From the NCBI RefSeq assembly GCF_988243305.1, contig NZ_OZ547136.1: a stretch of 64,000 bases of DNA; one strand, given 5' to 3'. The translations under genes were made by a program, and so were the position numbers. Each line of letters begins with the position of its first letter. Within the stretch, counting starts at the first letter, position 1. Shown here piece by piece: positions 1-64,000 of this stretch. Under the pieces are notes generated by a model. That model did no database searches. It saw only the letters and a list, made by a program, of their open reading frames with translations, and was not told the DNA's origin.

Positions 1-1
1 A

Positions 2-304
2 CGTCCTGACGTGCTGAAAATTGATAAGTCATTTACCGCAGCTATAGGTTCTGACGCGGTTAACTCGACGGTGACCGATATCATCATCGCACTGGGGCAA
101 AGACTGAATATTGAACTGGTGGCGGAGGGTGTGGAAACGCAAGAACAGGCGAAATATTTGCGCCGTCATGGCGTGCATATTTTGCAAGGGTATTTGTACG
201 CACAGCCAATGCCGCTACGTGATTTTCCCAAATGGCTGGCGGGCAGCCAACCGCCGCCCGCCCGGCATAATGGACATATCACACCCATTATGCCGTTACG
301 TTAA
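2..304 (+). CDS. pdeD: 3' end of an EAL-domain c-di-GMP phosphodiesterase gene; start lies upstream of the window
   Basis: Open frame runs in from the window edge; EAL-domain-like C-terminus (VAEGVETQEQ...LQGYLYAQP); convergent with yoaE as in K-12 (yoaD/pdeD, recalled). Confidence 0.6.
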   Translation, partial: RPDVLKIDKSFTAAIGSDAVNSTVTDIIIALGQRLNIELVAEGVETQEQAKYLRRHGVHILQGYLYAQPMPLRDFPKWLAGSQPPPARHNGHITPIMPLR

Positions 305-307
305 CGC

Positions 308-1864
308 TTACTCATCTTCATCGTGCACCGGTTGCTCTTTAACAATGCGAACCAGATCAACACGATAATCATTGGCTTCAATGATGGTGATATGCAGTGG
401 CCCTACATCAATCACATCGCCCACACGGGGAATGTGACCATTTGCCGAGATCACGAGGCCCGCGACCGTCGCGATATCATCGTCATCGGCAAGGTGCTCA
501 ACATCAAGCGCCTGCTGCAAGGCATGCAAATCTGTACCGCCTTTTACCAGCCAGCCGTCACCATCAGTAATGATTTCCGGCGTTTCGTCAGCGTCCGGGA
601 ATTCACCCGCAATGGCTTCCAGCACATCCAGCGGCGTGACCAAGCCTTGTACCACACCAAACTCGTTGGTCACGATAACAAAGCTCCCGCGAGCACGACG
701 CAGCACGCCCAGCAGGTTGATCGGATCGAGGGTTTCAGGGACGATAATCGCCGGAGACGCCGAAGCAATCGCCGCCACATCAACGCCCTCTTCCAGCGCC
801 ACCAGCAGTTCTTTAGCACGTACGATTCCGATGATTTCATCCAGTTCACCGCGACATACCGGGAACAGGCTGTGCGGTGAGGAGAGCAGCTGCTCGCGGA
901 TTTCATCGACCCCGAGATTAGCGTCAACCCAGCTTATTTCACCGCGCGGCGTCATGATCCCGCGCAGAGAACGCGACGCCAGCGTGAGTACGCCGTTAAT
1001 CATGTAACGTTCTTCTTCGGCAAACGCACCTTCCGGGATCGGCATCGGCATCGGGTTATCGGCATCGTGCTGAACATTGGCCTGACGTTTCCCGCCCATC
1101 AAACGCAGGATGGCATCGGCAGTACGCGCTCGCAGCGGCAAAGTCGACTGGTGACGAATAAAGTTGCGACGCGCAATCTGGTTAAACACTTCGATGATGA
1201 TCGAGAAGCCAATCGCGGCATACAGGTAACCTTTCGGAATGTGGAAACCGAAACCTTCTGCCACCAGACTCAGACCTATCATTAACAGGAAGCTCAGACA
1301 GAGCACCACCACCGTGGGATGCTGGTTAACAAATCGCGTCAGCGGTTTCGATGCCAGCAGCATAACCGCCATCGCAATCACTACCGCCGCCATCATCACT
1401 GGCAGATGGTTAACCATCCCTACTGCCGTAATTACCGCATCCAATGAGAAGACGGCGTCAAGGATGACAATCTGTGTGACGACCACCCAGAAACTGGCGT
1501 AGCCTTTACCGTGGCCGGAATCATGATCGCGGTTTTCCAGCCGTTCATGCAGTTCGGTTGTTGCTTTGAACAGCAAGAATATCCCCCCGAACAACATAAT
1601 CAGGTCGCGTCCGGAGAAGGAGAAATCCATGACGGTAAATAGCGGTTTGGTCAGCGTGACCATCCATGAAATCAGCGACAGCAGCCCCAGACGCATAATC
1701 AGCGCCAGTGATAATCCCAGCAAACGCGCTTTATCGCGTTGTTTTGGCGGCAGTTTGTCAGCAAGAATGGCGATGAAGACCAGGTTATCGATACCCAGCA
1801 CAATTTCGAGAACAACAAGCGTGAGTAGCCCCGCCCAAATTGAGGGGTCCATTAAGAATTCCAT
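308..1864 (-). CDS. yoaE: UPF0053 inner membrane protein (TerC-like transmembrane region plus CBS/CorC domains)
   Basis: 518-aa ORF with hydrophobic N-terminal half and CBS-pair/CorC-like C-terminal half; position upstream of manX matches K-12. Confidence 0.9.
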
Positions 1865-2130
1865 GACAAGCTCCTGCTTAAGGAATAGCTATTCGACGCC
1901 AGAAATAATGCAGGCGTAACGACAAAATGCAAACGAAAGGTGCGGCATAGAGTGCCAGAAAGGCAGGCGTTAAAAGGCCTGATGCTGAAATGACGTCGGT
2001 GACGATCCATACTGCGGGCTACTGCCCTATACTCCATGGTTGTTAAACGGGAGTTAAACATATCAGAGACGCCTCTGATTTGGCAAAGATTTACCTTCCT
2101 TTGCAAACGAATGTGACAAGGATATTTTAC

Positions 2131-2156
2131 CTTTCGAAATTTCTGCTAATCGAAAG
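2131..2156. promoter_or_regulatory. Palindromic operator (cTTTCGAAAtttctgctaaTCGAAAg) upstream of manX, candidate Mlc/NagC-type site
   Basis: Inverted repeat ctttcga...tcgaaag about 170 bp upstream of the manX start; manXYZ is a known Mlc target. Confidence 0.4.
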
Positions 2157-2326
2157 TTAAATTACGGATCTTCATCACATAAAATAATTTTTTCGATATC
2201 TAAAATAAATCGCGAAACGCAGGGGTTTTTGGTTGTAGCCCTTATCTGAATCGATTCGATTGTGGACGACGATTCAAAAATACATCTGGCACGTTGAGGT
2301 GTTAACGATAATAAAGGAGGTAGCAA

Positions 2327-3298
2327 GTGACCATTGCTATTGTTATAGGCACACATGGTTGGGCTGCAGAGCAGTTGCTTAAAACCGCAGAAATGCTGTT
2401 AGGCGAGCAGGAAAACGTCGGCTGGATCGATTTCGTTCCAGGTGAAAATGCCGAAACGCTGATTGAAAAGTACAACGCTCAGTTGGCAAAACTCGACACC
2501 ACTAAAGGCGTGCTGTTTCTCGTTGATACATGGGGAGGCAGCCCGTTCAATGCTGCCAGCCGCATTGTCGTCGACAAAGAGCATTATGAAGTCATTGCAG
2601 GCGTTAACATTCCAATGCTCGTGGAAACGTTAATGGCCCGTGATGATGACCCAAGCTTTGATGAACTGGTGGCGCTGGCAGTAGAAACAGGCCGTGAAGG
2701 CGTGAAAGCTCTGAAAGCCAAACCGGTTGAAAAAGCCGCGCCAGCACCCGCTGCCGCAGCACCAAAAGCGGCTCCAACTCCGGCAAAACCAATGGGACCA
2801 AACGACTACATGGTTATTGGCCTTGCGCGTATCGACGACCGTCTGATTCACGGTCAGGTCGCCACCCGCTGGACCAAAGAAACCAATGTCTCCCGTATTA
2901 TTGTTGTTAGTGATGAAGTGGCTGCGGATACCGTTCGTAAGACACTGCTCACCCAGGTTGCACCTCCGGGCGTAACAGCACACGTAGTTGATGTTGCCAA
3001 AATGATTCGCGTCTACAACAACCCGAAATATGCTGGCGAACGCGTAATGCTGTTATTTACCAACCCAACAGATGTAGAGCGTCTCGTTGAAGGCGGCGTG
3101 AAAATCACCTCTGTTAACGTCGGTGGTATGGCATTCCGTCAGGGTAAAACCCAGGTGAATAACGCGGTTTCGGTTGATGAAAAAGATATCGAGGCGTTCA
3201 AGAAACTGAATGCGCGCGGTATTGAGCTGGAAGTCCGTAAGGTTTCCACCGATCCGAAACTGAAAATGATGGATCTGATCAGCAAAATCGATAAGTAA
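2327..3298 (+). CDS. manX: PTS mannose-specific EIIAB component
   Basis: 323-aa ORF with GTG start preceded by AAGGAGG; Ala/Pro-rich linker between IIA and IIB domains; matches ManX. Confidence 0.97.
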   Translation: MTIAIVIGTHGWAAEQLLKTAEMLLGEQENVGWIDFVPGENAETLIEKYNAQLAKLDTTKGVLFLVDTWGGSPFNAASRIVVDKEHYEVIAGVNIPMLVETLMARDDDPSFDELVALAVETGREGVKALKAKPVEKAAPAPAAAAPKAAPTPAKPMGPNDYMVIGLARIDDRLIHGQVATRWTKETNVSRIIVVSDEVAADTVRKTLLTQVAPPGVTAHVVDVAKMIRVYNNPKYAGERVMLLFTNPTDVERLVEGGVKITSVNVGGMAFRQGKTQVNNAVSVDEKDIEAFKKLNARGIELEVRKVSTDPKLKMMDLISKIDK

Positions 3299-3360
3299 CG
3301 TATTGTGTTGATTATCACTCAGTTTTCACACTTTAGTCTTACGTAAACAGGAGAAGTACA

Positions 3361-4161
3361 ATGGAGATTACCACTCTTCAAATTGTGCTGGTATTTATCG
3401 TAGCCTGTATCGCAGGTATGGGATCAATCCTCGATGAATTTCAGTTTCACCGTCCGCTAATCGCGTGTACCCTGGTGGGTATCGTTCTTGGCGATATGAA
3501 AACCGGTATTATTATCGGTGGTACGCTGGAAATGATCGCGCTGGGCTGGATGAACATCGGTGCTGCAGTTGCGCCTGACGCCGCTCTGGCTTCCATCATT
3601 TCTACCATTCTGGTTATCGCAGGTCATCAGAGCATTGGTGCAGGTATTGCACTGGCAATCCCTCTGGCCGCTGCGGGCCAGGTACTGACCATCATCGTTC
3701 GTACTATTACCGTTGCTTTCCAGCACGCTGCGGATAAGGCTGCTGATAACGGCAACCTGACAGCGATTTCCTGGATCCACGTTTCTTCTCTGTTCCTGCA
3801 AGCAATGCGTGTGGCTATTCCGGCCGTCATCGTTGCGCTGTCTGTTGGTACCAGCGAAGTACAGAACATGCTGAACGCGATTCCGGAAGTGGTGACCAAT
3901 GGTCTGAATATCGCCGGTGGCATGATCGTGGTGGTTGGTTATGCGATGGTTATCAACATGATGCGTGCTGGCTACCTGATGCCGTTCTTCTACCTCGGCT
4001 TCGTAACCGCAGCATTCACCAACTTTAACCTGGTTGCTCTGGGTGTGATTGGTACTGTTATGGCAGTGCTCTACATCCAACTTAGCCCGAAATACAACCG
4101 CGTAGCCGGTGCGCCTGCTCAGGCAGCTGGTAACAACGATCTCGATAACGAACTGGACTAA
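3361..4161 (+). CDS. manY: PTS mannose-specific EIIC component
   Basis: 266-aa polytopic membrane protein directly downstream of manX. Confidence 0.97.
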   Translation: MEITTLQIVLVFIVACIAGMGSILDEFQFHRPLIACTLVGIVLGDMKTGIIIGGTLEMIALGWMNIGAAVAPDAALASIISTILVIAGHQSIGAGIALAIPLAAAGQVLTIIVRTITVAFQHAADKAADNGNLTAISWIHVSSLFLQAMRVAIPAVIVALSVGTSEVQNMLNAIPEVVTNGLNIAGGMIVVVGYAMVINMMRAGYLMPFFYLGFVTAAFTNFNLVALGVIGTVMAVLYIQLSPKYNRVAGAPAQAAGNNDLDNELD

Positions 4162-4164
4162 CAG

Positions 4165-5025
4165 GTGAGCGAAATGGTTGATACAACTCAAACTACCACC
4201 GAGAAAAAACTCACTCAAAGTGATATTCGTGGCGTCTTCCTGCGTTCTAACCTCTTCCAGGGTTCATGGAACTTCGAACGTATGCAGGCACTGGGTTTCT
4301 GCTTCTCTATGGTACCGGCAATTCGTCGACTCTACCCTGAGAACAACGAAGCTCGTAAACAAGCTATTCGCCGTCACCTGGAGTTCTTTAACACCCAGCC
4401 GTTCGTGGCTGCGCCGATTCTCGGCGTAACCCTGGCGCTGGAAGAACAGCGTGCTAATGGCGCAGAGATCGATGACGGTGCTATCAACGGTATCAAAGTC
4501 GGTTTGATGGGGCCGCTGGCTGGTGTAGGCGACCCGATCTTCTGGGGAACCGTACGTCCGGTATTTGCAGCGCTGGGTGCCGGTATCGCAATGAGCGGCA
4601 GCCTGTTAGGTCCGCTGCTGTTCTTCATCTTGTTTAACCTGGTGCGTCTGGCAACCCGTTACTACGGCGTAGCGTATGGTTACTCCAAAGGTATCGATAT
4701 CGTTAAAGATATGGGTGGTGGCTTCCTGCAAAAACTGACGGAAGGGGCGTCTATCCTCGGCCTGTTTGTCATGGGGGCATTAGTTAACAAGTGGACGCAT
4801 GTCAACATCCCGCTGGTTGTCTCTCGCATTACTGACCAGACGGGCAAAGAACACGTTACCACTGTCCAGACTATTCTGGACCAGTTAATGCCAGGCCTGG
4901 TACCACTGCTGCTGACCTTTGCTTGTATGTGGCTACTGCGCAAAAAAGTTAACCCGCTGTGGATCATCGTTGGCTTCTTCGTCATCGGTATCGCTGGTTA
5001 CGCTTGCGGCCTGCTGGGACTGTAA
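4165..5025 (+). CDS. manZ: PTS mannose-specific EIID component
   Basis: 286-aa ORF immediately after manY; operon order manXYZ. Confidence 0.97.
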   Translation: MSEMVDTTQTTTEKKLTQSDIRGVFLRSNLFQGSWNFERMQALGFCFSMVPAIRRLYPENNEARKQAIRRHLEFFNTQPFVAAPILGVTLALEEQRANGAEIDDGAINGIKVGLMGPLAGVGDPIFWGTVRPVFAALGAGIAMSGSLLGPLLFFILFNLVRLATRYYGVAYGYSKGIDIVKDMGGGFLQKLTEGASILGLFVMGALVNKWTHVNIPLVVSRITDQTGKEHVTTVQTILDQLMPGLVPLLLTFACMWLLRKKVNPLWIIVGFFVIGIAGYACGLLGL

Positions 5026-5040
5026 GACTGTTGTACACTA

Positions 5041-5067
5041 CCGGGGCCTTTTGGCCCCGTTTTTTTA
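5041..5067 (+). terminator. Rho-independent terminator of manXYZ
   Basis: Hairpin ccggggcc-tttt-ggccccg followed by a T-run right after the manZ stop. Confidence 0.75.
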
Positions 5068-5079
5068 TCTGGAGGATTA

Positions 5080-5538
5080 ATGACAATCACGGACCTGGTA
5101 CTGATTCTTTTCATCGCCGCACTCCTGGCCTTCGCGATCTACGATCAGTTCATCATGCCCCGCCGTAACGGCCCCACCCTGCTGGCAATTCCTTTGCTCC
5201 GGCGTGGTCGCATCGATAGCGTTATCTTCGTCGGATTGATTGTCATTCTTATCTATAACAACGTCACGAATCATGGCGCGCTAATAACAACATGGTTATT
5301 AAGTGCACTGGCTCTGATGGGTTTTTATATATTCTGGATCCGCGTTCCGAAGATCATCTTTAAACAAAAAGGTTTTTTCTTCGCCAATGTCTGGATTGAA
5401 TATAGCCGAATCAAAGCGATGAACTTGTCGGAAGATGGCGTGTTGGTGATGCAATTAGAACAGCGTCGGCTGTTAATCCGCGTTCGAAATATCGACGATC
5501 TGGAAAAAATTTATAAGCTTCTCGTTTCAAATCAATAA
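5080..5538 (+). CDS. yobD: UPF0266 inner membrane protein
   Basis: 152-aa hydrophobic ORF; position after manZ matches K-12. Confidence 0.9.
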
Positions 5539-5744
5539 GTTATCAATTTAGCCAAAGCTATGTTTAGTGTATTTTTAATAATCAGACATAGCTTAGGCTA
5601 TATTACCCCTTCCCTTATTTGTTATTTATTTTAACGTTTTATTGATATATAAATCTAAATGAAAATCGTTATCAATAAAGCAATGAAATAATATATTCCA
5701 ACAGTTGTTTTATATTCTCAAAATATGTTAAGGTTGCGCCCTCA

Positions 5745-5960
5745 TTTGGGGAGTAGCCGATTTCCAGATTCCGGAAATGTACGTGTCAACATACTCGTTG
5801 CAAAACGTGGCACGTACGGACTGAACACTTTCAGTCAGGCGAGACCATATGCACATCAATCGCTATGCCTGCATGAACGCGAAAACCATCGCGGTTTGTC
5901 GTTCATGTATGCATGTTTGCTGGGGGCGATGATGTGTTTTATGGATACCCCGGTCAGGAC
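5745..5960 (+). promoter_or_regulatory. mntP 5' leader with yybP-ykoY-type manganese riboswitch
   Basis: Long untranslated leader before mntP containing GGGGAGUAG (5747-5755) and CAGGCGAGACC-like conserved riboswitch elements; the 81-aa ORF in the track here is most likely not coding. Confidence 0.6.
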
Positions 5961-5966
5961 GTTGTC

Positions 5967-6533
5967 ATGAATATCACTGCTACTGTTCTTCTTGCGTTTG
6001 GTATGTCGATGGATGCATTTGCTGCATCAATCGGTAAAGGTGCCACCCTCCATAAACCGAAATTTTCTGAAGCGTTGCGAACCGGCCTTATTTTTGGTGC
6101 TGTCGAAACCCTGACGCCGCTGATCGGCTGGGGAATGGGCATGTTAGCCAGCCGGTTTGTCCTTGAATGGAACCACTGGATTGCGTTTGTGCTGCTGATA
6201 TTCCTCGGCGGGCGAATGATTATTGAGGGTTTTCGTGGCGCAGATGATGAAGATGAAGAGCCGCGCCGTCGACACGGTTTCTGGCTACTGGTAACCACCG
6301 CGATTGCCACCAGCCTGGATGCCATGGCTGTGGGTGTTGGTCTTGCTTTCCTGCAGGTCAACATTATCGCGACCGCATTGGCCATTGGTTGTGCAACCTT
6401 GATTATGTCGACATTAGGGATGATGGTTGGTCGCTTTATCGGCTCAATTATTGGGAAAAAAGCGGAAATTCTCGGCGGGCTGGTGCTGATCGGCATCGGC
6501 GTCCAGATCCTCTGGACGCACTTCCACGGTTAA
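5967..6533 (+). CDS. mntP: Manganese efflux pump MntP
   Basis: True start taken at internal ATG ([18 protein letters not shown]...), giving 188 aa; the track ORF extends upstream into the leader. Confidence 0.93.
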
Positions 6534-7339
6534 TAAGAACGCTGCCAGAGGTGAATATTAAAGTCCGTCTGGCAGTCGAACACTTCTTTTGCTGCCAGTG
6601 TTTGCCAGACTTCTGACTTCGCACGCCAGGCAAACGGCGTCATCTGCAATAATGCGACGGCTTCGTCACTGCGAAGACGCATCGGATAACACAACTCAGC
6701 ACTCTGCTGTAATGTAAAACCTTCCAGTTGTTCTGCATGAGGTGCATGAAGATGTACTTCATTGTAAATCAGCCCCTTCAGCTCCATCAAATGTCGCGGT
6801 CCCGGCGTGGCAGTAATGACCCAACCGCCAGGCTTCACTACTCGCGCTAATTCTTCTGCTTTACACGGCGCGTAAATACGTATTATGGCGTCCATACTGG
6901 TATCGGAAAACGGCAAACGGTGGCTGGAAGCAACACAAAAAGTGACCTGCGGATAGCGTTTCGCCGCCGCTTTTATCGCTACCTTCGAGACATCCAGGCC
7001 AAACGTGGTGATTTCGGGCAGCGCATCGGCAAATGCGTGTGTGTAATACCCTTCACCACAGCCAATATCCAGCACCGCTGTGGCCTTTTCATCAAGCCGT
7101 TCCCGCAGTTGGGCGACAATTGCATCACGCAGCGGCTGATAATGTCCGGCATCTAAGAATGCGCGGCGTGCTTGCATCATTTCCGCGCTGTCGCCCGGAT
7201 CACGAGACCGTTTATGCTGAACGGGCAGCAGATTGACATACCCTTCTTTCGCCATATCAAACTGATGTCGCTGGGGACAGATATAGCTGTTTTTTTCACG
7301 CGAAAGAGGCTGATGGCAAAGTGGACAGGAAAACGACAT
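6530..7339 (-). CDS. rlmA: 23S rRNA m1G745 methyltransferase
   Basis: 269-aa ORF with N-terminal Cys4 zinc-binding motif (CPLC...CPQRH) and a SAM-methyltransferase fold motif. Confidence 0.95.
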
Positions 7340-7504
7340 GACAACTCCGGCAGGATACTAAAGGCCGCAAGTGTAACGCGAATCACGCGGCGGGCAAATA
7401 TCCGAACGACTGGAGCGAAGATAAAGCAAAGTAAAAAGCCTCGCATTCGACGAGGCTTTATAGCGAGATTGAAGCGTATTCACACTTCAGATCAGTGGAT
7501 TCGA

Positions 7505-7714
7505 TCAGATAGCTGTTACGTTAACAGCTGCCGGACCTTTCTGACCGTCCTGAATTTCGAACTCAACGTTCTGACCTTCAGCCAGAGTTTTGAAACCATT
7601 ACCCTGGATAGCAGAGAAGTGTACGAACACGTCTTTGCTGCCATCAGCCGGAGTAATGAAGCCAAAACCTTTAGACTCGTTGAACCACTTAACCTGACCT
7701 TTAATCTTTGCCAT
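7505..7714 (-). CDS. cspC: Cold-shock-like protein CspC
   Basis: 69-aa ORF with canonical cold-shock domain (KGFGFI, VFVHF). Confidence 0.97.
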
Positions 7715-7726
7715 TTGAAAAATTCC

Positions 7727-7870
7727 TTAGATTGTTTTCTTCGCCCGCAGGCATAACATAGATAAAACTGACACATTACTGCATGAGGCACCAATATAAG
7801 GCTCGGCAGAGAAGCGGTATTCAACGTCAACGTGTTTACTCAGGACTTCTTTACTGAAAATGCCACACAT
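7727..7870 (-). CDS. yobF: Small protein YobF (47 aa), cotranscribed upstream of cspC
   Basis: Hand translation of the minus strand gives [47 protein letters not shown]; below the ORF-track size cutoff. Confidence 0.85.
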
Positions 7871-8539
7871 AAACAGAACTGTACCTCGTTTAACCCGAAA
7901 TCTGTTATCACATACAACGTTAATTATGGCAAGCCATTTTTAAACATGTCTCGATCAGACGCACAAATCTCGATACGTCTTCCACTTTTTTTGCACACTT
8001 ATGCAACGGAATACGCGCCGATATATCATTGTGCTTAACCTTGCCAGTTCAGGCAGATACTTAAACTGACGTATTTTCTAACATAGTTCAATAAGTTCAG
8101 TTGTTCCAGGCCAGTGGGAGAAGTTATTACATAGTGCGTGCAATATCACATTTTCTGCTATGCAATGAATAAAAAGTTATATCACTTTTTCTCATAAAAC
8201 AGTCAGTTAACGGCTATCGATCACCCCAAAGAGAAGTCAATCGCCAAAGGTATTGTAAATTTAAAATAAGAAAAATTGATGAATGCGCAAAAAAATCAAG
8301 AGAGAAACGTTTCGCTAATAAATAATACCACACTTAATCACAAATCCGATGTAAACATCCTAATAAATTAATGGGCTAAATATCTTTTTCTGATATCCCG
8401 TTACGCAAATAAATAATATGATAATTATTTGAAGTCAGACCAGAGTTTTAATTTGAAGCAGTTGCACCATGGCAGTGCGTATAATCAGGATGAATTGAGT
8501 AACCCTTCAACGACGGGGTTACTCAAGATTGAGGAAGGA

Positions 8540-8827
8540 TTATCGTTCGGCGACCAGACGAATAATATCTTCGTCTTCAACCGATTTTTGACTCTCAACG
8601 GTCTTTTTATCTGCTTTCTCAGGTTCGTTTGCTTCGCACAAACGACGTAACAGAGCATTTTGACGTTTTTGCTGATCCAGCAACGCCTCAAGCAGTTCAA
8701 TCTGTTCGTTAGTCCGTGAACTGGCACGATTGATAAAAAACCACAAGATAAGCCCGATAAAAAGAACCACCACCGATACAACCAAAGACGCAATGTTCAT
8801 CACGCCTGAATTTACAACTTCGTTCAT
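8540..8827 (-). CDS. yebO: Small membrane protein YebO
   Basis: 95-aa ORF with one N-terminal transmembrane helix; matches YebO. Confidence 0.9.
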   Translation of the reverse strand: MNEVVNSGVMNIASLVVSVVVLFIGLILWFFINRASSRTNEQIELLEALLDQQKRQNALLRRLCEANEPEKADKKTVESQKSVEDEDIIRLVAER

Positions 8828-8901
8828 TTCACCACCTCTGAGTAGAGGCGCTATTCTACCACTGCTGGAGAGGAAGAAAATCTAGTGCTGAAAAAATGAT
8901 A

Positions 8902-9045
8902 TCACCACGGGATAAACTGGTTAATGGCACAAATTCCGCTGAAAAATTGTACATCCTGATCGCACATCATGTTGAATACCTGCGCCCAAAGCAGCAAGCA
9001 AGCCAACACCACGACAACCAGAACGACCCATCGAAACTTTTTCAC
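8902..9045 (-). CDS. mgrB: PhoQ-inhibitory small membrane peptide MgrB (47 aa)
   Basis: Hand translation of the minus strand gives (V/M)[46 protein letters not shown] with apparent GTG start after GGAG. Confidence 0.85.
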
Positions 9046-9203
9046 TCCAATCTCCGTTTCACCTACCTTATGTCATTAAACTAGCATGCGTTAGTTAAAC
9101 AGCGCCTAACTATGTCGATATTCGTGCTTTTTCAGAATGAGTCGCTTGCTTCAGCGCATATTGCCGCTACGATTAAGCGAACATAAAAAGAGAAGAGGTT
9201 GTA

Positions 9204-9443
9204 ATGCGATTCATCATTCGCACAGTTATGCTGATAGCACTGGTATGGATAGGATTATTACTCAGCGGATATGGCGTTTTGATTGGAAGCAAAGAGAATG
9301 CCGCGGGATTAGGTTTGCAATGTACCTATCTGACCGCCAGAGGCACCAGCACGGTACAATACCTGCACACTAAAAGTGGTTTTCTGGGGATAACAGATTG
9401 CCCGTTGTTACGTAAAAGCAATATTGTGGTCGATAATGGTTAA
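9204..9443 (+). CDS. yobH: Small protein YobH
   Basis: 79-aa ORF with N-terminal hydrophobic segment; position matches K-12. Confidence 0.88.
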   Translation: MRFIIRTVMLIALVWIGLLLSGYGVLIGSKENAAGLGLQCTYLTARGTSTVQYLHTKSGFLGITDCPLLRKSNIVVDNG

Positions 9444-9586
9444 GGGTAATAAATAACCAGATTCTCACTCATGAGTAAAATATTCTTATCGCAAGTGCGT
9501 TTAATATAACGCCACCTTCAACTTTATTTTTCTCATGCTCAATAAAGAACCTGTCTGTTTGATATTCAGACAGGTTCTTACTCTCA

Positions 9587-10378
9587 TCAGAACGGATAGT
9601 CGTGATAACCCATTTGGGCAGAAATTTTGCGCGCCGCGGTATGCAACATTGCGACATATTCCTGTAAACGCTCTTCAGAGAAACGCAACGTCGGGAAGGA
9701 GATGCTAAGACCGGCAATGACCACGCCAAAGCGATCAAATACCGGAACCGCAATGCATCGCAGCCCTTCTTCCTGCTCTTCGTTATCTTCGCCATACCCC
9801 TGCTCACGCACCTGGTCCAGAACGGGTAATAACGCTTCTGTACTGGTGATGGTCCGCTCGGTACTGCGTTTATACTCCACGCCCTCAAGAATTTGCTTCA
9901 CTTCATCGCGATCGCGCCATGCCAGCAGTACCTTACCAATCGCGGTGCTGTACAGCGGATTACGACGCCCAATCCGTGAATACATGCGCAAATTGTACAT
10001 AGAGTCAATTTTGTGAATGTAAACAATACTGTCTTCGTCCAGTGCGCCGAGGTGGATAGTTTCTTTGGTCAGGCGGGAGATCTCACGCATCTGGATATCT
10101 GCGCTACGAATTAAATCGACGTTTTGTAACGCGCGAGCGCCCAGTTCAAACAATTTCAGGGTCAGGGAATATTTCTCCGACTCCCCTTCCTGCGCCACAT
10201 AACCTAAGGTTTTCATGGTCTGTAAAAAGCGATAAACGGTGCTTTTTGACATCATGACGCGCTGCGACAGCTCGGTTATCCCTATTTCGCGCTCTTCACC
10301 CAGCGCCTGCAAAATGCCAAAAACTTTCAGCACAGAAGATACAGAATCAGGCTGTTTATCCAGATCTGCGTTAGCCAT
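9587..10378 (-). CDS. kdgR: IclR-family transcriptional regulator KdgR
   Basis: 263-aa ORF with N-terminal HTH and IclR-type effector domain. Confidence 0.95.
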   Translation of the reverse strand: MANADLDKQPDSVSSVLKVFGILQALGEEREIGITELSQRVMMSKSTVYRFLQTMKTLGYVAQEGESEKYSLTLKLFELGARALQNVDLIRSADIQMREISRLTKETIHLGALDEDSIVYIHKIDSMYNLRMYSRIGRRNPLYSTAIGKVLLAWRDRDEVKQILEGVEYKRSTERTITSTEALLPVLDQVREQGYGEDNEEQEEGLRCIAVPVFDRFGVVIAGLSISFPTLRFSEERLQEYVAMLHTAARKISAQMGYHDYPF

Positions 10379-10554
10379 TTATCACCTCATTGCGAGTGTT
10401 TTATAAAAATCAGAACTGTTTTTTATTATAATTTCGCACCAGGGTGGTCGCAATCCATCTTTTGCCGGTTAGTTACAATTCTGCGACATCCACCGTGAAT
10501 ATCAGTGCTAGAATCATACCCCTGTTGATTATTCACCAAAGATATAAAATTCCT

Positions 10555-11928
10555 ATGCCAAAAGTTCAGGCCGACGGCCTGCCATTGCCCCAGCGATACG
10601 GTGCGATATTAACCATTGTGATTGGTATTTCGATGGCTGTCCTTGACGGCGCAATCGCCAACGTCGCCCTGCCAACAATCGCCACGGACCTTCATGCCAC
10701 GCCAGCCAGTTCCATCTGGGTAGTGAACGCCTATCAAATCGCCATTGTCATCTCCCTGCTCTCGTTTTCGTTTCTGGGCGATATGTTTGGCTATCGACGT
10801 ATTTATAAATGCGGTCTGGTCGTTTTTCTGTTGTCTTCACTGTTCTGCGCCCTTTCTGATTCGCTGCAAATGCTCACCCTTGCGCGTGTCATACAAGGTT
10901 TCGGCGGTGCAGCGTTGATGAGCGTTAATACCGCACTTATCCGCCTGATCTATCCACAACGTTTTCTGGGTAGAGGGATGGGCATAAACTCGTTTATTGT
11001 TGCCGTCTCTTCTGCTGCCGGGCCGACAATTGCTGCAGCAATCCTCTCCATCGCATCCTGGAAATGGTTATTTTTAATCAACGTACCGTTGGGTATTATC
11101 GCCCTGCTTCTGGCGATGCGTTTTCTGCCACCCAATGGTTCTCGCGCCAGTAAACCCCGTTTCGACCTGCCCAGCGCCGTGATGAACGCGTTAACCTTCG
11201 GCCTGCTTATCACTGCGTTGAGTGGTTTCGCTCAGGGGCAATCGCTGACATTGATTGGTGCGGAACTGGTGGTAATGGTTGTCGTTGGTATTTTCTTTAT
11301 TCGCCGCCAGCTTTCTCTTCCCGTACCGCTGCTACCGGTGGATTTACTGCGTATCCCGCTGTTTTCACTTTCTATTTGCACATCTGTTTGCTCTTTCTGC
11401 GCACAAATGCTGGCAATGGTTTCCCTGCCCTTTTACCTGCAAACCGTGCTCGGGCGTAGTGAAGTCGATACAGGTTTACTTCTGACACCGTGGCCGTTAG
11501 CAACAATGGTGATGGCTCCGCTGGCAGGCTATTTGATTGAACGCGTACATGCAGGATTGCTGGGTGCTTTAGGGTTGTTCATCATGGCTGCGGGGCTTTT
11601 TTCCCTGGTTCTGCTGCCCGCGTCACCTGCGGATATCAATATTATCTGGCCGATGATCTTATGTGGCGCTGGATTTGGCTTATTCCAGTCACCCAATAAC
11701 CACACCATTATAACCTCCGCTCCGCGCGAACGTAGCGGTGGGGCCAGTGGCATGTTAGGGACGGCTCGTCTATTGGGTCAAAGTAGTGGCGCGGCGCTGG
11801 TGGCGCTGATGCTAAATCAGTTTGGTGATAATGGTACGCACGTCTCGCTGATGGCTGCGGCTATTCTGGCAGTAATTGCTGCCTGTGTCAGTGGTTTACG
11901 TATCACTCAGCCAAGAGCCAGGGCATAA
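10555..11928 (+). CDS. yebQ: MFS transporter YebQ
   Basis: Multi-pass membrane protein; start placed at internal ATG (MPKVQADGLPLPQRYGAI...), not at the track ORF start. Confidence 0.9.
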   Translation: MPKVQADGLPLPQRYGAILTIVIGISMAVLDGAIANVALPTIATDLHATPASSIWVVNAYQIAIVISLLSFSFLGDMFGYRRIYKCGLVVFLLSSLFCALSDSLQMLTLARVIQGFGGAALMSVNTALIRLIYPQRFLGRGMGINSFIVAVSSAAGPTIAAAILSIASWKWLFLINVPLGIIALLLAMRFLPPNGSRASKPRFDLPSAVMNALTFGLLITALSGFAQGQSLTLIGAELVVMVVVGIFFIRRQLSLPVPLLPVDLLRIPLFSLSICTSVCSFCAQMLAMVSLPFYLQTVLGRSEVDTGLLLTPWPLATMVMAPLAGYLIERVHAGLLGALGLFIMAAGLFSLVLLPASPADINIIWPMILCGAGFGLFQSPNNHTIITSAPRERSGGASGMLGTARLLGQSSGAALVALMLNQFGDNGTHVSLMAAAILAVIAACVSGLRITQPRARA

Positions 11929-11973
11929 AAAAAGCGCGTCGTTCAGGACGCGCTTTTTAGTATTTACTTCATA

Positions 11974-12855
11974 TTACTTCAGGTATTCACCCGTACGCAG
12001 AGCTTCAATACGTTTATCCAGCGGCGGGTGAGTCATGAACAACTCACTGAGCGATTTCGACTTACCGTTAATACAGAAAGCCATCATGCTGGTTGCTTCT
12101 TGCGGTTCATAGCTGGTTTTCAGGCGCTGCAGCGCGGCAATCATTTTCTCGCGACCAACCAGTTTTGCCGAACCGGCATCAGCGTGGAATTCACGATGAC
12201 GCGAGAACCACATGGTGATAATGCTCGCCAGAATACCAAACACCAGTTCCAGAACCGTTGCAACCGCAAAGTAGATCAGCGGGTTGCCGTTGCTCTCTTC
12301 ACCTTCATCACGATTTCCGCCCATAAAACCCGCGGCAAGCTGCGCCAGAATACGGGAAATAAAGATAACGAAGGTGTTCACCACGCCCTGAATCAGCGTC
12401 ATGGTGACCATATCACCATTGGCGATGTGGCTGATTTCGTGAGCAATTACCGCCTCGGCTTCATCCGGGCTCATGTTCTGCAGCAAACCGGTGCTGACAG
12501 CAACCAGAGAGGCATCACGGCGCGCACCGGTTGCAAAAGCGTTGATGTCCGGCGCATGGTAGATAGCCACTTGCGGCATAGCGATCCCCGCCTGACGAGC
12601 CTGGGTTGCTACAGTATTGACCAGCCAACGTTCCCTTTCATTACGCGGTTGCTCGATCACTTCCCCGCCAACAGATCGTAATGCCATCCATTTGGACATC
12701 AGAAGCGAAACGAAGGAACCACCAAAACCGAACAGCAAGGCCATGATCATCAGCCCCTGAACGCTGCTCGACTGTATCCCTGTCAGGCTCAGTACCAGCC
12801 CGAAAACGACCATTACGGCCAGGTTCGTTAGCAGGAAGAGCGCGATTCGCATCAT
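11974..12855 (-). CDS. htpX: Membrane zinc metalloprotease HtpX
   Basis: 293-aa ORF with HEISH zinc-binding motif and transmembrane segments. Confidence 0.96.
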
Positions 12856-13046
12856 AATTTTCTTTTTACCTCAGTTTAACAAAACGCAATATGCGATACC
12901 CACATCGTATGGGTTACGCGACTATTTTCAAGTCTGGATAGTGCGTAAGTCACCAGAAAGACACAACTTTACATTTTGTAGCATCTGATTTACGGCATCT
13001 TGCCGCTGTTAAAAAATCAGGCACAATTTCTTGTGCCTGATTGATA

Positions 13047-15095
13047 TTACTTGACGGGAGCGGGTTGTTCCGCGGGTCTGGCTTTTTCAAGCTTTGCCAG
13101 ATCGAGTGCGATATTCACCGTCTCATCCAGATAAGGATCCGGCTCCTGGTAATCTTTCGGTAGATCATCCAGTTTCTTCAACTCCGGTTTACCTTCGCGT
13201 TTAAAGCGTTCGTTCAAACGCGCCAGACGCGTCGCATCATCTTCATTATTCTCTTTCTCACGCACAGCGTAATTCAGAGAAACGATATTGCGCTTGTCCT
13301 TCATGGCGTTGAAGCGCGCGATATCCTTCATGATGTTCTGGAACTCTGGATCTTTCGCGATACGCGCATTATGTTCCTTCAGCAGCTCCGGTCCAAAGGC
13401 CGTCAAATCTCCCGATTTCACATAGGTCGCGGCATCGATGCTATCCCACGGCAGCGCGTTATCTTCGAATTTCTCACCCGTTTCCGTTTCTTCATTACCC
13501 GTCGGCATGATTATGTCTGGCGTTACGCCTTTACGTTGCGTACTGCCGCCGTTAACGCGATAGAATTTCTGGATCGTGTACTGCACAGAACCCAGCGCTG
13601 GCCATTCAGGACGTAACATCTGATCGTAAATACGGTTCAATGAACGGTATTGCTGAACGGTGCCTTTACCAAACGTCGGTTCACCCACAACCAGCGCACG
13701 ACCGTAATCCTGCATTGCCGCGGCAAAGATTTCTGAAGCCGAAGCACTGAAGCGGTCAACCAGCACCACCAGCGGGCCTTTATAGAAAACCTGCCCATCG
13801 GTATCGCTGTCTTCACGAACTTTACCGTTGTTATCACGGACCTGAACAATCGGACCGGATGGAATGAACAGACCGGAGAGCGATACCGCTTCGGTCAACG
13901 CCCCACCGCCATTGCTACGCAGGTCGATGATGACACTGCTGACATTCTGTTTTTCCAGTTTCTGCAACTGCACTTTGACATCGTCTGTCAAACCCACATA
14001 GAAGCCCGGAATATCCAGCACGCCGACTTTTTCTTTACCGACGGTCTTCACCGACATTTTAACCGCGCGGTCTTCGAGGCGAATACGTTCACGGGTCAAC
14101 GTTACAGTACGGGTCTTGGTCCCTTTACCAGCAGGTAAAATTTCCAGACGAACTTTACTGCCCTTCGGCCCTTTAATTAAGGCAACCACATCATCAAGAC
14201 GCCAGCCAATCACGTCAACCATCGGCTTGCCTGTTTGACCAACACCGACAATTTTGTCACCAACGCTGATAGCTTTACTCTTCGCTGCCGGGCCACCTGC
14301 CACCATCGAATTGATAACGGTGTAGTCATCATCCATTTGCAGCACTGCGCCAATACCTTCCAGCGACAAACTCATTTCAGTGTTGAACTGTTCGGTATTA
14401 CGCGGGGAAAGATAGTTGGTATGCGGGTCGATTTCACGCGCAAACGCCGTCATTGCCAGCGAGAAAACATCTTCGCTGTTGGTTTGCGCCAGACGACGAA
14501 TGGCAAATTTGTAGCGGCGAGTCAGGGTTTCACGAATTTCTTTATCCGTTTTTCCTGCCAGCTTCAGGCTTAACTCGTCGAATTTGACTTTACTGTCCCA
14601 CAGCGCGTTCAACTCAGCCTCGTTTTTCGGCCATGGCGCTTTGCTGCGGTCAAGGTTATAAGTGTCGTTGCCGGTAAAATCCATCGGCTTTTCCAGTACC
14701 GACAAAGCGTACTGGTAACGCTCAAAACGGCGCTTTTGCGCCAGATTGTAGAGATCGTAGAAAACGTCGAGTTTTCCTGAACGCAGTTCATCACCTAACT
14801 CGGTTTTCTTTTTCGCGAACTGTTCAACATCGCTTGCCAGCAGCACGTTGTGGCTGTAATCGAGCAGATTCAGGTAGCGGTCAAAGATTTTGGCCGAAAA
14901 TGCCTGATCGAGGTCGAACTGGCGATAATGAGAACGGGTGAAGCGCGACGTTACGCGCTCACTTACCGTCGCATGCTGCGTCTCTTCCTTTAATACCGGA
15001 ATTTGATCAGCACGCGTGATATCTTCTACAGCGAAGGTCTGGCCTGCTATTGCAAGCAGGCCAGCTAACGCGGTAAGCCTAAAAAACATGTTCAT
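13047..15095 (-). CDS. prc: Tail-specific periplasmic protease Prc (Tsp)
   Basis: Start placed at MNMFFRLTALAGLL... (signal peptide), giving 682 aa; the track ORF has a 16-aa upstream extension. Confidence 0.95.
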   Translation of the reverse strand: MNMFFRLTALAGLLAIAGQTFAVEDITRADQIPVLKEETQHATVSERVTSRFTRSHYRQFDLDQAFSAKIFDRYLNLLDYSHNVLLASDVEQFAKKKTELGDELRSGKLDVFYDLYNLAQKRRFERYQYALSVLEKPMDFTGNDTYNLDRSKAPWPKNEAELNALWDSKVKFDELSLKLAGKTDKEIRETLTRRYKFAIRRLAQTNSEDVFSLAMTAFAREIDPHTNYLSPRNTEQFNTEMSLSLEGIGAVLQMDDDYTVINSMVAGGPAAKSKAISVGDKIVGVGQTGKPMVDVIGWRLDDVVALIKGPKGSKVRLEILPAGKGTKTRTVTLTRERIRLEDRAVKMSVKTVGKEKVGVLDIPGFYVGLTDDVKVQLQKLEKQNVSSVIIDLRSNGGGALTEAVSLSGLFIPSGPIVQVRDNNGKVREDSDTDGQVFYKGPLVVLVDRFSASASEIFAAAMQDYGRALVVGEPTFGKGTVQQYRSLNRIYDQMLRPEWPALGSVQYTIQKFYRVNGGSTQRKGVTPDIIMPTGNEETETGEKFEDNALPWDSIDAATYVKSGDLTAFGPELLKEHNARIAKDPEFQNIMKDIARFNAMKDKRNIVSLNYAVREKENNEDDATRLARLNERFKREGKPELKKLDDLPKDYQEPDPYLDETVNIALDLAKLEKARPAEQPAPVK

Positions 15096-15114
15096 GCCTG
15101 GCCCGGCCTCCGTT

Positions 15115-15813
15115 TCAGAACACCAGGTGTTCTGCGCGCACAATCAAAGACATACCCGAATTCAGCTGGACGCGGACGCCGTCTTTGGTGATTTCTAATA
15201 CGGTGGCATCCATCGCGTTTTGACCCGCTTTCACCTTCAGGGCTTGTCCGACAGTCAGAGCTGAAATGTCAGAAACCGGGGTGTGCTGTTCTTCGCGAGG
15301 TGCTTTTACTGTTTTTGGCGCTTTCTCTACCGGCTTTTGCGCACGAGGTTTACGTTCAGCGCCTTCTTTGCGGCGTGGCGTGGTCGGACGTGGCTTGCGT
15401 TCGCGTCGCGGTGCGTCTTCTTTCTCACCAGCAGCTGCGGCAGCTTCGCGTTTTTTCGCTTGCTGTTCAGCACGCTGTGCCTGAACACGCGCTTTCGCTT
15501 CTTCAAGCTGCTTGCGAGCATGCTCTACATGTTGCTCGTCCAGCTCACCGCATGGGTTGCCGTCAAGATCGACACGCGTTGCGCCGGGTTTAACACCGTA
15601 AAGATAACGCCAGCTCGAAGTGTAGAGACGTAAAGCGGATCGTAATTGCGTTTTGCTCAGGTTCATTTCCCCGGCAACACGATCGACCAAATCCTGAAAA
15701 ATACCGATTTTCAGCGGACGCGCTTCACCTTCCGCACTGAAACAGTGGGGAAAACGTTCGGCCAGAAACGCGATTACTTCTTTACTGCTATTCAACTTAG
15801 GTTGATTTTCCAT
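15115..15813 (-). CDS. proQ: RNA chaperone ProQ
   Basis: 232-aa ORF with FinO-like N-domain and basic Lys/Arg/Ala-rich linker; directly upstream of prc. Confidence 0.96.
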
Positions 15814-15909
15814 GAAATTTCCTGATTACAACGGACGTAGCCAACAAGCGCAGGCATGAACAGGCGTCATTATAATGACGCTATCAGTAAATGCTACGTT
15901 ATCCGTTGA

Positions 15910-16407
15910 TTATCCTGCGACGCTCGCAAAGAATTTTTTGTAATCCGTCGTTGCAAGCACCTTTTCAAGCTGTGCCACAAGCTGACGTAAGCCTTGCTCG
16001 TCCTCGTCTGTAAAGCGACCGAAGACGGTACTATCGATGTCGAGAACACCAATAATCTGATTTTTCACCACCAGCGGCAGAACAATTTCAGAATTACTCG
16101 TCGCATCACAGGCAATATGCCCGTCAAACGCATGAACATCCTCGATACGCTGCACTTGATTGCGGGCAACCGCAGTGCCGCACACGCCGCGCCCGACGGG
16201 TATCCGGACACAGGCAATTTTGCCCTGAAATGGTCCGAGCACCAGTGTATCGTCCTCAAGCAAATAAAAACCTGCCCAGTTTACGTCAGTGAGACGCTCA
16301 TATAACAACGCACTGGTGTTCGCAAGCGTTGCCAGAAAACTGGTTTCTCCTGCCATCAGCGCGTTAAAGTCGCGATTTAAATCCGCGTAAAATTCTGTTT
16401 TGTTCAT
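15910..16407 (-). CDS. msrC: Free methionine-(R)-sulfoxide reductase (GAF domain)
   Basis: Start at MNKTEFYADL..., giving 165 aa; the track ORF has an 18-aa upstream extension. Confidence 0.9.
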   Translation of the reverse strand: MNKTEFYADLNRDFNALMAGETSFLATLANTSALLYERLTDVNWAGFYLLEDDTLVLGPFQGKIACVRIPVGRGVCGTAVARNQVQRIEDVHAFDGHIACDATSNSEIVLPLVVKNQIIGVLDIDSTVFGRFTDEDEQGLRQLVAQLEKVLATTDYKKFFASVAG

Positions 16408-16536
16408 TATATAATCACTTGGTTGTCTTACCAGGAACTGCCAGCCTATTAAAATAAGCATTAAATGCGTTAATGCTCAAGATCATTCCCATCATGGGTT
16501 AAGATTAATGTTAATTCTTATTACATTTGGCACGTC

Positions 16537-17820
16537 ATGGCTCTTAACACACCACAAATTACGCCGACAAAAAAGATAACAGTGAGGGCTATCGGTGAGG
16601 AACTGCCGCGTGGTGATTACCAACGTTGCCCGCAATGTGACATGCTGTTTAGCCTGCCCGAGATAAATTCTCATCAAAGTGCCTATTGTCCGCGCTGTCA
16701 GGCAAAAATTCGTGACGGGCGCGACTGGTCGCTAACGCGCCTGGCGGCAATGGCCTTCACCATGCTGTTGCTTATGCCGTTTGCCTGGGGCGAACCGCTG
16801 TTGCATATCTGGCTGTTAGGCATTCGTATTGACGCCAACGTTATGCAAGGCATCTGGCAAATGACCAAACAGGGCGATGCGATAACGGGGTCGATGGTCT
16901 TTTTCTGCGTTATCGGTGCCCCCCTCATTCTGGTGACCTCCATAGCTTATTTATGGTTTGGTAACCGACTGGGAATGAATTTACGTCCGGTACTGCTGAT
17001 GTTTGAGCGACTTAAAGAGTGGGTAATGCTGGATATCTACCTGGTCGGCATTGGCGTTGCTTCTATAAAGGTACAGGATTATGCCCATATCCAGGCGGGT
17101 GTCGGCTTGTTCTCTTTTGTGGCGTTGGTGATTTTAACGACGGTGACGTTGTCACATCTCAATGTCGAAGAACTGTGGGAGCGATTTTATCCACAGCGCC
17201 CCGCTACGCGTAGAGACGAGAAACTCCGTGTCTGTCTTGGGTGCCATTTTACCGGCTATCCTGATCAGCGTGGTCGCTGCCCGCGTTGCCATATCCCGCT
17301 ACGCCTGCGTCGCCGTCATAGTCTGCAAAAATGCTGGGCGGCGCTGTTAGCGTCAATCGTTTTGTTGTTACCTGCCAACCTGTTGCCTATTTCTATCATT
17401 TATCTGAATGGTGGCCGGCAGGAAGATACAATTCTTTCCGGGATTATGTCGCTGGCAAGTAGCAACATTGCGGTCGCCGGAATCGTGTTTATCGCCAGTA
17501 TTCTGGTACCGTTTACTAAAGTGATCGTCATGTTCACTTTACTGTTGAGTATTCATTTTAAATGCCAGCAAGGTTTACGCACACGCATTCTGTTACTGCG
17601 GATGGTGACCTGGATTGGTCGCTGGTCGATGCTCGACCTGTTTGTCATATCTTTAACCATGTCGCTGATTAATCGCGATCAGATCCTCGCTTTTACTATG
17701 GGACCGGCTGCGTTTTATTTCGGCGCAGCGGTAATTTTGACTATTCTTGCTGTGGAATGGCTGGACAGCCGCTTACTTTGGGATGCACATGAGTCAGGAA
17801 ACGCCCGCTTCGACGACTGA
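16537..17820 (+). CDS. letA: PqiA-family inner membrane protein LetA (YebS)
   Basis: 427-aa ORF with two CxxC zinc-ribbon motifs and paired transmembrane modules. Confidence 0.93.
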
Positions 17821-20422
17821 AGCGCAGATTAAAAATAAACGCCGTATCTCACCTTTCTGGCTGCTGCCATTCATCGCGCTAATGATTGCCGGTTGGCTGA
17901 TTTGGGATAGTTATCAGGACCGGGGTAATACCGTCACCATCGACTTTATGTCGGCGGATGGTATTGTTCCAGGCCGTACGCCTGTTCGTTATCAGGGCGT
18001 TGAAGTCGGAACTGTGCAGGATATCAGCCTGAGCGACGATCTTCGTAAGATTGAAGTCAAGGTCAGCATCAAGTCCGATATGAAAGATGCGCTGCGCGAA
18101 GAGACACAGTTCTGGCTGGTGACGCCAAAGGCCTCGCTGGCAGGTGTCTCCGGGCTGGACGCCCTCGTCGGTGGTAACTATATCGGCATGATGCCAGGTA
18201 AAGGTAAAGAGCAGGATCACTTTGTCGCACTCGATACCCAACCGAAATATCGGCTGGACAATGGCGATCTGATGATCCACCTGCAAGCCCCCGATCTCGG
18301 TTCGCTGAACAGCGGTTCATTGGTCTATTTCCGCAAGATCCCGGTCGGAAAAGTCTACGACTATGCCATCAATCCCAACAAGCAAGGCGTGGTGATTGAT
18401 GTCCTGATCGAGCGGCGTTTTACCGATCTGGTGAAAAAAGGTAGCCGTTTCTGGAACGTTTCCGGCGTTGATGCCAACGTCAGTATCAGTGGCGCGAAGG
18501 TGAAACTGGAAAGCCTGGCGGCACTGGTTAACGGTGCGATTGCCTTCGATTCACCTGAAGAGTCGAAACCTGCCGAGGCGGAAGATACCTTTGGTCTGTA
18601 TGAAGACCTGGCCCATAGCCAGCGTGGCGTAATAATCAAACTGGAACTGCCGAGTGGGGCCGGATTAACCGCCGACTCGACGCCGTTAATGTATCAGGGG
18701 CTGGAAGTCGGACAGCTGACTAAACTGGATTTAAATCCTGGTGGTAAAGTCACTGGGGAAATGACCGTTGATCCCAGCGTCGTCACCCTGCTTCGTGAAA
18801 ATACCCGCATCGAATTACGTAATCCGAAATTATCCCTTAGCGATGCCAATCTCAGCGCCCTGCTGACCGGCAAAACCTTCGAGTTGGTGCCCGGCGATGG
18901 CGAGCCACGCAAAGAGTTCGTTGTTGTGCCAGGCGAAAAAGCCCTACTGCAAGAGCCGGATGTTCTGACACTGACCCTGACCGCGCCGGAAAGTTACGGT
19001 ATTGATGCTGGTCAGCCGCTCATTCTTCACGGCGTGCAGGTAGGCCAGGTTATTGATCGTAAACTCACCAGCAAAGGCGTCACCTTTACCGTCGCCATCG
19101 AGCCTCAGCATCGCGAACTGGTAAAAGGCGATAGCAAATTTGTCGTCAACAGCCGTGTCGACGTGAAGGTGGGGCTGGATGGCGTTGAGTTTCTCGGTGC
19201 CAGCGCCTCAGAATGGATTAACGGCGGGATACGTATTCTGCCAGGCGATAAAGGCGAGATGAAAGCCAGCTATCCACTGTATGCCAATCTGGAAAAAGCG
19301 CTGGAGAACAGCCTTAGCGATTTACCCACCACAACCGTGAGTTTGAGTGCAGAGACGCTGCCGGATGTGCAGGCAGGATCGGTAGTGCTGTACCGTAAAT
19401 TTGAAGTTGGTGAAGTTATTACCGTGCGTCCGCGAGCTAACGCGTTTGATATCGATCTGCATATTAAGCCGGAGTATCGCAACCTTCTGACCAGCAACAG
19501 CGTGTTCTGGGCAGAAGGTGGGGCGAAAGTTCAGCTGAATGGTAGTGGTCTGACTGTACAGGCATCCCCGCTCTCCAGAGCATTAAAGGGGGCTATTAGC
19601 TTCGATAACCTCAGCGGTGCCAGCGCCAGTCAGCGTAAAGGCGACAAGCGTATTCTGTATGCTTCCGAAACAGCAGCCCGTGCGGTTGGCGGGCAGATTA
19701 CGCTTCACGCTTTCGATGCCGGAAAACTGGCGGTCGGGATGCCAATTCGCTATCTCGGTATTGATATCGGGCAAATCCAGACGCTGGATCTGATTACCGC
19801 GCGCAATGAAGTACAGGCAAAGGCGGTGCTCTATCCGGAATATGTCCAGACCTTTGCTCGCGGTGGTACGCGCTTCTCAGTTGTCACACCGCAAATTTCG
19901 GCAGCTGGCGTTGAGCATCTTGATACTATCCTCCAGCCGTATATCAACGTCGAACCAGGACGGGGCAACCCTCGCCGCGACTTTGAATTACAAGAGGCCA
20001 CCATAACTGATTCGCGTTACCTGGATGGCTTAAGCATTATTGTTGAAGCGCCGGAAGCCGGTTCGTTAGGCATCGGTACGCCTGTGCTATTCCGTGGTCT
20101 GGAAGTCGGTACGGTTACCGGAATGACGCTGGGGACATTGTCAGATCGCGTGATGATTGCGATGCGCATCAGTAAACGCTATCAACACCTGGTGCGTAAC
20201 AATTCCGTCTTCTGGTTGGCATCGGGTTACAGTCTGGACTTTGGTCTGACGGGCGGCGTCGTGAAAACCGGCACCTTTAACCAGTTTATCCGTGGCGGCA
20301 TCGCCTTCGCTACGCCTCCGGGTACGCCGCTGGCACCGAAAGCCCAGGAAGGCAAGCACTTCCTGTTGCAGGAAAGTGAACCGAAAGAGTGGCGTGAATG
20401 GGGAACTGCGCTTCCCAAATAA
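17789..20422 (+). CDS. letB: Multi-MCE-domain lipophilic envelope-spanning tunnel protein LetB (YebT)
   Basis: Start at [28 protein letters not shown]..., giving 877 aa; overlaps the letA 3' end. Confidence 0.93.
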
Positions 20423-20501
20423 TGCCCACTGCTCCGGCGTGCCTGCGCCGGAGCGTTTATGCTAAACTGCGCGCCTGTTTTTTTGCCAGTGGTACATGCT
20501 C

Positions 20502-21941
20502 GTGGCCCAACACACCGTTTATTTCCCGGACGCCTTTCTGACACAAATGCGCGAAGCTATGCCTTCGACGCTCTCATTTGATGATTTTCTTGCCGCCTGT
20601 CAGCGCCCGTTGCGCCGCAGCATTCGCGTTAATACGCTGAAAATCTCTGTTGCTGATTTCCTGCAATTAACCGCTTCTTATGGCTGGACGCTTACGCCAA
20701 TTCCGTGGTGTGAAGAAGGTTTCTGGATTGAACGCGACGATGAAGATGCATTGCCGTTGGGTAGTACCGCCGAGCATTTAAGTGGCCTGTTTTATATTCA
20801 GGAAGCCAGTTCAATGTTGCCCGTCGCCGCCTTGTTTGCTGACGGTAATGCACCACAGCGGGTGATGGATGTCGCTGCCGCGCCCGGCTCCAAAACGACG
20901 CAAATTGCCGCGCGGATGAATAACGAAGGGGCGATCCTTGCCAATGAGTTTTCCGCCAGTCGGGTAAAAGTGTTACATGCCAATATCAGCCGCTGTGGCA
21001 TCCGTAATGTTGCGCTCACACATTTTGATGGCCGCGTGTTTGGTGCGGCGTTGCCAGAAATGTTCGATGCCATTTTGCTGGACGCTCCCTGCTCCGGCGA
21101 AGGCGTGGTGCGTAAAGATCCCGATGCGCTAAAAAACTGGTCACCAGAAAGCAATCAGGAAATCGCAGCTACCCAACGGGAACTGATCGACAGCGCCTTT
21201 CATGCATTATGCCCTGGCGGTACGCTGGTTTACTCGACCTGTACCTTAAACCAGGAAGAAAACGAAGCCGTTTGCCGGTGGCTGAAAGAGACTTACCCCG
21301 ACGCAGTAGAGTTTTTACCGCTTGGCGATCTCTTCCCTGGTGCAAACAAGGCGCTGACCGAGGAAGGCTTTTTGCATGTTTTCCCACAAATTTACGACTG
21401 CGAAGGCTTCTTCGTTGCTCGTCTGCGTAAAACTCAGGCGATTCCCGCCTTACCCGCCCCAAAATACAAAGTGGGCAATTTCCCGTTCAGCCCGGTGAAA
21501 GATCGCGAAGCTGGACAAATTCGTCAGGCGGCTTCAAGTGTTGGCTTAAACTGGGATGAAAACCTGCGACTCTGGCAACGCGACAAAGAACTGTGGTTGT
21601 TCCCGGTGGGCATTGAAGCCCTGATCGGTAAAGTCCGATTTTCTCGCCTGGGGATTAAACTTGCCGAAACGCACAACAAAGGTTATCGCTGGCAGCATGA
21701 AGCGGTTATTGCCCTTGCCTCCCCCGACAATGTGAACGCTTTTGAACTGACACCGCAGGAAGCGGAAGAGTGGTATCGCGGGCGCGATGTTTACCCGCAA
21801 GCCGCGCCAGTAGCGGATGATGTATTGGTTACTTTCCAGCATCAGCCGATTGGTTTAGCCAAACGAATTGGTTCGCGACTGAAAAACAGCTACCCGCGTG
21901 AATTGGTGCGAGACGGGAAACTTTTTACCGGTAACGCCTGA
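20502..21941 (+). CDS. rsmF: 16S rRNA m5C1407 methyltransferase RsmF
   Basis: Sun/NOL1-type RNA m5C methyltransferase; probable GTG start giving MAQHTVYF... (479 aa); start choice uncertain by 2 codons. Confidence 0.9.
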
Positions 21942-22058
21942 CAGCGCACAAAAAAAGCGCACTTTTTGACTGGCACATTCGGCTGCCTCAACTAGGCTGA
22001 AAAATGGTGCGATCGGACTGGTCGTACCACAACCGGCAGCTAAATGGAGAGCACGAAG

Positions 22059-22295
22059 ATGAAAACCAGTGTGCGCATAGGCGCTTTTGAAATCGACGAC
22101 GGCGAATTACACGGCGAATCGCCGGGTGATCGAACGTTAACCATTCCTTGTAAATCAGACCCCGATTTATGTATGCAACTGGATGCCTGGGATGCTGAAA
22201 CCAGTATTCCTGCCCTGCTAAATGGCGAACACTCTGTCCTTTACCGTACCCGTTACGATCAACAATCTGATGCCTGGATTATGCGTCTTGCCTAA
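22059..22295 (+). CDS. yebV: Small protein YebV
   Basis: Start at MKTSVRIGAFEIDD... (78 aa); synteny. Confidence 0.85.
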   Translation: MKTSVRIGAFEIDDGELHGESPGDRTLTIPCKSDPDLCMQLDAWDAETSIPALLNGEHSVLYRTRYDQQSDAWIMRLA

Positions 22296-22399
22296 TCCAA
22301 AAAGAACCCGTCGGCATGGCGGGTTATTTGTCCTGGTTATTCCCCCGTTGTAAAATCTCTCCTAAACTTAACGGTACGGCACCACACTTCGGGGATGAA

Positions 22400-22591
22400 A
22401 TGTTCGCGCTGGTACTTTTTGTTTGCTACCTGGATGGCGGTTGTGAAGATATTGTTGTGGATGTCTACAACACGGAACAGCAGTGTCTTTATTCTATGAG
22501 CGATCAACGGATCCGCCATGGCGGTTGTTTTCCGATTGAGGATTTTATAGATGGTTTCTGGCGACCTGCACAGGAGTACGGTGATTTTTAA
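22400..22591 (+). CDS. yebW: Small protein YebW
   Basis: Start at MFALVLFVCYLDGGCEDIVV... (63 aa); synteny. Confidence 0.8.
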   Translation: MFALVLFVCYLDGGCEDIVVDVYNTEQQCLYSMSDQRIRHGGCFPIEDFIDGFWRPAQEYGDF

Positions 22592-23248
22592 TTATTGCAA
22601 TTGCACAACAGTCAGTTCGCCCCCAAAGACAGCACCTGTATCAATATAATGCAGGTTGCCAATATCCACGCGATGGCGCAACGGTGTATGACCAAACCAG
22701 AAATGATCAGCACCTGTAATTCCCTGCCCTTTTTGGCGTTCACTTAATCGCGAGCGGCTCCACAAGACCTGATGCAAATCGACGTCCTTTTGCCATTCAT
22801 AAACATCATCCGGATAATCGGCATGGGCAATAACATGTTTGCCGGTGCGACTGTGTACTTCAAGAATAAAGGGCAAATACTGACATTTTTCCAGCGCCGT
22901 TTTCGCTTGTTTCTGTTGATTATCTGCCAGCGCAATAAACCAGTCGCCGCCATTCATCAACCACAAAGACATCTGCTGGGATGCCAGCGCATCCATCGCC
23001 ATCTGTTCATGATTGCCTCTTACCGCACGAACCCAATGTTGTTCCAGTAACTGCAGGCAACGTAAACTTTGCGGCCCACGATCGATAACGTCTCCCACTG
23101 AGATAAGTAAATCTCGCCACGGATCAAAACGACAATGCCATAATTTGCAGCGCAACTGCTCAAGACAACCGTGTATATCGCCTGAAAGCCAGATATGTCG
23201 CCATTGATGACCCGCAATTCTCTGATAAACGGGCGCAGGCTGTTTCAT
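22592..23248 (-). CDS. pphA: Serine/threonine protein phosphatase 1
   Basis: Calcineurin-like phosphoesterase motifs (GDIHG, GDVIDRG, GNHE); 218 aa from the second Met. Confidence 0.93.
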   Translation of the reverse strand: MKQPAPVYQRIAGHQWRHIWLSGDIHGCLEQLRCKLWHCRFDPWRDLLISVGDVIDRGPQSLRCLQLLEQHWVRAVRGNHEQMAMDALASQQMSLWLMNGGDWFIALADNQQKQAKTALEKCQYLPFILEVHSRTGKHVIAHADYPDDVYEWQKDVDLHQVLWSRSRLSERQKGQGITGADHFWFGHTPLRHRVDIGNLHYIDTGAVFGGELTVVQLQ

Positions 23249-23345
23249 CAATATTTTCCTCCCGCGCTAAAGATCACATAATCTTAACAAGAATGTTAAA
23301 AAACGCTGGACTCAGACAGTAGAGTGTGTGTTATGGTTGACTATA

Positions 23346-23612
23346 AAGTCAGCGAAGGGAATGCTTCTGGCTTTTAACAGATAAAAAGAGACCGAACACG
23401 ATTCCTGTATTCGGTCCAGGGAAATGGCTCTTGGGAGAGAGCCGTGCGCTAAAAGTTGGCATTAATGCAGGCTTAGTTGCCTTGCCCTTTAAGAATAGAT
23501 GACGACGCCAGGTTTTCCAGTTTGCGTGCAAAATGGTCAATAAAAAGCGCGGTGGTCATCAGCTTAAATGTTAAAAACCGCCCGTTCTGGTGAAAGAACT
23601 GAGGCGGTTTTT
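23346..23612 (+). ncRNA. ryeA: Antisense small RNA RyeA (SraC) overlapping SdsR; boundaries approximate
   Basis: Known antisense partner of SdsR in the pphA-yebY intergenic region; plus-strand hairpin and T-run at 23574-23612. Confidence 0.5.
23384..23485 (-). ncRNA. sdsR: Small regulatory RNA SdsR (RyeB)
   Basis: Minus strand reads GCAAGGCAACUAAGCCUGCAUUAAUGCC...GUGUUCGGUCUCUUUUU, matching the recalled SdsR sequence and its terminator. Confidence 0.8.
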
Positions 23613-23642
23613 TATTGGAAATCAAAAGGCTATTTTAGGTAA

Positions 23643-23984
23643 TTAACAGAGTTTTTCAGCTCGCTCTATAAACGGTGCCAGACTCATTTTTTCTCCTGGA
23701 TTGTTAGGATCATCAATCTGAATCACCGAAATGGGCTGGGCTTTAGTCTTCCCGCTGGCGACTTCCTTTTGTGCAATATCGTTTAACGGATACTGCACGA
23801 GGGTACTTGGGTTAATGACATACAAAGCATTACCCGGTCGGCAAGTCAGCATCACCTCTTCGCGGTTAAATGCCCATTTGTCTTTACCCACTTCAAAACG
23901 ACTGACGGTAATCACCTGCGGTGCCGCCAGCGCCGCTGCAGAACTGGTGAGTAACAGAAACGCCAGAATACTTTTTTTCATCAT
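23643..23984 (-). CDS. yebY: Periplasmic DUF2511 protein YebY
   Basis: 113-aa ORF with signal peptide; synteny with yebZ and yobA. Confidence 0.9.
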
Positions 23985-23996
23985 TTTCGTAATCCA

Positions 23997-24869
23997 TCAA
24001 AAAGGTTCGAGAGTCGCAAGCAGGCTGATGATCACCAGCACTACCGCACCTATCGCCCATTCGAGTTTAGTCATCCACACAAACCAGGGAGCCGCACGAT
24101 CTTCATCCTGCCTCATGCGCGGTACAAGAACATAACGATTAGCCAGCGCGATGACCACCATAATCATCACCAGGATGGCTTTGAGCAATAAGAGTTGGCC
24201 CCAGTAAGTCGTAAGCGTGGGGGGAAATCCGGTAATCAACAATGCATTAAGCACGCCGCTTGCCAGTACGCCGATCACCGCAAAATGCCCGCACCAGGAA
24301 AAACGCATCAGCGCCTGAATAGCCTGGTGTCGCCAACGGCCTTTGATGAGTTGCATACACCAGAGCACCGGCAGTAATCCCCCAAACCACGCCGCCGCAC
24401 AAATCAGGTGAATCGAGTGATTAGTCTGATGGATTTTCGCCGTTACCCCTTCATTCAGCGTCGCATGGCCGACTCCCGCCAGCAGAATAAATTGCGCGGT
24501 AGTGAGCATAAACAGCAAACGTGGCATATTCCGCGGTTGCATAAGGGCGACGATCAACGTTACGAGGGCGAGAACAATTTGCCATAACCAGACGCCACCA
24601 AACTGCGTTTGCAAAACAGCCTGCCAAATGTTTGGCGAAAATACATCTGTCCATCCCGTTCCCATCAACCCGCCCTGAACGGCGAGCATTGCCGTGGCAC
24701 TGATCAAACTCCAGACGGCAGCGTGTTGTTGTAAACGCAGAAAACGCTTCGTCAGCAAGCGACGAATCGTTAAGGGAGCCAGCCAGGCACCGTACATTGC
24801 GAAGCCAAAGACCAGCATCAGCGAGGTGAAATGGATAAATCGCAGCGCGATCCAGGTAAACGCCAGCAT
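23997..24869 (-). CDS. yebZ: CopD-family inner membrane protein
   Basis: 290-aa polytopic membrane protein. Confidence 0.9.
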   Translation of the reverse strand: MLAFTWIALRFIHFTSLMLVFGFAMYGAWLAPLTIRRLLTKRFLRLQQHAAVWSLISATAMLAVQGGLMGTGWTDVFSPNIWQAVLQTQFGGVWLWQIVLALVTLIVALMQPRNMPRLLFMLTTAQFILLAGVGHATLNEGVTAKIHQTNHSIHLICAAAWFGGLLPVLWCMQLIKGRWRHQAIQALMRFSWCGHFAVIGVLASGVLNALLITGFPPTLTTYWGQLLLLKAILVMIMVVIALANRYVLVPRMRQDEDRAAPWFVWMTKLEWAIGAVVLVIISLLATLEPF

Positions 24870-24872
24870 GAT

Positions 24873-25247
24873 TTATTTCACGCTAAAGGTGTAGTGTCCT
24901 TTCGTTTTATGCCCGTCCACCGAAACAACATGCCAGTCAACGGTGTAGGTTCCGGGTTTCAGCGAATCGGCCAGTGGAACAATCAGTTGCTTTGGGTCCT
25001 GCTCATTCCGCTTCGCCGGTAATGTTTTAATATTTTCGTTTTTTGGCCCCGTGATTTTTGCACCACTGAATCCTGTTTCAACGCCTTCCGAGAAGTTTAA
25101 AGTGATTGCCTGCGGGGCAGCTGTCACTTGCGCGTTTGCCGCAGGATACTGATGCGTTAAATGCGCATGTGCCCAGACGGAAGGTGTCACCAACGAAGTG
25201 GTCAGGATTGCCAGCGCGTAGCGAAGGGAGCGTGCAGTTGAAGCCAT
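24873..25247 (-). CDS. yobA: CopC-family periplasmic copper-binding protein
   Basis: 124-aa ORF with signal peptide and HAHL motif at the mature N-terminus. Confidence 0.9.
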   Translation of the reverse strand: MASTARSLRYALAILTTSLVTPSVWAHAHLTHQYPAANAQVTAAPQAITLNFSEGVETGFSGAKITGPKNENIKTLPAKRNEQDPKQLIVPLADSLKPGTYTVDWHVVSVDGHKTKGHYTFSVK

Positions 25248-25385
25248 ATTATCTATTCCTTTTTGTAATAACTTTTTTACAGAGCATAACCTTGTCTAAT
25301 GTCTGAGTCGAGGATCATCAATTCCGGCTTGCCATCCAGGCTCACTCTTAGTAACTTTTGCCCGCGAATGATGAGGAGATTAAGA

Positions 25386-25616
25386 ATGCTGAAGAATCTG
25401 GCTAAACTGGATCAAACAGAAATGGATAAAGTGAATGTCGATTTGGCGGCGGCCGGGGTGGCATTTAAAGAACGCTACAATATGCCGGTGATCGCTGAAG
25501 CGGTTGAACGTGAACAGCCTGAACATTTGCGCAGCTGGTTTCGCGAGCGGCTTATCGCCCACCGTTTGGCTTCGGTCAATCTGTCACGTTTACCTTACGA
25601 GCCCAAACTTAAATAA
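25386..25616 (+). CDS. holE: DNA polymerase III theta subunit
   Basis: Start at [31 protein letters not shown]... (76 aa); the track ORF is extended upstream. Confidence 0.93.
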
Positions 25617-25717
25617 AACTTATACAGAGTTACACTTTCTTACATAACGCCTGCTAAATTATGAGTATTTTCTAAACCGCACCCATAATTTGCAGTCATT
25701 TTGAAAAGGAAGTCATT

Positions 25718-26374
25718 ATGTCGTTCTGGAAAGTTGCAGCAGCGCAATATGAGCCTCGTAAAACCTCACTGACCGAACAGGTAGCTCATCATCTGGAGTT
25801 TGTGAGGGCCGCCGCCAGGCAACAATGTCAGCTGTTAGTTTTTCCATCGCTTTCTTTACTGGGGTGTGATTATTCGCGACGTGCCCTTCCTGCCCCACCC
25901 GATCTCTCGCTGTTAGACCCGCTTTGTTATGCTGCAACGACCTGGCGAATGACCATCATTGCCGGCCTTCCCGTTGAATATAACGATCGCTTTATTCGTG
26001 GAATTGCGGTGTTCGCACCGTGGCGAAAAACACCAGGGATCTACCATCAGAGTCATGGTGCATGTCTGGGCCGTCGTTCCAGAACCATCACGGTGGTCGA
26101 TGAACAACCGGAAGGTATGGATATGGATCCGACCTGTTCACTGTTTACGACAGGGCAATGTCTGGGGGAACCCGACCTACTGGCATCTACCCGCCGCTTA
26201 CAATTTTTTTCACATCAGTACTCAATTGCCGTGCTGATGGCAAATGCCCGTGGTAACAGTGCACTATGGGATGAACATGGTCGTCTCATCGTTCGCGCCG
26301 ATCGTGGTTCATTATTGTTAGTCGGTCAGCGTTCATCACAGGGTTGGCAAGGCGATATCATTCCATTACGCTAG
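25718..26374 (+). CDS. yobB: Carbon-nitrogen hydrolase family protein YobB
   Basis: 218-aa ORF; synteny. Confidence 0.88.
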   Translation: MSFWKVAAAQYEPRKTSLTEQVAHHLEFVRAAARQQCQLLVFPSLSLLGCDYSRRALPAPPDLSLLDPLCYAATTWRMTIIAGLPVEYNDRFIRGIAVFAPWRKTPGIYHQSHGACLGRRSRTITVVDEQPEGMDMDPTCSLFTTGQCLGEPDLLASTRRLQFFSHQYSIAVLMANARGNSALWDEHGRLIVRADRGSLLLVGQRSSQGWQGDIIPLR

Positions 26375-26397
26375 GCTTTTTCGGCCTGGAGCATGCC

Positions 26398-29144
<2,747 letters not shown>

Positions 29145-29272
29145 TTATAAGGGTGGCAAAACTCACCGGAGATGCAAGCGAAACAGGGTAGTCATTGCTT
29201 AGCGAAAACGCCGTAAACCCTCGCCCAATGCGGGCGGGGATATAAGGCGAAAAGCCCGCAGGGCTTTAAAGA

Positions 29273-29698
29273 TCAATCAGGTGTTGACTGACTCTGAACG
29301 TAGGCTCTGAGCGTTTCAATCGTTGCCTCTCCGGTGCTACAGACAAAGTACGATCTCGACCACAAAAGCCCCGTTTTACTCTGCATACGTAAATGCGCGT
29401 TCTGCTGGCGTAGCAAACGTGATGATACCGATTTTAAATTATTGACCATCACACTGACCGCCAGTTTTGGCGGGTAGGCAACCAGCAGGTGTACATGGTC
29501 TGGCTCCCCGTCCATCTCAATAATTTCGCATTCAAGCTTTGCCGCAGCGGAGCCAAAAGCCTCACGCAACTGAGCGATCATCTGACTGTCGAATAGTTTG
29601 CGTCGATACTTTGTCGTAAAAATAAGGTGCACAACCAGCTTACTGACACTGTGTCGTTTGCGGAGAAATCCCGCCAGTAAATCATCATGATTACTCAA
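29273..29698 (-). CDS. tnpA: IS200-type Y1 (HUH) transposase TnpA
   Basis: 141-aa ORF with HUH motif (HVHLLV) and catalytic Tyr region (SYFVCSTG). Confidence 0.93.
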   Translation of the reverse strand: MSNHDDLLAGFLRKRHSVSKLVVHLIFTTKYRRKLFDSQMIAQLREAFGSAAAKLECEIIEMDGEPDHVHLLVAYPPKLAVSVMVNNLKSVSSRLLRQQNAHLRMQSKTGLLWSRSYFVCSTGEATIETLRAYVQSQSTPD

Positions 29699-29754
29699 TT
29701 GATATATTTACCTAAAGTGTTAAAATAAAAGCATTATATCAATGAGCGCTGATT

Positions 29755-30924
29755 ATGTTAAGAGCAACAAAAGTACGCATCTACCCGACACCAGAACAGG
29801 CTGAATTTATCAACGCCCAGTTCGGTGCAGTGCGTTTTGCGTACAACAAAGCTCTGCATATCAAGAAACATTCTTACCAGCGGCACCGCGTAAATTTAAA
29901 CCCGCGTAAAGACCTCAAACCACTGCTTGCAGTGGCGAAGAAATCCCGCCGGTATGGATGGCTTAAAGAATATGATTCTATTGCGTTGCAGCAGGCGGTA
30001 ATTAACCTCGACGTGGCTTTTTCTAACTTTTTCAATCCGAAACTGAAAGCAGGTAAACCAACCTTTAAAAGTAAACACGGCAGACAATCGAGCTATCATT
30101 GTGTTGGCATAAAAGTCCTTGATGGTGCGATAAAAATACCGAAAATCTTGCCGATTGAAGCGCGTTTACATCGTGAAATTACGGGAATGCTGAAAAGTAT
30201 CACGTTGAGCCGCAGCGCAACCGGGAAATACTACGCGTCGTTACTCTGTGACGACGGGATGGAAGCGCCGGCAAAGCCCGCACTGATATCAAATGTGACA
30301 GGGCTGGATATGGGGCTGGCGCATTTTGTCATCAAATCGGACGGCAATAAAATTGCCAGTCCCCGCCACCTAATCAATGCAAGTCGCAACCTGCGCCGGA
30401 AGCAGAAAGCACTGTCCCGTAAGAAAAAAGGGAGCGCAAACAGGCACAAAGCCAGAATACAACTTGCAGCCGTTCACGAACGGGTAGCCAGTGCCCGTGC
30501 CGATTTCCAGCACAAGTTATCTCGCGCAATTGTTGACGAAAACCAAGCGGTAATTGTCGAGACATTGAAAACGGCAAATATGATGAAAAATCACCATCTG
30601 GCTCGTGCGATAGGCGATGCTGGATGGTCTGGATTCATCACAAAACTGGAATACAAAGCAACAGAGAAAGGTGTGCATCTGGTGAAACTGGATCAATGGT
30701 TCGCCAGTTCGAAGACCTGCCACTGCTGCGGTCACAAAATGTCGGAGATGCCATTACATAAGCGCATCTGGCAGTGTCCAGAGTGTGGAGTTGAACATGA
30801 CCGCGATATCAACGCGGCGCTCAACATCAAACGCAAGGGCATACTGGAATTACAAGCGGCGGGACTCGTCGTTTCTGCCCATGGAGGCCAGCGTAAATCC
30901 GTCACACAGACGGTTGCGGCTTAA
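29755..30924 (+). CDS. tnpB: TnpB (OrfB) RNA-guided endonuclease
   Basis: 389-aa ORF with split RuvC-like motifs (GLDMG, VIVE, DRDINAA) and C-terminal CxxC...CxxC zinc finger. Confidence 0.93.
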   Translation: MLRATKVRIYPTPEQAEFINAQFGAVRFAYNKALHIKKHSYQRHRVNLNPRKDLKPLLAVAKKSRRYGWLKEYDSIALQQAVINLDVAFSNFFNPKLKAGKPTFKSKHGRQSSYHCVGIKVLDGAIKIPKILPIEARLHREITGMLKSITLSRSATGKYYASLLCDDGMEAPAKPALISNVTGLDMGLAHFVIKSDGNKIASPRHLINASRNLRRKQKALSRKKKGSANRHKARIQLAAVHERVASARADFQHKLSRAIVDENQAVIVETLKTANMMKNHHLARAIGDAGWSGFITKLEYKATEKGVHLVKLDQWFASSKTCHCCGHKMSEMPLHKRIWQCPECGVEHDRDINAALNIKRKGILELQAAGLVVSAHGGQRKSVTQTVAA

Positions 30925-30980
30925 GAAGTGGGAAGCCTCGCCCGACAGGGCGGGGAGCAGTCACATGATGACAGGTAATG
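30800..30980 (+). ncRNA. Putative omega RNA (reRNA) from the tnpB 3' end and IS right end; boundaries inferred
   Basis: By analogy with characterised TnpB systems, the guide RNA overlaps the tnpB 3' end and right-end hairpin (30936-30955); no direct evidence of transcription. Confidence 0.3.
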
Positions 30981-31087
30981 GCGCGGATATCGAATGTTAT
31001 GCAGACAGAGAAAATCAGCCTGCTCAAATGGCTGTGCGGTTCTGGATAGCCCGAAATAGTCAACTTCAGGCTATCCAGAGAGCGGAA

Positions 31088-31747
31088 TTATTCCGCCAAA
31101 GTGCGTTTTTGTTGTTCGAGATCGCGTTCAATGCCTTCACGAACGTCCTGGGGGATTTTCAGCGCGTCACCCAGTGCATTCAGGTAACTGCGTTCCATAA
31201 AATGGTCAATATCAATAGCCGCGCAGCTCAGGAAATAGATTTCCAGCGCCTCTTCTTCATTGCGGATCCCGGTAGCCAGGCGTTGTGGATCCAGCGGTTG
31301 TTCGATTGCCTGCTCAATGAGTACACGCCCCTGTTCTTCCACACCGGCTTCACGCAATTGCTGATCGATTGCCGCACGTTCTTTGGCATCAATATGACCA
31401 TCACTTTTAGCGGCAAAGACCAGCGCAAGGATCAAACGTTCCGTACGCTCATCCAGCGGCGTACTTTGCGCGCCAAACTGCGGTTCGTCCTGATGCGCCG
31501 CGCGAATTTTATCTTTGTATTTATTCCACAGCACCGTACCCGCTACCGCTCCGCCGCCAACCAGTAACGCGTTGGTGCCATATTTCGTAAGAAGTTTACG
31601 TGCTGATTTATTTGCGACCAGCAGCCCAGCCAGTCCGCCTAATGCGCCTGGCACTAAAAGTTTGCCCAATCCCTGATCCGCAGACGAGGAGGCAGAAGAA
31701 CTGCTTTGCCCAAGCAAGGATTGCAGTTGATTTAACCAGTTAGCCAT
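31088..31747 (-). CDS. yebE: DUF533 inner membrane protein YebE
   Basis: 219-aa ORF; synteny. Confidence 0.9.
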
Positions 31748-31954
31748 ATTTGCTCCTCAATAACCATTTTTAGTGCCTGTAGCATAGCGGATGAGGATGT
31801 CAGAAAATGTATATCGAGACAAAAGATGCGAAAATAAGCGGGGCGGTAGACCGTTATTCAAAGAAATTCGCGCCAGGTAAGGTGTTTACTGTATATCAGG
31901 TGATAAGGGTATTTTAGGTGAAAGTAGTTTGACGTTTTGAGTGGCACTGTTTGA

Positions 31955-32062
31955 CGCTGATTGCCCGATGCGACGCTGTTGCGTCTTCTCAGGCCTACGA
32001 TTGTGGTGCGTTGTGGGGCGGACAAGGCATTCGCGCCGCATCCGCCGACGGTCAATCGAATT
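31955..32062. repeat. REP-like extragenic palindromic elements
   Basis: GC-rich imperfect palindromes (gcccgatgcgacgctg...cgtcttctcaggcctac; ggcgcggatgcgg-like) in the yebE-yebF intergenic region. Confidence 0.45.
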
Positions 32063-32073
32063 ATCAGAGGCCA

Positions 32074-32478
<405 letters not shown>

Positions 32479-32496
32479 TCAGGAGCGCAAGTTGCT

Positions 32497-32787
32497 TCAG
32501 GCCGCGTGTGAGGCATCTTCCTCTTCGGATTCAGCACCGACGACCTGTGGGGACGGTAATTTGCCGGTTTTCAGAATGGTGCTCAGCACATCTTTTTGTT
32601 CTGCCAGCCATAGCGAAAGGGCTTCACGTTGCTCGTCTTCCATTTGCACTGGAGAATTTGTCAGCCAGGTGTCAAGCAGATCCGCCGTATCAAGCATTTT
32701 GTCATAAGCATCGGCTTCCTTTTTGCTGGTAAACGACATTTTCTCTTCGCCCTCACGAATGACTACGTATTTAACTTCAACCGCCAT
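32497..32787 (-). CDS. yebG: DNA-damage-inducible protein YebG
   Basis: 96-aa ORF; LexA box immediately upstream. Confidence 0.93.
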   Translation of the reverse strand: MAVEVKYVVIREGEEKMSFTSKKEADAYDKMLDTADLLDTWLTNSPVQMEDEQREALSLWLAEQKDVLSTILKTGKLPSPQVVGAESEEEDASHAA

Positions 32788-32804
32788 TTGCAGCCTCTCA
32801 TAAT

Positions 32805-32824
32805 AACTGTGATTTTATACAGTA
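32805..32824 (-). promoter_or_regulatory. LexA (SOS) box of yebG
   Basis: Minus strand reads TACTGTATAAAATCACAGTT, a CTGT-N8-ACAG box. Confidence 0.85.
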
Positions 32825-32867
32825 TATTTCTTTTCGGTTGGGAAATCAACATCAGCAATAAAGACAC

Positions 32868-32883
32868 GCGCAAACGTTTTCGT
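32868..32883 (+). promoter_or_regulatory. PurR operator upstream of purT
   Basis: gCGCAAACGTTTTCGT, near-match to the PurR box consensus ACGCAAACGTTTTCNT. Confidence 0.7.
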
Positions 32884-32920
32884 TTATACTGCGCGCGGAA
32901 TTAATCAGGGGATATTCGTT

Positions 32921-34099
32921 ATGACGTTATTAGGCACTGCGCTGCGTCCGGCAGCAACTCGCGTGATGTTATTAGGCTCCGGTGAACTGGGTAAAGAAGT
33001 GGCAATCGAGTGTCAGCGTCTCGGCGTAGAAGTGATTGCCGTTGATCGCTATGCCGACGCACCAGCCATGCATGTCGCGCATCGCTCCCATGTCATTAAT
33101 ATGCTTGATGGTGATGCATTACGCCGTGTGGTTGAACTGGAAAAACCACATTATATCGTGCCGGAGATCGAAGCTATTGCCACCGATATGCTGATCCAAC
33201 TTGAAGAGGAAGGACTGAATGTTGTCCCCTGCGCGCGCGCAACGAAATTAACGATGAATCGCGAGGGTATCCGTCGCCTGGCGGCAGAAGAGCTGCAGCT
33301 GCCCACTTCCACTTATCGTTTTGCCGATAACGAAAACCTTTTCCGCAAGGCGGTTGCTGACATCGGCTATCCCTGCATTGTTAAACCGGTGATGAGTTCC
33401 TCCGGCAAGGGGCAGACGTTTATTCGTTCTGCAGAGCAACTTGCTCATGCATGGGAGTACGCTCAGCAAGGCGGTCGCGCCGGAGCGGGCCGCGTAATTG
33501 TTGAAGGCGTCGTTAAGTTTGACTTCGAAATTACCCTGCTAACCGTCAGCGCGGTGGATGGCGTCCATTTCTGTGCACCAGTAGGTCATCGCCAGGAAGA
33601 TGGCGACTACCGTGAATCCTGGCAACCACAGCAAATGAGCCAGCTTGCCCTTGAACGTGCGCAAGAGATTGCCCGTAAAGTGGTGCTGGCACTGGGCGGT
33701 TATGGTCTGTTTGGTGTCGAGCTGTTTGTCTGTGGTGATGAGGTGATTTTCAGTGAGGTCTCCCCTCGTCCACATGATACCGGGATGGTGACGTTAATTT
33801 CTCAGGATCTCTCAGAGTTTGCCCTGCATGTGCGAGCCTTTCTCGGACTTCCGGTTGGCGGGATCCGTCAGTATGGTCCTGCAGCTTCTGCCGTTATCCT
33901 GCCACAACTGACCAGTGAGAATGTCACGTTTGATAATGTGCAGAATGCCGTAGGCGCAGGTTTGCAGATTCGTTTATTTGGTAAGCCGGAAATTGATGGC
34001 AGCCGTCGTCTGGGGGTGGCACTGGCTACTGCAGAGAGTGTTGATGAAGCGATTGATCGCGCAAAGCACGCCGCAGCACAGATAAAAGTACAAGCTTAA
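32921..34099 (+). CDS. purT: Formate-dependent phosphoribosylglycinamide formyltransferase (GAR transformylase T)
   Basis: 392-aa ATP-grasp enzyme. Confidence 0.96.
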
Positions 34100-34119
34100 C
34101 CCCGGCGAAAAACGCTACC

Positions 34120-34150
34120 AAAATGCCCGATCGAGGATCGGGCATTTTGA
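34120..34150. terminator. Bidirectional hairpin terminator between purT and eda
   Basis: aaaatgcccgatc-gag-gatcgggcatttt perfect palindrome flanked by A/T runs. Confidence 0.7.
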
Positions 34151-34153
34151 CTT

Positions 34154-34795
34154 TTACAGCTTAGCGCCTTCTACAGCTTCACGCGCCAGCTTAGTAATGC
34201 GGTCGTAATCGCCCGCTTCCAGCGCATCTGCCGGAACCAGCCAGGAGCCACCGATGCACAGCACGCTTTTCAGCGCCAGGTAGTCACGGTAGTTAGCCGG
34301 AGAAATACCACCCGTCGGGCAGAAACGGACCTGGGAGAACGGACCCGCGATTGCCTGCAGGGCTTTCACGCCGCCGTTAGCTTCAGCCGGGAAGAATTTG
34401 AACTCTTTCAAACCGTAGTCCATACCCAGCATCAGTTCGGAAACAGTGCTGATCCCCGGAATCAGAGGAATAGTCCCTTCGGTAGCAGCCTTCAGCAGCG
34501 GCTCGGTCAGACCCGGGCTAATTGCGAACTGTGCACCCGCTTCGGTGACTTCTGCCAGCTGCTGTGGATTCAGCACCGTACCGGCACCCACAATCGCTTC
34601 AGGCACTTCTTTGGCGATAGCACGGATAGCGTCAACTGCACACTCGGTACGCAGAGTCACTTCCAGAACGCGCACCCCACCAGCAACCAACGCTTTTGCC
34701 ATCGGCACCGCGTGTTCCAGTTTTTTTACCACGATAACCGGTACAACCGGGCCGGTGGTCAGGATTGATTCTGCACTTGTTTTCCAGTTTTTCAT
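34154..34795 (-). CDS. eda: KHG/KDPG aldolase
   Basis: 213-aa ORF; Entner-Doudoroff operon edd-eda. Confidence 0.97.
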
Positions 34796-34831
34796 CAGAG
34801 TTTTCTCTCGCCTGATTACAAATTTGTCGTC

Positions 34832-36643
34832 TTAAAAAGTGATACAGGTTGCGCCCTGTTCGGCACCGGACAGTTTTTCACGCAAGGCGCTGAATAATTC
34901 ACGTCCTGTTCCCACGCGTGACGCGCTCAGGTCAGGAATGTGCGGTTCGCGAGCAGCCAGTTCCGCTTCGTCTACCAGCAGCGTCAGTTCGCCTGTCTGT
35001 CCATTCACACGAATGATGTCCCCGTCGCGCACTTTTGCCAGCAGCCCGCCATCGTAGGCTTCTGGTGTTACGTGGATAGCTGACGGCACTTTACCTGAAG
35101 CGCCGGAGAGTCGTCCATCGGTAACTAACGCAATTTTGAAACACCGGTCCAATAATACACCAAGTGGCGGCATGAGTTTATGTAATTCTGGCATTCCGTT
35201 CGCTTTTGGCCCCTGATGACGGACAACAATGACACAATCGCGGTCCAGCAAACCCGCTTCAAAGGCCGGCATAACGTCATGCTGGCTTTCAAAAACAACC
35301 GCAGGCGCTTCAATCACCTGGTTCTCTACCGGCACGGCAGAGGTTTTCATCACCGCTCGGCCCAGGTTACCGCTTAACACTTTTGTCCCACCATGATGAG
35401 AGAAAGGTTGTTCGAAGGAAGCGATCACATTGTTGTCGAGTGATTTTTCTGCCCCTTCCCGCCAGTCCAGTTCACCATTATTCAGCCATGGTTCAAGGGT
35501 ATAACGAGACAGACCAAAGCCTGCCACCGTATTGACATCTTCATGCAGCAGGCCTGCTTTGAGCAGTTCACGCACCAGAACCGGTACGCCACCTGCCGCC
35601 TGGAAGTGGTTAATATCGGCCGGACCGTTCGGGTAGAGACGTGCCATCAGCGGTACAACATCAGAAAGGTCAGAAAAGTCATCCCAGTTAATCTGAATAC
35701 CGGCCGCGCGTGCCATCGCCACCAGGTGCATGGTGTGGTTAGTGGAACCACCGGTCGCCAGCAGTGCAACGATACCGTTCACCACCACTTTCTCATCGAT
35801 CATCTTACCGATCGGCATCCATTCATTACCATTACCGGTCATGCGTGTAACCTGGCGCGCAGCGGCTGCGGTCAAAGCATCGCGCAGCGGAGAATCCGGA
35901 TGAACAAAAGAAGAGCCTGGCAACTGCATCCCCATAAACTCCACCACCATCTGGTTGGTGTTGGCAGTACCGTAGAAAGTACATGTTCCCGGCGCATGAT
36001 AAGACGCGGCTTCTGACTCCAGTAATGCCATGCGGTCCACTTTACCTTCGGCATAAAGCTGGCGAATACGCACTTTTTCTTTATTTGGCAAACCGCTTGC
36101 CATCGGTCCAGACGGCACAAACACCGCAGGCAAATGCCCAAACGACAGGGCTGCCATCGTCAGACCCGGGACAATCTTGTCGCACACACCGAGGAACAGA
36201 GCACCATCAAACATGTTATGGGACAGCCCCACCGCCGCAGACATCGCAATCACTTCGCGGCTTAACAGCGACAATTCCATTCCATCCTGCCCCTGGGTGA
36301 CACCATCACACATCGCCGGAACACCGCCTGCAACCTGACCAACCGCATTTGCTTCATGCAGGGCTTTACGAATGATTTCTGGATAGTGTTCATAAGGCTG
36401 GTGAGCGGAGAGCATGTCGTTATAGGAGGTGATGATGGCGATATTGTTACGCAACATGCTTTTCAATGAGGCTTTGTCTTCTGGCTGGCAGGCAGCGAAA
36501 CCGTGTGCCAGGTTACCGCATGCCAACTGCGAACGATGAACGGTCGAAGTTTTCGCTTGTTCTATCCGGGCGAGATAAGCAGAGCGAGTCTCGCGCGAAC
36601 GTTCAATGATTCGATTTGTTACGCGTAACAATTGTGGGTTCAT
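34832..36643 (-). CDS. edd: Phosphogluconate dehydratase
   Basis: 603-aa IlvD/Edd-family dehydratase. Confidence 0.97.
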
Positions 36644-36763
36644 AAAGGCTCCTGAAATTGAGTTGTCAGAGCAGGATGATTCACAACGCGTTTCATTCAG
36701 AGGATTTATGACTGAAACGCCTGTAACCGGAGCTCATAGGGCAAAAACGTTTCAGTCAGTGTA

Positions 36764-36800
36764 ATAAAAAAAGCCTCGTGGGTGAATCCGCACGAGGCCT
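36764..36800 (-). terminator. Rho-independent terminator of zwf
   Basis: Hairpin gcctcgtg-N10-cacgaggc followed by a T-run on the minus strand, downstream of the zwf stop. Confidence 0.7.
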
Positions 36801-36877
36801 GAAAGTGTAAAAATTGTTCTACAATCTGTGCAAGATCATGTTACCGGTAAAATAACCATAAAGGATGAGCGCAGATA

Positions 36878-38353
36878 TTACTCAAACTCATTCCAGGAAC
36901 GACCATCACGGGTAATCATTGCCACCGAGGCAACGGGTCCCCAGGTTCCGGCCTGATACGGTTTCGGCGCATCATTGTCCATCGCCCACGCCTCAGTAAT
37001 GGAGTCTACCCATTTCCAGGCTTCTTCCACTTCATCACGACGAACAAACAGTGCCTGAATACCACGCATGGTTTCCAGCAGCAGACGTTCATAGGCATCC
37101 GCCAGATGCGTCTGATTAAAGGTTTCTGAATAGCTCAGGTCCAGCTTGGTGATTTGCAGGTTATGTTTGTGGTCAAGGCCAGGAACTTTATTCAGTACCT
37201 GGATATCCACGCCTTCATCAGGTTGCAGACGGATAGTCAGTTTATTTTGCGGTAGATCCTGCCACGACTCTTTAAACAGATTCAGTTCAGGTGTTTTGAA
37301 ATAGACCACGACTTCAGAGCATTTGGTCGGCAGACGTTTACCAGTACGCAGGTAGAATGGCACACCGGCCCAGCGCCAGTTATCAATGTCGACGCGGATC
37401 GCCACGAAGGTTTCTGTATTGCTGCTCTTGTTCGCGCCCTCTTCTTCCAGATATCCCGGCACTTTTTTGCCCTGGGCGAAGCCCGCAGTATATTGCCCGC
37501 GTACGGTTTTTTCGCGTACGTTGGAGCGGTCAATACGGCGCAGAGACTTCAGTACTTTCACTTTTTCATCGCGGATGCTGTCTGCACTCAGGTCAGACGG
37601 CGGAGACATCGCAATCATGCAAAGAATTTGCAGCAGGTGGTTCTGGATCATGTCGCGCATCTGACCGGCTTTATCAAAATAGCCCCAGCGCCCTTCGATC
37701 CCCACTTCTTCTGCCACGGTAATCTCAACATGATCGATGGTGCGATTGTCCCAGTTATTCACAAACAGGGAGTTAGCAAAACGCAGCGCCAACAGGTTCA
37801 GCACCGTTTCTTTACCAAGATAGTGGTCGATACGGTAAACCTGGCACTCCTCGAAGTATTCGCCAACCTGATCATTGATTTCCTGCGAGGTCGCCAGCGA
37901 CGTCCCCAGCGGTTTCTCCATGACTACGCGTGCCGGTTTAGCATTCAGTTTTGCCTCACCAAGCCCTTTGCAAATTGCGCCAAAAGTGCTGGGCGGCATA
38001 GCAAAGTAGTTAATGGTGATACGATTTTTTTGATCCAGCATCGCGCCGAGACGGCTGAATGCAGCAGTGTCATTGACATCGAGATTACAAAAATCCAGAC
38101 GTGCACTCAGGGTGTCCCATAAACCTTCATCAATGGTTTCTTTCATGAAAGTTTCGAGCGCCTCGCGGACAACTTTGGTATAAGCCGCTTTATCCCAGTC
38201 AGCACGCCCTACGCCGATAATCCGGGTGTCCGGGTTGAGCTGACCGGCTTTTTCCAGTTGATACAGGGAAGGCAGCAATTTACGACGCGCAAGGTCGCCT
38301 TTCGCGCCGAAAATGACCAGGTCACAGGCCTGGGCTGTTTGCGTTACCGCCAT
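36878..38353 (-). CDS. zwf: Glucose-6-phosphate 1-dehydrogenase
   Basis: 491-aa ORF with G6PD signature (RIDHYLGKE). Confidence 0.97.
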
Positions 38354-38690
38354 GTCATTCTCCTTAAGTTAACTATCCCGGTACTTAAGCCAGGGTATAC
38401 TTGTAATTTTCTTACGGTGCACTGTACTGCTTTTACGAGCTTGCGAAAACTGTAAACGCTTATCCACCCGTGCGATTACGGTAAAAGCGCGCAAAGTGCG
38501 GCAAAACTGATAAAAAAATCATCGTTTTCCATTGGGTAAAAATCTGACACTGATCATGTTATGAAAAAAAATAACAACTTTTTTATCTGCTTTTGTCATT
38601 AACACAGCACACAGGCGTAATATCTGACAAAACTGCATTTCGATTTCTTTCAGTGCGGAAATCGTCATTACCCGTGAGTCTCTTTACATC

Positions 38691-39560
38691 ATGAATATGC
38701 TGGAAAAAATCCAGTCTCAGCTGGAACATTTGAGCAAATCAGAGCGCAAAGTTGCCGAGGTCATTCTGGCTTCGCCCGATAACGCGATCCATTCGAGTAT
38801 TGCTGCTCTGGCGCTGGAAGCCAATGTTAGCGAACCGACGGTGAATCGTTTCTGTCGCAGCATGGACACGCGCGGTTTTCCTGATTTTAAACTTCATCTG
38901 GCACAAAGTCTGGCGAATGGCACTCCCTATGTTAATCGCAACGTCAATGAAGATGACAGCGTTGAATCATACACGGGGAAAATATTTGAGTCCGCAATGG
39001 CAACGCTCGATCATGTCCGTCATTCACTGGATAAATCTGCCATCAACCGCGCCGTCGACTTGCTCACTCAGGCAAAAAAAATCGCCTTTTTCGGATTAGG
39101 CTCTTCAGCCGCCGTTGCCCACGATGCGATGAATAAGTTCTTTCGTTTTAATGTTCCGGTGGTGTACTCCGATGATATTGTGCTGCAACGCATGAGTTGT
39201 ATGAATTGTAGCGACGGAGACGTGGTGGTGCTGATATCTCACACTGGAAGAACAAAAAATCTGGTCGAGCTGGCGCAGCTGGCACGCGAAAACGACGCCA
39301 TGGTGATTGCCCTCACCTCTGCGGGTACCCCGCTCGCCCGGGAAGCAACGCTGGCAATTACCCTCGACGTACCGGAAGATACTGACATTTATATGCCCAT
39401 GGTTTCTCGACTTGCGCAGCTGACCGTGATAGATGTGCTGGCAACAGGATTTACTTTGCGACGCGGTGCAAAATTCAGAGATAACTTGAAGCGGGTCAAG
39501 GAAGCGCTGAAGGAATCGCGTTTTGATAAGCAGTTACTTAATTTAAGTGACGATCGCTAA
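38691..39560 (+). CDS. hexR: RpiR-family transcriptional regulator HexR (YebK)
   Basis: 289-aa ORF with N-terminal HTH and SIS domain. Confidence 0.93.
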
Positions 39561-39687
39561 AAACGACTGTCACTGTCCTAATCTTATACGACATCCGAAT
39601 GAGATTAATTTATCGCCATCGCGGCGTTATTTCATTCGGATTTCATGTTCAAGCAACACCTGGTTGTTTCAGTCAACGGAGTATTAC

Positions 39688-41130
39688 ATGTCCAGAAGGC
39701 TTCGCAGAACTAAAATCGTTACCACGTTAGGCCCAGCAACAGATCGCGATAATAACCTTGAAAAAGTTATCGCGGCGGGTGCCAACGTTGTACGTATGAA
39801 CTTTTCTCACGGCTCGCCTGAAGATCACAAAATGCGCGCGGATAAAGTTCGTGAGATTGCCGCAAAACTGGGGCGTCATGTGGCTATTCTGGGTGACCTC
39901 CAGGGGCCCAAAATCCGTGTATCCACCTTTAAAGAAGGCAAAGTTTTCCTCAACATTGGTGATAAATTCCTGCTCGACGCCAACCTGGGTAAAGGTGAAG
40001 GCGACAAAGAAAAAGTCGGTATCGACTACAAAGGCCTGCCTGCTGACGTCGTGCCTGGTGACATCCTGCTGCTGGACGATGGTCGCGTTCAGTTAAAAGT
40101 ACTGGAAGTTCAGGGCATGAAAGTGTTCACCGAAGTGACCGTCGGTGGTCCCCTCTCCAACAATAAAGGTATCAACAAACTTGGCGGCGGTTTGTCGGCT
40201 GAAGCGCTGACCGAAAAAGACAAAGCAGACATTAAGACTGCAGCGTTAATTGGCGTAGATTACCTGGCTGTCTCCTTCCCACGCTGCGGCGAAGATCTGA
40301 ACTATGCCCGTCGCCTGGCACGCGATGCAGGATGTGATGCGAAAATTGTTGCCAAGGTTGAACGTGCGGAAGCCGTTTGCAGCCAGGATGCAATGGATGA
40401 CATCATCCTCGCCTCTGACGTGGTAATGGTTGCTCGCGGCGACCTCGGTGTGGAAATTGGCGATCCGGAACTGGTCGGCATTCAGAAAGCGTTGATCCGT
40501 CGTGCACGTCAGCTAAACCGCGCGGTAATCACTGCGACCCAGATGATGGAGTCAATGATTACTAACCCGATGCCGACGCGTGCAGAAGTCATGGACGTAG
40601 CAAACGCCGTTCTGGATGGTACTGACGCTGTGATGCTGTCTGCAGAAACTGCTGCTGGTCAGTATCCTTCAGAAACTGTTGCAGCCATGGCGCGCGTTTG
40701 CCTGGGTGCGGAAAAAATCCCGAGCATCAACGTTTCTAAACACCGTCTGGACGTTCAGTTCGACAATGTGGAAGAAGCTATTGCCATGTCAGCAATGTAC
40801 GCAGCTAACCACCTGAAAGGCGTTACGGCGATCATTACCATGACCGAATCGGGTCGTACCGCGCTGATGACCTCCCGTATCAGCTCTGGTCTGCCGATTT
40901 TCGCCATGTCACGCCATGAACGTACGCTGAACCTGACTGCTCTCTATCGCGGCGTTACGCCGGTGCACTTCGATAGCGCTAATGACGGCGTAGCAGCTGC
41001 CAGCGAAGCGGTTAATCTGCTGCGCGATAAAGGTTACTTGATGTCTGGTGACCTGGTGATTGTCACCCAGGGCGACGTGATGAGTACCGTGGGTTCTACT
41101 AATACCACGCGTATTTTAACGGTAGAGTAA
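39688..41130 (+). CDS. pykA: Pyruvate kinase II
   Basis: Start at [19 protein letters not shown]... (480 aa); the track ORF has a 47-aa upstream extension. Confidence 0.96.
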
Positions 41131-41137
41131 GTACGTT

Positions 41138-41172
41138 GCCGGATGCGGCGAAAACGCCTCATCCGGCCTACA
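41138..41172. repeat. REP element
   Basis: gccggatgcggcgaaaacgcctcatccggcctaca, canonical E. coli REP palindrome. Confidence 0.8.
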
Positions 41173-41237
41173 GTTCAATGATAGTTCAACAGATTTCGAA
41201 TCTTCTGAAGCAAACTTGAACTTATCACAAGGCGGAA

Positions 41238-41265
41238 GCCTCTCCTCGCGAGAGGCTTTTTTTAT
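41238..41265 (+). terminator. Rho-independent terminator of pykA
   Basis: Hairpin gcctctc-ctcgc-gagaggc followed by a T-run. Confidence 0.75.
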
Positions 41266-42233
41266 TTGATGGGATAAAGATCTTTGCGCTTATACGGTTG
41301 GATTTCGCCCGGTTTGCGAGTTTTCAGCAATTTTAATATCCAGGTGTATTGTTCTGGTCGCGGACCAACAAAAATCTCGACTTCTTCATTCATCCGCCGC
41401 GCAATTGTATGATCATCCGCCTCTAACAGATCATCCATCGGTGGGCGCACCTGAATCGTCAGACGATGCGTCTTGCCATCATAAATCGGAAACAGCGGTA
41501 CAACGCGCGCACGACACACTTTCATCAAACGACCAATCGCGGGCAACGTCGCTTTATAGGTGGCAAAGAAATCAACAAATTCGCTGTGCTCTGGGCCATG
41601 ATCCTGATCGGGTAAATAATATCCCCAGTAGCCCTGACGTACCGACTGGATGAATGGTTTAATACCATCATTTCTCGCATGCAGACGACCGCCAAAACGA
41701 CGACGCACCGTGTTCCAGACATAATCAAAAACCGGGTTGCCCTGATTATGGAACATCGCTGCCATTTTCTGCCCTTGCGAGGCCATCAGCATGGCCGGGA
41801 TATCGACGGCCCAACCGTGCGGCACCAGAAAAATCACTTTCTCGTTATTACGCCGCATCTCTTCGATGATCTCCAGCCCTTGCCAGTCAACGCGCGGCTG
41901 AATTTTCTCCGGCCCGCGTATTGCCAACTCAGCCATCATTGCCATCGCTTGCGGCGCGGTGGCAAACATCTCATCAACAATCGCTTCGCGTTCAGCTTCA
42001 CTACGTTCTGGAAAGCAGAGCGATAAATTGATTAACGCACGACGGCGTGAGCTTTTTCCCAGGCGTCCGGCAAAACGTCCCAGCCGTGCCAGAATGGGGT
42101 CGCGAAACTTTGGCGGCGTTAAAGCAATACCCGCCATCGCTGCTACGCCCAGCCATGCTCCCCAGTAGCGCGGGTGGCGAAAGGATTTATCAAACTCAGG
42201 AATGTATTCGCTATTATTTTTTTTCGTTTCCAT
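41262..42233 (-). CDS. lpxM: Lipid A myristoyl acyltransferase LpxM (MsbB)
   Basis: 323-aa ORF with late acyltransferase HX4D-type region (VPHGWAVD). Confidence 0.95.
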
Positions 42234-42352
42234 GCTTTTCCAGTTTCGGATAAGGCAAAAATCAATCTGGTGATAGTGTAGCGGCGCAACTTGCCCCGCA
42301 CCAAATAAAAAAAGCCGGTACTGACTGCGTACCGGCTGCGAATGGATGTTAA

Positions 42353-43675
42353 TTAATCAAACCGTAGCTGCGGCACAATCTCTTTGGCCTGCGCCAGGAA
42401 TTCGCGACGATCGGAGCCGGTCAGCCCTTCGGTACGCGGCAGTTTTGCCGTCAGCGGGTTTACGGCCTGCTGGTTTATCCATACTTCATAGTGCAGATGC
42501 GGCCCGGTTGAACGTCCGGTATTACCGGAAAGCGCGATACGGTCGCCACGTTTCACCTTCTGTCCCGGTTTCACCAGAATCTTGCGCAAGTGCATATAAC
42601 GCGTGGTGTAGCTGCGACCATGACGAATAGCCACATAATAACCTGCTGCGCCACTGCGTTTGGCAACCACCACTTCACCGTCACCCACTGAAAGCACCGG
42701 CGTACCCTGTGGCATGGCGAAATCAACACCTCTGTGTGGCGCAACACGACCAGTCACCGGATTAGTACGACGCGGGTTAAAGTTAGACGAGATACGGAAC
42801 TGTTTCGCCGTCGGGAATCGCAAGAATCCTTTCGCCAGACCAGTACCGTTACGATCGTAGAATTTGCCATCTTCAGCGCGGATTGCGTAATAATCTTTAC
42901 CTTCTGAACGCAAACGTACGCCCAGCAGTTGGCTTTGCTCACGTTTACCATCAAGCATTTCTCGTGACATTAACACCGCAAATTCATCGCCTTTTTTCAG
43001 TTTGCGGAAATCCATTTGCCACTGCATGGCTTTAATCACTGCGCTCACTTCGGCGCTGGTTAAACCGGCGTTTCTGGCGCTGGCAACAAAGCTTCCCCCG
43101 ACGGTACCTTTCAGCAGATTGTTGACCCACTCTCCTTGCTGCATTTCGCTGGTCATTTTAAAACCGTTAGCGGCAGTACGGTCATAGGTTCGGGTTTCAC
43201 GACGAGACACTTCCCAGGTGAGGCGCTGCAGTTCGCCGTCCGCGGTTAATGTCCAGGAGAGTTGTTGACCGATTTTCAGGTTACGCAATTCTTTGTCGGC
43301 AGCAGCCAATTGGGTGATATCACCCATATCAATACCATACTGATTGAGAATGCTGCTTAGCGTATCGCCAGTGGAAACAACATATTCATGCACGCCCGCT
43401 TCACCGGCGATTTTGTCATCCAGTTCATCCTGGGGAATGGCTTCATCTTCTTGTGCAGCTTGATCAATCGGCTCACTGGCTTCAGGTAAGAGCGAACGAA
43501 TTTCGTTCTGTTCCAGCTCAATGGTTTTGACAATTGGCGTGGCATCGCGGTGATAAACATAGGGCCGCCAGACAGCGACGGCCAGAGTAAGAACGGTGAG
43601 CGACCCCAACATAACGCGGTGTGGTCGCGGTAAATTATTAAACGCCAGGGCGACAGAGCGGGCTATCTGTTGCAC
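42353..43675 (-). CDS. mepM: Murein DD-endopeptidase MepM (YebA), LysM plus M23/LytM domains
   Basis: 440-aa ORF with M23 peptidase motifs ([14 protein letters not shown]). Confidence 0.95.
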
Positions 43676-43690
43676 GTAATCACTTCCTCA

Positions 43691-44623
43691 TTAATCTCCT
43701 TTCAGGCAGCTCGCATACTGGTTGGCTAATTGATTCAGGAATTCTGAATAGCTTGTTTTACCCAGTTTGATATTCGTCCCCAGGGGATCCAACGTTCCCA
43801 TACGAACGGATGTCCCTCGTGCGACGCTCTCAACGACCGCTGGCCTGAACTGTGGCTCAGCAAAAACGCAGGTTGCTTTTTGCTCAACCAACTGTGTTCT
43901 TATTTCATGTAAACGCTGCGCGCCAGGTTGAATCTCAGGGTTAACGGTAAAATGACCAAGCGGTGTCAGTCCGAACTGTTTTTCGAAATAGCCGTAAGCA
44001 TCGTGAAAAACGAAATAACCTTTCCCCTTGAGCGGCGCGAGCTCGTTACCAACCTGCTTTTCGGTTGAGGCTAATTGTGCCTCAAAATCCTTCAGGTTGG
44101 CGTCAAGTTTGGCTCGACTTTGCGGCATAAGTTCCACTAATTTTCCATGGATTGCAACCGCTGTAGCCCGCGCTATCTCTGGGGAAAGCCAAAGATGCAT
44201 GTTGAAATCGCCGTGATGGTGATCTTCGTCACTTTTTTCCGCGTGGTCGTGATCATCATCATCGCCGTGAATACTTTTCATCAGCAGCGGTTTCACATTC
44301 TCTAGCTGCGCAATCGTTACCTGTTTCGCTTCAGGTAATTTACTTACCGGTTTTTGCATGAACGCTTCCATCTCCGGGCCAACCCAAACGACTAAGTCCG
44401 CGTTCTGTAAGCGTTTTACATCTGATGGACGCAGTGAATAATCATGTTCTGAAGCGCCGTCAGGTAGTAAAACCTCCGTTTCTGTTACCCCATCAGCAAT
44501 GGCAGAAGCGATGAACCCAACGGGTTTAAGCGAAGCGACAACGGCAGCATCTGCGGCCTGTGTTGCACCGCCCCAGAGAGCGGCGGATAATGCTGCGAAA
44601 AGAAGCGTTTTTTTATGTAACAT
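43691..44623 (-). CDS. znuA: Zinc ABC transporter periplasmic binding protein ZnuA
   Basis: Start at [23 protein letters not shown] (signal peptide), 310 aa; His/Asp-rich loop; the track ORF is extended upstream. Confidence 0.95.
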
Positions 44624-44645
44624 AATGCGACCAATCATCGTAATG

Positions 44646-44677
44646 AATATGAGAAGTGTGATATTATAACATTTCAT
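44646..44677. promoter_or_regulatory. Zur box in the divergent znuA / znuCB promoter region
   Basis: aatatgagaagtgtgatattataacatttcat is the reverse complement of the recalled Zur operator GAAATGTTATAATATCACACTTCTCATATT. Confidence 0.8.
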
Positions 44678-44701
44678 GACTACTGCAAGACTAAAATTAA
44701 C

Positions 44702-45457
44702 ATGACAAGTCTGGTTTCCCTGGAAAATGTCTCGGTTTCTTTTGGCCAACGCCGCGTCCTCTCTGATGTGTCGCTGGAACTTAAACCTGGAAAAATTTTG
44801 ACTTTACTTGGGCCAAATGGCGCAGGTAAGTCGACACTGGTACGGGTAGTGCTCGGGCTGGTAACACCCGATGAAGGGGTTATCAAGCGCAACGGAAAAC
44901 TGCGCATCGGCTATGTACCGCAGAAGCTGTATCTCGACACCACGTTGCCACTGACCGTAAACCGTTTTTTACGCTTACGCCCTGGCACACATAAAGAAGA
45001 TATTTTGCCTGCACTGAAACGTGTCCAGGCCGGGCATCTGATTAACGCACCGATGCAAAAGCTCTCGGGTGGCGAAACACAGCGTGTATTGTTAGCGCGA
45101 GCATTGTTAAATCGACCGCAATTATTAGTGCTGGATGAACCCACTCAGGGCGTGGATGTGAATGGTCAGGTGGCGTTATATGACCTTATTGACCAGTTGC
45201 GTCGCGAACTGGATTGTGGCGTTTTAATGGTCTCTCACGATCTGCATCTGGTAATGGCAAAAACCGATGAAGTGCTTTGCCTGAATCACCACATTTGTTG
45301 TTCCGGTACACCGGAAGTTGTTTCCCTGCATCCGGAGTTTATTTCTATGTTTGGTCCTCGTGGTGCTGAACAACTGGGTATCTATCGCCATCATCATAAT
45401 CATCGTCACGATTTACAGGGACGAATTGTTTTGCGTCGGGGAAATGATCGCTCATGA
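44702..45457 (+). CDS. znuC: Zinc ABC transporter ATPase ZnuC
   Basis: 251-aa ORF with Walker A (GPNGAGKST), signature LSGGE and Walker B. Confidence 0.96.
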
Positions 45458-46239
45458 TTGAATTATTATTTCCCGGTTGGTTAGCCGGGATCATGCTCGC
45501 CTGTGCCGCGGGTCCGCTGGGTTCGTTTGTGGTCTGGCGTCGTATGTCTTATTTCGGTGATACGCTGGCCCATGCCTCATTACTTGGTGTCGCGTTTGGT
45601 TTGTTGCTGGACGTGAATCCATTCTATGCGGTGATTGCAGTTACGCTGCTGCTGGCGGGCGGTCTGGTATGGCTGGAGAAGCGTCCACAGCTGGCGATCG
45701 ACACGTTATTAGGGATTATGGCGCACAGTGCCCTGTCGCTGGGCCTGGTGGTCGTTAGTCTGATGTCTAATATTCGTGTTGATTTGATGGCTTACCTGTT
45801 CGGTGATTTGCTGGCAGTGACGCCAGAAGATCTCATCTCTATTGCAATTGGCGTGGTCATCGTGGTGGCGATTTTGTTCTGGCAATGGCGCAATTTGCTG
45901 TCGATGACGATTAGCCCGGATCTGGCGTTTGTTGATGGTGTGAAATTACAGCGCGTGAAATTGTTGTTGATGCTGGTGACGGCATTGACGATTGGTGTAG
46001 CGATGAAATTTGTCGGCGCGTTGATTATTACTTCGCTGCTGATTATTCCTGCAGCTACAGCGCGTCGCTTTGCCCGCACGCCGGAACAGATGGCCGGTGT
46101 CGCTGTTTTGGTGGGAATGGTGGCAGTAACTGGCGGTTTAACCTTTTCCGCATTTTACGATACGCCGGCGGGTCCGTCGGTAGTGCTATGTGCGGCACTG
46201 TTATTTATTATCAGTATGATGAAAAAGCAGGCCAGTTAA
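45454..46239 (+). CDS. znuB: Zinc ABC transporter permease ZnuB
   Basis: 261-aa polytopic membrane protein overlapping the znuC stop. Confidence 0.96.
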
Positions 46240-46257
46240 TCTATCGCTGAACACATT

Positions 46258-47402
<1,145 letters not shown>

Positions 47403-47407
47403 TTACC

Positions 47408-48019
47408 TCATAACGCGGCGCGTAGGGCTTCGCGAATTAATGTTTCACTGCTGGCGTCAGGGCGAGCGATTTTGCTCACCATGCGGCTTGCTTCTTGTGG
47501 TTTATAGCCCAGCGCCACCAGCGCGGCAACCGCTTCCTGTTCAGCATCGTCGGTCACCGGGCTGGCAGGTGACGTGAGTACCAGGTCGGCAGCTGGCGTA
47601 AAGAGATCGCCATGCAAACCTTTAAATCGGTCTTTCATTTCAACAATCAAGCGTTCGGCGGTTTTTTTGCCAATACCCGGCAGTTTCACTAGTGCCCCCA
47701 CTTCTTCACGCTCAACGGCATTAACGAACTGCTGCGCTGACATTCCAGAGAGGATCGCCAGCGCCAACTTCGGGCCGACGCCGTTGGTTTTGATCAACTC
47801 TTTGAACAACGTGCGCTCTTGTTTATTGTTAAAACCGTACAGCAGTTGCGCGTCTTCACGCACCACAAAGTGGGTGAAAACGATCGCTTCCTGACCCGCT
47901 TCAGGGAGTTCATAAAAACAGGTCATCGGCATATGCACTTCATAGCCTACGCCGCCCACTTCAATTAACACCAGCGGGGGTTGTTTTTCAATGATGATGC
48001 CTCTGAGTCTGCCTATCAC
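47408..48019 (-). CDS. ruvA: Holliday junction DNA helicase subunit RuvA
   Basis: 203-aa ORF upstream of ruvB. Confidence 0.97.
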
Positions 48020-48067
48020 ATGACGCTCCTGCGTAATGAATCAAAGATAATGCTTATGATAAAAAAA

Positions 48068-48087
48068 TGCTGGATAGATATCCAGCG
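48068..48087 (-). promoter_or_regulatory. LexA (SOS) box of the ruvAB operon
   Basis: Minus strand reads CGCTGGATATCTATCCAGCA, the known CTGG-N8-CCAG variant box upstream of ruvA. Confidence 0.85.
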
Positions 48088-48292
48088 AAGGATGAAGAAA
48101 ACTTGCGAGGCGTCCCGATGTTCTGAAAAATGACGCAGTATAATTTTTTCTACAGGTTATATTGGAAGCAAATATTTAAATATTACATATTCAGTGAAAA
48201 AATGCGTAATAAAAATACACATTGCGCCTCCTGAAAAAATAAATTTTTTATGCTATTACGTATATTCATATCTATTTCAATGGAATGACAAC

Positions 48293-48841
48293 GTGAATAT
48301 TAATTATCCTGCTGAATATGAAATTGGTGATATCATCTTTACATGTATAGGTGCTGCCTTATTTGGTCAAATATCAGCTGCATCAAATTGCTGGAGTAAT
48401 CACGTCGGGATCATTATCGGTCATAACGGTGAAGACTTTCTGGTTGCAGAAAGCCGTGTTCCCCTCTCAACCATCACTACGCTATCCCGTTTTATTAAAC
48501 GCTCTGCTAATCAACGCTATGCTATAAAGCGATTAGACGCCGGGCTAACAGAACAACAAAAACAACGAATTGTTGAACAGGTTCCCTCCCGGCTACGCAA
48601 ACTTTACCACACCGGTTTTAAATACGAATCTTCGCGCCAGTTCTGTTCAAAATTTGTCTTTGATATTTATAAAGAGGCACTATGTATTCCGGTGGGTGAA
48701 ATAGAGACGTTTGGAGAACTGTTAAACAGCAATCCAAATGCAAAACTCACTTTCTGGAAATTCTGGTTCCTGGGTTCTATTCCGTGGGAGCGTAAAACCG
48801 TCACGCCAGCCAGTTTGTGGCATCATCCGCGTTTGGTGTAA
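48293..48841 (+). pseudogene. yebB: yebB with its 3' end interrupted by IS10
   Basis: Frame reads ...SLWHHPRLV then stops inside the IS; the same frame resumes after the IS at 50168 (LIHAEGVETPQPELTEAV*). Start placed at a probable GTG (MNINYPAEY...). Confidence 0.75.
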
Positions 48842-50167
48842 GGAGATCCCCTCATAATTTCCCCAAAGCGTAACCATGTGTGAATAAATTTTGAGCTAGT
48901 AGGGTTGCAGCCACGAGTAAGTCTTCCCTTGTTATTGTGTAGCCAGAATGCCGCAAAACTTCCATGCCTAAGCGAACTGTTGAGAGTACGTTTCGATTTC
49001 TGACTGTGTTAGCCTGGAAGTGCTTGTCCCAACCTTGTTTCTGAGCATGAACGCCCGCAAGCCAACATGTTAGTTGAAGCATCAGGGCGATTAGCAGCAT
49101 GATATCAAAACGCTCTGAGCTGCTCGTTCGGCTATGGCGTAGGCCTAGTCCGTAGGCAGGACTTTTCAAGTCTCGGAAGGTTTCTTCAATCTGCATTCGC
49201 TTCGAATAGATATTAACAAGTTGTTTGGGTGTTCGAATTTCAACAGGTAAGTTAGTTGCTAGAACCCATGGCTCCTTTGCCGACGCTGAGTAGATTTTAG
49301 GTGACGGGTGGTGACAATGAGTCCGTGTCGAGCGCTGATTTTTTCGGCCTTTAGAGCGAGATTTATACAATAGAATTTGGCATGAGATTGGATTGCTTTT
49401 AGTCAGCCTCTTATAGCCTAAAGTCTTTGAGTGACTAGATGACATATCATGTAAGTTGCTGATAGGTTTCCAGTTTTCCGCTCCTAGGTCTGCATATTGT
49501 ACTTTTCCTCTTACTCGACTTAACCAGTACCAACCCAGCTTCTCAACGGATTTATACCATGGCACTTTAAAGCCAGCATCACTGACAATGAGCGGTGTGG
49601 TGTTACTCGGTAGAATGCTCGCAAGGTCGGCTAGAAATTGGTCATGAGCTTTCTTTGAACATTGCTCTGAAAGCGGGAACGCTTTCTCATAAAGAGTAAC
49701 AGAACGACCGTGTAGTGCGACTGAAGCTCGCAATACCATAAGTCGTTTTTGCTCACGAATATCAGACCAGTCAACAAGTACAATGGGCATCGTATTGCCC
49801 GAACAGATAAAGCTAGCATGCCAACGGTATACAGCGAGTCGCTCTTTGTGGAGGTGACGATTACCTAACAATCGGTCGATTCGTTTGATGTTATGTTTTG
49901 TTCTCGCTTTGGTTGGCAGGTTACGGCCAAGTTCGGTAAGAGTGAGAGTTTTACAGTCAAGTAATGCGTGGCAAGCCAACGTTAAGCTGTTGAGTCGTTT
50001 TAAGTGTAATTCGGGGCAGAATTGGTAAAGAGAGTCGTGTAAAATATCGAGTTCGCACATCTTGTTGTCTGATTATTGATTTTTGGCGAAACCATTTGAT
50101 CATATGACAAGATGTGTATCTACCTTAACTTAATGATTTTTACCAAAATCATTAGGGGATTCATCAG
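48839..50167 (-). mobile_element. IS10 insertion sequence (1329 bp)
   Basis: 402-aa IS10 transposase ORF; outside end reads CTGATGAATCCCCTAATGATTTTGGTA at 50167; identical 9-bp direct repeats cgtttggtg at 48830-48838 and 50168-50176. Confidence 0.88.
48852..50060 (-). CDS. IS10 (IS4-family) transposase
   Basis: 402-aa ORF MCELDILHDSLYQFCPELHLKRLNSLTLACHALLDCKTLTL... matching the recalled Tn10/IS10 transposase. Confidence 0.95.
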   Translation of the reverse strand: MCELDILHDSLYQFCPELHLKRLNSLTLACHALLDCKTLTLTELGRNLPTKARTKHNIKRIDRLLGNRHLHKERLAVYRWHASFICSGNTMPIVLVDWSDIREQKRLMVLRASVALHGRSVTLYEKAFPLSEQCSKKAHDQFLADLASILPSNTTPLIVSDAGFKVPWYKSVEKLGWYWLSRVRGKVQYADLGAENWKPISNLHDMSSSHSKTLGYKRLTKSNPISCQILLYKSRSKGRKNQRSTRTHCHHPSPKIYSASAKEPWVLATNLPVEIRTPKQLVNIYSKRMQIEETFRDLKSPAYGLGLRHSRTSSSERFDIMLLIALMLQLTCWLAGVHAQKQGWDKHFQANTVRNRNVLSTVRLGMEVLRHSGYTITREDLLVAATLLAQNLFTHGYALGKL

Positions 50168-50234
50168 CGTTTGGTGTTGATTCATGCGGAGGGAGTGGAA
50201 ACGCCTCAGCCGGAACTGACCGAGGCGGTATAAC

Positions 50235-50756
50235 TTAACGCAGTCGCCCTCTCGCCAGGTTCAGCCGCGATTCGCTCATCTGCATCGCATTCTGACTGAC
50301 GTGACAATGGGTAATCGCGATAGCTAATGCATCGGCAGCATCCGCCTGTGGATTAGCGGGCAGTTTCAGCAAGGTGCGGACCATATGCTGCACCTGGCTT
50401 TTTTCAGCACTACCAATACCTACCACCGTTTGCTTTACCTGACGTGCCGCATATTCAAATACCGGCAATTCCTGATTCACCGCCGCCACAATCGCCACGC
50501 CGCGTGCCTGCCCCAGTTTCAGGGCTGAGTCAGCGTTCTTCGCCATAAAGACTTGTTCAATGGCGAAATAATCAGGCTGGAACTGGGTAATGATTTCCGT
50601 CACGCCCGCATAGATGAGCTTCAGACGAGACGGTAAATCATCCACTTTGGTGCGTATGCATCCGCTACCCAGGTAGGAGAGTTGCCTGCCTACCTGGCGG
50701 ATGACGCCATAGCCGGTCACGCGCGAACCCGGGTCAATACCGAGAATAATAGCCAT
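50235..50756 (-). CDS. ruvC: Holliday junction resolvase RuvC
   Basis: 173 aa from the second Met ([18 protein letters not shown]...). Confidence 0.96.
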
Positions 50757-50790
50757 CACGCGTCTCCGTTTTGCTGTTTAGCAGGCCTCA

Positions 50791-51531
50791 TCAGAGAGTC
50801 GCTGCAACCTCATCAGAGATTTCACCGTTATGGTAAACTTCCTGCACGTCGTCGCAATCTTCCAGCATATCGATCAGACGCATCAGTTTCGGTGCGGTTT
50901 CTGCATCCATATCAGCTTTGGTGGACGGGATCATGGAAACTTCCGCGCTGTCTGCTTTCAGACCTGCCGCTTCCAGAGCGTCGCGCACTTTACCCATTTC
51001 TTCCCATGCAGTGTAGACGTCAATCGCGCCGTCATCATAGGTCACAACGTCTTCAGCACCTGCTTCCAGAGCTGCTTCCATGATGGTGTCTTCATCGCCT
51101 TTCTCGAAGGAGATCACGCCTTTTTTGCTGAACAGGTAGGCTACGGAACCATCGGTACCGAGGTTACCGCCACATTTGCTGAATGCATGACGCACTTCAG
51201 CAACGGTACGGTTGCGGTTGTCAGACAGACATTCAATCATGATTGCCGTGCCGCCAGGACCGTAACCTTCGTAGATGATGGTTTCCATGTTTGCATCATC
51301 ATCACCGCCCACACCACGTGCAATTGCGCGGTTCAGAGTGTCACGGGTCATGTTGTTAGACAATGCTTTATCAATTGCTGCACGCAGACGCGGGTTAGCG
51401 TCCGGGTCACCACCGCCCAGCTTAGCCGCGGTTACCAGCTCACGAATGATTTTAGTGAAGATTTTACCGCGCTTAGCATCCTGCGCAGCTTTACGATGTC
51501 TGGTGTTGGCCCATTTACTATGACCTGCCAT
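50791..51531 (-). CDS. yebC: YebC/PmpR-family transcriptional regulatory protein
   Basis: 246-aa ORF; synteny ruvC-yebC-nudB. Confidence 0.93.
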
Positions 51532-51559
51532 AAAAATATCTCCAGATAGCCCTGCCTGT

Positions 51560-52012
51560 TCAGGCAGCGTTAATTACAAACTGTTCAATCGCCTGCCGGT
51601 TGCTCCAGGACTTAGTGAGCGCCGCCGCAGCAGGCGCATCAAGCCACTTGTAGGCCAGATGTTCAGTGAAGACGACCTGGCGTTCGTGCGGGAGCGCAAG
51701 ACAGAACCATGATTCCGTATTACGCGTCACGCCCGGCGCATAGCGATGACGTAAATGTGAAAAAATTTCAAATTCTACCGTGCGCTGACAGTCAATTAAG
51801 GTCAGTTGTTCAGCGACAACATCGATGGTGACCTCTTCCTTTACTTCGCGCATGGCAGCTTGCGGCGCGGTTTCACCCTCTTCCACGCTGCCGGTTACCG
51901 ACTGCCAGAAATCGGGATCGTCACGCCGCTGCAACATCAGCACCCGTTTCGTATCTTGTGCATAGATGACCACTAAGATCGAAACGGGACGCTTATACAC
52001 TTTATCCTTCAC
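51560..52012 (-). CDS. nudB: Dihydroneopterin triphosphate pyrophosphatase (Nudix)
   Basis: Start at GTG giving [15 protein letters not shown]... (150 aa); Nudix box [21 protein letters not shown]. Confidence 0.92.
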
Positions 52013-52129
52013 GCTGCCTCTTCGTTGACTGCCTTCGCTCATCCCATTCACATAGTTATCTATGCTCATGGGAGTTCACTCAGTTGCCGCCTCGATGCAA
52101 CGCGAATGATTTCGTGTATTTGAGTCATA

Positions 52130-53902
52130 TCAGTTATTCTCTGCCTTCTTCACAACCTGAATGCTCAGCTCAGCCAGTGCAGTCGGGTTAGCAAAGCTCG
52201 GTGCTTCAGTCATCAGACACGCTGCCGCCGTGGTTTTCGGGAAGGCGATAACGTCACGGATATTGTCGGTGCCGGTCAGCAGCATGGTCAAACGGTCAAG
52301 ACCGAATGCCAGGCCTGCGTGCGGCGGAGTACCGTATTTCAGGGCGTCGAGCAGGAAGCCGAATTTCTCGCGCTGTTCCTCTTCGTTGATACCCAGAATA
52401 CCAAACACCGTCTGCTGCATATCACCATTATGGATACGCACAGAACCACCGCCCACTTCGTAACCATTGATGACCATATCGTAAGCGTTCGCCACCGCAT
52501 TTTCCGGTGCAGCTTTCAGTTCTGCTGCCGTCATGTCTTTTGGTGAGGTGAACGGATGGTGCATTGCCGTCAGGCCGCCTTCACCGTCGTCTTCAAACAT
52601 CGGGAAGTCGATAACCCACAGCGGTGCCCATTTGCTTTCGTCGGTCAGACCAAGGTCTTTACCCACTTTCAGGCGCAGTGCACCCATCGCGTCGGCAACA
52701 ATTTTCTTGTTGTCGGCACCGAAGAAAATCATATCGCCATCTTGCGCGGCAGTACGATCCAGAATGGCTTCGATGATTTCTGCATTAAGGAACTTCGCTA
52801 CCGGGCTGTTGATACCTTCCAGACCTTTCGCGCGCTCGTTAACTTTAATGTAAGCCAGACCTTTCGCGCCGTAGATTTTAACGAAGTTACCGTATTCGTC
52901 GATCTGTTTACGGGTCAGCGATGCGCCGCCCGGAACGCGCAGAGCCGCTACGCGACCTTTCGGATCGTTCGCCGGACCTGCAAATACTGCAAATTCAACG
53001 GATTTCAGCAGATCGGCAACGTCGGTCAGTTCCATCGGGTTACGCAGATCCGGTTTATCAGAGCCGTAACGGCGTTCGGCTTCCGCAAAGGTCATTACCG
53101 GGAAATCGCCCAGATCCACGCCCTTCACTTCCAGCCACAGATGACGCACCAGCGCTTCCATCACTTCACGCACTTGCGGCGCGGTCATGAAAGAAGTTTC
53201 CACATCGATCTGAGTAAATTCAGGCTGACGATCAGCGCGCAGGTCTTCGTCACGGAAGCATTTAACGATCTGATAGTAACGGTCAAAACCGGACATCATC
53301 AGCAGCTGTTTGAACAACTGTGGGGATTGCGGCAGTGCGTAGAATTTACCTTTGTGCACACGAGAAGGCACCAGGTAGTCACGCGCGCCTTCCGGCGTGG
53401 CTTTGGTCAGCATCGGAGTTTCGATGTCGAGGAAGCCGTGGTCATCCATAAAACGGCGCACCAGGCTGGTGATTTTAGCGCGGGTTTTCAGGCGCTGAGC
53501 CATTTCCGGGCGACGCAGGTCGAGGTAGCGGTATTTCAGACGCGCTTCTTCGGTGTTGACGTGGTTAGAGTCAAGCGGCAGAACATCTGCGCGGTTGATG
53601 ATAGTCAGCGAGGACGCCAGCACTTCAATTTCGCCGGTCGCCATATCGCGGTTAATATTTTTTTCGTCACGCGCACGTACGGTGCCCGTGACCTGAATGC
53701 AGAACTCATTACGCAGTTCAGAGGCCAGCTTTAACGCGTCCGCACGATCCGGATCGAAAAATACCTGCACGATACCTTCGCGGTCGCGCATATCGATGAA
53801 GATCAGGCTACCAAGATCACGACGACGGTTGACCCAACCACACAGAGTCACCTGCTGCCCCACGTGGGACAAACGGAGCTGTCCACAATATTCTGTACGC
53901 AT
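52130..53902 (-). CDS. aspS: Aspartate--tRNA ligase
   Basis: 590-aa class II aminoacyl-tRNA synthetase. Confidence 0.97.
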
Positions 53903-54211
53903 GAGATATCCCTTAACTTAGCTGCCGGCGGATGCCCCCTGCTGCGCAGGTGACCAAGTCGCAGCGTTAGCTGTATGTCACAACTGAATGAAAAAAGGCG
54001 GCTATTATACTGGAAATTCTGCCGCACCGTAAGAGCCTGGCCCGCGCTGGAACACCTCGTTACCACTTTATATCGGGCCTGAAATCAGACTCTACGCCAG
54101 TTTGCTATAAAGGTGTTGCCCGAACTCATAAAAATTAACAAAATTTGTCGTTCCGCCATCGGCTAATCGCATTAAGGTGAGAGGCACTATTTTGTTTTGT
54201 CAGGAGTCATC

Positions 54212-54778
54212 ATGCTTGAACTTAATGCTAAAACCACTGCGCTGGTGGTGATTGATTTACAAGAAGGCATCTTACCTTTTGCCGGAGGTCCACATACTGC
54301 CGATGAGGTGGTTAATCGCGCCGGGAAGCTGGCGGCGAAATTTCGCGCGAGCGGTCAGCCCGTGTTTCTGGTGCGCGTTGGCTGGTCTGCCGATTATGCC
54401 GAAGCATTAAAACAGCTGGTTGATGTCCCCTCCCCCGCGAAAGTGTTACCCGAAAACTGGTGGCAACATCCTGCTGCATTAGGTGCAACCGACAGCGATA
54501 TCGAAATCATCAAACGTCAATGGGGTGCGTTTTACGGTACGGATCTGGAGTTGCAACTGCGCCGCCGGGGTATCGATACAATAGTATTATGTGGGATCTC
54601 GACCAATATCGGTGTTGAATCCACCGCCCGCAATGCCTGGGAACTCGGTTTTAATCTGGTGATTGCCGAAGACGCCTGCAGCGCCGCCAGCGCCGAGCAG
54701 CACAATAACAGCATCAACCATATCTACCCACGCATCGCCCGTGTGCGCAGTGTGGAAGAGATCCTCAACGCATTATGA
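54212..54778 (+). CDS. yecD: Isochorismatase-family hydrolase YecD
   Basis: Start at [20 protein letters not shown]... (188 aa). Confidence 0.93.
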
Positions 54779-54885
54779 TTTACATCGGTCTGCCGCAATG
54801 GTCGCATCCTAAATGGGTGCGGTTGGGGATCACCAGCCTTGAAGAGTATGCCCGCCACTTTAACTGCGTGATACGGAATTTTTAA
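54775..54885 (+). pseudogene. yecE: 5' fragment of yecE, interrupted by prophage integration
   Basis: ATG overlaps the yecD stop (ATGA) and encodes [32 protein letters not shown], matching recalled YecE for about 32 codons; the frame then diverges and stops after 4 codons (IRNF*). Confidence 0.8.
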
Positions 54886-54997
54886 AAATCACTAAAGAAC
54901 GCCCAAGAGCATGTTTTTTATTTAGAAGAATCAAAGCGTTGTATTTCCATGTCATATAAAAATCGGCAAAGTTCATATGTAACAAAGTGTCCCAATC

Positions 54998-55046
54998 ATG
55001 CCCCAAAATGCCCCACAACAAATATTTTTGCCCCATGCATGCCCCA
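54998..55046 (+). repeat. Four direct repeats of (A)TGCCCCA in the prophage arm
   Basis: atgcccca at 54998, 55008, 55039 and tgcccca at 55029. Confidence 0.6.
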
Positions 55047-55067
55047 AAAAATCACTTTCCTTCACCC

Positions 55068-55119
55068 TTGACACTGTTTATCCATACAGTTAAAAATGAT
55101 ACTGTATACAAACACAGTG
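55068..55119 (+). promoter_or_regulatory. Promoter with two tandem LexA boxes upstream of the dinI-like gene
   Basis: TTGACA at 55068-55073; CTGT-N8-ACAG boxes at 55072-55091 (cactgtttatccatacagtt) and 55100-55119 (tactgtatacaaacacagtg); RBS agaggg before the ATG. Confidence 0.75.
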
Positions 55120-55132
55120 TAGAGGGACTTTT

Positions 55133-55381
55133 ATGCGTATTGAAATCTGCATAGCCAAAGAAAAAATGACTAAAATGCCAACCGGTGCTGTGGATGCGTT
55201 AAAGGAAGAATTAACTCGGCGCATCAGTAAGCGTTATGACGATGTAGAAGTGATCGTAAAAGCCACCAGCAATGATGGGCTTTCTGTTACACGCACAGCA
55301 GATAAGGATTCTGCAAAAACATTTGTTCAGGAGACTCTGAAAGATACCTGGGAGTCTGCTGACGAGTGGTTTGTTCACTAA
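55133..55381 (+). CDS. DinI-family DNA-damage-inducible protein (prophage-encoded)
   Basis: 82-aa [12 protein letters not shown]...[11 protein letters not shown] resembling E. coli DinI (MRIEVTIAK...TWESADDWFV). Confidence 0.85.
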
Positions 55382-55449
55382 TAAACACGTAAAATCGGTA
55401 ACGGCTGGAAATCATTCAATACTCGCACTATCGAAAGTTCACCAGCCAA

Positions 55450-55495
55450 CCGCAGCACGTCCTGCATACGTCGTGTCTGCGGTTTTTCTTTTTCG
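55450..55495 (+). terminator. Hairpin and T-run downstream of the dinI-like gene
   Basis: ccgcagcacgtcctgcatacgtcgtgtctgcgg followed by tttttctttttcg. Confidence 0.55.
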
Positions 55496-55496
55496 C

Positions 55497-55766
55497 TTAC
55501 ATTGTGTCTGGTTCTTCCGGCCACTCAATATCAGGTGCAGTTGATGTATCAACACGGTTCAGCAACACCCGATATTTATTCCATGCCTCCAGCAACGATC
55601 TTTCTTCCTCCGTTGCGATTTCCAGATCTACAGCATCCTGCAGTGGCGCAATATACTCACTGAATTCCTGGATGTAGAACTGTGTGGTGACGGTCTTCCA
55701 GCCATTCGGCTCCTGCTGTATCGAAGCATACCAGGCTATTTCAATATCGCTATGCTGCGGCAGCAT
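55497..55766 (-). pseudogene. Tail fiber assembly protein remnant (C-terminal Tfa domain with unrelated N-terminus)
   Basis: C-terminal about 50 aa ([45 protein letters not shown]) near-identical to the full tfa at 56546-57130; about 150 bp of DNA is a direct repeat of the tfa 3' end. Confidence 0.7.
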
Positions 55767-55822
55767 TTAACCCCTTGTAATTCATCGCCATAATTGATTT
55801 AATTCACAAATAAAACTATAAC

Positions 55823-56491
55823 ATGGTGAAATCAATGAAAAAAAACACAGATGATGGGGCTAAAATTTACACACCACTTACCCTAAAGCTTTATGACTGG
55901 TGGGTTTTGGGAGTATCAAATCGGCTTGCATGGGGATGTCCTACAAAGGAACACCTTCTTCCACACTTTCTGGAACATTTAGGTAACAACCATCTGGATA
56001 TTGGTGTTGGAACTGGGTTTTATCTTACTCACGTACCTGAGAGTAGTCTGATATCTTTAATGGATTTGAACGAAGCTAGCCTGAACGCGGCATCTACAAG
56101 GGCTGGGGAATCAAAAATTAAACATAAAATTAGCCATGATGTTTTTGAACCTTATCCCGCGGCGTTACATGGTCAATTTGATTCCATTTCCATGTTTTAC
56201 CTTCTTCACTGCCTGCCTGGAAATATATCTACAAAAAGCTGTGTAATACGCAATGCGGCGCAGGCCTTAACTGACGATGGAACTCTATACGGAGCCACAA
56301 TTCTTGGCGATGGAGTTGTGCACAATAGCTTCGGTCAAAAACTGATGCGCATTTACAATCAGAAAGGCATCTTTTCAAACACAAAAGATTCCGAAGAAGG
56401 CTTAACACATATACTCTCAGAGCATTTCGAGAATGTTAAAACCAAGGTTCAAGGTACTGTAGTAATGTTTTCCGCTTCAGGGAAAAAATAG
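55823..56491 (+). CDS. Class I SAM-dependent methyltransferase of unknown specificity (prophage moron); start may be the ATG at 55835
   Basis: 222-aa ORF with Rossmann motif I (LDIGVGTGFY), acidic post-I residue (LMDLNE) and motif II-like FDSISMFYLLHCLP; no DNA-methyltransferase motifs (DPPY or PC dipeptide); local composition visibly AT-rich. Confidence 0.8.
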   Translation: MVKSMKKNTDDGAKIYTPLTLKLYDWWVLGVSNRLAWGCPTKEHLLPHFLEHLGNNHLDIGVGTGFYLTHVPESSLISLMDLNEASLNAASTRAGESKIKHKISHDVFEPYPAALHGQFDSISMFYLLHCLPGNISTKSCVIRNAAQALTDDGTLYGATILGDGVVHNSFGQKLMRIYNQKGIFSNTKDSEEGLTHILSEHFENVKTKVQGTVVMFSASGKK

Positions 56492-56499
56492 CATCCAAC

Positions 56500-56535
56500 C
56501 GCAGCACGTTCTTGCTTAAGACGTGCTGCGGCATA
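56500..56535 (-). terminator. Hairpin terminator downstream of tfa
   Basis: Perfect 11-bp stem ccgcagcacgt / acgtgctgcgg with a T-run on the minus strand. Confidence 0.6.
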
Positions 56536-56545
56536 ATCCCAATGA

Positions 56546-57130
56546 TTACTCACTGACAGGGTTCGTAGGCCACTCAATATCAGGTGCAGTTGATGTATCA
56601 ACACGGTTCAGCAACACCCGATACTTCTTCCAGGCTTCCAGCAACGAGTTTTCTTCCTCCGTTGCGATTTCCAGATCTGCAGCATCCTGAAGCGGCGCAA
56701 TATGCTCACTGGCTACCTGCATCAGGTTGTTTTTTGTTTCTTCCGCCTCCCGGATCCGGAACAGTTTTTCTGCTTCCGTATCCTTCACCCAGGCTGTGCC
56801 GTTCCACTTCTGAAACTCCCCTTCCGGCGATAACCAGGTAACATTTTCCGGTAACGGACCGAGTTCAGAAATAAATAACGCGTCGCCGGAAGCCACGTCA
56901 TAAACCGTTTTACCCCGATGGTCTTCAAAGAGATGCCACGATGACTCATCACTGTTGAAAACAGCCACGAAGCCAGCAGGAATATCTGGTGGTGCAATAT
57001 CGGTACTGTTTGCTGGCAGACCTGTATGAGGCGGAATATATGCGTCACCTTCACCAATAAATTCATTAGTTCCGGCCAGCAGATTATAAATTTTTATGGT
57101 CCGTGGTTGTTCACTCATTCTGAATGCCAT
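56546..57130 (-). CDS. tfa: Tail fiber assembly protein Tfa
   Basis: 194-aa ORF overlapping the stf stop by 1 nt; matches lambdoid Tfa. Confidence 0.92.
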
Positions 57131-59826
57131 TATGCAAGCCTCACAATGTAGTTAAATGCGATGTTTTTGACGGTGTTTTCCGCGTTACCCGCAGCGTTAA
57201 CGGTGATGGTATGTCCATGTGAACCAATCGCAACGGAGTGCGTATGAGCACCAATACCGACAGTATGCGCGTGTGCACCTGCAGATGCTGCTGTGCCGGA
57301 CAGTGAGTGGCTATGATTACCATCTGTACTGGTATTCGCTAACCACCCCGTAGACATACCTACTGAGCCTTGTACACCCCAGGTATTTTGACCTGAGCTT
57401 GTATAACCATATTGATAAGTATCTTTAAAAACACTGGGGTTAAATCGACGGCCATCTCTATGGCTGTGATTACCAGCTGCATTCGTGCTGCCACTTAAAC
57501 TATGGGTATGCGCACCAGTGTTATTCGTGGATTTAGTGCCGTAATCAAACGACGATGTGGTTTTCGTCCCCAAATCCGTACTGGATGCGCTGGCGCTGTG
57601 GGTGTGCGATTTAATGCCGTCCCGTTCCTGAGACAATACGGCACGACCACTGGCAGGTTTGCCCTTAATCGTCCAGCCACGCATATCAGGGATCACGCCT
57701 GACGGATAAGCGGCTGCAAGTTCCGGGTAGGCAGATTTGTCAAAAGTCTGCCCCTGCATCAGGGCATAACCAGACGGAACGGTATCCGATGGCCACGGGA
57801 TTGGTGCGCCAGGCGGATAAAACTGCTCTGATGGCGTATAGAGTGAATAAACTGTACCGTCCGTTAACCCTTCCGGCTTATTAGCAGAATATGCTGGTGA
57901 CGTATGAATCGTCACGCTGGCATTACTGGTATAATCCCATTGAATATTTACACCAGTCGCATAATTTCCGATTGCAACGTAAATATCGTAAGTATCACCA
58001 GATGTATTGACCCAGGCAAAATTTGTAAACCCTGTCGATGTGCGCTGCCATAAAGCACCAGTAATCCCCTTCGGATTACCATTACCTGCACGCAAAACAA
58101 GTTCAGATATACCTGCCTGTTGAGGTGAACCGACGTTAAATCCAGCGCCACCAATCAACGTAATTGAAACAACAGAACTCGCCTGTGGCATGGTTACCGT
58201 TGCTAATTTGAACCAACCAGCACCACCGCTGAATGACATTGTTGTTGAGTTAAGCGTACCAATATCTTTCGGCGTCAGTGTTATATCCTCCGAAAGCGCC
58301 TTACCATTCACCTTACGGTCAGAAGGTACCCGATCATTCGCATTGTCATTCGCTGCTTTAACTGCCTTCGGTGTCGCGGCAAGCGTTTCAGACGTACTGT
58401 TTGTCGCACTGCTGAGCTGTACTATCCCCTTTTTCGTCGTGCTCGCATCCTCAAGCGCCACGGCGGATGCAATATCCTCTGCCCGTTTTGCCGCTGTCTC
58501 AGCGCGCGTTGCTGCGGATTCTGCCGTACTTTTGCTCTGTGCTGCCGCTGTCGCACTGCCAGCAGCCTCTGTCGCCTTTGTGGATGCCGTCGTGGCGCTG
58601 CTCTTCGCTGCTGACGCCTGTCTGGTCGCCTCATCTTTTGAAGCAGACGCCGATGATGCCGATGACGCCGCCGAACTGGCGGACGATGCCGCTGCCGTTT
58701 TTGAGGATTCTGCGCTGGTTTCCGACGCTTTCGCGTTCGTTTCGGATGTCTTCGCTGAGGAAGCAGACCTCGCTGCTGCGCTGGCCTGTTCAGTGGCTTC
58801 GCCAGTCTTCGTTGTGGCTGTTGAAGCGGATGATGCGGCGCTTTCTGCCGATTTTCCGGCGGCGGTGGCACTGACTGAGGCCTGCCCGGCACTTGTTGAT
58901 GCGGCACTGGCGGACGACGCAGCCGCTGTTTTTGAATCTGCCGCAGCTGAGGCACTCTGTCCCGCTGCCGTTTCAGAAGACCTGGCGTTCGTCTCGGACG
59001 TTTTGGCCGCCTTCGCAGAATTTGCTGTCGCCGTTGCCGAGGAAGCTGCGCTGCTGGCGCTCGAGGCTGCGCTCGTTTCTGATGATTTTGCCGCCTCTTT
59101 TGAAGCCGACGCATCCCGGGCTGAGGTGGCAGCTTCTGACGCTTTCGTGGTCGCGGTGGATGCAGAAGTGGCTGCTGATTGTTGTGACGCTGCGGCATTC
59201 GTTTCTGACGTTTTCGCCGCAGCGGCACTGGTGGCCGCCGCGCTTTTTGAGGACTCTGCAGCGGCAGCACTTTTTTCCGCTTCAGTGGCCTTTGTTGATG
59301 CCGTTTCTGCGCTGGAAGACGCTGACTGAGCCGACGACGCGGCCTGTCCGGCTGACATGCTGGCTGCGCGTGCTGAGCCTGCAGCATCAGTCGCATGGGT
59401 TGCCGCCTCACGGGCTGATGTGCTGGCATCGCCGGCTGACTTCTTCGCGGCTGCCGTGTTCTGTGCCACTGCGGACGCGTTACGCTCCACCTCTTCCACC
59501 ATCACTTCAAAACGGCGCAGTGCCTCCGGTCGGACATCATCCTCCGTCATGGCACCGAGAAAATCATTCAGCGTACCTGGTCTGGAACCTTCATAGACGG
59601 TAATGGTCCCGGCATGTGAAGGCGGAAAACCTTCAACCAGCAGGGTGACGCTGTACTGACCATGCTCAACATCCATGCTGTAACGTCCGGCTTCATCCGG
59701 ATTTTCAGAGGCCACCGTGTTCACCACCACCGTGCTGCTGGTTCGTCTGGCCTTCAGCACAATGGTGCAGTTCTGTACTGGTTTTCCTGTGCCATCTTTA
59801 AGCACGCCAGAAATTTTTACTGTCAT
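57130..59826 (-). CDS. stf: Side tail fiber protein Stf
   Basis: 898-aa ORF with conserved N-terminus ([17 protein letters not shown]...), long Ser/Ala/Thr-rich repeat region, and C-terminal HxH-repeat region (HTHS, GAHTHS, GNHSHS, GSHGHT). Confidence 0.93.
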
Positions 59827-59837
59827 ACTTTTCCACC

Positions 59838-59875
59838 AATAAAAAAAGCCCGCAGCAGTGACGCCACGGGCTTCA
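59838..59875 (-). terminator. Hairpin and T-run between lom and stf
   Basis: Minus strand reads agcccgtggcgtcactgctgcgggc followed by ttttttt. Confidence 0.5.
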
Positions 59876-59977
59876 GGACAGTGTAACTTTACGTTTCCTC
59901 AAACGCAGTTCACCCCATAAGGTGGATGAACCTGCGTATCATAACAATATTTACAGAAGATAAATCGGCGTCTGTTG

Positions 59978-60577
59978 TCAGAAACGGTATCCGATACCAA
60001 CAATAAATGCATCCGTTCGCCAGTCGCCACTACCGGAACCTTCATAAGCAAGGTCAATGGTCACGGATTCGGTCGGGTTAAACTGCACGCCAGCCCCCCA
60101 CGCCAGAGACGTGTTGCTGTGGCGACCGTCATCACTTCCGGTCAGCACATCGTGCGTTTTCCCCTTGTTGTCAGTTACGCGGAGATAATCCCCGGAGAAA
60201 GTCGACACACGGCTGTAAGACACACCCGCCATCGCATACGCGCTGAACCATTCATTCACGCGCACAGACGGCCCCGCCATTACGCTGAACCAGCGGTTAC
60301 GAACGGAATCTTCATGCCAGCGGGTATCGCTGTAACGGGTCAGCTGGCGATTCTTGTCTCCTGCATAGCTGAATGACGTCACCAGCCCCAGTGTGTCCGT
60401 AAACTCATAACGGTATTTCACGTTAATCCCGTTCAGATCATCACTGCCGGGGACGTTCGTCGAGGCATGAAGATACCCCGCGCTCAGCGTGGACTGATGT
60501 TCAGACGCCCATGCAGGCGCACCGGATACGGCCAGACAAATGGCTGCGGACAAAATTGCTGCACAAACTTTACGCAT
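59978..60577 (-). CDS. lom: Outer membrane protein Lom (Ail/PagC/OmpX family)
   Basis: 199-aa ORF with signal peptide and beta-barrel ending in the aromatic residue typical of outer membrane proteins (GIGYRF); position between J and stf as in lambda. Confidence 0.92.
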   Translation of the reverse strand: MRKVCAAILSAAICLAVSGAPAWASEHQSTLSAGYLHASTNVPGSDDLNGINVKYRYEFTDTLGLVTSFSYAGDKNRQLTRYSDTRWHEDSVRNRWFSVMAGPSVRVNEWFSAYAMAGVSYSRVSTFSGDYLRVTDNKGKTHDVLTGSDDGRHSNTSLAWGAGVQFNPTESVTIDLAYEGSGSGDWRTDAFIVGIGYRF

Positions 60578-60599
60578 AATTACCTCTCGCTTTTCTGCA

Positions 60600-60635
60600 A
60601 TAAAAAAGGCGTCACTCCTGACGCCCTTTATTGGG
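60600..60635 (-). terminator. Hairpin and T-run between J and lom
   Basis: Minus strand reads aaagggcgtcaggagtgacgcc followed by ttttttatt. Confidence 0.5.
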
Positions 60636-60647
60636 GTTATAAATATT

Positions 60648-63600
60648 TCAACGAATACTGATGCCGGAAGCGGCTTTTTTGGTCACAATCACCGTACAGT
60701 CGGTGATATTGCCTGCCCCCTGATTGCCTTTCTGGAAAATCTTAAACTCCAGAGTGACGCTACCACCACCACTAGGCATATCAATAACTGCACTGTAACT
60801 ACCGGGAATGGCCCCTTTAGTTTCTCTGGATGCGATTAATACGCCGTTTTTGCGAACTTCAAAACCATAACCCGTGTATCGCGTGCCTCCTGGGTTATTT
60901 CCGCTCCCCGGATCGTCATACGCTATACCGTTAAAAATAATGGGCGGAATAATAATCTGGCGGTCAAAGTTATGATCATCGCTGATGGTGACTGTAACCG
61001 TACCGTTTGGTGTTTCCGTGTTACCCCACGTACCGACTTTTTTCGGGAAGGCTTTTGATACAGCTTTAACGAAATCCCCTCTGACCTGGGTCGCCTCCAG
61101 CATGCCCTTAATCGTACAGTTCTGGTTAATCTTGACATTGTTGAGCGTTCCTGAGTTCGCATTCACACTGCCACTGATATCCGCATTTTTAGCGGTCAGC
61201 TTTCCGTCTGATGTCAGGGAAAATACCGGAGGACTGCCACCGCTGGTAATGGTGGGGGCCGTCAGGCGCTTCAGGAACACGTCGTTCATGAATATCTGGT
61301 TGCCCTGCGCCACAAACATCGGCGTTTCATTCCCGTTTGCCGGGTCAATAAACGCGATACGGTTAGCGGCAACCAGAAACTGGCTCAGCTTGCCTTCCTC
61401 CGTGTCCTCCATGCTGAGGCCAATACCCGCGACATAATGTTTGCCGTCTTTGGTCTGCTCAATTTTGACGCCCCACATGGCATTCCATTTATCGTTAGCG
61501 TCCTTCCACTCTTTCGAAAACTCCTCCAGTCTGCTGGCGTTATCTTCCGTCAGCTCAAAGTTTTCCAGCAGTTCCTTGCCGAGATGCGTTTTATTGATCA
61601 ACCCTTTATAAAAATTCAGATAACCTTCCGCATCATCGCTCGCCCGACCGACGGCCTCCACAAATGCCGATTTACCAACGGTGTTCACGCTGCGGATATA
61701 AAAGTAATAATCATAACCTGGCTTAATATTGCTACTGGCGGCTATCCAGTACAGCGCCGTACCAAGATAACGCGCGCTGGTTTCAACCTGCCTGATATCG
61801 ATAATCCGCTTTTCCGAGAACCAGAACTCAAACTGCACCGTCGGGTCATATACAGCCAGTTTCGGGACCGCTGTTATCTGAAAATACCCTGGTATCAGTT
61901 CAATAGTGACAGGCGCTGCCGGTGCCGCAATCCGGAACGATACCGATGCCGGATCGCCCTGCTGCCCCCACGCATTTACCGCCCGGACCGTCAGCGTGTA
62001 ACGCCCCAGCGCCAGTTGCCTGAAGCGGTATGTGGTTTCCGCCGTCCGGGCCGTGCTGACCAGCCGCTCACTGCCGTCATCCGCTGTTACGGTCAGACGG
62101 AGCAGGAAGCTCACGCCCTTCACCACCTTCGGCGTGTCCCAGCGCGCCAGCACCTGGTATTCCCCGCTGTCTGCGGTGACTTCTGCGGTCAGGTGCTGCA
62201 CCGCTGGCGGCGTGACACCATTTACCGTGCCGCTCTGGTCGCCGTCAAAGTGCGCCCCGTTATCCACGATGGCCTCTTTTTCCGGTACATGCTGCACGGC
62301 GGTGATGGCATACGTGCCGTCGTCGTTCTCACGGATACTCACGCAGCGGAACAGGCGCTGGCGCAGCGTCGGCAGCTTCAGCCCCCATACGCTGTATTCA
62401 GCAACGCCGTCAGGAACACGGCTCACTTTCACCTTCACGCCGTCGGTGACGGACTGAACCTCCACGCTGACCGGACTCCCCTGCCCGTCAACCAGGCTTA
62501 TCAGCGTGGTGCCGGAAGATGGCAGCGTGATTTCACGGTCGAGCGTCAGCGTCCGGGTCTGGCTGTTTACCGCCAGCACGCGCCCGCCGGTGCGGATACC
62601 GGCATAGTCATCATCGCAGATTTCAATGACATCGCCCGGTACATGGCGAAGCCCTTCGGCACCCACGCTGAAGTCCACGGTCTGCGTTTCCAGCAGTTCT
62701 GTTTTAATCAGCCACAGCCCGGCGCGGTGTGCCTGCCCCCGGCTGGTACAGCCAAAAGCATCCATCTTCGTGACGTTACGACCGTAACGGGCAATGGCCT
62801 GCGTGTCCTCCACAAGCTCTGTCGCCGTCTCCCAGCCGTTATTCGGGTCAATCCAGTTCACCTCAACGGCATTATGGCGGTCCTTCAGGGCGCTGAAGCT
62901 GTAGCGGAACGGCGCGCCATCATCCGGCATCACCACATTACTGCGGTTATAGGTCCACACCTTATCCGACGGTCGGTCCTGCACGAACGTCAGCGTCTGC
63001 CCGTTCCATACCGGCATACAGCGCATCGCCGAGCAGAAATCACTGAGCACATCCCACGCCTTACGCTGTGTGGTCAGCCAGGCATTACAGGTGATGCGCG
63101 GCTCCGTGCCGCCAAAACCATTCGGTACCAACTGGTCGCAGTACTGGCCGATAACGTACAGCGCCCATTTGTCCACATCTGCCGCACCAAGACGTTTCCC
63201 CATGCCGTAGCGCGGGTGGGTCAGCATATCCCACAGACACCAGGCCATGTTGTTGCTGTATGCTGGCTTTAACGTTCCGTCCCAGATACCGCTGTATTGC
63301 CGCGTCTGCGGGTTATAGTTCGACGGCACCTGCAGAATACGCCCGCGAAGATGATAATTACGGCTCACCTGCTGGCTGCCGAACTGCTCCGAGTCCACCT
63401 GCACGCCGACCAGTGCCGTGTTCGGGTAGCACTGTTTCACATCGATGATTTCGGTGTATGACGACCAGAGCGTTTTGTTCTGCAGCTGGTCTGTGGTGCT
63501 GTCCGGCGTCATCCTGCGCATCCGGATATTAAACGGGCGCGGCGGCAGGCTACCCACCACCACCGAGGCCAGATACTGCGAGGTGGTTTTGCCCTTAATG

Positions 63601-64000
63601 GTGATGTCTTTTTCCGTCACCCAGCCACCGTTACGTTGTATCTGAACCAGCAGACGGACTTCCGACGGATTCCTGTCACCCTTTGAGGTGTTTTCCACCA
63701 GTGCCTGTACACCGAAGGTAAAGCGCAGACGGTCGATGTTTGCAGACGTAATGGTGCGGGTGATCGGCGTGTCATATTTCACTTCCGTACCCAGCACCGT
63801 CTCGGAGCCGGAGGATTCAAACCCCTCCGGCGGTGTCTGCTCCTGCTCACCGGCACGGAACACCACCGTGACACCGGAGATGTTGGTATTCCCCTCAGTG
63901 TCCAGCACCGGCGTACTGTTCAGCAGCACGCTTTTTAATCCATCCACCGGACCTTCAACCGGCCCTTCGCTGATGGCATCGATCACACTCAGCAACTGCG
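60648..64000 (-). CDS. J: Tail tip host-specificity protein J; 5' end lies beyond the window
   Basis: At least 1115 aa closely resembling lambda J from [11 protein letters not shown] onward; lambda J has about 20 further N-terminal residues, so the true start is outside the window. Confidence 0.93.

Follow-up and report, generated by a model that had tools for sequence, protein, structure and literature searches.

The leader of mntP in an Escherichia coli chromosome as the known yybP–ykoY manganese riboswitch, with two conserved alternative folds

Positions 5742–5966 of the window (the whole 64 kb stretch of DNA that was analysed) almost certainly make up the 225 nt 5′ UTR of mntP, which in E. 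coli is a Mn2+ riboswitch of the yybP–ykoY family. The element is the already known and well-studied E. coli mntP manganese riboswitch, and there is nothing new in its identity. A preliminary description made from the sequence alone had proposed a manganese riboswitch leader upstream of mntP. This proposal is borne out by a match to the family model RF00080 (E=5.6e-10), by an aptamer 1 nt removed from that of strain K-12, by a four-way junction fold and by covariation. Two yybP–ykoY-type elements had also been named in the leader, and these were located as GGGGAGTAG at 5748–5756 and CAGGCGAGACC at 5836–5846. Of the span first given, 5745–5966, the 3′ end stands, while the leader most likely starts at 5742.

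The window is E. coli chromosome in which the K-12 gene order manZ, yobD, mntP, rlmA is kept. The genes are placed as follows.

4165–5025: manZ
5080–5538: yobD
5967–6533, plus strand: mntP CDS, 188 aa, manganese efflux pump (RefSeq in an identical strain and in K-12; Pfam PF02659)
6530–7339, minus strand: rlmA

Several human E. coli isolates match region 5540–6540 with 100 % identity. Of 5426 complete E. coli genomes, 5419 carry the region at a coverage of at least 80 %. Ten positions between 5539 and 5990 set the window apart from K-12, one in the aptamer (5826), four in the expression platform (5891, 5895, 5900 and 5961) and the rest upstream. A tblastn search with MntP as the query retrieved 80 Enterobacteriaceae loci with 81–99 % protein identity over residues 1–188, and the 78 leaders with enough upstream sequence make up the alignment (A2) used for the comparisons below. 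The contig of one locus (L076, CACSKA010000003.1) bears the name Chryseobacterium sp., but its mntP is enterobacterial and its leader of the Pluralibacter type (as in L070 and L072); that contig probably belongs to a mislabelled or contaminated assembly.

The aptamer occupies the 5′ half of the leader.

5742–5852, plus strand: Mn2+ aptamer (yybP–ykoY), four-way junction (RF00080, MFE fold, covariation)
5743–5749/5845–5851, plus strand: P1.1
5750–5755 and 5841–5844, plus strand: L1
5756–5758/5838–5840, plus strand: P1.2
5760–5778, plus strand: P2
5779–5788/5808–5817, plus strand: P3.1, with L3 at 5789–5795
5796–5807, plus strand: P3.2
5819–5836, plus strand: P4

Folded in isolation, 5742–5853 has as its MFE structure a four-way junction of P1.1, L1, P1.2, P2, P3.1/L3/P3.2 and P4 (−37.5 kcal/mol, z=−3.5). 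The junction forms two stacks, P1.1/P1.2/P2 and P3/P4, an arrangement that emerges from both the MFE fold and covariation and that matches the architecture of the family. Both strands of L1 are present, the 5′ strand as GGGGAGUAG at 5748–5756 and the 3′ strand as GAGA(CC) at 5841–5846, and are invariant or nearly so in the 78 orthologues. The L3 loop (CAACAUAC) lies between P3.1 and P3.2, where GUCAACAUAC at 5785–5794 aligns to the model consensus with posterior '*'; its sequence is likewise invariant or nearly so among the 78. The element sits directly 5′ of mntP, and the same arrangement recurs at the 78 orthologous loci. The pattern GGGGAGTAG-N70-95-GCGAGACC occurs once in the 64 kb window and in 0 of 100 shuffles.

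Covariation supports this fold. Across the 78 leaders 98.6 % of sequence-by-pair cells in the aptamer helices are paired, against 27–46 % when the partner is slid by 1–3 columns. Compensatory changes are found in 16 of the 33 pairs, including all seven pairs of P4, and no shuffle reached the observed measures. The K-12 aptamer and that of the window are identical but for one base of the P4 loop (5826, C versus T). For the K-12 sequence, Mn2+ binding and raised expression have been reported (PMC12153347, PMC9603457, PMC11647493). By likeness to K-12, from which it stands one aptamer loop base apart, the leader in the window would be expected to bind Mn2+ and to raise expression in the same way.

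Downstream of the aptamer, the expression platform runs to the start codon of mntP.

5853–5966, plus strand: expression platform
5851–5944, plus strand: anti-P1.1 hairpin, with pairs 5845–5849/5940–5944, 5851–5858/5930–5937 and 5860–5864/5925–5929 (covariation, RNAalifold)
5865–5914, plus strand: lineage-variable apical hairpin of the platform, 50 nt
5948–5953, plus strand: CCCCGG element, −19 to −14 from the start codon and three bases upstream of the Shine–Dalgarno (SD) sequence (consensus fold)
5956–5959, plus strand: SD sequence AGGA, 7 nt before the AUG

The 3′ half of P1.1, CCAUA at 5845–5849, also pairs with UAUGG at 5940–5944, and this pairing extends into the platform hairpin. The resulting anti-P1.1 hairpin has 18 pairs, 10 of them with compensatory changes, and 95.5 % of its cells are paired across the 78 leaders. 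RNAalifold, run independently on the same alignment, returns the ligand-free consensus, i.e. the anti-P1.1 hairpin together with a helix between CCCCGG at 5948–5953 and the released 5′ strand UUGGGG at 5746–5751. Both alternative folds, aptamer and anti-P1.1 platform, are kept with covariation. The anti-P1.1 hairpin agrees with the published ‘P1.1 switch helix’, for which the aptamer is complete at about 110 nt of transcript and the switching point lies at about 205 nt (PMC12153347). In the UUGGGG/CCCCGG helix 100 % of cells are paired in the 78 sequences; no compensatory double changes were seen in it, only one-sided ones (U.G to U-A, in four leaders with CCCCAAC). The best-supported inference is that this conserved helix, which falls within the ribosome footprint, would limit 30S access to the RBS. 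A second invariant G-run, CUGGGGGC at 5920–5924, falls on the loop of the platform hairpin or on its 3′ shoulder, and could in principle pair with CCCCGG at 5948–5953 in competition with the UUGGGG of L1.

The apical hairpin at 5865–5914 is far less conserved. It is reduced to at most 1 nt in 36 of the 78 orthologues and measures 19–52 nt in the rest, being 12 nt shorter in other Escherichia species. The same central hairpin is treated as a platform helix in E. coli (PMC12153347); judged from the aligned leaders, it is a lineage-specific insert and probably dispensable, with the anti-P1.1 hairpin and the UUGGGG/CCCCGG helix as the core of the platform. The only terminator-like match, at 5878–5893, lies inside this hairpin. 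An intrinsic terminator there is unsupported, since the site falls in the variable hairpin and no terminated mntP transcripts were reported from T7 in vitro synthesis (PMC12153347). In the MFE structure of the full leader the SD sequence is paired with the P2 5′ strand and loop (UCC 5763–5765/GGA 5957–5959 and CCGG 5771–5774/CCGG 5950–5953). This pairing was rejected as a conserved mechanism because the P2 loop differs from genus to genus and RNAalifold leaves P2 intact.

When the ensembles were constrained to the two folds, the OFF ensemble was the more stable by 6.5±2.5 kcal/mol in 77 of the 78 orthologues. In these models the default state would thus be off, consistent with a ligand being needed for ON. 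The cost of opening the segment from the SD sequence to +12 showed no systematic difference between ON and OFF constraints over the 78 orthologues (4.45 versus 3.80 kcal/mol); a negative value for L070 in this accessibility comparison is an artefact of colliding constraints. Published probing likewise shows no clear Mn-dependent change in reactivity at the RBS (PMC12153347).

In the proposed mechanism the loops L1 (GGGGAGUAG...GAGA) and L3 (ACAUAC) would dock and make the Mn2+ site in the four-way-junction aptamer of about 110 nt, and bound Mn2+ would hold P1.1 closed. Without Mn2+, the segment GAUGUGU..UAUGG at 5930–5944 would invade and capture the P1.1 3′ half CCAUA to form the long platform hairpin, and the freed UUGGGG could pair with CCCCGG just upstream of the SD sequence. 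Translation of mntP would then be low and Rho would terminate the untranslated transcript. Mn2+ would reverse this OFF state, and the exporter would be made under manganese excess. Taken as a whole, this explanation, a Mn2+ riboswitch in the mntP leader with P1.1 strand exchange and Rho termination, is very likely correct; the UUGGGG/CCCCGG helix as the limit on ribosome access is its last step, and one that we infer. In K-12 the element has been described as a translational ‘on’ switch in which the P1.1 3′ half pairs either within the aptamer (with Mn2+) or with the platform (without Mn2+) (PMC12153347). Termination by Rho, seen in vitro, takes place in the untranslated leader and over the first 147 bp of the gene unless Mn2+ restores translation (PMC11647493).

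The same riboswitch could have Rho-dependent attenuation as its main output, with Mn2+ restoring transcription–translation coupling and so blocking Rho, and not direct occlusion of the RBS. Reporter output that rises 23–28-fold with bicyclomycin and 9–16-fold with Mn, together with the in vitro termination by Rho, would fit such an arrangement (PMC11647493). So would the absence of a clear Mn-dependent opening of the SD/AUG region from published probing (PMC12153347) and from the folding reported here. However, Mn2+ is reported in the literature to activate translational fusions, the switch is called translational there, and relief from Rho is itself proposed to need translation. Attenuation by Rho as the main output is considered rather unlikely. 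Rho attenuation and translational control are layers of one mechanism, not alternatives.

Among known systems, the mntP (yebN) riboswitch of E. coli K-12 is the same element at the same locus. Its apo crystal structure is PDB 4Y1M, and the E. coli mntP Mn2+ riboswitch was reportedly the subject of a study by Dambach et al. in 2015. K-12 and the window are alike in P1.1, L1, L3, the platform helices, the SD sequence and the start codon. Of the four platform substitutions between them (5891, 5895, 5900 and 5961), three are in the lineage-variable apical hairpin, and that at 5900 turns a G.U pair into G-C. Firmicutes riboswitches of the yybP–ykoY family that act on transcription have a platform of intrinsic terminator and antiterminator. 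Those of Lactococcus lactis yoaB and Bacillus subtilis yybP and ykoY share with mntP the RF00080 aptamer family and the role of ‘on’ switch for putative Mn exporters, whereas mntP uses a strand-exchange hairpin next to the RBS, and Rho rather than an intrinsic terminator. The other E. coli yybP–ykoY member, the alx (PRE) Mn2+/pH riboswitch, resembles mntP in its L1/L3 metal-binding logic, its translational control and its P1.1 switch helix. In contrast to the element studied here, which has P2 and a four-way junction, alx lacks P2 (three-way junction) and has a different L3 sequence, intrinsic termination sites and a response to alkaline pH (PMC12153347).

The start of the transcript, its promoter and the sequences upstream of it bear on how the reading frames in the leader are judged.

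5705–5734, plus strand: predicted mntP promoter, with −35 TTGTTT (5705–5710), an 18 nt spacer and extended −10 TGtTAAGGT (5726–5734)
5545–5604, no strand assigned: two palindromic boxes TAGC-N4-GCTAT, arms 5545–5563 and 5586–5604, at −197 to −138 from the transcription start

Transcription most likely starts at 5742. This position agrees with a UTR length of 225 nt, the value given in the literature. The published riboswitch numbering assigns A11 to L1 and A48 to the first position of L3 (Stephen et al. 2025, PMC12153347). With +1 at 5742 there is an adenine at both positions, which no other offset within a few bases provides, and the leader is therefore started at 5742 rather than 5745. The block TTGTTTTATATTCTCAAAATATGTTAAGGTTGCG, 7 nt upstream of +1, is near-invariant in the 78 orthologues. 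A consensus promoter scan did not call this conserved mntP promoter because its −10 is weak; two AT-rich sites, 5575–5604 and 5669–5697, were called instead.

The palindromic boxes form an inverted repeat (I2) with 19 nt arms that are 89 % complementary. Their pattern matches three times at 5545–5604; over the entire window 0.23 matches would be expected. Among 82 loci, 78 keep one or two copies ahead of mntP, at a distance of about 41 bp from each other. The boxes at 5545–5604 are probably the MntR operators of the mntP promoter. Weak matches to miRNA families of Rfam at 5543–5606 (E 0.2–2) were rejected, as the operator-like palindromes account for them.

Over the leader the preliminary description had noticed, in the six-frame track, an 81 aa ORF and an N-terminal extension of mntP, and had held both to be probable artefacts. 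Both are indeed in the mechanical ORF list, and its judgement holds for each.

5725–5970, plus strand: 81 aa ORF, artefact and not a gene (start upstream of +1, frame unconserved)
5913–5966, plus strand: in-frame 18-codon N-terminal extension of mntP (206 aa ORF 5913–6533), artefact

Both have entered public collections, the first as an 81 aa ‘hypothetical protein’ (273 contigs) and the second as a 206 aa MntP (at least 1000 contigs), and neither is in the curated K-12 or RefSeq records; they look like artefacts of automatic gene callers. One 501 nt contig labelled Acinetobacter nosocomialis carries the E. coli 81 aa ORF and is probably a mislabelled or contaminated assembly.

A small protein encoded in the leader, either the 81 aa ORF itself or a same-frame uORF from AUG 5905 or 5941 to the UGA that overlaps the mntP AUG, with its translation coupled to mntP initiation, is very unlikely. 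There are 81 open codons, the stop and the mntP start share an ATGA, and gene callers have deposited the ‘hypothetical protein’ in a 114-member cluster, with the exact sequence on those 273 contigs. However, the ATG at 5725–5727 precedes +1 by 17 nt and shares the TG of the conserved extended −10, which is why 68 of the 78 leaders have kept it. The frame is open only in Escherichia and has 0–39 open codons in most other genera, and a Pfam search of the 81 aa ORF found no family. The ATGA overlap is explained by the conserved Asn codon (AAT or AAC) at position 2 of mntP. Although AUG 5941 is kept in nearly all orthologues, it is conserved because its UAUGG pairs with the CCAUA of P1.1, and its distance to the mntP start codon is 25–28 nt, with all three frames represented (32/22/21). 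None of the three internal AUGs, 5905, 5913 and 5941, has an SD sequence, and they lie in helices; for AUG 5905 the predicted folds leave no base free (P unpaired 0.00). The K-12 record annotates nothing in this place, although it lists other small proteins, e.g. yoaL. A search of the literature outside supplementary tables found nothing relevant on ribosome profiling or small proteins in the mntP leader.

A narrower form of this idea starts from the conserved AUG 5941. A short uORF from there to the UGA at 5968–5970 might be translated only when Mn2+-closed P1.1 frees UAUGG, with the ribosome re-initiating at mntP and shielding the transcript from Rho. If true, it would explain why a Mn-dependent opening of the SD sequence itself has been unseen; it is nevertheless given very little probability.

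That MntP truly starts at ATG 5913, as a protein of 206 aa, and that the annotated 188 aa start is wrong, is extremely improbable. The frame is open from 5913 and the longer protein has been called on the many public contigs mentioned above. Yet only leaders of Escherichia, Citrobacter and Salmonella have the ATG at −54, which has no purine-rich SD sequence before it and lies inside the variable hairpin that is missing from 36 of the 78 orthologues. The preliminary description had advised checking for an mntP start with a proper RBS at 5967, and such a start was found. The ATG at 5967–5969 is invariant in all 78 orthologues, preceded at a spacing of 7 nt by AGGA at 5956–5959; SD variants among the 78 are AGGA (53), TGGA (21) and GAGG (4), and the 7 nt spacing holds in 74 of the 78 leaders. 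Position 5967 is also the RefSeq start in the 100 % identical strain TUM14771 and the curated start in K-12. In all 80 tblastn matches the alignment opens with residue 1 of the 188 aa form. The Pfam domain PF02659 covers residues 31–182 of that form (E=1.7e-55, 187.4 bits against a cut-off of 24.4), outside the extension, and nothing is gained from the added residues.

Model searches gave a divided result that depends on the threshold. At the gathering threshold an Rfam scan of the whole window returned five matches, none of them to the manganese family. A sensitive scan of 5540–6100 placed RF00080 at 5740–5836 with 41.9 bits and E=5.6e-10, over model positions 1–177 of 177. The gathering score of RF00080 is 45 bits, an operational cut-off and no biological feature of the family. 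As a control, the experimentally studied mntP leader of K-12 MG1655 scores 41.6 bits against RF00080, likewise under 45, so that the miss at gathering level stems from the model and not from the sequence. In the RF00080 (Rfam 15) alignment, for the window (5740–5836) and for L002 (5462–5558), the match stops right after P4; the long P4 insert is deleted, and the 3′ L1/P1.1 strand GCGAGACC is never scored. The Rfam search that had been proposed as a check is thus positive in the sensitive scan and negative in the gathering scan (41.9 against 45 bits). The preliminary description had named the lack of a riboswitch model hit as grounds for dropping the idea; at the gathering threshold that is literally the outcome, and it is a false negative, since the validated K-12 leader scores 41.6 bits. 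That the motif is a decayed or chance look-alike, as the lack of a gathering-level match might suggest, is already refuted by the E value over the full model, the same score for the K-12 reference and the strong covariation support for the structure. The leader is also near-universal among complete E. coli genomes (5419 of 5426), which speaks against this reading as well.

Other RNA matches in the window concern separate loci. A match to the cspA thermoregulator RF01766 (139.7 bits, 7430–7890, minus strand) falls on a cspC/cspE-like gene and yobF, not cspA, and largely reflects similarity of cold-shock-protein coding sequence. An overlapping antisense sRNA pair lies at 23379–23523, with SraC/RyeA on the plus strand (175 bits) and SdsR/RyeB on the minus strand (114 bits). 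Matches to RNA-OUT, an IS10-type antisense RNA (99.5 bits, 50053–50122, plus strand), and to the IS009 RNA family (224 bits, 56589–56787, minus strand) point to insertion sequences or prophage-related DNA in more distant parts of the window.

The element is a textbook riboswitch whose crystal structure is known and whose function has been studied in detail, and it is of little new biological consequence. For annotation it holds two lessons. A pipeline that equates ‘no hit’ at the gathering level with ‘no riboswitch’ fails at E. coli mntP, and protein collections carry two artefacts from this leader, the 81 aa ‘hypothetical protein’ and the 206 aa MntP. The family-wide picture of the platform that the comparative data provide could help in designing experiments on RBS gating.

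Follow-up and report, generated by a model that had tools for sequence, protein, structure and literature searches.

The sdsR/ryeA antisense RNA pair in the spacer between pphA and yebY

Gene order and RNA families in the pphA-yebY spacer

The window, by which we mean the whole 64,000-nucleotide stretch of DNA analysed, contains a 394-bp spacer, examined here as the stretch 23252-23642, flanked by two minus-strand genes: pphA (22592-23248), encoding a 218-aa calcineurin-like phosphatase (Pfam Metallophos, E = 3e-14), and yebY (23643-23984), encoding a 113-aa DUF2511 protein (E = 4.8e-45). Scanning the whole window against Rfam 15 at the gathering threshold gave five matches, two of them in this spacer. 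SdsR_RyeB (RF00111) matches the minus strand at 23383-23482 (114.4 bits, gathering 38, E = 1.8e-21) and SraC_RyeA (RF00101) the plus strand at 23379-23523 (175.1 bits, gathering 37, E = 2.9e-40), each end to end (model positions 1-100 of 100 and 1-145 of 145, respectively). A search with covariance models of these two families had been named beforehand as the check on a first-pass annotation that placed SdsR and RyeA here, absence of an SdsR match being the refuting outcome; both families score above gathering. A core SdsR pattern with 24 specified bases has a single match in the window and none across 100 shuffles, which excludes chance for the SdsR match. Permissive scanning of the spacer identified no further Rfam family at E < 0.1, and an rliE candidate (22.7 bits against a cut-off of 90) was rejected as chance level.

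We aligned the spacer to the curated genome of K-12 MG1655 (NC_000913.3), in which ryeA (b4432) spans 1923066-1923337 on the plus strand (272 nt) and sdsR (b4433) spans 1923104-1923207 on the minus strand (104 nt), between pphA and yebY. The two spacers are 99% identical, separated by three substitutions and one 1-nt indel. As the K-12 sdsR and ryeA genes are curated and experimentally mapped, this agrees with the original description of the region as a known locus between pphA and yebY. The spacer is almost certainly the canonical Escherichia coli sdsR/ryeA (ryeB/sraC) locus, already described; it is essentially the same as in the reference strain, and new biology is not implied.

Elsewhere in the window, the Rfam scan touches three further regions. 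An IS10-type insertion sequence (48852-50122) comprises a 402-aa IS4-family transposase ORF on the minus strand (48852-50060; NCBIfam NF033591, 404 bits) and an Rfam match to the RNA-OUT antisense RNA on the plus strand (50053-50122, 99.5 bits). The element adjoins ruvC, at the place of yebB in reference strains, and none of the complete E. coli genomes spans the 48-60 kb part of the window in one piece. An Rfam 'IS009' match (224 bits, 56589-56787, minus strand) lies wholly within a 194-aa ORF (56546-57130, minus strand) whose counterpart in NZ_AP022298.1 is a prophage tail-fibre assembly gene and which adjoins an 898-aa tail-fibre ORF; what this sRNA family recognizes seems to be protein-coding prophage DNA. 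The cspA thermoregulator model matches the minus strand at 7430-7890 (139.7 bits), where the underlying gene is not cspA but its paralogue cspC (69-aa ORF, 7505-7714), with yobF (47 aa, 7727-7870) in the cspC leader.

Ends, promoters and terminators of SdsR and RyeA

On the minus strand, sdsR (ryeB) occupies 23383-23486, 104 nt as in the K-12 annotation, and is 100% identical to NC_000913.3 sdsR (104/104). Choi et al. (2019, PMC6610125) mapped the primary start one nucleotide inside the older annotation (equivalent to window position 23485) and the 3' ends to +100 to +102 (approximately 23384-23386). The computed fold has three hairpins (-32.5 kcal/mol, z = -4.0 relative to shuffles): a 5' hairpin (SL1), an internal GGCUCU/AGAGCC hairpin, which is present in the minimum free energy (MFE) structure, and an 11-bp Rho-independent terminator hairpin (23389-23417), recovered by both terminator scan and MFE fold and followed directly by a U-tail (23383-23388). 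With the full-length RF00111 match and the identity to K-12, this hairpin and tail bear out the earlier reading of the minus strand as SdsR with its terminator. The promoter (23492-23519, minus strand) reads as sigma-S type, with a -35-like TGGAAA (23519-23514), a -10 element TATTCT (23497-23492), a 16-bp spacer, C at -13, T at -14, C at -8 and an AT-rich TAA discriminator. Frohlich et al. (PMC3333887) give C at -13, C at -8, the AT-rich discriminator and the 16-bp spacer as sigma-S selectivity features of sdsR promoters.

Transfer of the K-12 coordinates by alignment places ryeA (sraC) at 23345-23615 on the plus strand, where it encloses all of sdsR; its length is 271 nt compared with 272 nt in K-12. 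RyeA is therefore the longer plus-strand antisense partner, as first proposed. The proposed extent of 23346-23612 captured the right locus, with ends that fall short by 1 nt (5') and 3 nt (3'). In K-12, RyeA transcription begins at three neighbouring positions, of which the annotated start is the furthest downstream, and its 3' ends lie at +261 to +270 (PMC6610125). The sigma-70 promoter (23306-23337, plus strand) is 100% identical to that of K-12, with an extended -10 element TGtTATGGT at 23329-23337 (hexamer TATGGT, 23332-23337). A conserved CTGGACT block (23306-23312) is likely the -35 element, although the exact hexamer is uncertain. TATGGT is the hexamer that Choi et al. swapped for CTCGAG to abolish RyeA (-10 mutant primer RyeA-p3: TGTGTGT-CTCGAG-TGACTATAAAG; PMC6610125).

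RyeA ends at a bidirectional Rho-independent terminator (23573-23612). This hairpin is as stable on one strand as on the other (-20.0 and -19.8 kcal/mol; z-scores -4.1 and -5.5), and thus also terminates yebY on the minus strand. A simple terminator scan detected the SdsR terminator and missed this one because its stem is bulged; folding recovered it. Across species, among the matches listed, the A-run and T-run flanks of the RyeA/yebY terminator are conserved and the stem is variable.

The RF00101 match needs care in interpretation. The 145-nt model (23379-23523) spans the strand opposite SdsR and the sdsR promoter and takes in no sequence peculiar to RyeA at either its 5' or its 3' end, so that a RyeA match follows automatically from an SdsR match. 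It scores 94-175 bits in 18 of 18 other species tested, drawn from six families and including Yersinia, Serratia, Dickeya and Erwinia. We therefore rejected this match as independent support for RyeA, as it scores wherever SdsR does. At the level of sequence, support specific to RyeA comes from its terminator and from a promoter that matches, base for base, the one defined by experiment in K-12.

Conservation and the role of RyeA

Searching one-genome-per-species contigs with the core SdsR pattern retrieved at least 120 loci, spanning Enterobacteriaceae, Yersiniaceae, Pectobacteriaceae, Hafniaceae and Erwiniaceae; the pattern itself fixes SdsR +35 to +63, making conservation of that segment uninformative. 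Among the matches listed, the 109 loci with full flanks show SdsR to be 90-100% conserved from +1 to +104, against 5-50% for sequence on either side. The sdsR promoter blocks are 97-100% conserved in these listed matches (109 species), and RyeA-specific sequence outside the sdsR overlap is poorly conserved (109 loci). An alignment of 75 distinct orthologous sequences from the same matches supports the terminator helix directly: the helix is paired in every cell (100%), double-sided compensatory changes are seen at three pairs, and a control in which the helix partners were slid drops pairing to 20-47%. The 5' hairpin is paired in 78% of cells among these matches, a value that is probably due to misalignment of its indel-rich segment by MAFFT. 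The middle hairpin is invariant among the matches listed, an ascertainment effect of the search pattern, which fixed that segment.

Gene order is asymmetric around sdsR. Among the matches listed, yebY lies directly upstream on the same strand at about 107 of the 113 loci with room to check, and pphA lies directly downstream at 16 loci only. This agrees with the gene order reported by Frohlich et al. (PMC3333887); among the organisms that these authors examined, only about half had sraC sequences. The ryeA promoter motif TGnTATGGT occurs within 196 nt of sdsR on the RyeA strand at 26 of 115 listed loci and on the opposite strand at none of the 115; its distance to sdsR is 53 nt in E. coli and mostly 80-90 nt elsewhere among these matches. 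Two of the retrieved loci carry other Rfam matches: rydB in Atlantibacter, approximately 270 nt from sdsR (3936-4000 of the retrieved locus), and KDPG-aldolase RNA in the Samsonia sdsR locus (8381-8466 of the retrieved locus).

What we established ourselves concerns the sequences and their boundaries, the promoters and terminators, RNA structure, conservation and synteny. For dependence on sigma factors, targets, cleavage by RNase III, transcriptional interference and read-through into pphA we draw on the literature. Published work describes a reciprocal pair. SdsR is a stationary-phase, RpoS-dependent and Hfq-associated RNA, and RyeA is expressed in exponential phase (PMC6610125, PMC3333887). 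Sigma-S holoenzyme accounts for almost all SdsR transcription and sigma-70 holoenzyme for all transcription of RyeA, and each RNA ends at a site of intrinsic termination (PMC6610125). Each RNA also favours degradation of the other, transcription of ryeA hampers the sdsR promoter, and pphA expression is largely read-through from the sdsR promoter (all PMC6610125). Trans targets of SdsR are ompD, tolC, mutS and yhcB, and overexpressed SdsR kills through repression of yhcB (a gene outside the window), from which RyeA rescues (PMC6610125, PMC8610362). In stationary phase, no RNase III double-stranded RNA cluster is more abundant than the ryeA-ryeB duplex (PMC7373196).

Given the identity or near-identity of the two loci, we infer that the window strain behaves as K-12 does. 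The sigma-S-type promoter on the minus strand would yield SdsR of approximately 102-104 nt, ending at its Rho-independent terminator, with part of the transcription passing that terminator into pphA. SdsR would accumulate in stationary phase as an Hfq-associated trans-acting sRNA, repressing by short base-pairing mRNAs such as ompD (in Salmonella), tolC, mutS and yhcB. On the plus strand, the sigma-70 promoter with its extended -10 element would yield RyeA of approximately 271 nt, running across all of sdsR and its promoter to stop at the bidirectional terminator common to RyeA and yebY. RyeA would then limit SdsR in growing cells in two ways, by convergent transcription that interferes with the sdsR promoter and by pairing of the perfectly complementary RNAs, which RNase III would cleave.

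The part played by RyeA as an RNA product, beyond these cis effects, is debated, and the 'toxin-antitoxin' label for the pair rests on ectopic overexpression. In one account, which we regard as rather unlikely, SdsR is the only functional RNA; any effect of the plus-strand transcript would come from the act of convergent transcription, through interference and the control of read-through into pphA, and its product would not serve as an RNA 'antitoxin'. The poor conservation of RyeA-specific sequence and the shift in ryeA promoter position between genera, both seen among the matches listed, are as this account expects, and the Rfam RyeA model likewise lacks RyeA-specific information. Frohlich et al. 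(PMC3333887) took the same view, arguing that RyeA is dispensable for SdsR control, and Choi et al. (PMC6610125) found pphA to be controlled by transcriptional interference and not by RyeA in trans. Yet Choi et al. also observed mutual degradation when either RNA was overexpressed in trans, and earlier appearance of SdsR in a ryeA promoter mutant; the ranking of ryeA-ryeB as the top RNase III cluster (PMC7373196) and the retention of the extended -10 element on the RyeA strand only, among the listed species, likewise argue against this account.

Locus integrity, coding readings and relation to known systems

Within the species the spacer is near universal: of 5426 complete E. coli genomes, 5425 carry it, with 95-100% identity; one of these, GN06156, has a spacer identical to that of the window. 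It is split in approximately 237 of the 5425. The 3' end of sdsR contains a 32-bp prophage attachment core (23382-23413), unoccupied in the window. E. coli CFS3292 has a 43.5-kb Rac-like prophage (integrase, excisionase, RalR, RecET and Kil) between sdsR and pphA, with the 32-bp core equivalent to window 23382-23413 duplicated at both prophage ends (333-364 and 43873-43904 of the retrieved region); the insertion parts sdsR from the ryeA promoter and pphA. Balbontin et al. (2008) described the sdsR 3' end as an insertion hot spot in Salmonella. A different event is seen in E. coli FDAARGOS_944, where IS1A (approximately 3225-4000 of the retrieved region) sits in the 5' part of sdsR, equivalent to window position 23476 or thereabouts; this strain is probably without intact SdsR and RyeA.

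Split spacers of this kind, one with a prophage at the sdsR 3' end and another with IS1 inside sdsR, raise the idea that the Rfam matches in the window mark a residual or disrupted copy. We consider this extremely improbable: between pphA and yebY the spacer follows the K-12 sequence without a break and in the same order, one 1-nt indel being the only gap, both Rfam models are matched over their full length, and the K-12 alignment rules the idea out. The locus in the window is intact and its attachment site empty.

Beyond E. coli, 13 of 114 other Enterobacterales loci among the matches listed repeat part of the 3' arm of the sdsR terminator in direct orientation (..TATTCGGTCT); the repeat lies 50-65 nt downstream of the gene, in the interval that separates it from the RyeA promoter. 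Such copies may be scars of past integrations at the attachment core; a second terminator-arm copy near the RyeA 5' end was looked for in the window and none was found. As a tentative proposal, which we regard as rather unlikely, antisense transcription over sdsR may itself be selected in Enterobacteriaceae, in view of the strand-specific -10 motif with its shifting distance to sdsR, repeated prophage integrations at the sdsR 3' end could move or replace the ryeA promoter and leave partial att-like copies, and the window allele, with its three substitutions and shorter T-run, might slightly alter RyeA stability or termination. Identification of the locus is unaffected by this proposal.

Among the matches listed, none of 55 PGAP-annotated RefSeq E. 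coli records (two inspected in full) has a feature over the spacer, and only the curated NC_000913.3 carries ryeA and sdsR features. The value of recognizing the pair is thus mainly one of annotation, in that it prevents a false protein call by ORF callers. It also draws attention to a regulatory node: SdsR, under RpoS control, acts on genes for porin, efflux, mismatch-repair and envelope functions and drives pphA by read-through as well.

The protein call at issue is a mechanical 63-aa ORF (23349-23540, minus strand) with a TTG start at 23540, which the first-pass annotation had warned against taking for a gene. That the spacer encodes a small protein, in this ORF or in overlapping 50-aa and 38-aa ORFs, has next to no probability: the frames are present mechanically, but none of the three has a Pfam match, and starts and stops are scattered across 114 orthologous loci, conservation is flat across codon positions, 1-2 nt indels occur and the start lies upstream of the SdsR start site. 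Specifically, among the matches listed, the same-frame ORF varies from 26 to 158 aa and mostly opens at an ATG inside SdsR, with the TTG kept in 2 of 114 loci. Within SdsR, conservation in these matches is approximately 100% whichever of the three codon positions is taken, and it is lost precisely at the boundaries of the sRNA; the indels fall within the 63-aa ORF between species, and the TTG is 55 nt upstream of the mapped SdsR start. The 63-aa ORF is not a gene, and the spacer is best read as the sdsR/ryeA locus.

The closest known system is that of K-12, which has the same flanking genes and strands, the same nesting of sdsR in ryeA and both terminators, with SdsR identical at 104 of 104 positions and both promoters unchanged. 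The differences are three substitutions in RyeA (window 23359 G for A, 23550 C for T and 23565 T for G) and a RyeA terminator T-run of 6 compared with 7, the one missing T accounting for the RyeA length of 271 nt. All four differences are confined to RyeA-only sequence. With Salmonella SdsR/SraC (PMC3333887) the window locus has in common the sequence of SdsR, the sigma-S features of its promoter and its place downstream of yebY. E. coli RyeA/SraC is approximately 35 nt shorter than its Salmonella counterpart (PMC3333887) because the -10 box is nearer to sdsR, and the gene 3' of sdsR differs between genera, pphA adjoining in only a minority of the matches listed.

More widely, SdsR-RyeA is the prototype of type VIII toxin-antitoxin systems, in which toxin and antitoxin are both RNA (PMC8610362). 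The arrangement in the window has this form: with all of sdsR nested in ryeA on the other strand, a toxin RNA is paired with an antitoxin RNA complementary to it along its whole length. ArcZ with its antisense RNA and the type I toxin-antitoxin pairs likewise overlap convergently to give a perfect duplex degraded by RNase III (PMC7373196). Unlike in those pairs, SdsR and RyeA are both non-coding sRNAs, and SdsR also acts in trans through Hfq.

What the first reader, a model, noticed from the sequence alone, without database searches (positions are those of the whole stretch)
29199..30965. IS200/IS605-family element with intact TnpB and matching end hairpins
tnpA (HUH Y1 transposase) and tnpB are divergently arranged and both appear intact. 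Both ends carry the same hairpin stem (cctcgccc...gggcgggg; left cctcgcccaatgcgggcgggg, right cctcgcccgacagggcgggg). TnpB is an RNA-guided nuclease whose guide RNA derives from the right end, so this copy may encode a functional nuclease-guide pair aimed at the sequence it neighbours. The element lies between ptrB and yebE, where I recall no element in K-12.
Basis: partly seen in the sequence, partly recalled or inferred. Interest (0 to 1): 0.55.

Follow-up and report, generated by a model that had tools for sequence, protein, structure and literature searches.

The report
Known E. coli insertion sequence ISEc46
This is an intact copy of ISEc46, a catalogued small mobile element, sitting between ptrB and yebE and carrying a transposase plus an RNA-guided nuclease with its guide RNA; it is ordinary and already annotated in public genomes.

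Summary
Comparison with the empty K-12 site puts the element at window 29203..30964 (1762 bp), with no target duplication, inserted 3' of TTAG. RefSeq annotates near-identical copies as "IS200/IS605-like element ISEc46" tnpA plus "RNA-guided endonuclease InsQ/TnpB".

- **TnpA** (141 aa) keeps the HUH motif (H68/H70) and Y133.
- **TnpB** (389 aa) keeps the RuvC triad D185/E269/D351 and the CxxC…CxxC zinc finger.
- **End hairpins** are real, lie on the same strand, are absent from the empty site, and are conserved across about 80 gammaproteobacterial relatives.
- **Guide-RNA scaffold** (about 30854..30964) is supported by strong covariation. A covariance model built only from relatives scores it 134 bits (E about 1e-36), and it has the ISDra2 layout of four stems plus a pseudoknot.

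The predicted target, TTAG followed by ATGATGACAGGTAATG, is exactly the empty ptrB-yebE site. That site is present in 5023 of 5426 complete E. coli genomes, and 400 carry the insertion.

Two minor peculiarities of this copy are a 1-nt deletion in the left-end A-run and an R231H change in TnpB. RNA expression and nuclease or transposase activity were not tested. Verdict: correct reading of an already known element, of low interest.

The parts
29199..29202 (+). Host tetranucleotide TTAG: the insertion target and left cleavage site, and the predicted TAM for TnpB.
   Evidence: TTAG is retained in the K-12 empty site. It abuts the left end at 3 of 3 independent E. coli insertion sites. It is conserved at positions -4..-1 in 54-58 of 59 unique left flanks of family members.
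29203..30964 (+). Complete ISEc46 element (1762 bp), with the top strand on the window + strand.
   Evidence: Boundaries come from the empty-site alignment. Copies 99.4-99.9% identical are annotated as ISEc46 in RefSeq.
29203..29218 (+). Left-end linker CGAAAACGCCGTAAAC. It includes the left guide tetranucleotide AAAC (29215-29218), which is complementary position by position to TTAG. This copy has A4 where the three canonical (1763-bp) copies examined have A5.
   Evidence: Searches show the other copies carry CGAAAAACGCC or CGAAACCGCC. The IS608 rule (cleavage site TTAC, guide AAAG) is from PMC3201880.
29219..29239 (+). Left subterminal imperfect hairpin (TnpA binding site).
   Evidence: It is conserved in relatives.
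29273..29698 (-). tnpA, a Y1 HUH transposase of 141 aa with a TTG start. The protein is identical to WP_000064873.1.
   Evidence: H68/H70/Y133 align to IS608 H64/H66/Y127.
29699..29761 (.). Intergenic region holding two overlapping promoter-like sites. The + strand site (TTGATA-16-TAAAAT) faces tnpB and the - strand site (TTAACA-17-TATAAT) faces tnpA.
   Evidence: These are consensus matches only.
29755..30924 (+). tnpB, an RNA-guided endonuclease of 389 aa. It has the RuvC triad D185/E269/D351 and zinc-finger residues C322/C325/C341/C344. It carries R231H relative to WP_000942662.1.
30854..30964 (+). Predicted guide-RNA (omega RNA) scaffold.
- Stem 1: 30854-60 with 30868-74.
- Pseudoknot: GACU 30863-66 with AGUC 30959-62.
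- Stem 2: 30878-82 with 30928-32.
- Stem 3a: 30886-92 with 30916-21.
- Stem 3b: 30899-903 with 30909-13.
- Stem 4: the right-end hairpin.
   Evidence: Covariation is shown. The covariance-model hit spans 30840-30964 at 134 bits. The layout matches the ISDra2 guide RNA (PMC10097598).
30936..30955 (+). Right subterminal imperfect hairpin, serving as TnpA binding site and as guide-RNA stem 4. It is preceded by the right guide tetranucleotide GAAG (30932-30935).
30961..30964 (+). Right cleavage site TCAC, the last 4 nt of the element.
   Evidence: The motif ...AGCAGTCAC| is conserved in relatives and the flanks diverge immediately after it.
30965..30980 (+). Predicted 16-nt guide segment ATGATGACAGGTAATG, transcribed from host flank.
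   Evidence: Inferred by analogy with ISDra2. It is identical to the K-12 sequence that follows TTAG. Here it is preceded by TCAC rather than TTAG, so this copy should be immune to its own nuclease.

Best explanation
This is an intact, autonomous IS200/IS605-family insertion sequence, ISEc46, inserted 3' of TTAG in the yebE-ptrB intergenic region, 85 bp upstream of the ptrB start codon.

**Transposition (inferred from the IS608 paradigm).** A TnpA dimer binds the two same-strand imperfect hairpins when the + strand is single-stranded. The cleavage sites TTAG| (29202/29203) and TCAC| (30964/30965) are positioned by pairing with the tetranucleotides AAAC and GAAG, which lie just 5' of each hairpin. 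TnpA excises a single-stranded circle, reseals the donor precisely, and re-inserts the circle 3' of another TTAG.

**Nuclease (inferred from the ISDra2 and Geobacillus paradigms).** The tnpB transcript is processed into a guide RNA. Its scaffold of about 111 nt is 30854-30964, and its guide of about 16 nt is read from the flank (ATGATGACAGGTAATG). TnpB loaded with this RNA cuts DNA carrying TTAG followed by that sequence, which is the empty or freshly excised ptrB-yebE site. Recombination with a sister copy then restores the element. The resident copy is protected because TCAC, not TTAG, precedes the guide-matching flank.

**Shown here:** the anatomy, the exact ends, the target motif, the intact catalytic residues, the conserved and covarying RNA structure, and the match between guide and empty site.

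**Inferred:** transcription and processing of the RNA, TAM specificity, and the cleavage and transposition activities.
For: **Identity**
- Copies 99.4-99.9% identical are annotated as ISEc46 tnpA plus InsQ/TnpB in RefSeq.
- TnpA matches NF033573 at 141.8 bits against a cutoff of 55. TnpB matches NF040570 at 342.7 bits against a cutoff of 100.

**Ends and target**
- The K-12 empty site reads TTAG|ATGATG, with no duplication and no hairpins.
- Three independent E. coli insertion sites all have TTAG at the left.
- Of 59 unique family flanks, 54-58 have T, T, A, G at positions -4..-1.
- Right ends all stop at AGCAGTCAC and then diverge.

**Proteins**
- TnpB matches ISDra2 TnpB at E=3.6e-74 with the D-E-D triad and zinc finger aligned.
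- TnpA matches IS608 TnpA at E=5e-19 with HUH and Tyr aligned.

**Guide RNA**
- Across 35 pairs, 97.6% of cells are paired, against 34-55% when partners are slid.
- 17 pairs show compensatory changes, and the covariation score is 0.378 against 0.153 in shuffles, with 0 of 500 shuffles reaching it.
- A covariance model built without the window or its closest relatives gives one full-length hit at 30840-30964, 134 bits, E about 1e-36, ending exactly at the IS boundary.
- Helix positions map one-to-one onto the ISDra2 guide-RNA stems 1-4 and pseudoknot.

**Target availability**
- The empty junction is present in 5023 of 5426 genomes and the occupied junction in 400.
Against: - No expression or activity data exist for this element in the searched literature. 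The ISEc46 papers found are genome surveys, and no paper combines TnpB, TAM and TTAG.
- No Rfam family matches the right end.
- TnpB falls below the cutoff of the narrow NCBIfam model NF038281 (383.9 against 425).
- This copy has a 1-nt deletion in the left-end linker, between the cleavage site and the guide/hairpin. This could reduce excision, or it could be a homopolymer sequencing error.
- The element sits at one and the same site in about 400 genomes and is found elsewhere only rarely, so transposition is infrequent.
- The pseudoknot pairing is conserved but shows no compensatory change.
- Covariation in stem 4 could reflect the DNA hairpin needed by TnpA rather than an RNA structure.
Confidence: 0.9

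Rival explanations
1. The copy is a fixed, effectively immobile relic. Its reading frames are still open, but it no longer transposes, for example because of the left-end 1-nt deletion, and TnpB and its guide RNA have no current role.
For: - The same insertion site occurs in about 400 genomes, and only about 55 genomes carry full-length copies elsewhere only.
- The window has a single copy.
- The left-end A-run is 1 nt shorter than in the three canonical copies examined.
- This allele carries a TnpB R231H substitution.
Against: - Both reading frames and all catalytic residues are intact.
- The guide-RNA scaffold has every predicted pair standard.
- Near-identical copies (99.5-99.7% to the window element) occur at two or more other sites, including a 5.8-kb plasmid, which indicates recent mobility of the family.
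- R231 aligns to a non-conserved position (G240 of ISDra2).
Confidence: 0.25
2. The matching end hairpins are host intergenic repeats (REP-like sequences or terminators) rather than transposon ends.
For: They are GC-rich imperfect palindromes in an intergenic region. A separate host hairpin lies nearby at 31041-31079.
Against: - Both hairpins are absent from the K-12 empty site and lie inside the inserted segment.
- They travel with the element to other sites.
- They are conserved, with compensatory changes, in relatives from other genera.
Confidence: 0.01
3. TnpB here is a domesticated, nuclease-dead RNA-guided regulator (TldR-like) rather than a nuclease.
For: Such domestications of TnpB are known (PMC10705468, listed). 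The locus is stably inherited.
Against: - The RuvC D185/E269/D351 triad and the zinc finger are all present.
- The gene is still inside a complete IS with tnpA and both ends.
- The guide matches the transposon's own empty site rather than a promoter.
Confidence: 0.02

Closest known systems
ISEc46 (IS200/IS605 family; ISfinder name as used by NCBI PGAP annotation)
   Same: The sequence is essentially the same: 99.4-99.9% identity to copies annotated as ISEc46, with the same gene order, ends and length class. The TnpA protein is identical to WP_000064873.1.
   Different: This copy is 1762 bp against 1763 bp, because the left-end A-run is A4 rather than A5. Its TnpB has R231H. The ISfinder reference sequence itself could not be consulted.
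ISDra2 TnpB and its guide RNA (Deinococcus radiodurans; PDB 8EXA, 8H1J, 8BF8)
   Same: - TnpB is homologous at E=3.6e-74 over residues 4-380, with the identical catalytic triad and zinc finger.
- The guide-RNA scaffold of about 111-116 nt overlaps the 3' end of tnpB and the right end.
- It has four stems, and a pseudoknot between the stem-1 loop (about -102..-99) and the nucleotides just 5' of the guide (-6..-3). A tetraloop hairpin sits at -21..-18.
   Different: - The target/TAM is TTAG (4 nt) rather than TTGAT.
- tnpA and tnpB are divergent here.
- No Rfam family reached the threshold for this scaffold.
- No biochemical data exist for this element.
IS608 (Helicobacter pylori) TnpA single-strand transposition
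   Same: - It has a Y1 HUH transposase (E=5e-19) and same-strand imperfect hairpins.
- The left cleavage site lies upstream of the left hairpin (16-17 nt here, 19 nt in IS608).
- The right cleavage site lies downstream of the right hairpin (9 nt here, 10 nt in IS608).
- A tetranucleotide 5' of each hairpin matches the cleavage site: TTAG with AAAC here, TTAC with AAAG in IS608.
   Different: The target is TTAG rather than TTAC, which amounts to a compensatory swap at the fourth position. Gene orientation differs. The IS608 right guide sequence (GAAT) is recalled from memory and was not verified.
tnpB-only (IS1341-like) relatives in Photorhabdus and on E. coli plasmids
   Same: They have the same ends, the same TTAG target and the same guide-RNA scaffold.
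   Different: They lack tnpA: the left end lies about 70-145 bp upstream of tnpB. They are multi-copy in Photorhabdus. Protein identity is 77-91% for the Photorhabdus copies, and the plasmid copies are 79-81% identical in DNA.

Membership tests
IS200/IS605 family insertion sequence | Encodes a Y1 HUH transposase (TnpA) with the His-hydrophobic-His motif and a catalytic Tyr | tested here: met
   NF033573 scores 141.8 bits against a cutoff of 55. H68-V-H70 and Y133 align to IS608 H64/H66/Y127.
IS200/IS605 family insertion sequence | No terminal inverted repeats and no target-site duplication | tested here: met
   The empty site TTAG|ATGATG compared with the occupied site TTAG|CGAAAA...GTCAC|ATGATG shows no duplicated bases.
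IS200/IS605 family insertion sequence | Subterminal imperfect hairpins on the same strand at both ends | tested here: met
   The hairpins are at 29219-29239 and 30936-30955, both on the + strand, each with a conserved T.G mismatch.
IS200/IS605 family insertion sequence | Insertion 3' of a fixed tetra- or pentanucleotide that abuts the left end | tested here: met
   TTAG is present at 3 of 3 E. coli sites and in 54-58 of 59 unique family flanks.
IS200/IS605 family insertion sequence | Cleavage sites matched by guide tetranucleotides 5' of each hairpin | tested here: met
   Left: TTAG with AAAC (29215-18). Right: TCAC with GAAG (30932-35). The pattern is the same as IS608 TTAC with AAAG. This is a sequence-level test only.
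IS200/IS605 family insertion sequence | Single-strand excision and integration activity | not testable with these tools
   Only indirect evidence is available: near-identical copies at three or more sites.
TnpB / OMEGA RNA-guided nuclease | RuvC-like D-E-D catalytic triad and C-terminal zinc finger | tested here: met
   D185/E269/D351 align to ISDra2 D191/E278/D361, and C322/C325/C341/C344 are present. NF040570 scores 342.7 against a cutoff of 100, but NF038281 scores 383.9, below its cutoff of 425.
TnpB / OMEGA RNA-guided nuclease | Structured guide-RNA scaffold overlapping the 3' end of tnpB and the right end, and ending at the IS boundary | tested here: met
   17 of 35 pairs show compensatory changes, with 0 of 500 shuffles reaching the observed score. 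The covariance-model hit is 134 bits and ends at 30964. No Rfam family matches.
TnpB / OMEGA RNA-guided nuclease | Guide taken from the flank, with a TAM equal to the transposon target motif, so that the empty site is the target | tested here: inconclusive
   At sequence level, TTAG plus the flank equals the K-12 empty site, which is present in 5023 of 5426 genomes. TAM specificity and guide length were not measured.
TnpB / OMEGA RNA-guided nuclease | RNA expression, RNA processing and RNA-guided DNA cleavage | not testable with these tools
   No data were found in the searched literature.
ISEc46 (named element) | At least 95% nucleotide identity to the reference element | tested here: inconclusive
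   Identity is 99.4-99.9% to RefSeq loci whose tnpA is labelled 'ISEc46 family transposase'. The ISfinder reference itself is not available here.

The most novel reading that the evidence does not exclude
ISEc46 TnpB, with a previously unreported TTAG TAM, is an active RNA-guided nuclease in its native E. coli host. Its guide matches the empty ptrB-yebE allele carried by about 93% of E. coli, so it would act as a population-level allele drive or recombination barrier: any incoming or resealed empty allele would be cut and converted back to the occupied state.
Probability: 0.4. Interest if true: 0.3.

Novelty: already known. Interest (0 to 1): 0.12.

Why it matters
The finding matters little beyond correct annotation. 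The element, its family, its transposition chemistry and the role of TnpB and its guide RNA are all established, and the locus is already labelled ISEc46 in RefSeq.

This analysis adds a few modest points:
- The exact ends in this window.
- The TTAG target and predicted TAM for the ISEc46 family.
- A covariation-supported guide-RNA structure that mirrors ISDra2.
- The insertion frequency in E. coli: 400 occupied against 5023 empty sites among 5426 complete genomes.

ISEc46 could serve as a convenient native E. coli system for studying TnpB-mediated transposon retention. No open question hinges on it.

Tried and rejected
1. **Rfam scan.** A permissive scan of 28500-31800 found no guide-RNA family. 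The only match was a chance hit to mir-4662 at 31041-31079, which is a host hairpin just past the 3' end of yebE.
2. **Long-range helix.** RNAalifold proposed a helix between the Cys codons (alignment columns 21-25) and AGCAG at the right end (columns 276-280). It has no compensatory changes and competes with the ISDra2-like pseudoknot, so I rejected it in favour of the pseudoknot.
3. **Possible antisense regulator.** An 18 of 20 nt match links tnpB (29935-54) to the strand antisense to the tnpA 5' coding region (29660-79). It is not conserved in relatives (11-14 of 20), so I treated it as chance.
4. **Overcount of occupied sites.** My first count, 448 genomes with at least 80% coverage of the flanked query, was inflated because the element alone is 82% of that query. 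I replaced it with junction-specific searches: 400 occupied and 5023 empty.
5. **Other copies.** I searched the window for further copies or solo ends and found none.
6. **Literature.** I searched for functional work on ISEc46 TnpB or a TTAG TAM and found none.

Full report
**Observation**

The window region holds two uninterrupted divergent reading frames: 29273-29698 on the minus strand (141 aa, TTG start) and 29755-30924 on the plus strand (389 aa). CCTCGCCC-AATGC-GGGCGGGG is at 29219-29239 and CCTCGCCC-GACA-GGGCGGGG is at 30936-30955. The left pattern occurs once in 64 kb, against none expected in shuffles.

**Exact ends**

K-12 MG1655 has nothing between ptrB and yebE. Its intergenic sequence reads ...CATTGCTTAG|ATGATGACAGGTAATGG.... 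The window reads ...CATTGCTTAG|CGAAAACGCC...GAGCAGTCAC|ATGATGACAGG....

The inserted segment is therefore 29203-30964 (1762 bp). No base is duplicated, and both hairpins lie inside the insert. This refutes the possibility that the hairpins are host sequence.

**Identity**

A megablast search against 5426 complete E. coli genomes finds copies of 99.4-99.9% identity. RefSeq labels these 'IS200/IS605-like element ISEc46 family transposase' and 'RNA-guided endonuclease InsQ/TnpB family protein'. ISEc46 appears in many E. coli mobilome surveys. The element is thus catalogued and routinely annotated.

**Proteins**

- TnpA matches NCBIfam NF033573 at 141.8 bits against a cutoff of 55. It aligns to IS608 TnpA (PDB 2A6M, E=5e-19), with H68-V-H70 on the HUH motif and Y133 on Y127. 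The protein is identical to WP_000064873.1.
- TnpB matches NF040570 at 342.7 bits against a cutoff of 100, but falls below the cutoff of the narrower NF038281 (383.9 against 425).
- TnpB aligns to ISDra2 TnpB (8EXA, 8BF8, 8H1J; E=3.6e-74) over residues 4-380. D185, E269 and D351 fall on D191, E278 and D361, and the C322/C325/C341/C344 zinc finger is conserved.
- The only TnpB difference from the common allele WP_000942662.1 is R231H, at a position that is not conserved in ISDra2.

**Ends and target**

Near-identical copies at two other E. coli sites also have TTAG immediately left of the element and unrelated sequence right of ...AGCAGTCAC. One site is a 5.8-kb plasmid next to a retron, and the other is the yfaY/IclR region.

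A scan of one genome per species returned 80 related loci from Photorhabdus, Serratia, Rahnella, Idiomarina, Halomonas-group bacteria and others. In these relatives:
- The right end always stops at AGCAGTCAC, after which the flanks diverge.
- The left end begins after TTAG.
- Among 59 unique left flanks, positions -4..-1 are T, T, A, G in 54, 54, 56 and 58 cases. There is only a weak T preference at -5.

The tetranucleotides just 5' of the hairpins, AAAC on the left and GAAG on the right, match the cleavage sites TTAG and TCAC in the same position-by-position way as IS608's AAAG with TTAC (PMC3201880). The IS608 right-end guide GAAT is from my memory only. The left spacing is 16 nt in this copy and 17 nt in the canonical copies, against 19 nt in IS608. 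The right spacing is 9 nt, against 10 nt in IS608.

**Guide RNA**

I aligned the last 260 nt of 47 distinct family members. RNAalifold together with explicit pair counting supports five helices in the last 111 nt, plus a conserved pseudoknot:
- 97.6% of cells are paired, against 34-55% when partners are slid by 1-3 columns.
- 17 of 35 pairs show compensatory double changes.
- The covariation score is 0.378 against 0.153±0.007 in shuffles, and 0 of 500 shuffles reach it.

In window coordinates the structure is:

| Element | Position |
|---|---|
| Stem 1 | 30854-60 with 30868-74 |
| Pseudoknot | GACU 30863-66 with AGUC 30959-62 |
| Stem 2 | 30878-82 with 30928-32 |
| Stem 3a | 30886-92 with 30916-21 |
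| Stem 3b | 30899-903 with 30909-13 |
| Stem 4 | right-end hairpin 30936-43 with 30948-55 (GACA tetraloop) |

This maps one-to-one onto the cryo-EM architecture of the ISDra2 guide RNA. That RNA has a 116-nt scaffold with stems 1-4, a pseudoknot between -5..-3 and -105..-103, and a tetraloop at -20..-17 (PMC10097598). The pseudoknot here is conserved (96.7% paired) but has no compensatory changes.

A covariance model built from 34 relatives, excluding the window and its closest kin, finds one strong hit in the 64-kb window. The hit spans 30840-30964 at 134 bits (E about 1e-36), is full length, has all pairs standard, and ends exactly at the IS boundary. The only other match is an insignificant one at the left-end hairpin (8.2 bits). 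Rfam has no family matching this scaffold.

**Target of the guide**

By analogy with ISDra2, the guide is the 16 nt right of the boundary, ATGATGACAGGTAATG (30965-30980). TTAG followed by this sequence is exactly the K-12 empty site.

The uninterrupted empty junction is present in 5023 of 5426 genomes, and the occupied right junction in 400. A full-length element is present somewhere in 455 genomes. In the resident copy the guide-matching flank is preceded by TCAC rather than TTAG, and no other TTAG-plus-seed match exists in the window. This is the arrangement expected for the published retention mechanism, in which TnpB cuts the empty donor site and recombination restores the element (Karvelis 2021, PMC8612924; Meers 2023 preprint, PMC10055086; both listed but not read here, mechanism from my own knowledge).

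**Peculiarities of this copy**

The left-end linker reads CGAAAAC (A4), whereas three canonical copies read CGAAAAAC (A5) and one variant reads CGAAACC. The deletion lies between the cleavage site and the guide/hairpin. It could be a homopolymer sequencing error or could mildly affect excision; this is untested.

The 56-bp tnpA-tnpB spacer contains two overlapping good promoter matches, one for each gene. Each extends over the other gene's start codon. This suggests competition between the two promoters, but it rests on consensus matches only.

The insertion lies 85 bp upstream of the ptrB start codon with tnpA co-oriented with ptrB, so it may alter ptrB transcription. This is inference and was not tested.

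**Verdict**

The element is the already catalogued ISEc46, a standard IS605-type element with a standard TnpB and guide-RNA module. Expression and activity of the RNA, nuclease and transposase remain inferred. Novelty: already known. Interest: low.

Noticed in passing
window 29203-29210: The left-end A-run is one base shorter (A4) than in the three canonical (1763-bp) ISEc46 copies examined (A5); a fourth copy has the variant CGAAACC. This could be a real deletion in the linker between the cleavage site and the hairpin, or a homopolymer sequencing error.
   Followed up: partly
window 29699-29761: Two strong, overlapping promoter-like sites sit in the tnpA-tnpB spacer. The tnpA site matches 11 of 12 positions with a TG extension, and the tnpB site matches 10 of 12 with TG. 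Each lies over the other gene's start codon, which suggests mutually exclusive RNA polymerase binding.
   Followed up: no
window 31041-31079: A near-perfect stem-loop (17 paired model positions) lies just past the 3' end of yebE and is likely its terminator. It gave a chance sub-threshold Rfam match to mir-4662.
   Followed up: no
window 48852-50122: There is an IS10-like element here: a 402-aa reading frame at 48852-50060 on the minus strand, with an Rfam RNA-OUT antisense RNA match at 50053-50122 (99.5 bits).
   Followed up: partly
window 23379-23523: The overlapping sRNA pair SraC/RyeA (+ strand) and SdsR/RyeB (- strand) is found at Rfam gathering threshold.
   Followed up: no
window 56589-56787 and 7430-7890: Rfam matches the sRNA family IS009 (224 bits) at 56589-56787 and a cspA-type thermoregulator 5' UTR (140 bits) at 7430-7890. 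Both are ordinary E. coli features.
   Followed up: no
L007 (JAIJJM010000608.1, 'MAG: Collinsella sp.'): This 1960-bp MAG contig carries ISEc46 (TnpB match 99% identical) together with the E. coli ptrB-yebE flanks. It is almost certainly E. coli contamination binned into an actinobacterial MAG.
   Followed up: partly
L088 (NZ_CP063350.1 plasmid pBS15R-A_1) and hits H65-H73: E. coli plasmids carry a tnpB-only relative (79-81% identical). In the one copy inspected (L088), the ISEc46-type left end (TTAG|CGAAAAACGCCGTAAAC...) lies about 70 bp upstream of tnpB and the right end is near-identical. This looks like a non-autonomous derivative that ISEc46 TnpA could plausibly mobilise in trans.
   Followed up: partly
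L087 (NZ_CP033379.1 plasmid pL73-2, locus 1501-1538) and hits H83-H90: A solo 38-bp ISEc46 right-end fragment (hairpin plus AGCAGTCAC, 100% identical) recurs on many E. coli plasmids. In the one copy inspected it lies upstream of hokD and next to IS3-family elements.
   Followed up: partly
L003 (NZ_AP041808.1, 5.8-kb plasmid pJNE070796_3): A full ISEc46 copy is inserted, 3' of TTAG, in a small plasmid immediately upstream of a reverse transcriptase gene and a retron Se72-family effector gene.
   Followed up: no
L014-L038 and others (Photorhabdus spp.): Photorhabdus genomes carry many copies of this family. At least eight loci come from P. thracensis alone, mostly tnpB-only with the left end about 145 bp upstream of tnpB. 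By contrast, most E. coli carriers have a single copy (median one place per genome).
   Followed up: no
A2 columns 246-266 (for example L066, L071, L080): In Halomonas- and Idiomarina-group relatives the right-end hairpin loop has grown into a nested extra hairpin (GTGGCGC-TTTA-GCGCTTA). This extends guide-RNA stem 4 while keeping the basal stem and its T.G mismatch.
   Followed up: no

Follow-up and report, generated by a model that had tools for sequence, protein, structure and literature searches.

An IS10 copy with a variant inside end at a recurrently used target in the 3' end of yebB

Background

Transposition of IS10 is of the cut-and-paste kind, with a DNA hairpin as intermediate, and insertions of Tn10 and IS10 are accompanied by 9-bp duplications of the target. 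Mutations in bp 1-3 of an end are said to lower transposition strongly, a result attributed to Huisman et al. 1989 and Haniford & Kleckner 1994 and cited at second hand in PMC4027188. The transposase footprint extends from bp +7 to +23 (PMC3159471). In genetic and biochemical work on Tn10, an end carrying mutations next to the cleavage site is reported to regain catalysis when its partner is wild-type (Huisman et al. 1989; Liu et al.). A second property of the element, its outward promoter pOUT, drives adjacent genes, for example where IS10 has inserted at otsBA in evolved rpoS mutants (PMC2744996). The consensus for IS10 targets, and a penalty for T at its second position, are described in the same source (PMC2744996).

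Here we describe an IS10 copy in the 3' end of yebB. We use "window" for the whole stretch of DNA that was analysed, 64 kb in length.

Results

The window carries a complete IS10 of 1329 bp on the minus strand (48839..50167), with the outside end at 50167 and the inside end at 48839, as delimited by alignments to the copies in R100 and in E. coli strains 142 and S103EC. Its boundaries can be read directly: the element starts TAAGGAGATCCCCTCAT and finishes GGGGATTCATCAG. Compared with IS10-Right of Tn10 (R100, NC_002134), which carries the NCBI PGAP label "IS4-like element ISVsa5 family", 1322 of 1329 nucleotides are identical. Four of the seven differences form the inside-end terminus, where CTGA is replaced by TAAG. 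At bp 47 and bp 83 the window copy agrees with IS10-Left and is therefore a mosaic, and at bp 203 it has one synonymous change. It shares with R100 IS10-Right the length of 1329 bp, RNA-OUT, the dam site of the inside end and the 9-bp target duplication.

An intact transposase gene (48852..50060, minus strand) encodes 402 amino acids. This is the single DDE transposase ORF in the element; it starts at bp 108 from the outside end, matches Pfam DDE_Tnp_1 and specifies the same amino acid sequence as the R100 IS10-Right transposase. The terminal repeat of the outside end (50145..50167, minus strand) is CTGATGAATCCCCTAATGATTTT, an exact match at 23 of 23 positions to the canonical CTGATGAATCCCC..., and the outside end does not differ from R100 IS10-Right over bp 1-46. 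Both its body and its transposase thus belong to the IS10-Right type, and the element is a complete and apparently functional member of the IS4 family. The composite structure of Tn10, an inverted pair of IS10 copies around the tet genes, is absent: there is one inside end and one outside end in the 64-kb window, and the 9-bp duplication directly borders the single IS10 copy.

The duplicated 9-mer, CGTTTGGTG, lies at 48830..48838 on the left and 50168..50176 on the right. Both copies were found by direct reading and by a repeat finder, which lengthened the pair to 10 bp by one chance T, and the right copy was also identified by comparison with an empty site. There are only three occurrences of the 9-mer in the 64-kb window. 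In strain 19KM1831, whose yebB is uninterrupted, a single CGTTTGGTG stands precisely where the two window junctions join, indicating that the repeat is a true target-site duplication and did not arise by chance. The sequence-only reading of this DNA had described a 1329-bp IS10 between identical 9-bp flanks with a canonical outside end, and these results bear it out, coordinates included.

Truncated yebB (48293..48841, plus strand) consists of 182 codons followed by a TAA, which is made up of the three bases at the tip of the IS10 inside end. The frame ends ...HHPRLV-TAA, with the stop at 48839-48841, and the protein is thereby shortened from 200 to 182 amino acids. The 18 C-terminal residues that are lost, LIHAEGVETPQPELTEAV, persist as an orphaned remnant of 18 codons and a stop (50177..50233, plus strand), which was recognised by alignment to the intact gene of strain 19KM1831. 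Both the reading frame and the comparison with the intact protein agree with the earlier claim that the last 18 codons had been exchanged for this TAA. Pfam Peptidase_C92 spans residues 10-181 of the truncated protein, and a database record of the identical 182-aa product is named as a partial YebB protein of E. coli. From the viewpoint of annotation this is a routine IS10 insertion, which leaves a poorly characterised gene for a papain-like amidase 18 codons shorter and ruvAB and ruvC intact.

The 3' end of yebB is a recurrently used IS10 target. Seven other complete E. coli genomes have IS10 at exactly the same site, in both orientations and always with a CTGA inside end. The orientation seen in the window, at the identical phosphodiester, was found in C9, ET12567, VE-F10, OZ121069 and PEC399, which together carry three IS10 sequence types; the opposite orientation was detected in PCN061 and O177:H21 with a chimeric junction query. 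The first five insertions to be found all had the window orientation, and the idea of an orientation bias was dropped when the two opposite ones came to light. In the canonical insertions the yebB frame continues into an IS-encoded tail of 14 residues, whereas the TAAG insertion brings a clean stop on TAA. The core of the target, GTTTGGT, matches the IS10 consensus NGCTNAGCN at only three of six positions, and the site was still used in all seven of the other genomes. Our literature search found no mention of IS10 together with yebB. The yebB target, (C/G)GTTTGGTG, is precise and reused despite its poor match to the consensus, which should help in the interpretation of IS10 insertions in natural strains and in laboratory strains, ET12567 being one of the latter.

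These insertions also bear on where the element ends. The direct repeat reaches 10 bp both in the window (CGTTTGGTGT) and in strain 142 (TGCTCTGCAT), as would be expected of a mobile unit of 1328 bp that began at AAGGAG and duplicated 10 bp. The seven canonical yebB insertions are all in a 9-bp register, however, with T as the first unduplicated base, and because they share this register, the window insertion used the same phosphodiesters if the T belongs to the element. The duplications of Tn10 and IS10 are, moreover, known to be 9 bp long. The coincidence that a 9-bp duplication requires has a chance of only about 1/16, and a 10-bp duplication requires an equal one, namely a T at independent sites. 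We regard the 1328-bp unit as highly improbable and retain the 1329-bp element with a 9-bp duplication.

The inside end departs from the canonical CTGAGAGATCCCC..., in which the terminal CTG is included, at its extremity. Positions 48839..48842 (IS10 bp 1329-1326) read TAAG for CTGA, as judged by comparison with both IS10-Right and IS10-Left of R100, whereas bp 5-23 of the end are identical to the canonical sequence. This remainder of the inverted repeat (48843..48861) is an exact match to GAGATCCCCTCATAATTTCC, has the dam site GATC at 48845-48848 and shows no differences from R100. The sequence-only reading had suspected a variant in the last few nucleotides by contrast with an expected inside end, CTGAGAGATCCCCTCAT; this expectation was accurate, being exactly the sequence of both reference copies, and the alignment to an IS10 reference that it had proposed as a check upheld the termini, the R100 references lacking TAAG. 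With membership in IS10 standing on overall identity, the window copy is by alignment a terminal variant of that element.

Several sources of the tetranucleotide were considered and set aside. Inheritance from IS10-Left is ruled out, as the R100 IS10-Left inside end is CTGA. A mis-resolved hairpin opened off centre would leave palindromic additions (TCAG-CTGAGAG) or a loss of 4 bp, but never TAAG. Gene conversion from another copy was rejected by reasoning: with no homology beyond the terminus, co-conversion could not include the outermost 4 bp. As a separate matter, TAAGGAG was considered as the Shine-Dalgarno sequence of a coupled ORF and discarded, no ATG, GTG or TTG being present within 5-13 nt; the sole candidate start is an ATT followed by eight codons.

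TAAG ends are extremely rare. Among approximately 4,270 inside ends the variant was found at one locus, common to two related genomes. These are the two positive records of the 918 from E. coli (3052 inside ends in total); plasmids yielded none in 1172 inside ends, and all 52 inside ends from metagenomes read CTGA, with no TAAG. JGI metagenomes likewise gave none. Two scans of GTDB, which had no positive control and carry little weight, returned no TAAG in the species representatives and no inside end with a base other than T at +2.

Mis-polishing is one conceivable source of four odd consecutive bases that coincide with a repeat boundary. The same junction, however, occurs in a Logan contig built from short reads, which matches the window at 100% identity and was seen in two samples, so that TAAG is not a long-read or assembly error, and the same terminus is present in two complete genomes, from Switzerland and Australia, whose assemblies are independent of each other. 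The likelihood of a sequencing or assembly artefact is negligible.

The Logan contig ends exactly 30 nt inside IS10. The Logan pipeline uses k=31, and a break at this point is what would be expected if the genome held one or more further copies that end in TAAG but border on other sequence.

The two complete genomes provide evidence that the TAAG element has moved. In E. coli strains 142 and S103EC, an IS10 copy identical to that of the window at 1329 of 1329 positions, TAAG included, sits at an unrelated chromosomal site with TGCTCTGCA on each side, its own 9-bp duplication. The empty site reconstructed from the strain 142 locus is present in strains 32-4 and OW967966 as a 300-nt match of 100% identity. 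An identical copy elsewhere, with a duplication of its own and a matching empty site, suggests that the element has transposed; its complete identity at an unrelated site further suggests that TAAG was already present in the donor and is compatible with transposition. By the same comparisons, the variant terminus marks a rare IS10 lineage and is not an oddity of the window copy alone, and we infer that the window element is active in transposition. With two documented insertion sites and a further presumptive one, its activity could be very low.

These observations have to be weighed against another history, in which TAAG arose by mutation after the insertion into yebB and the window holds a decaying, immobilised IS10 with an inside end that can no longer be cleaved. 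Hairpin processing depends to an important degree on the terminal base pairs, the flipped T+2 among them, and the extreme rarity of TAAG among the approximately 4,270 inside ends would fit such a dead end. Against this stands the copy in strains 142 and S103EC, which is identical throughout and has its own duplication and a demonstrable empty site. Two independent and identical four-base substitutions are not credible, gene conversion is unable to carry the outermost 4 bp for the reason given above, and segmental transfer together with flanks is excluded by the different flanks of the yebB and strain 142 copies. The transposase and the outside end are, moreover, intact. Mutation after insertion is therefore very unlikely, and we consider it probable that an intact IS10, with a TAAG end that was present in the donor and compatible with transposition, inserted at the recurrent yebB target.

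The outside end of the element faces ruvC. RNA-OUT (50053..50122, plus strand; Rfam RF00240) was identified at full length (1-70) with 99.5 bits, the gathering score being 41; it opposes the 5' end of the transposase mRNA, and its stem is the inverted repeat I1. A consensus promoter scan of the region found no sigma-70-like site, and pOUT was positioned by the RNA-OUT 5' end instead of by promoter hexamers. From this start site transcription would head towards the outside end and ruvC (50235..50756, minus strand), which is intact and convergent with both yebB and pOUT, as judged by protein identity and the annotation of related loci. Its product is identical to RuvC of strains 19KM1831 and C9. 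A 10-bp G+C-rich hairpin 7 nt past the ruvC stop (50202..50227, minus strand) is a candidate ruvC terminator; the RNA fold is weak (z-score -1.6, with a short U tract) and the hairpin was not detected in a terminator scan. Lying on the ruvC side of the insertion, it is intact.

In this geometry, the insertion might matter mainly through pOUT, with antisense read-out lowering the expression of RuvC and producing a DNA-repair phenotype. The start site lies 183 nt from the ruvC stop and is aimed at the gene, and expression of neighbouring genes from pOUT is on record, IS10 at otsBA being one case. Antisense transcription into the 3' end of ruvC is, however, the native state, given that yebB and ruvC converge with 1 nt between their stop codons, as the uninterrupted yebB-ruvC region of strain 19KM1831 confirms; that comparison, too, had been suggested by the earlier reading. 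Further points against the proposal are that the defined 70-nt form of RNA-OUT ends within IS10, that the predicted hairpin lies between IS10 and ruvC, and that the coding sequence and promoter side of ruvC are untouched. The opposite orientation of the insertions in PCN061 and O177:H21 implies that orientation is not under selection, and at the yebB site we saw no sign of selection for the orientation of pOUT. Because of the native convergence and these opposite insertions, an effect of pOUT on ruvC is unsupported; the notion is very improbable, slightly more so than mutation after insertion, and the pointing of pOUT and RNA-OUT at the 3' end of ruvC is probably without consequence. Of the claim that an outward promoter runs antisense to ruvC, the geometry stands, and nothing suggests either an effect or selection.

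Discussion

How might an element with such a terminus insert into the recurrent yebB target and duplicate CGTTTGGTG? The part of the inside end that would be bound by transposase, bp 5-23 with the dam site, has kept its sequence and could still pair with the canonical outside end bound by IHF. Transposase would place its cut at a set distance from where it binds, and the wild-type partner end would make up for the defective cleavage-proximal sequence. The origin of TAAG may be sought in a rearrangement that swapped the last 4 bp for flanking DNA. Since cleavage would be measured from the binding site, these flanking 4 bp could thereafter have become part of the element. A single rearrangement is the simplest origin because all four bases changed at once; the capture of flanking DNA is nonetheless purely conjectural.

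The end mutations of the Tn10 rescue studies were reportedly single-base changes, and a quadruple change might be expected to be dead, given the strong effect of mutations in bp 1-3. We put at about even the chance that there is an IS10 lineage in nature that spreads although the conserved CTG, with its flipped T+2, is missing from one terminus. If so, the cleavage-proximal sequence would be dispensable in vivo at one end when the partner is wild-type, and acquisition of the new end by capture of 4 bp of flank would be suggested as well. An attenuated end might also reduce transposition and rearrangements mediated by the inside end, thereby aiding the persistence of the copy. If the activity were confirmed, the variant would provide a measure of how much the "invariant" bases at an IS4-family terminus can drift naturally. 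Neither the hot spot nor the TAAG end alters the current understanding of how IS10 works.

The insertion in yebB resembles that at otsBA in having the same outward promoter and a recurrent, precise and non-optimal target (PMC2744996). The two differ in that pOUT at otsBA runs in the sense direction into a 5' end and was selected in one orientation, whereas at yebB it is aimed at the 3' end of a gene in convergent orientation and insertions of both orientations occur naturally. With respect to its termini, the TAAG element amounts to a natural test of the laboratory findings on coupled active sites in Tn10 and the buffering of mutations at one end. Like the rescued Tn10 mutant ends, it is changed only in the cleavage-proximal bases, with the binding region intact and a wild-type partner. 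Those ends were engineered and tested in the laboratory, whereas the window IS10 is natural, has all four terminal bases replaced, and owes the case for its mobility to genome comparisons.

An IS10 insertion in yebB

An ordinary IS10, apparently still mobile, has inserted in yebB; its inside-end terminus is a rare variant. Direct reading of 48500-50500 gives a 9-bp target duplication, CGTTTGGTG, at 48830-48838 and 50168-50176, and the 1329 bp between the two copies start with TAAGGAGATCCCCTCATAATTTCCCC and end with AAAATCATTAGGGGATTCATCAG. A repeat finder recovers the same pair, lengthened by one T to 10 bp, so that both approaches bear out the sequence-only reading of a 1329-bp IS10 flanked by 9-bp repeats. 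The sole long ORF within the element is that of the 402-aa transposase (48852-50060, minus strand), which has a DDE_Tnp_1 domain and starts 108 bp from the element's right-hand end, matching IS10. An Rfam match to RNA-OUT, complete in length, lies at 50053-50122 (plus strand) and scores 99.5 bits, where the gathering score is 41. Because the 64-kb window contains just a single inside end and a single outside end, the element is a solitary IS10, and Tn10 was rejected.

The genes ruvB (46389-47399) and ruvA (47408-48019), both on the minus strand, are followed by yebB (48293 onward, plus strand), which the IS interrupts before its tail. The orphaned tail (50177-50233) lies between the IS and ruvC (50235-50756, minus strand), beyond which come yebC, nudB and aspS, in that order. 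In E. coli 19KM1831, which of the complete genomes is nearest on the ruvC side (99.3% identity), yebB is uninterrupted and a single CGTTTGGTG sits precisely at the meeting point of the window's two junctions, which confirms the target duplication. On this comparison, the IS10 in yebB is a true insertion. Intact YebB has 200 aa, whereas the window product has 182 aa and ends in HHPRLV, followed by a TAA that the IS supplies with its first three bases; the claimed loss of the last 18 codons with an immediate stop therefore holds. The Pfam Peptidase_C92 match spans residues 10-184 in the intact protein and 10-181 in the truncated one, where the domain is thus almost complete.

Several other features of the region were observed. 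The yebB start codon at 48293 is GTG in the window lineage and ATG in 19KM1831. REP-type palindromic repeats occupy 46255-46385, between ruvB and an ORF ending at 46239, and a Logan contig break falls inside one of them. In a 40-bp stretch of the 3' part of ruvC (50298-50337), K-12-like alleles differ from the window at 11-12 positions, mostly three bases apart and silent; this stretch is identical to 19KM1831 and looks like a recombination patch. After yecD (54197-54778), yecE would be expected; in its place, 54779-64000 holds the end of a lambdoid prophage, apparently integrated at or within that gene. It carries a DinI-like ORF (55133-55381), a SAM methyltransferase (55823-56491), a tail-fibre assembly protein (56546-57130), a tail fibre (57130-59826), Lom (59978-60577) and tip attachment protein J (60648 to the window end).

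The outward promoter and ruvC

From its start at 50053, RNA-OUT points rightward, in the direction of the outside end (50167) and of the ruvC stop codon (50235, opposite strand). The proposal that the IS10 outward promoter, pOUT, faces the 3' end of ruvC therefore stands as geometry, in agreement with the orientation of RNA-OUT, but an effect of read-out on ruvC finds no support. Such transcription would be antisense, and pOUT can drive neighbouring genes (PMC2744996). However, uninterrupted yebB is already convergent with ruvC, their stop codons separated by a single base, and a 10-bp G+C-rich hairpin is weakly predicted between the IS and ruvC (50202-50227). Moreover, the insertion leaves ruvC intact both in its coding sequence and on its upstream side, the RuvC protein sequence is unaltered, and natural insertions at the yebB site occur in both orientations.

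An IS10 hot spot

The yebB site is a previously unremarked IS10 hot spot. Among 5,426 complete E. coli genomes, five (C9, the laboratory strain ET12567, VE-F10, OZ121069 and PEC399) have IS10 at the same position and in the same orientation; in each case the duplication is GGTTTGGTG and the inside end CTGA. Three sequence types are present, IS10-Right-like (C9), a Left/Right hybrid (ET12567) and exactly IS10-Left (VE-F10 group), and the insertions are therefore independent events. A chimeric query, in which the left flank was joined to the outside end, identified two further insertions in reverse orientation, in PCN061 (inside end CTGA, same duplication) and O177:H21. IS10 has landed in the 9-mer (C/G)GTTTGGTG in the window and in seven complete E. 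coli genomes, in both orientations. The core of this 9-mer, GTTTGGT, nevertheless matches only three of the six consensus positions of GCTNAGC, and T at the second consensus position is reported to be strongly disfavoured in another context (PMC2744996). Flanking context, the usual suspect, may account for the frequent use of the site. Two of the loci carry additional insertions: a second IS10 nested within the first in O177:H21 (locus L013, 1581-1900), and ISApl1 in yebB, upstream of the IS10, in PEC399 (locus L005, 440-1414).

A rare inside end

The exact 182-aa truncated YebB is present in an NCBI E. coli assembly, where the contig stops at the junction, and in a Logan contig from short reads, found in two samples, with the sequence cgtttggtg-taaggagatcccctcataatttccccaaag; each of these contigs matches the window at 100% identity. 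The same junction in short-read data rules out TAAG as an artefact. A TAAG inside end is very rare. For E. coli genomes, with 3,052 matches to the inside end, the alignment continues through TAAG in just two records; on plasmids it does so in 0 of 1,172 matches, and metagenome inside ends read CTGA in 52 of 52 copies. Scans of GTDB representatives (run without a positive control) and JGI metagenomes found no TAAG variant.

The two positive records, strains 142 (Switzerland, environment) and S103EC (Australia, human), have the element at one common locus, near argP and lysS. It equals the window IS10 at all 1329 positions and is flanked on both sides by TGCTCTGCA, a 9-mer matching five of six consensus positions; the reconstructed empty site is found in other strains (100% identity over 300 nt). 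An identical element with its own duplication and an empty site indicates at least two clean insertions of the same TAAG-ended element. Formally, the element could be 1328 bp long and its duplication 10 bp, since a T follows the right-hand 9-mer at both known TAAG sites, giving 10-bp repeats. However, the seven canonical insertions at the yebB site are in 9-bp register with that T unduplicated, and the coincidence needed by the 9-bp reading, about 1/16, is equalled by one in the 10-bp model. We therefore kept the 9-bp duplication.

The Logan contig breaks off exactly 30 nt inside the IS. At k=31, which we take to be the pipeline's value, this is the point where the assembly graph would branch if some other copy in that genome had the same sequence from T1 onward; had the other copies ended in CTGA, the contig would reach 34 nt. 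The source lineage is therefore likely to have at least one more TAAG copy, a third.

Comparison with known IS10 elements

The footprint of the transposase extends from bp +7 to +23, with the terminal bases distorted, not bound (PMC3159471). At the inside end in the window, the sequence of bp 5-23, dam site included, is canonical. The role of the terminal bases is catalytic: T+2 is flipped out and promotes hairpin resolution (PMC2705183). In the window inside end, +2 is A. According to two works cited in PMC4027188, the two active sites of Tn10 communicate; a wild-type partner end is reported to rescue catalysis at an end mutated near the cleavage site. Since the window element has exactly this configuration, a mutant inside end with an outside end and a transposase that are both wild type, we infer that reduced but real mobility is the best explanation. 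More speculatively, flanking DNA could have replaced the last 4 bp, cleavage then being measured from the binding site, which would explain a 4-base block change more easily than four point mutations. The significance of a TAAG-ended IS10 is modest, mainly for transposition specialists.

The window element differs from IS10-Right of R100, a plasmid with Tn10, at seven positions. Four are the terminal bases of the inside end (CTGA in the reference, TAAG in the window); the others are bp 203 (synonymous), bp 83 and bp 47, and the transposases are identical. IS10-Left of R100 shares bp 47 and bp 83 with the window element, but its inside end is also CTGA. The suspected terminal variant is therefore real, and the inside-end sequence that the sequence-only reading expected for IS10 matches the references exactly; its observation is confirmed and its interpretation is factually supported. 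Bp 47 and bp 83 mark the element as a natural mosaic: the body and the transposase are of the IS10-Right kind, while bp 83 (window 50085), within the RNA-OUT loop, and bp 47 (window 50121), at the RNA-OUT 3' end, follow IS10-Left. If RNA-IN starts at bp 81, as we presume, bp 83 is RNA-IN +3.

Follow-up and report, generated by a model that had tools for sequence, protein, structure and literature searches.

Chromosomal yecE of Escherichia coli holds what is very probably the tail-side edge of a lambda-like prophage

Introduction

The stretch of DNA analysed here, called the window below, comprises 64,000 nucleotides of an Escherichia coli genome (NCBI RefSeq assembly GCF_988243305.1, contig NZ_OZ547136.1). 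Within it the gene yecE starts normally and soon breaks off, which raises the questions of what interrupted it, where exactly the foreign sequence begins and whether the element behind it could be a Shiga toxin phage. Occupancy of yecE by lambdoid phages with a P27-type integrase is already documented. A review lists the gene among the integration sites of Stx phages (PMC8065619). In O145:H28 its occupants were Stx1a phages in 11 strains, Stx2a phages in 8, an Stx2d phage in 1 and non-Stx phages in 2 (PMC8112680); an Stx2d phage of O80:H2 integrates in yecE (PMC9751135), and so does the stx2e phage P27 (record AJ298298). A preliminary description of the sequence had called yecE a known site for lambdoid phages, Stx phages included, and these sources bear it out.

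Results

The break in yecE and its chromosomal flank

The features around the break are the following.

54213..54778, plus strand: yecD, isochorismatase-family hydrolase, intact, upstream of the junction (K-12 yecD alignment; yecD annotation in relatives)
54775..54885, plus strand: truncated yecE' ORF, 32 yecE codons followed by four phage codons (IRNF), stop codon at 54883-54885
54860..54870, plus strand: 11-bp att core TTAACTGCGTG, equal to attL and attR in the P27 record AJ298298
54871..55060, plus strand: phage att arm, tail-side half of attP, non-coding (alignment with phage att arms)
54988-55046 (59 bp): five direct TG(C/T)CCCA repeats, all on one strand (pattern and repeat search)

In the list of open reading frames the yecE ATG (54775-54777) overlaps the yecD TGA (54776-54778), the normal start that the preliminary description had reported. 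Alignment with K-12 yecE identified 54775-54870 as codons 1-32 (96 nt with one substitution); the similarity stops sharply past the GTG at 54870, and the sequence to the right of this position shows none in the same alignment. The earlier claim that phage sequence interrupts the gene about 32 codons in thus holds, and the interval then given for it, 54775-54885, proved on translation to be exactly the truncated ORF. The core, for whose placement alignment with an uninterrupted yecE had been recommended, lies at 54860-54870 by its identity to the attL and attR of P27. The equivalent of the truncated ORF in strain S1-ISR-02-A is called a pseudogene with missing C-terminus by PGAP. No 3' part of yecE was found elsewhere within the 64-kb window. 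A 58-aa minus-strand ORF at 54860-55036 was rejected as spurious; it overlaps the att arm and is unannotated in relatives.

The host side of the break is E. coli chromosome, with ruvC, yebC, nudB and aspS on the minus strand followed by yecD on the plus strand; it is 97.5% identical to K-12 over 4.7 kb and keeps the chromosomal gene order aspS-nudB-yebC-ruvC. The att core lies at codons 29-32 of yecE, between true chromosomal flanks. The match of the sequence to a host-phage junction in yecE is far beyond chance.

Further upstream, an IS10-like element of 1,329 bp (48839-50167) is inserted in the 3' part of yebB. It contains a 402-aa transposase ORF on the minus strand (48852-50060) and is flanked by a 9-bp direct duplication, CGTTTGGTG, at 48830-48838 and 50168-50176. 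One of its termini reads TAAGGAGATCCCC; the canonical IS10 inside end we take to be CTGAGAGATCCCC. The element is absent from K-12, from S1-ISR-02-A and from all fetched relatives with a near-identical prophage.

Phage genes beyond the att arm

Past the att arm the window continues with phage genes up to its end.

55074-55089 and 55102-55117, plus strand: two LexA-box-like sites, CTG-N10-CAG (pattern match; inverted repeat)
55133..55381, plus strand: dinI-like gene, 82 aa (phrog_189, RecA filament binding protein DinI, E=5.7e-31)
55497..55766, minus strand: small tfa-like ORF, 89 aa (phrog_2341 over its full length, E=6e-60; C-terminal parts of tfa families)
55823..56491, plus strand: class I SAM-dependent methyltransferase, 222 aa (phrog_2132, E=7.9e-157)
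56546..57130, minus strand: tail fibre assembly protein Tfa, 194 aa (phrog_105, E=1.9e-99)
57130..59826, minus strand: side tail fibre Stf, 898 aa (phrog_295, E=1.9e-217)
59978..60577, minus strand: Lom outer-membrane protein, 199 aa (phrog_108, E=1.6e-109)
60648..64000, minus strand: J, central tail fibre and host specificity protein, of which the C-terminal ~1115 codons are visible before it runs off the window end (phrog_31, E=0)

By their PHROG assignments, J, lom, stf and tfa stand in lambda order beside the att arm and form a lambda-type tail module, parts of which are ~92-94% identical in nucleotide sequence to lambda, HK629 and HK630; J has 1137 aa in relatives. Because the tail genes point towards the junction and the att arm has dinI beside it, as in the isolated phage CharmingMan, the junction is the tail-proximal and integrase-distal one, which is called attR in the P27 record. 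The integrase and the 3' part of yecE therefore lie beyond the window.

Relatives annotate a DinI-like product for the gene at 55133..55381. The LexA-box-like sites upstream of it overlap a promoter-like sequence, TTGACA-18-AAAAAT, at 55068-55097, and since predicted LexA boxes coincide with a promoter-like site, SOS control of the dinI-like gene is suggested. The methyltransferase is a cargo gene between two tfa-like ORFs. Matches to Methyltransf_12/23/25 were found in relatives, and the records of phages 2G7b and ev243 annotate a methyltransferase for it. The small tfa-like ORF has a C-terminal segment in common with Tfa, and the methyltransferase gene is accordingly bracketed by two minus-strand ORFs with this common segment (55497-57130). 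A DNA invertase is annotated in the matched tail-fibre region of the related phages Kati, PhiR68_2 and 2H10. The methyltransferase segment resembles a cassette that was swapped at the end with the tail-fibre genes.

The tail-side att arm and its repeats

From 54871 onward the sequence matches the last 199 bp of phage PhiR49_2 at 100% identity. Alignment of the arm, which also took in S1-ISR-02-A, showed homology with P27 (its right att arm) and with CharmingMan (its attP region). CharmingMan was taken for comparison, and the PhiR49_2 record, cut at the prophage ends, is without attP. A scan of IMG/VR for free attP with the exact arm returned only host-phage or prophage-in-prophage junctions. 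Judged by core, position in yecE and arm homology, all of which it shares, the junction belongs to the P27-type yecE att family.

The motif TG(C/T)CCCA occurs 19 times on both strands of the 64-kb window, as against 15.8 copies expected by chance, and five of these copies fall within the arm. Their distances from the core are +118, +129, +139, +159 and +170; these are kept in the attP of P27 and of CharmingMan, where the spacers are divergent. Two more copies occur on the other arm at -93 and -82, inside the 3' end of int. The repeats are probably arm-type integrase binding sites, for which they are candidates by position and conservation. The TG(C/T)CCCA arm motif, together with a 7-bp exchange region for this integrase family, appears not to have been described before.

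The crossover region

The crossover was mapped on 26 junctions inspected directly, 15 of them tail-side and 11 int-side. The mapping makes use of a polymorphism in codon 31 of yecE: of 5,426 complete E. coli genomes, 3,781 contain the intact-site 44-mer with TGC and 1,369 the one with TGT. (Searches with 64-mer junctions for C versus T were swamped by matches to intact yecE and were replaced by these 44-mer attB counts.) The corresponding base, 54867, was C in 15/15 tail-side junctions from different genomes. The int-side junctions (n=11), which all come with one integrase protein and several of which have identical phage arms, carried T in 8 cases and C in 3; strain S1-ISR-02-A has C at this position on the tail side and T on the int side. 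The base at 54867 would accordingly be derived from the phage at the tail-side junction and from the host at the int-side junction, and the last four bases that read as yecE, 54867-54870, are most likely of phage origin. Base 54859, just to the left of TTAACTG, is the host T in tail-side junctions and a phage G or A in int-side ones.

Since 54859 is host and 54867 is phage at the tail side, and the reverse applies at the int side, we infer from this natural variation that strand exchange is confined to the 7-bp TTAACTG at 54860-54866. Seven base pairs is the overlap size expected for a lambda-type tyrosine integrase. An int-side junction would read CAT[GA]TTAACTG[CT]GTGGAGGGCAAC, with the int-side arm followed by yecE from codon 33, and the attP of an excised circle would read …CAT[GA]TTAACTGCGTGATACGG….

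Taken together, the sequence at 54860-54870 is very probably the tail-proximal junction of a lambda-like prophage that entered chromosomal yecE through site-specific recombination by a P27-type tyrosine integrase. The P27-type enzyme would recombine the core TTAACTGCGTG of attP with its exact counterpart at yecE codons 29-32, exchanging strands within the 7-bp TTAACTG. The first 32 yecE codons would stay behind yecD, run into the att arm and end after four phage codons, and the other 240 codons would follow closely on int at the far end of the prophage.

The other end of the prophage and occupancy of the site

A second junction, in which the core leads into the 3' part of yecE, was found in 11 related genomes. 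In S1-ISR-02-A a prophage of ~46 kb ends with xis and int, followed by the 3' part of yecE (240 codons); int stops 19 nt short of the core, and its product shares 97% identity with P27 Int and 85% with the CharmingMan integrase. Relatives with the same junction as the window encode a 437-aa Int and a DUF1233 excisionase. The yecD|dinI junction is present in 281 of the 5,426 complete genomes, and ~276 of the 5,426 are without an intact 44-mer attB; since the two counts agree, the yecE site is occupied in ~5% of complete E. coli genomes.

Immediately before the core, the int-side arm carries a diverged copy of yecE codons 19-32, ISRLDFNTRHVNCV versus host ITSLEEYARHFNCV, in frame with the gene and ~61% identical to it over 44 nt (hand count of the alignment). 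PGAP calls the int-side part of yecE a 256-aa DUF72 protein with an ATT start. An in-frame TGA is located five codons upstream of this ATT, and no ATG, GTG or TTG is found in the arm ahead of the GTG at codon 32. It is improbable, in our estimate, that integration remodels yecE so that its 3' 240 codons form a chimeric ORF, which would run in the same direction as int and shortly behind it. The DUF72 domain covers YecE residues 21-249 (Pfam), and the break takes away the N-terminus of the protein together with the start of this domain. Since both are lost and the other phage arm is without a canonical start codon, yecE is likely to be inactivated by the break.

Two genomes showed departures from this arrangement. 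In BEC1-S17-ESBL-09 (NZ_AP022298.1) the match to window positions 40000-64000, with the tail-side junction, lies on the plus strand at ~2.83-2.85 Mb, and the int-side junction is on the minus strand at 2,216,505-2,216,559, ~630 kb from the tail-side junction. This suggests a large inversion or rearrangement with one end in the yecE prophage, and because the two junctions are so far apart in this genome, the partner junction need not be adjacent. In a metagenome scaffold from ENA (L041, 2841-4314) the 3' part of yecE is shortened to a DUF72 ORF of 133 aa, which is followed by a gene for a large serine recombinase of 507 aa; in that genome yecE may also serve another mobile element, at a point further downstream.

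Comparison with known systems

The nearest described system is P27 (phiP27, AJ298298), which has the same 11-bp core at the same position in yecE and a homologous tail-side arm over ~175 bp, the TG(C/T)CCCA positions included. Past ~175 bp the two part: P27 has a contractile-tail module (sheath, baseplate) and stx2e and no dinI at the arm, whereas the phage in the window has lambda-type J, lom, stf and tfa together with dinI and the methyltransferase. The yecE prophages of STEC O145:H28 (Nakamura et al. 2021, PMC8112680) occupy the same locus and likewise have a short att duplication at both junctions. Their Stx2a phages have attL/R of 21 bp, whereas the phage arms here match yecE exactly over 11 bp (7+4); beyond these the next ~33 bp are the diverged yecE copy, at the ~61% identity counted by hand, and no stx was seen.

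Among individual phages, PhiR49_2 ends in this arm and dinI, 100% identical over the 199 bp, and has a P27-type int at its start. PhiR26_1 and PhiR29_1 resemble the window at ~95% in the region with tfa, methyltransferase, stf, lom and J, and CharmingMan has the uninterrupted order int-attP-dinI-tail fibre. All four differ in being mosaic, with 77-95% identity outside the common modules, and none is the same phage.

Phage lambda uses a tyrosine integrase with a 7-bp exchange region and clustered direct repeats on both arms, and its attP is flanked by int on one side and by the tail-fibre end of the genome on the other. The system in the window is like it in the size of the exchange, in repeats ~80-170 bp from the core on both arms (here candidate arm sites) and in the layout of int and tail-fibre genes around attP. 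It differs from lambda in the core, in the arm motif TG(C/T)CCCA and in the target, which here is inside a protein-coding gene and in lambda is the gal-bio intergenic region.

Closest relatives and the state of the prophage

The closest relatives of the tail region were found by exact-protein look-ups; such a look-up had no match for Stf, and for a DnaC-like protein, which is very widespread, it led to other genomes. Among complete E. coli genomes the best match to a 24-kb query reached 88% coverage with 97.8% identity; CP056263 and CP056604 are near-identical relatives. In L012-L021 identity to the window (52126-64000 compared) is 99.5-99.8% across junction and tail region and only ~97% in the flanking chromosome, a difference which suggests that the phage has recently passed between E. 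coli lineages by horizontal transfer. The closest (L012 and L017-L020) have full lambda-type structural and lysis modules, and relatives at 99.5-99.8% identity carry Nu1, A, W, B, C, D, E, FI, FII, Z, U, V, G, T, H, M, L, K and I. The late region of the closest relatives has the order Q, porin gene, tRNA-Met/Arg/Arg, nanS-p and holin. Judged by its relatives, the prophage is probably complete and has a cognate integrase.

The main rival still standing is that the junction belongs to a defective remnant, either just a tail end or a prophage lacking large internal segments, which has lost the ability to excise. The window ends within J, and two relatives with the same junction and tail genes, L013 and L015, have large internal deletions in which the portal gene is fused to J or the terminase genes are truncated. 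Against this, all visible phage ORFs are intact, including the 898-aa stf and 1115 codons of J without a stop, and the full modules are present in L012 and L017-L020, the closest relatives. We regard a remnant as unlikely, but as a reading with some weight.

Much less probable is that the rest of the prophage belongs to an Stx-converting phage, in which stx would stand between Q and the lysis genes. What speaks for it is the use of yecE by Stx1a, Stx2a, Stx2d and Stx2e phages, the att core and arm common to the Stx2e phage P27 and the window, and the tRNA cluster and nanS-p in the relatives, which in Stx phages flank stx. However, there is no stx in the window, which does not include the region from Q to lysis, and a tblastn search with StxA and StxB of P27 against the window and 50 fetched loci matched P27 alone. 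In the closest relatives only 490 bp separate the tRNAs from nanS-p, which is too small for stx. The 30 best phage-record matches to 55000-64000 were all non-Stx lambdoid phages (PhiR26_1, PhiR29_1, mEp460, HK629, HK630 and others), and the yecE prophage of S1-ISR-02-A has no stx annotated. The hint at an Stx phage in the preliminary description is thus not upheld by the closest relatives, which are without stx both by tblastn and by the size of the tRNA-nanS-p gap. Phage genomes being mosaic, stx in the rest of the prophage keeps a small probability, but a Shiga toxin phage is in our judgement very improbable here.

The sequence could also be a secondary copy of a yecE segment, of the attB-in-prophage kind, with one prophage inserted in another, or a fossil junction within a phage genome. 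Such copies exist: a 21-bp attB with 79 bp of yecE-like sequence was described inside ompW prophages (Nakamura et al., PMC8112680). In IMG/VR two loci (L005, 4155-4185; L007, 5756-5786) have ~46 bp of yecE-like sequence with core and arm adjoining other prophage DNA, and a relic with ~79% identity is present in phi80 (JX871397, 23293-23441), where the record annotates it as a DUF72 N-terminal fragment, and in mEp237 (21997-22154). These junctions and the relic are consistent with the published attB-in-prophage copies. In the window, in contrast, the yecE homology extends over the full 96 nt from the true start overlapping yecD and is contiguous with aspS-nudB-yebC-ruvC in chromosomal order, at the 97.5% identity to K-12 over 4.7 kb given above. 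Synteny and the complete yecE 5' end refute this reading, to which we assign next to no likelihood.

Weakest of all, with a negligible chance of being right, is a strain-specific yecE allele or local rearrangement past codon 32, which had nothing in its favour beyond a caveat in the preliminary description and is refuted by the loss of yecE similarity and by the 100% match to a phage end that leads straight from 54870 into phage tail genes; chance similarity was considered too and rejected as an account of the junction.

Discussion

Since Shiga toxin phages use the locus at which this prophage ends, the full genome deserves a routine stx screen, although the relatives make a positive result unlikely. 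For the host gene, the sequence points to inactivation. Were the chimeric ORF translated after all, lysogens would make a YecE with a remodelled N-terminus under phage control, from the int transcript, and integration would amount to gene remodelling instead of a knockout.

With the insertion of lambdoid phages into yecE known before, the analysis adds a narrowing of the predicted exchange region to the 7-bp TTAACTG and, for this family of integrases, a conserved motif that may mark the arm-type sites. The limits set by TTAACTG and the candidate motif could help to define prophage boundaries precisely at yecE.

What the first reader, a model, noticed from the sequence alone, without database searches (positions are those of the whole stretch)
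54998..55046. Four direct TGCCCCA repeats in the prophage arm next to the att junction
Four copies of (A)TGCCCCA occur within 50 bp, about 125-175 bp from the chromosome-phage junction and just upstream of the dinI-like promoter. Position and direct orientation fit integrase arm-type binding sites. Alternatively they could be operator sites for an unknown regulator of the dinI-like gene.
Basis: inference. Interest (0 to 1): 0.4.

Follow-up and report, generated by a model that had tools for sequence, protein, structure and literature searches.

The report
Integrase arm-binding sites at prophage end
The four TGCCCCA repeats are real and are almost certainly docking ("arm-type") sites for the prophage's integrase. 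The mechanism is the textbook lambda kind, but this motif and its fixed layout are shared by a whole integrase family that includes the major Shiga-toxin phages.

Summary
TGCCCCA occurs at 54999, 55009, 55029 and 55040 (+). Spacings are 11, 10, 20 and 11 bp. The chance of such a cluster anywhere in the window is about 1e-7.

The window holds the integrase-distal junction of a lambdoid prophage inserted in yecE. The core is TTAACTGYGTG at 54860-54870. Close relatives (PhiR49_2, an E. coli genome) carry at the other end a 437-aa tyrosine integrase with an N-terminal Arm-DNA-bind_2 domain, plus a second TGTCCCA-N4-TGCCCCA pair in the same orientation.

I examined 11 non-redundant attP sites of this integrase family (yecE, wrbA, yehV and ttcA targets; Escherichia, Klebsiella, Salmonella, Yersinia, Aeromonas phages).
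- TGCCCC(A/T) is the top repeated 7-mer in most of them.
- All 56 clustered copies lie on the integrase-sense strand.
- Each attP has an 11-bp-spaced pair in the int-proximal arm. Most also have one in the distal arm, with the two arms about 196-200 bp apart.

The repeats follow the integrase, not dinI. They are present where no dinI is adjacent and absent from the same dinI module next to an unrelated integrase.

Verdict: arm-type integrase sites, a new member of a known kind. Binding itself is untested.

The parts
54778..54870 (+). 5' remnant of yecE (the chromosomal half of the attachment site), cut by the prophage insertion
   Evidence: Identical to K-12 yecE up to 54870, then divergent. 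The 3' part of yecE follows the integrase at the other prophage end in relatives.
54860..54870 (+). Core identity between attP and attB, TTAACTG(C/T)GTG. The probable 7-bp overlap is TTAACTG (54860-54866).
   Evidence: The same sequence is present at the int-side junctions of relatives...CCCGTCATG TTAACTG(C/T)GTG GAGGGCAAC. In six diverged attPs the core is flanked by an invariant TCA-N11-TGA inverted repeat whose central 7 bp here are TTAACTG. The overlap assignment is an inference.
54867..54875 (+). Candidate core-type integrase half-site (C'-like, CGTGATACG, contains the invariant TGA)
   Evidence: TGA is invariant at this aligned position and mirrors an invariant TCA on the int side of the core in the aligned attPs. 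Inference.
54880..54912 (+). Strongly conserved block TTTTAAAAATCACTAAAGAACGCCCAAGAGCAT next to the core. Candidate site for the excisionase (DUF1233) or another accessory factor.
   Evidence: Near-invariant in attPs with different cores: PhiR49_2, CharmingMan, YYZ-2008, VT2-Sakai, RCIP0034, SaltyDalty, Fraca, Fels-1, P-EibC. I did not see it in Rac, PHB10, Yersinia or Aeromonas members. Function not tested.
54929..54941 (+). Match to the IHF consensus WATCAANNNNTTR (AATCAAAGCGTTG). Weak candidate bending site.
   Evidence: Read directly from the sequence. It is not conserved at the aligned position in relatives, so support is low.
54988..54994 (+). Arm-type site P-a (TGTCCCA), first half of the conserved 11-bp-spaced pair
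   Evidence: It aligns with TG(C/T)CCCA in all six aligned attPs.
54999..55005 (+). Arm-type site P-b (TGCCCCA), second half of the conserved pair
55009..55015 (+). Arm-type site P-c (TGCCCCA), a lineage-specific extra site 10 bp after P-b
   Evidence: Present in PhiR49_2 and P-EibC, absent in CharmingMan. YYZ-2008 has a third site 11 bp after its pair.
55029..55035 (+). Arm-type site P-d (TGCCCCA), first half of a second pair
   Evidence: A second 11-bp pair also occurs in VT2-Sakai, CharmingMan and Fels-1. P-EibC has TGTCCCA here.
55040..55046 (+). Arm-type site P-e (TGCCCCA), second half of the second pair
55068..55381 (+). Neighbouring but separate module: SOS-type promoter (TTGACA at 55068; LexA boxes at 55074-55089 and 55102-55117) and the dinI-like gene (55133-55381)
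   Evidence: (Pfam DinI, 1e-19). The module boundary with other phages is at about 55064.

Best explanation
The five TG(C/T)CCCA repeats at 54988-55046 are arm-type binding sites in the integrase-distal (P) arm of the prophage attachment site. This junction is the equivalent of lambda attR.

The proposed mechanism is as follows. The prophage's tyrosine integrase is heterobivalent. Its C-terminal domains bind and cut the core in yecE (TTAACTGYGTG). Its small N-terminal AP2-like domain binds TGCCCCA. Integrase molecules bridge arm and core, helped by DNA-bending and accessory proteins (IHF, the DUF1233 excisionase), and fold attP, or attL plus attR, into the recombinogenic complex.

Sites come as direct pairs 11 bp apart, so two N-domains would sit side by side on one face of the helix. 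A second pair lies in the int-proximal (P') arm about 70-85 bp from the core.

Shown here: the sites, their geometry, their conservation, their linkage to the integrase family, and the presence and fold of the arm-binding domain. Inferred: actual binding, which sites serve integration versus excision, and the roles of IHF and Xis.
For: 1. Position. The repeats lie in phage DNA at +125 to +183 from the centre of the core. Lambda's P1 and P2 lie at -144 to -102 (sequence read against the textbook arm-site consensus).

2. Both arms. PhiR49_2 has a 96% identical arm. Near its integrase 3' end it has TGTCCCAATGATGCCCCA, against TGTCCCAATCATGCCCCA in the window, in the same orientation.

3. Cognate protein. 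The integrase of PhiR49_2 is 437 aa with Pfam Arm-DNA-bind_2 (9.8e-24, full length) plus Phage_integrase. A 437-aa integrase also sits at the yecE-distal end of the prophage in the closest genome hit.

5. Family-wide conservation. In 11 non-redundant attPs with different cores and hosts there are 56 clustered sites, all on the int-sense strand and none on the other. The consensus is T54 G55 C50 C56 C56 C56 A48 (out of 56). Every P' arm has an 11-bp pair. The P' to P distance is 195-200 bp in eight attPs and 179-192 bp in three attPs joined from prophage ends. TGCCCCA (TGCCCCT in PHB10) tops or ties for top among repeated 7-mers in eight attPs. In Rac and Aeromonas the top 7-mer is an overlapping fragment of the site.

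6. Footprint. 26 of 28 site columns are invariant against 45 of 266 other columns (Fisher p = 4e-16). Pairwise identity outside the sites is 42-72%.

7. The sites are non-coding in the P arm. In Rac and PHB10 the P' pair is also non-coding, lying after the stop codon.

8. Independence from dinI.
Against: - No binding or mutational data exist for this motif. Literature searches found nothing.
- The window does not contain the integrase end of this prophage. The integrase and the P' pair are inferred from relatives whose arm region is 96-98.5% identical.
- The excisionase (DUF1233) co-occurs with this integrase family in six of the seven further relatives tested, so linkage alone does not separate Int from Xis as the binder.
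- In most members the P' copies lie inside the integrase reading frame, in the same frame by my reading of several sequences, encoding (V/A)P-x-(M/V)P(H/Q). Coding constraint could contribute there.
- The alignments used for the footprint are partly anchored by the motif itself.
Confidence: 0.85

Rival explanations
1. The repeats are binding sites for the excisionase (the DUF1233 recombination directionality factor) rather than for the integrase. Tandem direct repeats in the P arm are what lambda Xis uses (X1, X1.5, X2).
For: The repeats are direct, helically phased, and sit in the int-distal arm. A DUF1233 excisionase accompanies the integrase in PhiR49_2 and in six of the seven further relatives tested.
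Against: The same motif forms a pair in the int-proximal arm of every attP examined. Known Xis/RDF sites are confined to one arm (established knowledge of lambda, HK022 and L5). The Aeromonas phage keeps the motif, but its excisionase gives no DUF1233 hit. An integrase with an arm-binding domain needs arm sites, and no other repeated motif is shared by both arms. The conserved block at 54880-54912 is a better candidate for Xis.
Confidence: 0.07
2. The repeats are operators or activator sites for a regulator of the adjacent SOS-controlled dinI-like gene.
For: The last repeat ends 21 bp upstream of the -35 hexamer. In YYZ-2008 the repeats also abut a dinI promoter.
Against: The dinI module shared with many phages starts at about 55064 and excludes the repeats. 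mEp460 has the same promoter and LexA boxes directly after an unrelated integrase gene, with no repeats. VT2-Sakai/phi315, RCIP0034, Rac, PHB10 and pAEv1818 have the repeats without a dinI annotated next to them. By my reading of the sequences, the distance from the last repeat to the dinI -35 varies from about 17 bp to more than 100 bp. Regulation is already accounted for by two LexA boxes.
Confidence: 0.02
3. The repeats are a chance or low-complexity feature, or a remnant of slippage or duplication, with no function.
For: The arm is AT-rich (36.5% GC) and the repeats are short.
Against: The cluster probability is about 1e-7 in the window, and no simulation produced more than 2 copies in 60 bp. 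There is invariant conservation at aligned positions in arms that are otherwise 42-72% identical. Strand, 11-bp pairing and the roughly 197-bp inter-arm distance are conserved across five genera.
Confidence: 0.01

Closest known systems
Phage lambda attP arm-type sites (P1, P2, P'1-P'3) bound by the N-terminal domain of lambda Int
   Same: - A heterobivalent tyrosine integrase with a small N-terminal three-strand-plus-helix domain.
- Arm sites on both sides of the core, with the int-proximal sites tandem at 10-11 bp spacing and abutting or overlapping the integrase 3' end.
- Distal sites more than 100 bp from the core: lambda P'1-3 at +53 to +84 and P1/P2 at -144 to -102; here the P' pair at about -85 to -68 and the P sites at +125 to +183.
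- The excisionase gene lies next to int.
   Different: - The motif is unrelated (TGCCCCA against lambda's C/AAGTCACTAT).
- The arm-binding domain belongs to a different Pfam family (PF12167), and no lambda N-domain match was found by sequence.
- All sites are direct repeats on one strand, whereas lambda P2 is inverted relative to P1 and the P' sites (sequence).
- The distal arm carries 2-5 sites organised as 11-bp pairs, rather than two separated single sites.
Mycobacteriophage L5 attP arm-type sites (P1-P7, used as pairs P1/P2, P4/P5, P6/P7). From my own knowledge of the Hatfull laboratory's work; not checked here.
   Same: Arm-type sites are organised as adjacent pairs on both arms, with more sites than any one reaction needs.
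   Different: Different integrase subfamily, motif, host factor (mIHF) and host phylum. No sequence relationship was tested here.
Integration modules of Stx phages 933W/VT2-Sakai (wrbA), VT1-Sakai/YYZ-2008/BP-4795 (yehV), Salmonella Fels-1 and the E. coli K-12 Rac prophage (IntR/XisR)
   Same: - Same integrase family: 68-76% identity for the Stx phage integrases and 44% for the Rac-like PHB10. N-domain identity is 73-90%, and 35-39% for Rac, PHB10 and Aeromonas.
- Same DUF1233 excisionase.
- Same TGCCCC(A/T) pairs and inter-arm spacing.
   Different: - Different core sequences and chromosomal targets.
- The number of distal sites varies from 2 to 5.
- Rac and PHB10 use TGCCCCT more than TGCCCCA, place the P' pair after the stop codon, and lack the conserved block next to the core.

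Membership tests
Arm-type integrase-binding sites of a lambda-type (heterobivalent tyrosine recombinase) attP | The sites lie in phage-derived DNA flanking the core, outside the core-type sites, within about 200 bp of the crossover. | tested here: met
   The junction is at 54870/54871 by comparison with K-12 yecE. The sites lie at +125 to +183 from the overlap centre.
Arm-type integrase-binding sites of a lambda-type (heterobivalent tyrosine recombinase) attP | The same motif is present in both arms (P and P') of attP. | tested here: met
   Met in PhiR49_2 (arm 96% identical to the window) and in all 11 non-redundant attPs. It cannot be checked for this very prophage, because its integrase end lies outside the window.
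Arm-type integrase-binding sites of a lambda-type (heterobivalent tyrosine recombinase) attP | The motif differs from the core-type sites. | tested here: met
   The core is flanked by a TCA-N11-TGA inverted repeat (GTCAT...GTGAT), which is unrelated to TGCCCCA.
Arm-type integrase-binding sites of a lambda-type (heterobivalent tyrosine recombinase) attP | The cognate integrase has a separate N-terminal arm-binding domain. | tested here: met
Arm-type integrase-binding sites of a lambda-type (heterobivalent tyrosine recombinase) attP | The motif follows the integrase family rather than neighbouring cargo genes or the core sequence. | tested here: met
   It is present with at least five different cores and with or without dinI. 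It is absent from the same dinI module next to an Rci-like integrase.
Arm-type integrase-binding sites of a lambda-type (heterobivalent tyrosine recombinase) attP | The integrase N-domain binds the sites directly, and the sites are required for recombination. | not testable with these tools
   This needs EMSA or footprinting and att-site mutagenesis. No published data were found.
Excisionase (RDF) binding sites | Tandem sites confined to one arm, the arm that is bent for excision. | tested here: not met
   The motif occurs as pairs in both arms in every attP examined.
LexA/SOS operator or other operator of the dinI-like gene | The sites belong to, and travel with, the dinI promoter module and match a known operator consensus. 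| tested here: not met
   The LexA boxes (CTGT-N8-ACAG) are at 55074-55089 and 55102-55117, not in the repeats. The module boundary is at about 55064. mEp460 lacks the repeats.

The most novel reading that the evidence does not exclude
The arm motif (TGCCCCA), its pairing and the roughly 197-bp inter-arm distance are the same for integrases with different core specificities, and their N-domains are 73-90% identical. The arm-binding layer may therefore be a shared, interchangeable 'code'. In polylysogens that carry several prophages of this family (for example O157 strains with Stx prophages at wrbA and yehV, plus yecE or Rac-type elements), the integrase of one prophage would occupy the arms of another. 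That could give trans effects on excision and integration through titration, mixed complexes, or rescue of int-defective prophages. The site abutting the SOS-controlled dinI promoter could also link complex assembly to dinI transcription.
Probability: 0.25. Interest if true: 0.55.

Novelty: new member of a known kind. Interest (0 to 1): 0.35.

Why it matters
Arm-type sites are textbook for lambda but have been mapped for only a handful of integrases. This analysis gives a concrete, testable arm-site consensus (TGCCCC[A/T]) and a layout for the integrase family used by clinically important Shiga-toxin phages (933W/VT2-Sakai, VT1-Sakai/YYZ-2008), as well as Fels-1, Rac and many E. coli, Klebsiella, Yersinia and Aeromonas phages. 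The layout is 11-bp pairs on one strand, with about 197 bp between the arms.

That could help in three ways:
- defining prophage ends and minimal attP sites;
- predicting which decayed prophages can still excise;
- designing experiments on cross-talk between co-resident prophages.

For this window the result is otherwise ordinary: a normal lambdoid prophage junction in yecE.

Tried and rejected
- An IMG/VR scan with the integrase returned only 95-100% identical copies, most cut at the integrase stop. It was useful only for the int-side junction sequences.
- I first thought the P' copies sat in different reading frames in different phages, which would prove DNA-level selection. On re-reading several sequences, they share a frame and encode a loosely conserved peptide, so I dropped that argument. 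I rely instead on the non-coding P-arm copies and the non-coding P' pairs of Rac and PHB10.
- The IHF consensus match at 54929-54941 is not conserved in relatives, so I keep it only as a weak candidate.
- Seven literature calls (26, 27, 50, 59, 60 and the two papers read in 61, 62) found no description of this motif. The Phi24B att-site paper defines only a minimal attP length and did not address this motif. I did not test whether the Phi24B integrase belongs to this family.
- The GenBank 'int 4' binding feature of lambda does not coincide with the P'1-P'3 consensus sequence. I therefore located those sites from the sequence itself.
- For Fels-1, Rac and Yersinia I joined prophage ends by hand. 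Their inter-arm distances (179-192 bp) may be off by the length of the duplicated core. The five contiguous attPs give 196-198 bp.

Full report
**1. The observation**

The + strand carries exact TGCCCCA at 54999, 55009, 55029 and 55040.
- The window as a whole is not enriched for the heptamer (10 matches, 9.3 expected). The other six matches are isolated.
- The cluster is far beyond chance. P(>=4 copies in 48 bp) is about 6e-13, or about 8e-8 over all positions and both strands. In 300 first-order Markov simulations, no 60-bp stretch held more than 2 copies.
- A fifth copy with one mismatch, TGTCCCA, starts at 54988. The spacings are 11, 10, 20 and 11 bp, which puts the sites on roughly one face of the helix.

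**2. Where the cluster sits**

- To the left of the repeats are nudB, aspS, yecD and the first 93 nt of yecE.
- K-12 yecE is identical up to ...TTAACTGCGTG (54870) and then diverges. Phage DNA therefore starts at 54871.
- To the right are a dinI-like gene (55133-55381; Pfam DinI, 1e-19), a tail-fibre assembly gene and a tail fibre.
- The dinI promoter is TTGACA at 55068. It has two LexA boxes, at 55074-55089 and 55102-55117.
- This is therefore the integrase-distal end of a lambdoid prophage, the equivalent of lambda attR, which carries the P arm.
- A place covering at least 80% of the query across this junction is found in 234 of 5,426 complete E. coli genomes.

**3. The other end and the integrase**

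The window stops inside the tail genes, so I used close relatives.
- Phage PhiR49_2 has a 96% identical arm. Its record is a prophage-ordered genome. At the other end it has a DUF1233 excisionase and a 437-aa integrase with Pfam Arm-DNA-bind_2 (9.8e-24, full-length match) plus Phage_integrase.
- The closest genome hit (98.5% identity) has a 437-aa integrase next to the 3' part of yecE.
- Int-side junctions read ...CCCGTCATG TTAACTG(C/T)GTG GAGGGCAAC... and run into yecE. This defines the core.
- Inside the integrase 3' end of PhiR49_2 lies TGTCCCAATGATGCCCCA, in the same orientation as TGTCCCAATCATGCCCCA in the window. The motif is therefore present in both arms.

**4. Relatives with other specificities**

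I reconstructed or read the attP of integrase relatives.

| attP | Target or host |
|---|---|
| VT2-Sakai and phi315 | wrbA |
| YYZ-2008 | next to yehV |
| CharmingMan, SaltyDalty, Fraca | E. coli phages |
| Klebsiella RCIP0034 | Klebsiella |
| Aeromonas pAEv1818 | Aeromonas |
| Rac | ttcA (E. coli K-12) |
| PHB10 | Rac-like phage |
| Fels-1 and Yersinia vB_YenM_29.18 | Salmonella, Yersinia |
| P-EibC | yecE, arm 81% identical |

- An unbiased 7-mer count puts TGCCCCA (TGCCCCT in PHB10) top or tied for top in eight attPs. In Rac and Aeromonas the top 7-mer is an overlapping fragment of the site.
- In 11 non-redundant attPs there are 56 clustered sites. All are on the int-sense strand and none on the other. 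The consensus is T54 G55 C50 C56 C56 C56 A48, out of 56.
- Each attP has a pair 11 bp apart in the int-proximal arm. Most have at least one such pair in the distal arm. PHB10's distal sites are spaced 19 and 12 bp, and Fels-1's first pair 10 bp.
- The distance from the proximal pair to the first distal site is 196-198 bp in the five contiguous attPs and 195-200 bp in eight of the eleven. Three attPs I joined by hand give 179-192 bp.
- In an alignment of six diverged attPs, 26 of 28 site columns are invariant against 45 of 266 other columns (Fisher p = 4e-16). Identity outside the sites is 42-72%. The motif helps anchor that alignment, so the test is somewhat favourable to the hypothesis.

**5. 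Integrase or dinI?**

- Homology with dinI modules of phages that carry other integrases starts at about 55064, just past the repeats.
- mEp460 has the same promoter and LexA boxes directly after an Rci-like integrase gene, with no repeats.
- VT2-Sakai/phi315, RCIP0034, Rac, PHB10 and pAEv1818 have the repeats with no dinI annotated next to them.
- The repeats belong to the integration module.

**6. Integrase or excisionase?**

- All tested relatives but the Aeromonas phage have a DUF1233 excisionase, so linkage alone does not decide.
- The motif is in both arms, whereas known excisionase sites sit in one arm only (established knowledge of lambda and its relatives).
- An integrase with an arm-binding domain needs arm sites, and this is the only repeated motif the two arms share.
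- A separate, strongly conserved block next to the core (54880-54912) is a better candidate for the excisionase or another accessory protein.

**7. The protein domain**

- The N-terminal 70 residues are the best conserved part of my alignment. Identity to the PhiR49_2 integrase is 73-90% among the E. coli and Klebsiella members, and 35-39% for Rac, PHB10 and Aeromonas.
- The model (pLDDT 82) has three strands followed by a helix.
- The scores are modest, as expected for a domain of about 55 residues, and unrelated proteins such as RPL22 and Mur ligases score similarly. Even so, the DNA-binding hits form one recognised fold group.
- By sequence alone no solved N-domain is found.

**8. Mechanism**

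- Shown: site positions, orientation, pairing, conservation, linkage to the integrase family, and the presence and fold of the arm-binding domain.
- Inferred: integrase N-domains bind TGCCCCA pairs side by side. The same integrase molecules reach the core-type sites (TCA-N11-TGA around the probable TTAACTG overlap). Bending and accessory proteins shape the complex, and different subsets of the five distal sites serve integration and excision, as in lambda and L5.
- The lambda geometry is similar: P'1-3 at +53 to +84 and P1/P2 at -144 to -102. But lambda's P2 is inverted, whereas here all sites are direct.

**9. Novelty**

The kind of element is textbook. Within the searchable literature I found no description of this motif or layout for this integrase family. 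I cannot exclude papers outside that library. I rate it a new member of a known kind, of moderate interest to phage biologists, because the family includes the main Stx phages, Fels-1 and Rac.

**10. Caveats**

- There are no binding data.
- The P' arm of this particular prophage was not seen.
- The P' copies in most members are inside the integrase coding frame.
- The hand-joined attPs have uncertain core length.

Noticed in passing
window 54880-54912: A block next to the core, TTTTAAAAATCACTAAAGAACGCCCAAGAGCAT, is nearly invariant among attPs with different cores (E. coli, Klebsiella and Salmonella members). I did not see it in Rac, PHB10, Yersinia or Aeromonas members. In several members it reads as two ATCG-containing half-repeats 10 bp apart. 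It is a candidate site for the excisionase or another accessory protein.
   Followed up: partly
L094, L095, L096, L099, L093 (contiguous attPs); reconstructed attPs of L001, L006/L007, L008/L009: The distance from the int-proximal site pair to the first distal site is nearly constant: 196-198 bp in the five contiguous attPs and 195-200 bp in eight of eleven. The core sequences between them differ. This implies a fixed loop geometry.
   Followed up: partly
window 54867; L015, L023, L024, L025, L086 around 2835-2845: The core has a C/T polymorphism (TTAACTG[C/T]GTG) directly after the probable 7-bp overlap. The window's junction has C. Int-side junctions of relatives have either base. The cores of family members are flanked by an invariant TCA-N11-TGA inverted repeat.
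   Followed up: partly
window 55068-55117: The dinI-like promoter has two full LexA boxes (CTGT-N8-ACAG), one in the spacer and one over the likely start site. The whole dinI module is a cassette shared by many lambdoid phages with unrelated integrases, with a sharp boundary at about 55064.
   Followed up: partly
window 55497-57130: An 89-aa C-terminal fragment of a tail-fibre assembly protein (55497-55766, - strand) duplicates the end of the full gene (56546-57130, - strand). Between them lies a 222-aa SAM-methyltransferase-like ORF on the other strand (55823-56491). This looks like a cargo gene inserted by recombination between tfa copies.
   Followed up: partly
L101 9124-9894 (NZ_CP145636.1): In the closest genome the annotation pipeline calls a 256-aa yecE that starts inside the integrase 3' end, 19 nt before the integrase stop. 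By my reading of the homologous junction sequence, the implied start codon is ATT. The insertion removes the first ~31 codons of yecE and replaces them with phage-derived codons. Whether this fusion is expressed is unknown.
   Followed up: no
L092 2830-3100 (Stx2_499, prophage-in-prophage junction): The distal arm of this relative is decayed: only one intact TGTCCCA remains, the other copies are degenerate, and dinI is a remnant. The int-proximal pair is intact. This may mark an arm that no longer supports excision.
   Followed up: no
L106 (lambda NC_001416.1 27814-27854): The GenBank 'int 4' binding feature of lambda does not coincide with the P'1-P'3 consensus sequences, which I located by eye in the sequence at about 27784-27815.
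   Followed up: no
window 32807-32822: The only other perfect CTGT-N8-ACAG match in the window, possibly the SOS box of a chromosomal gene in the ruv region.
   Followed up: no
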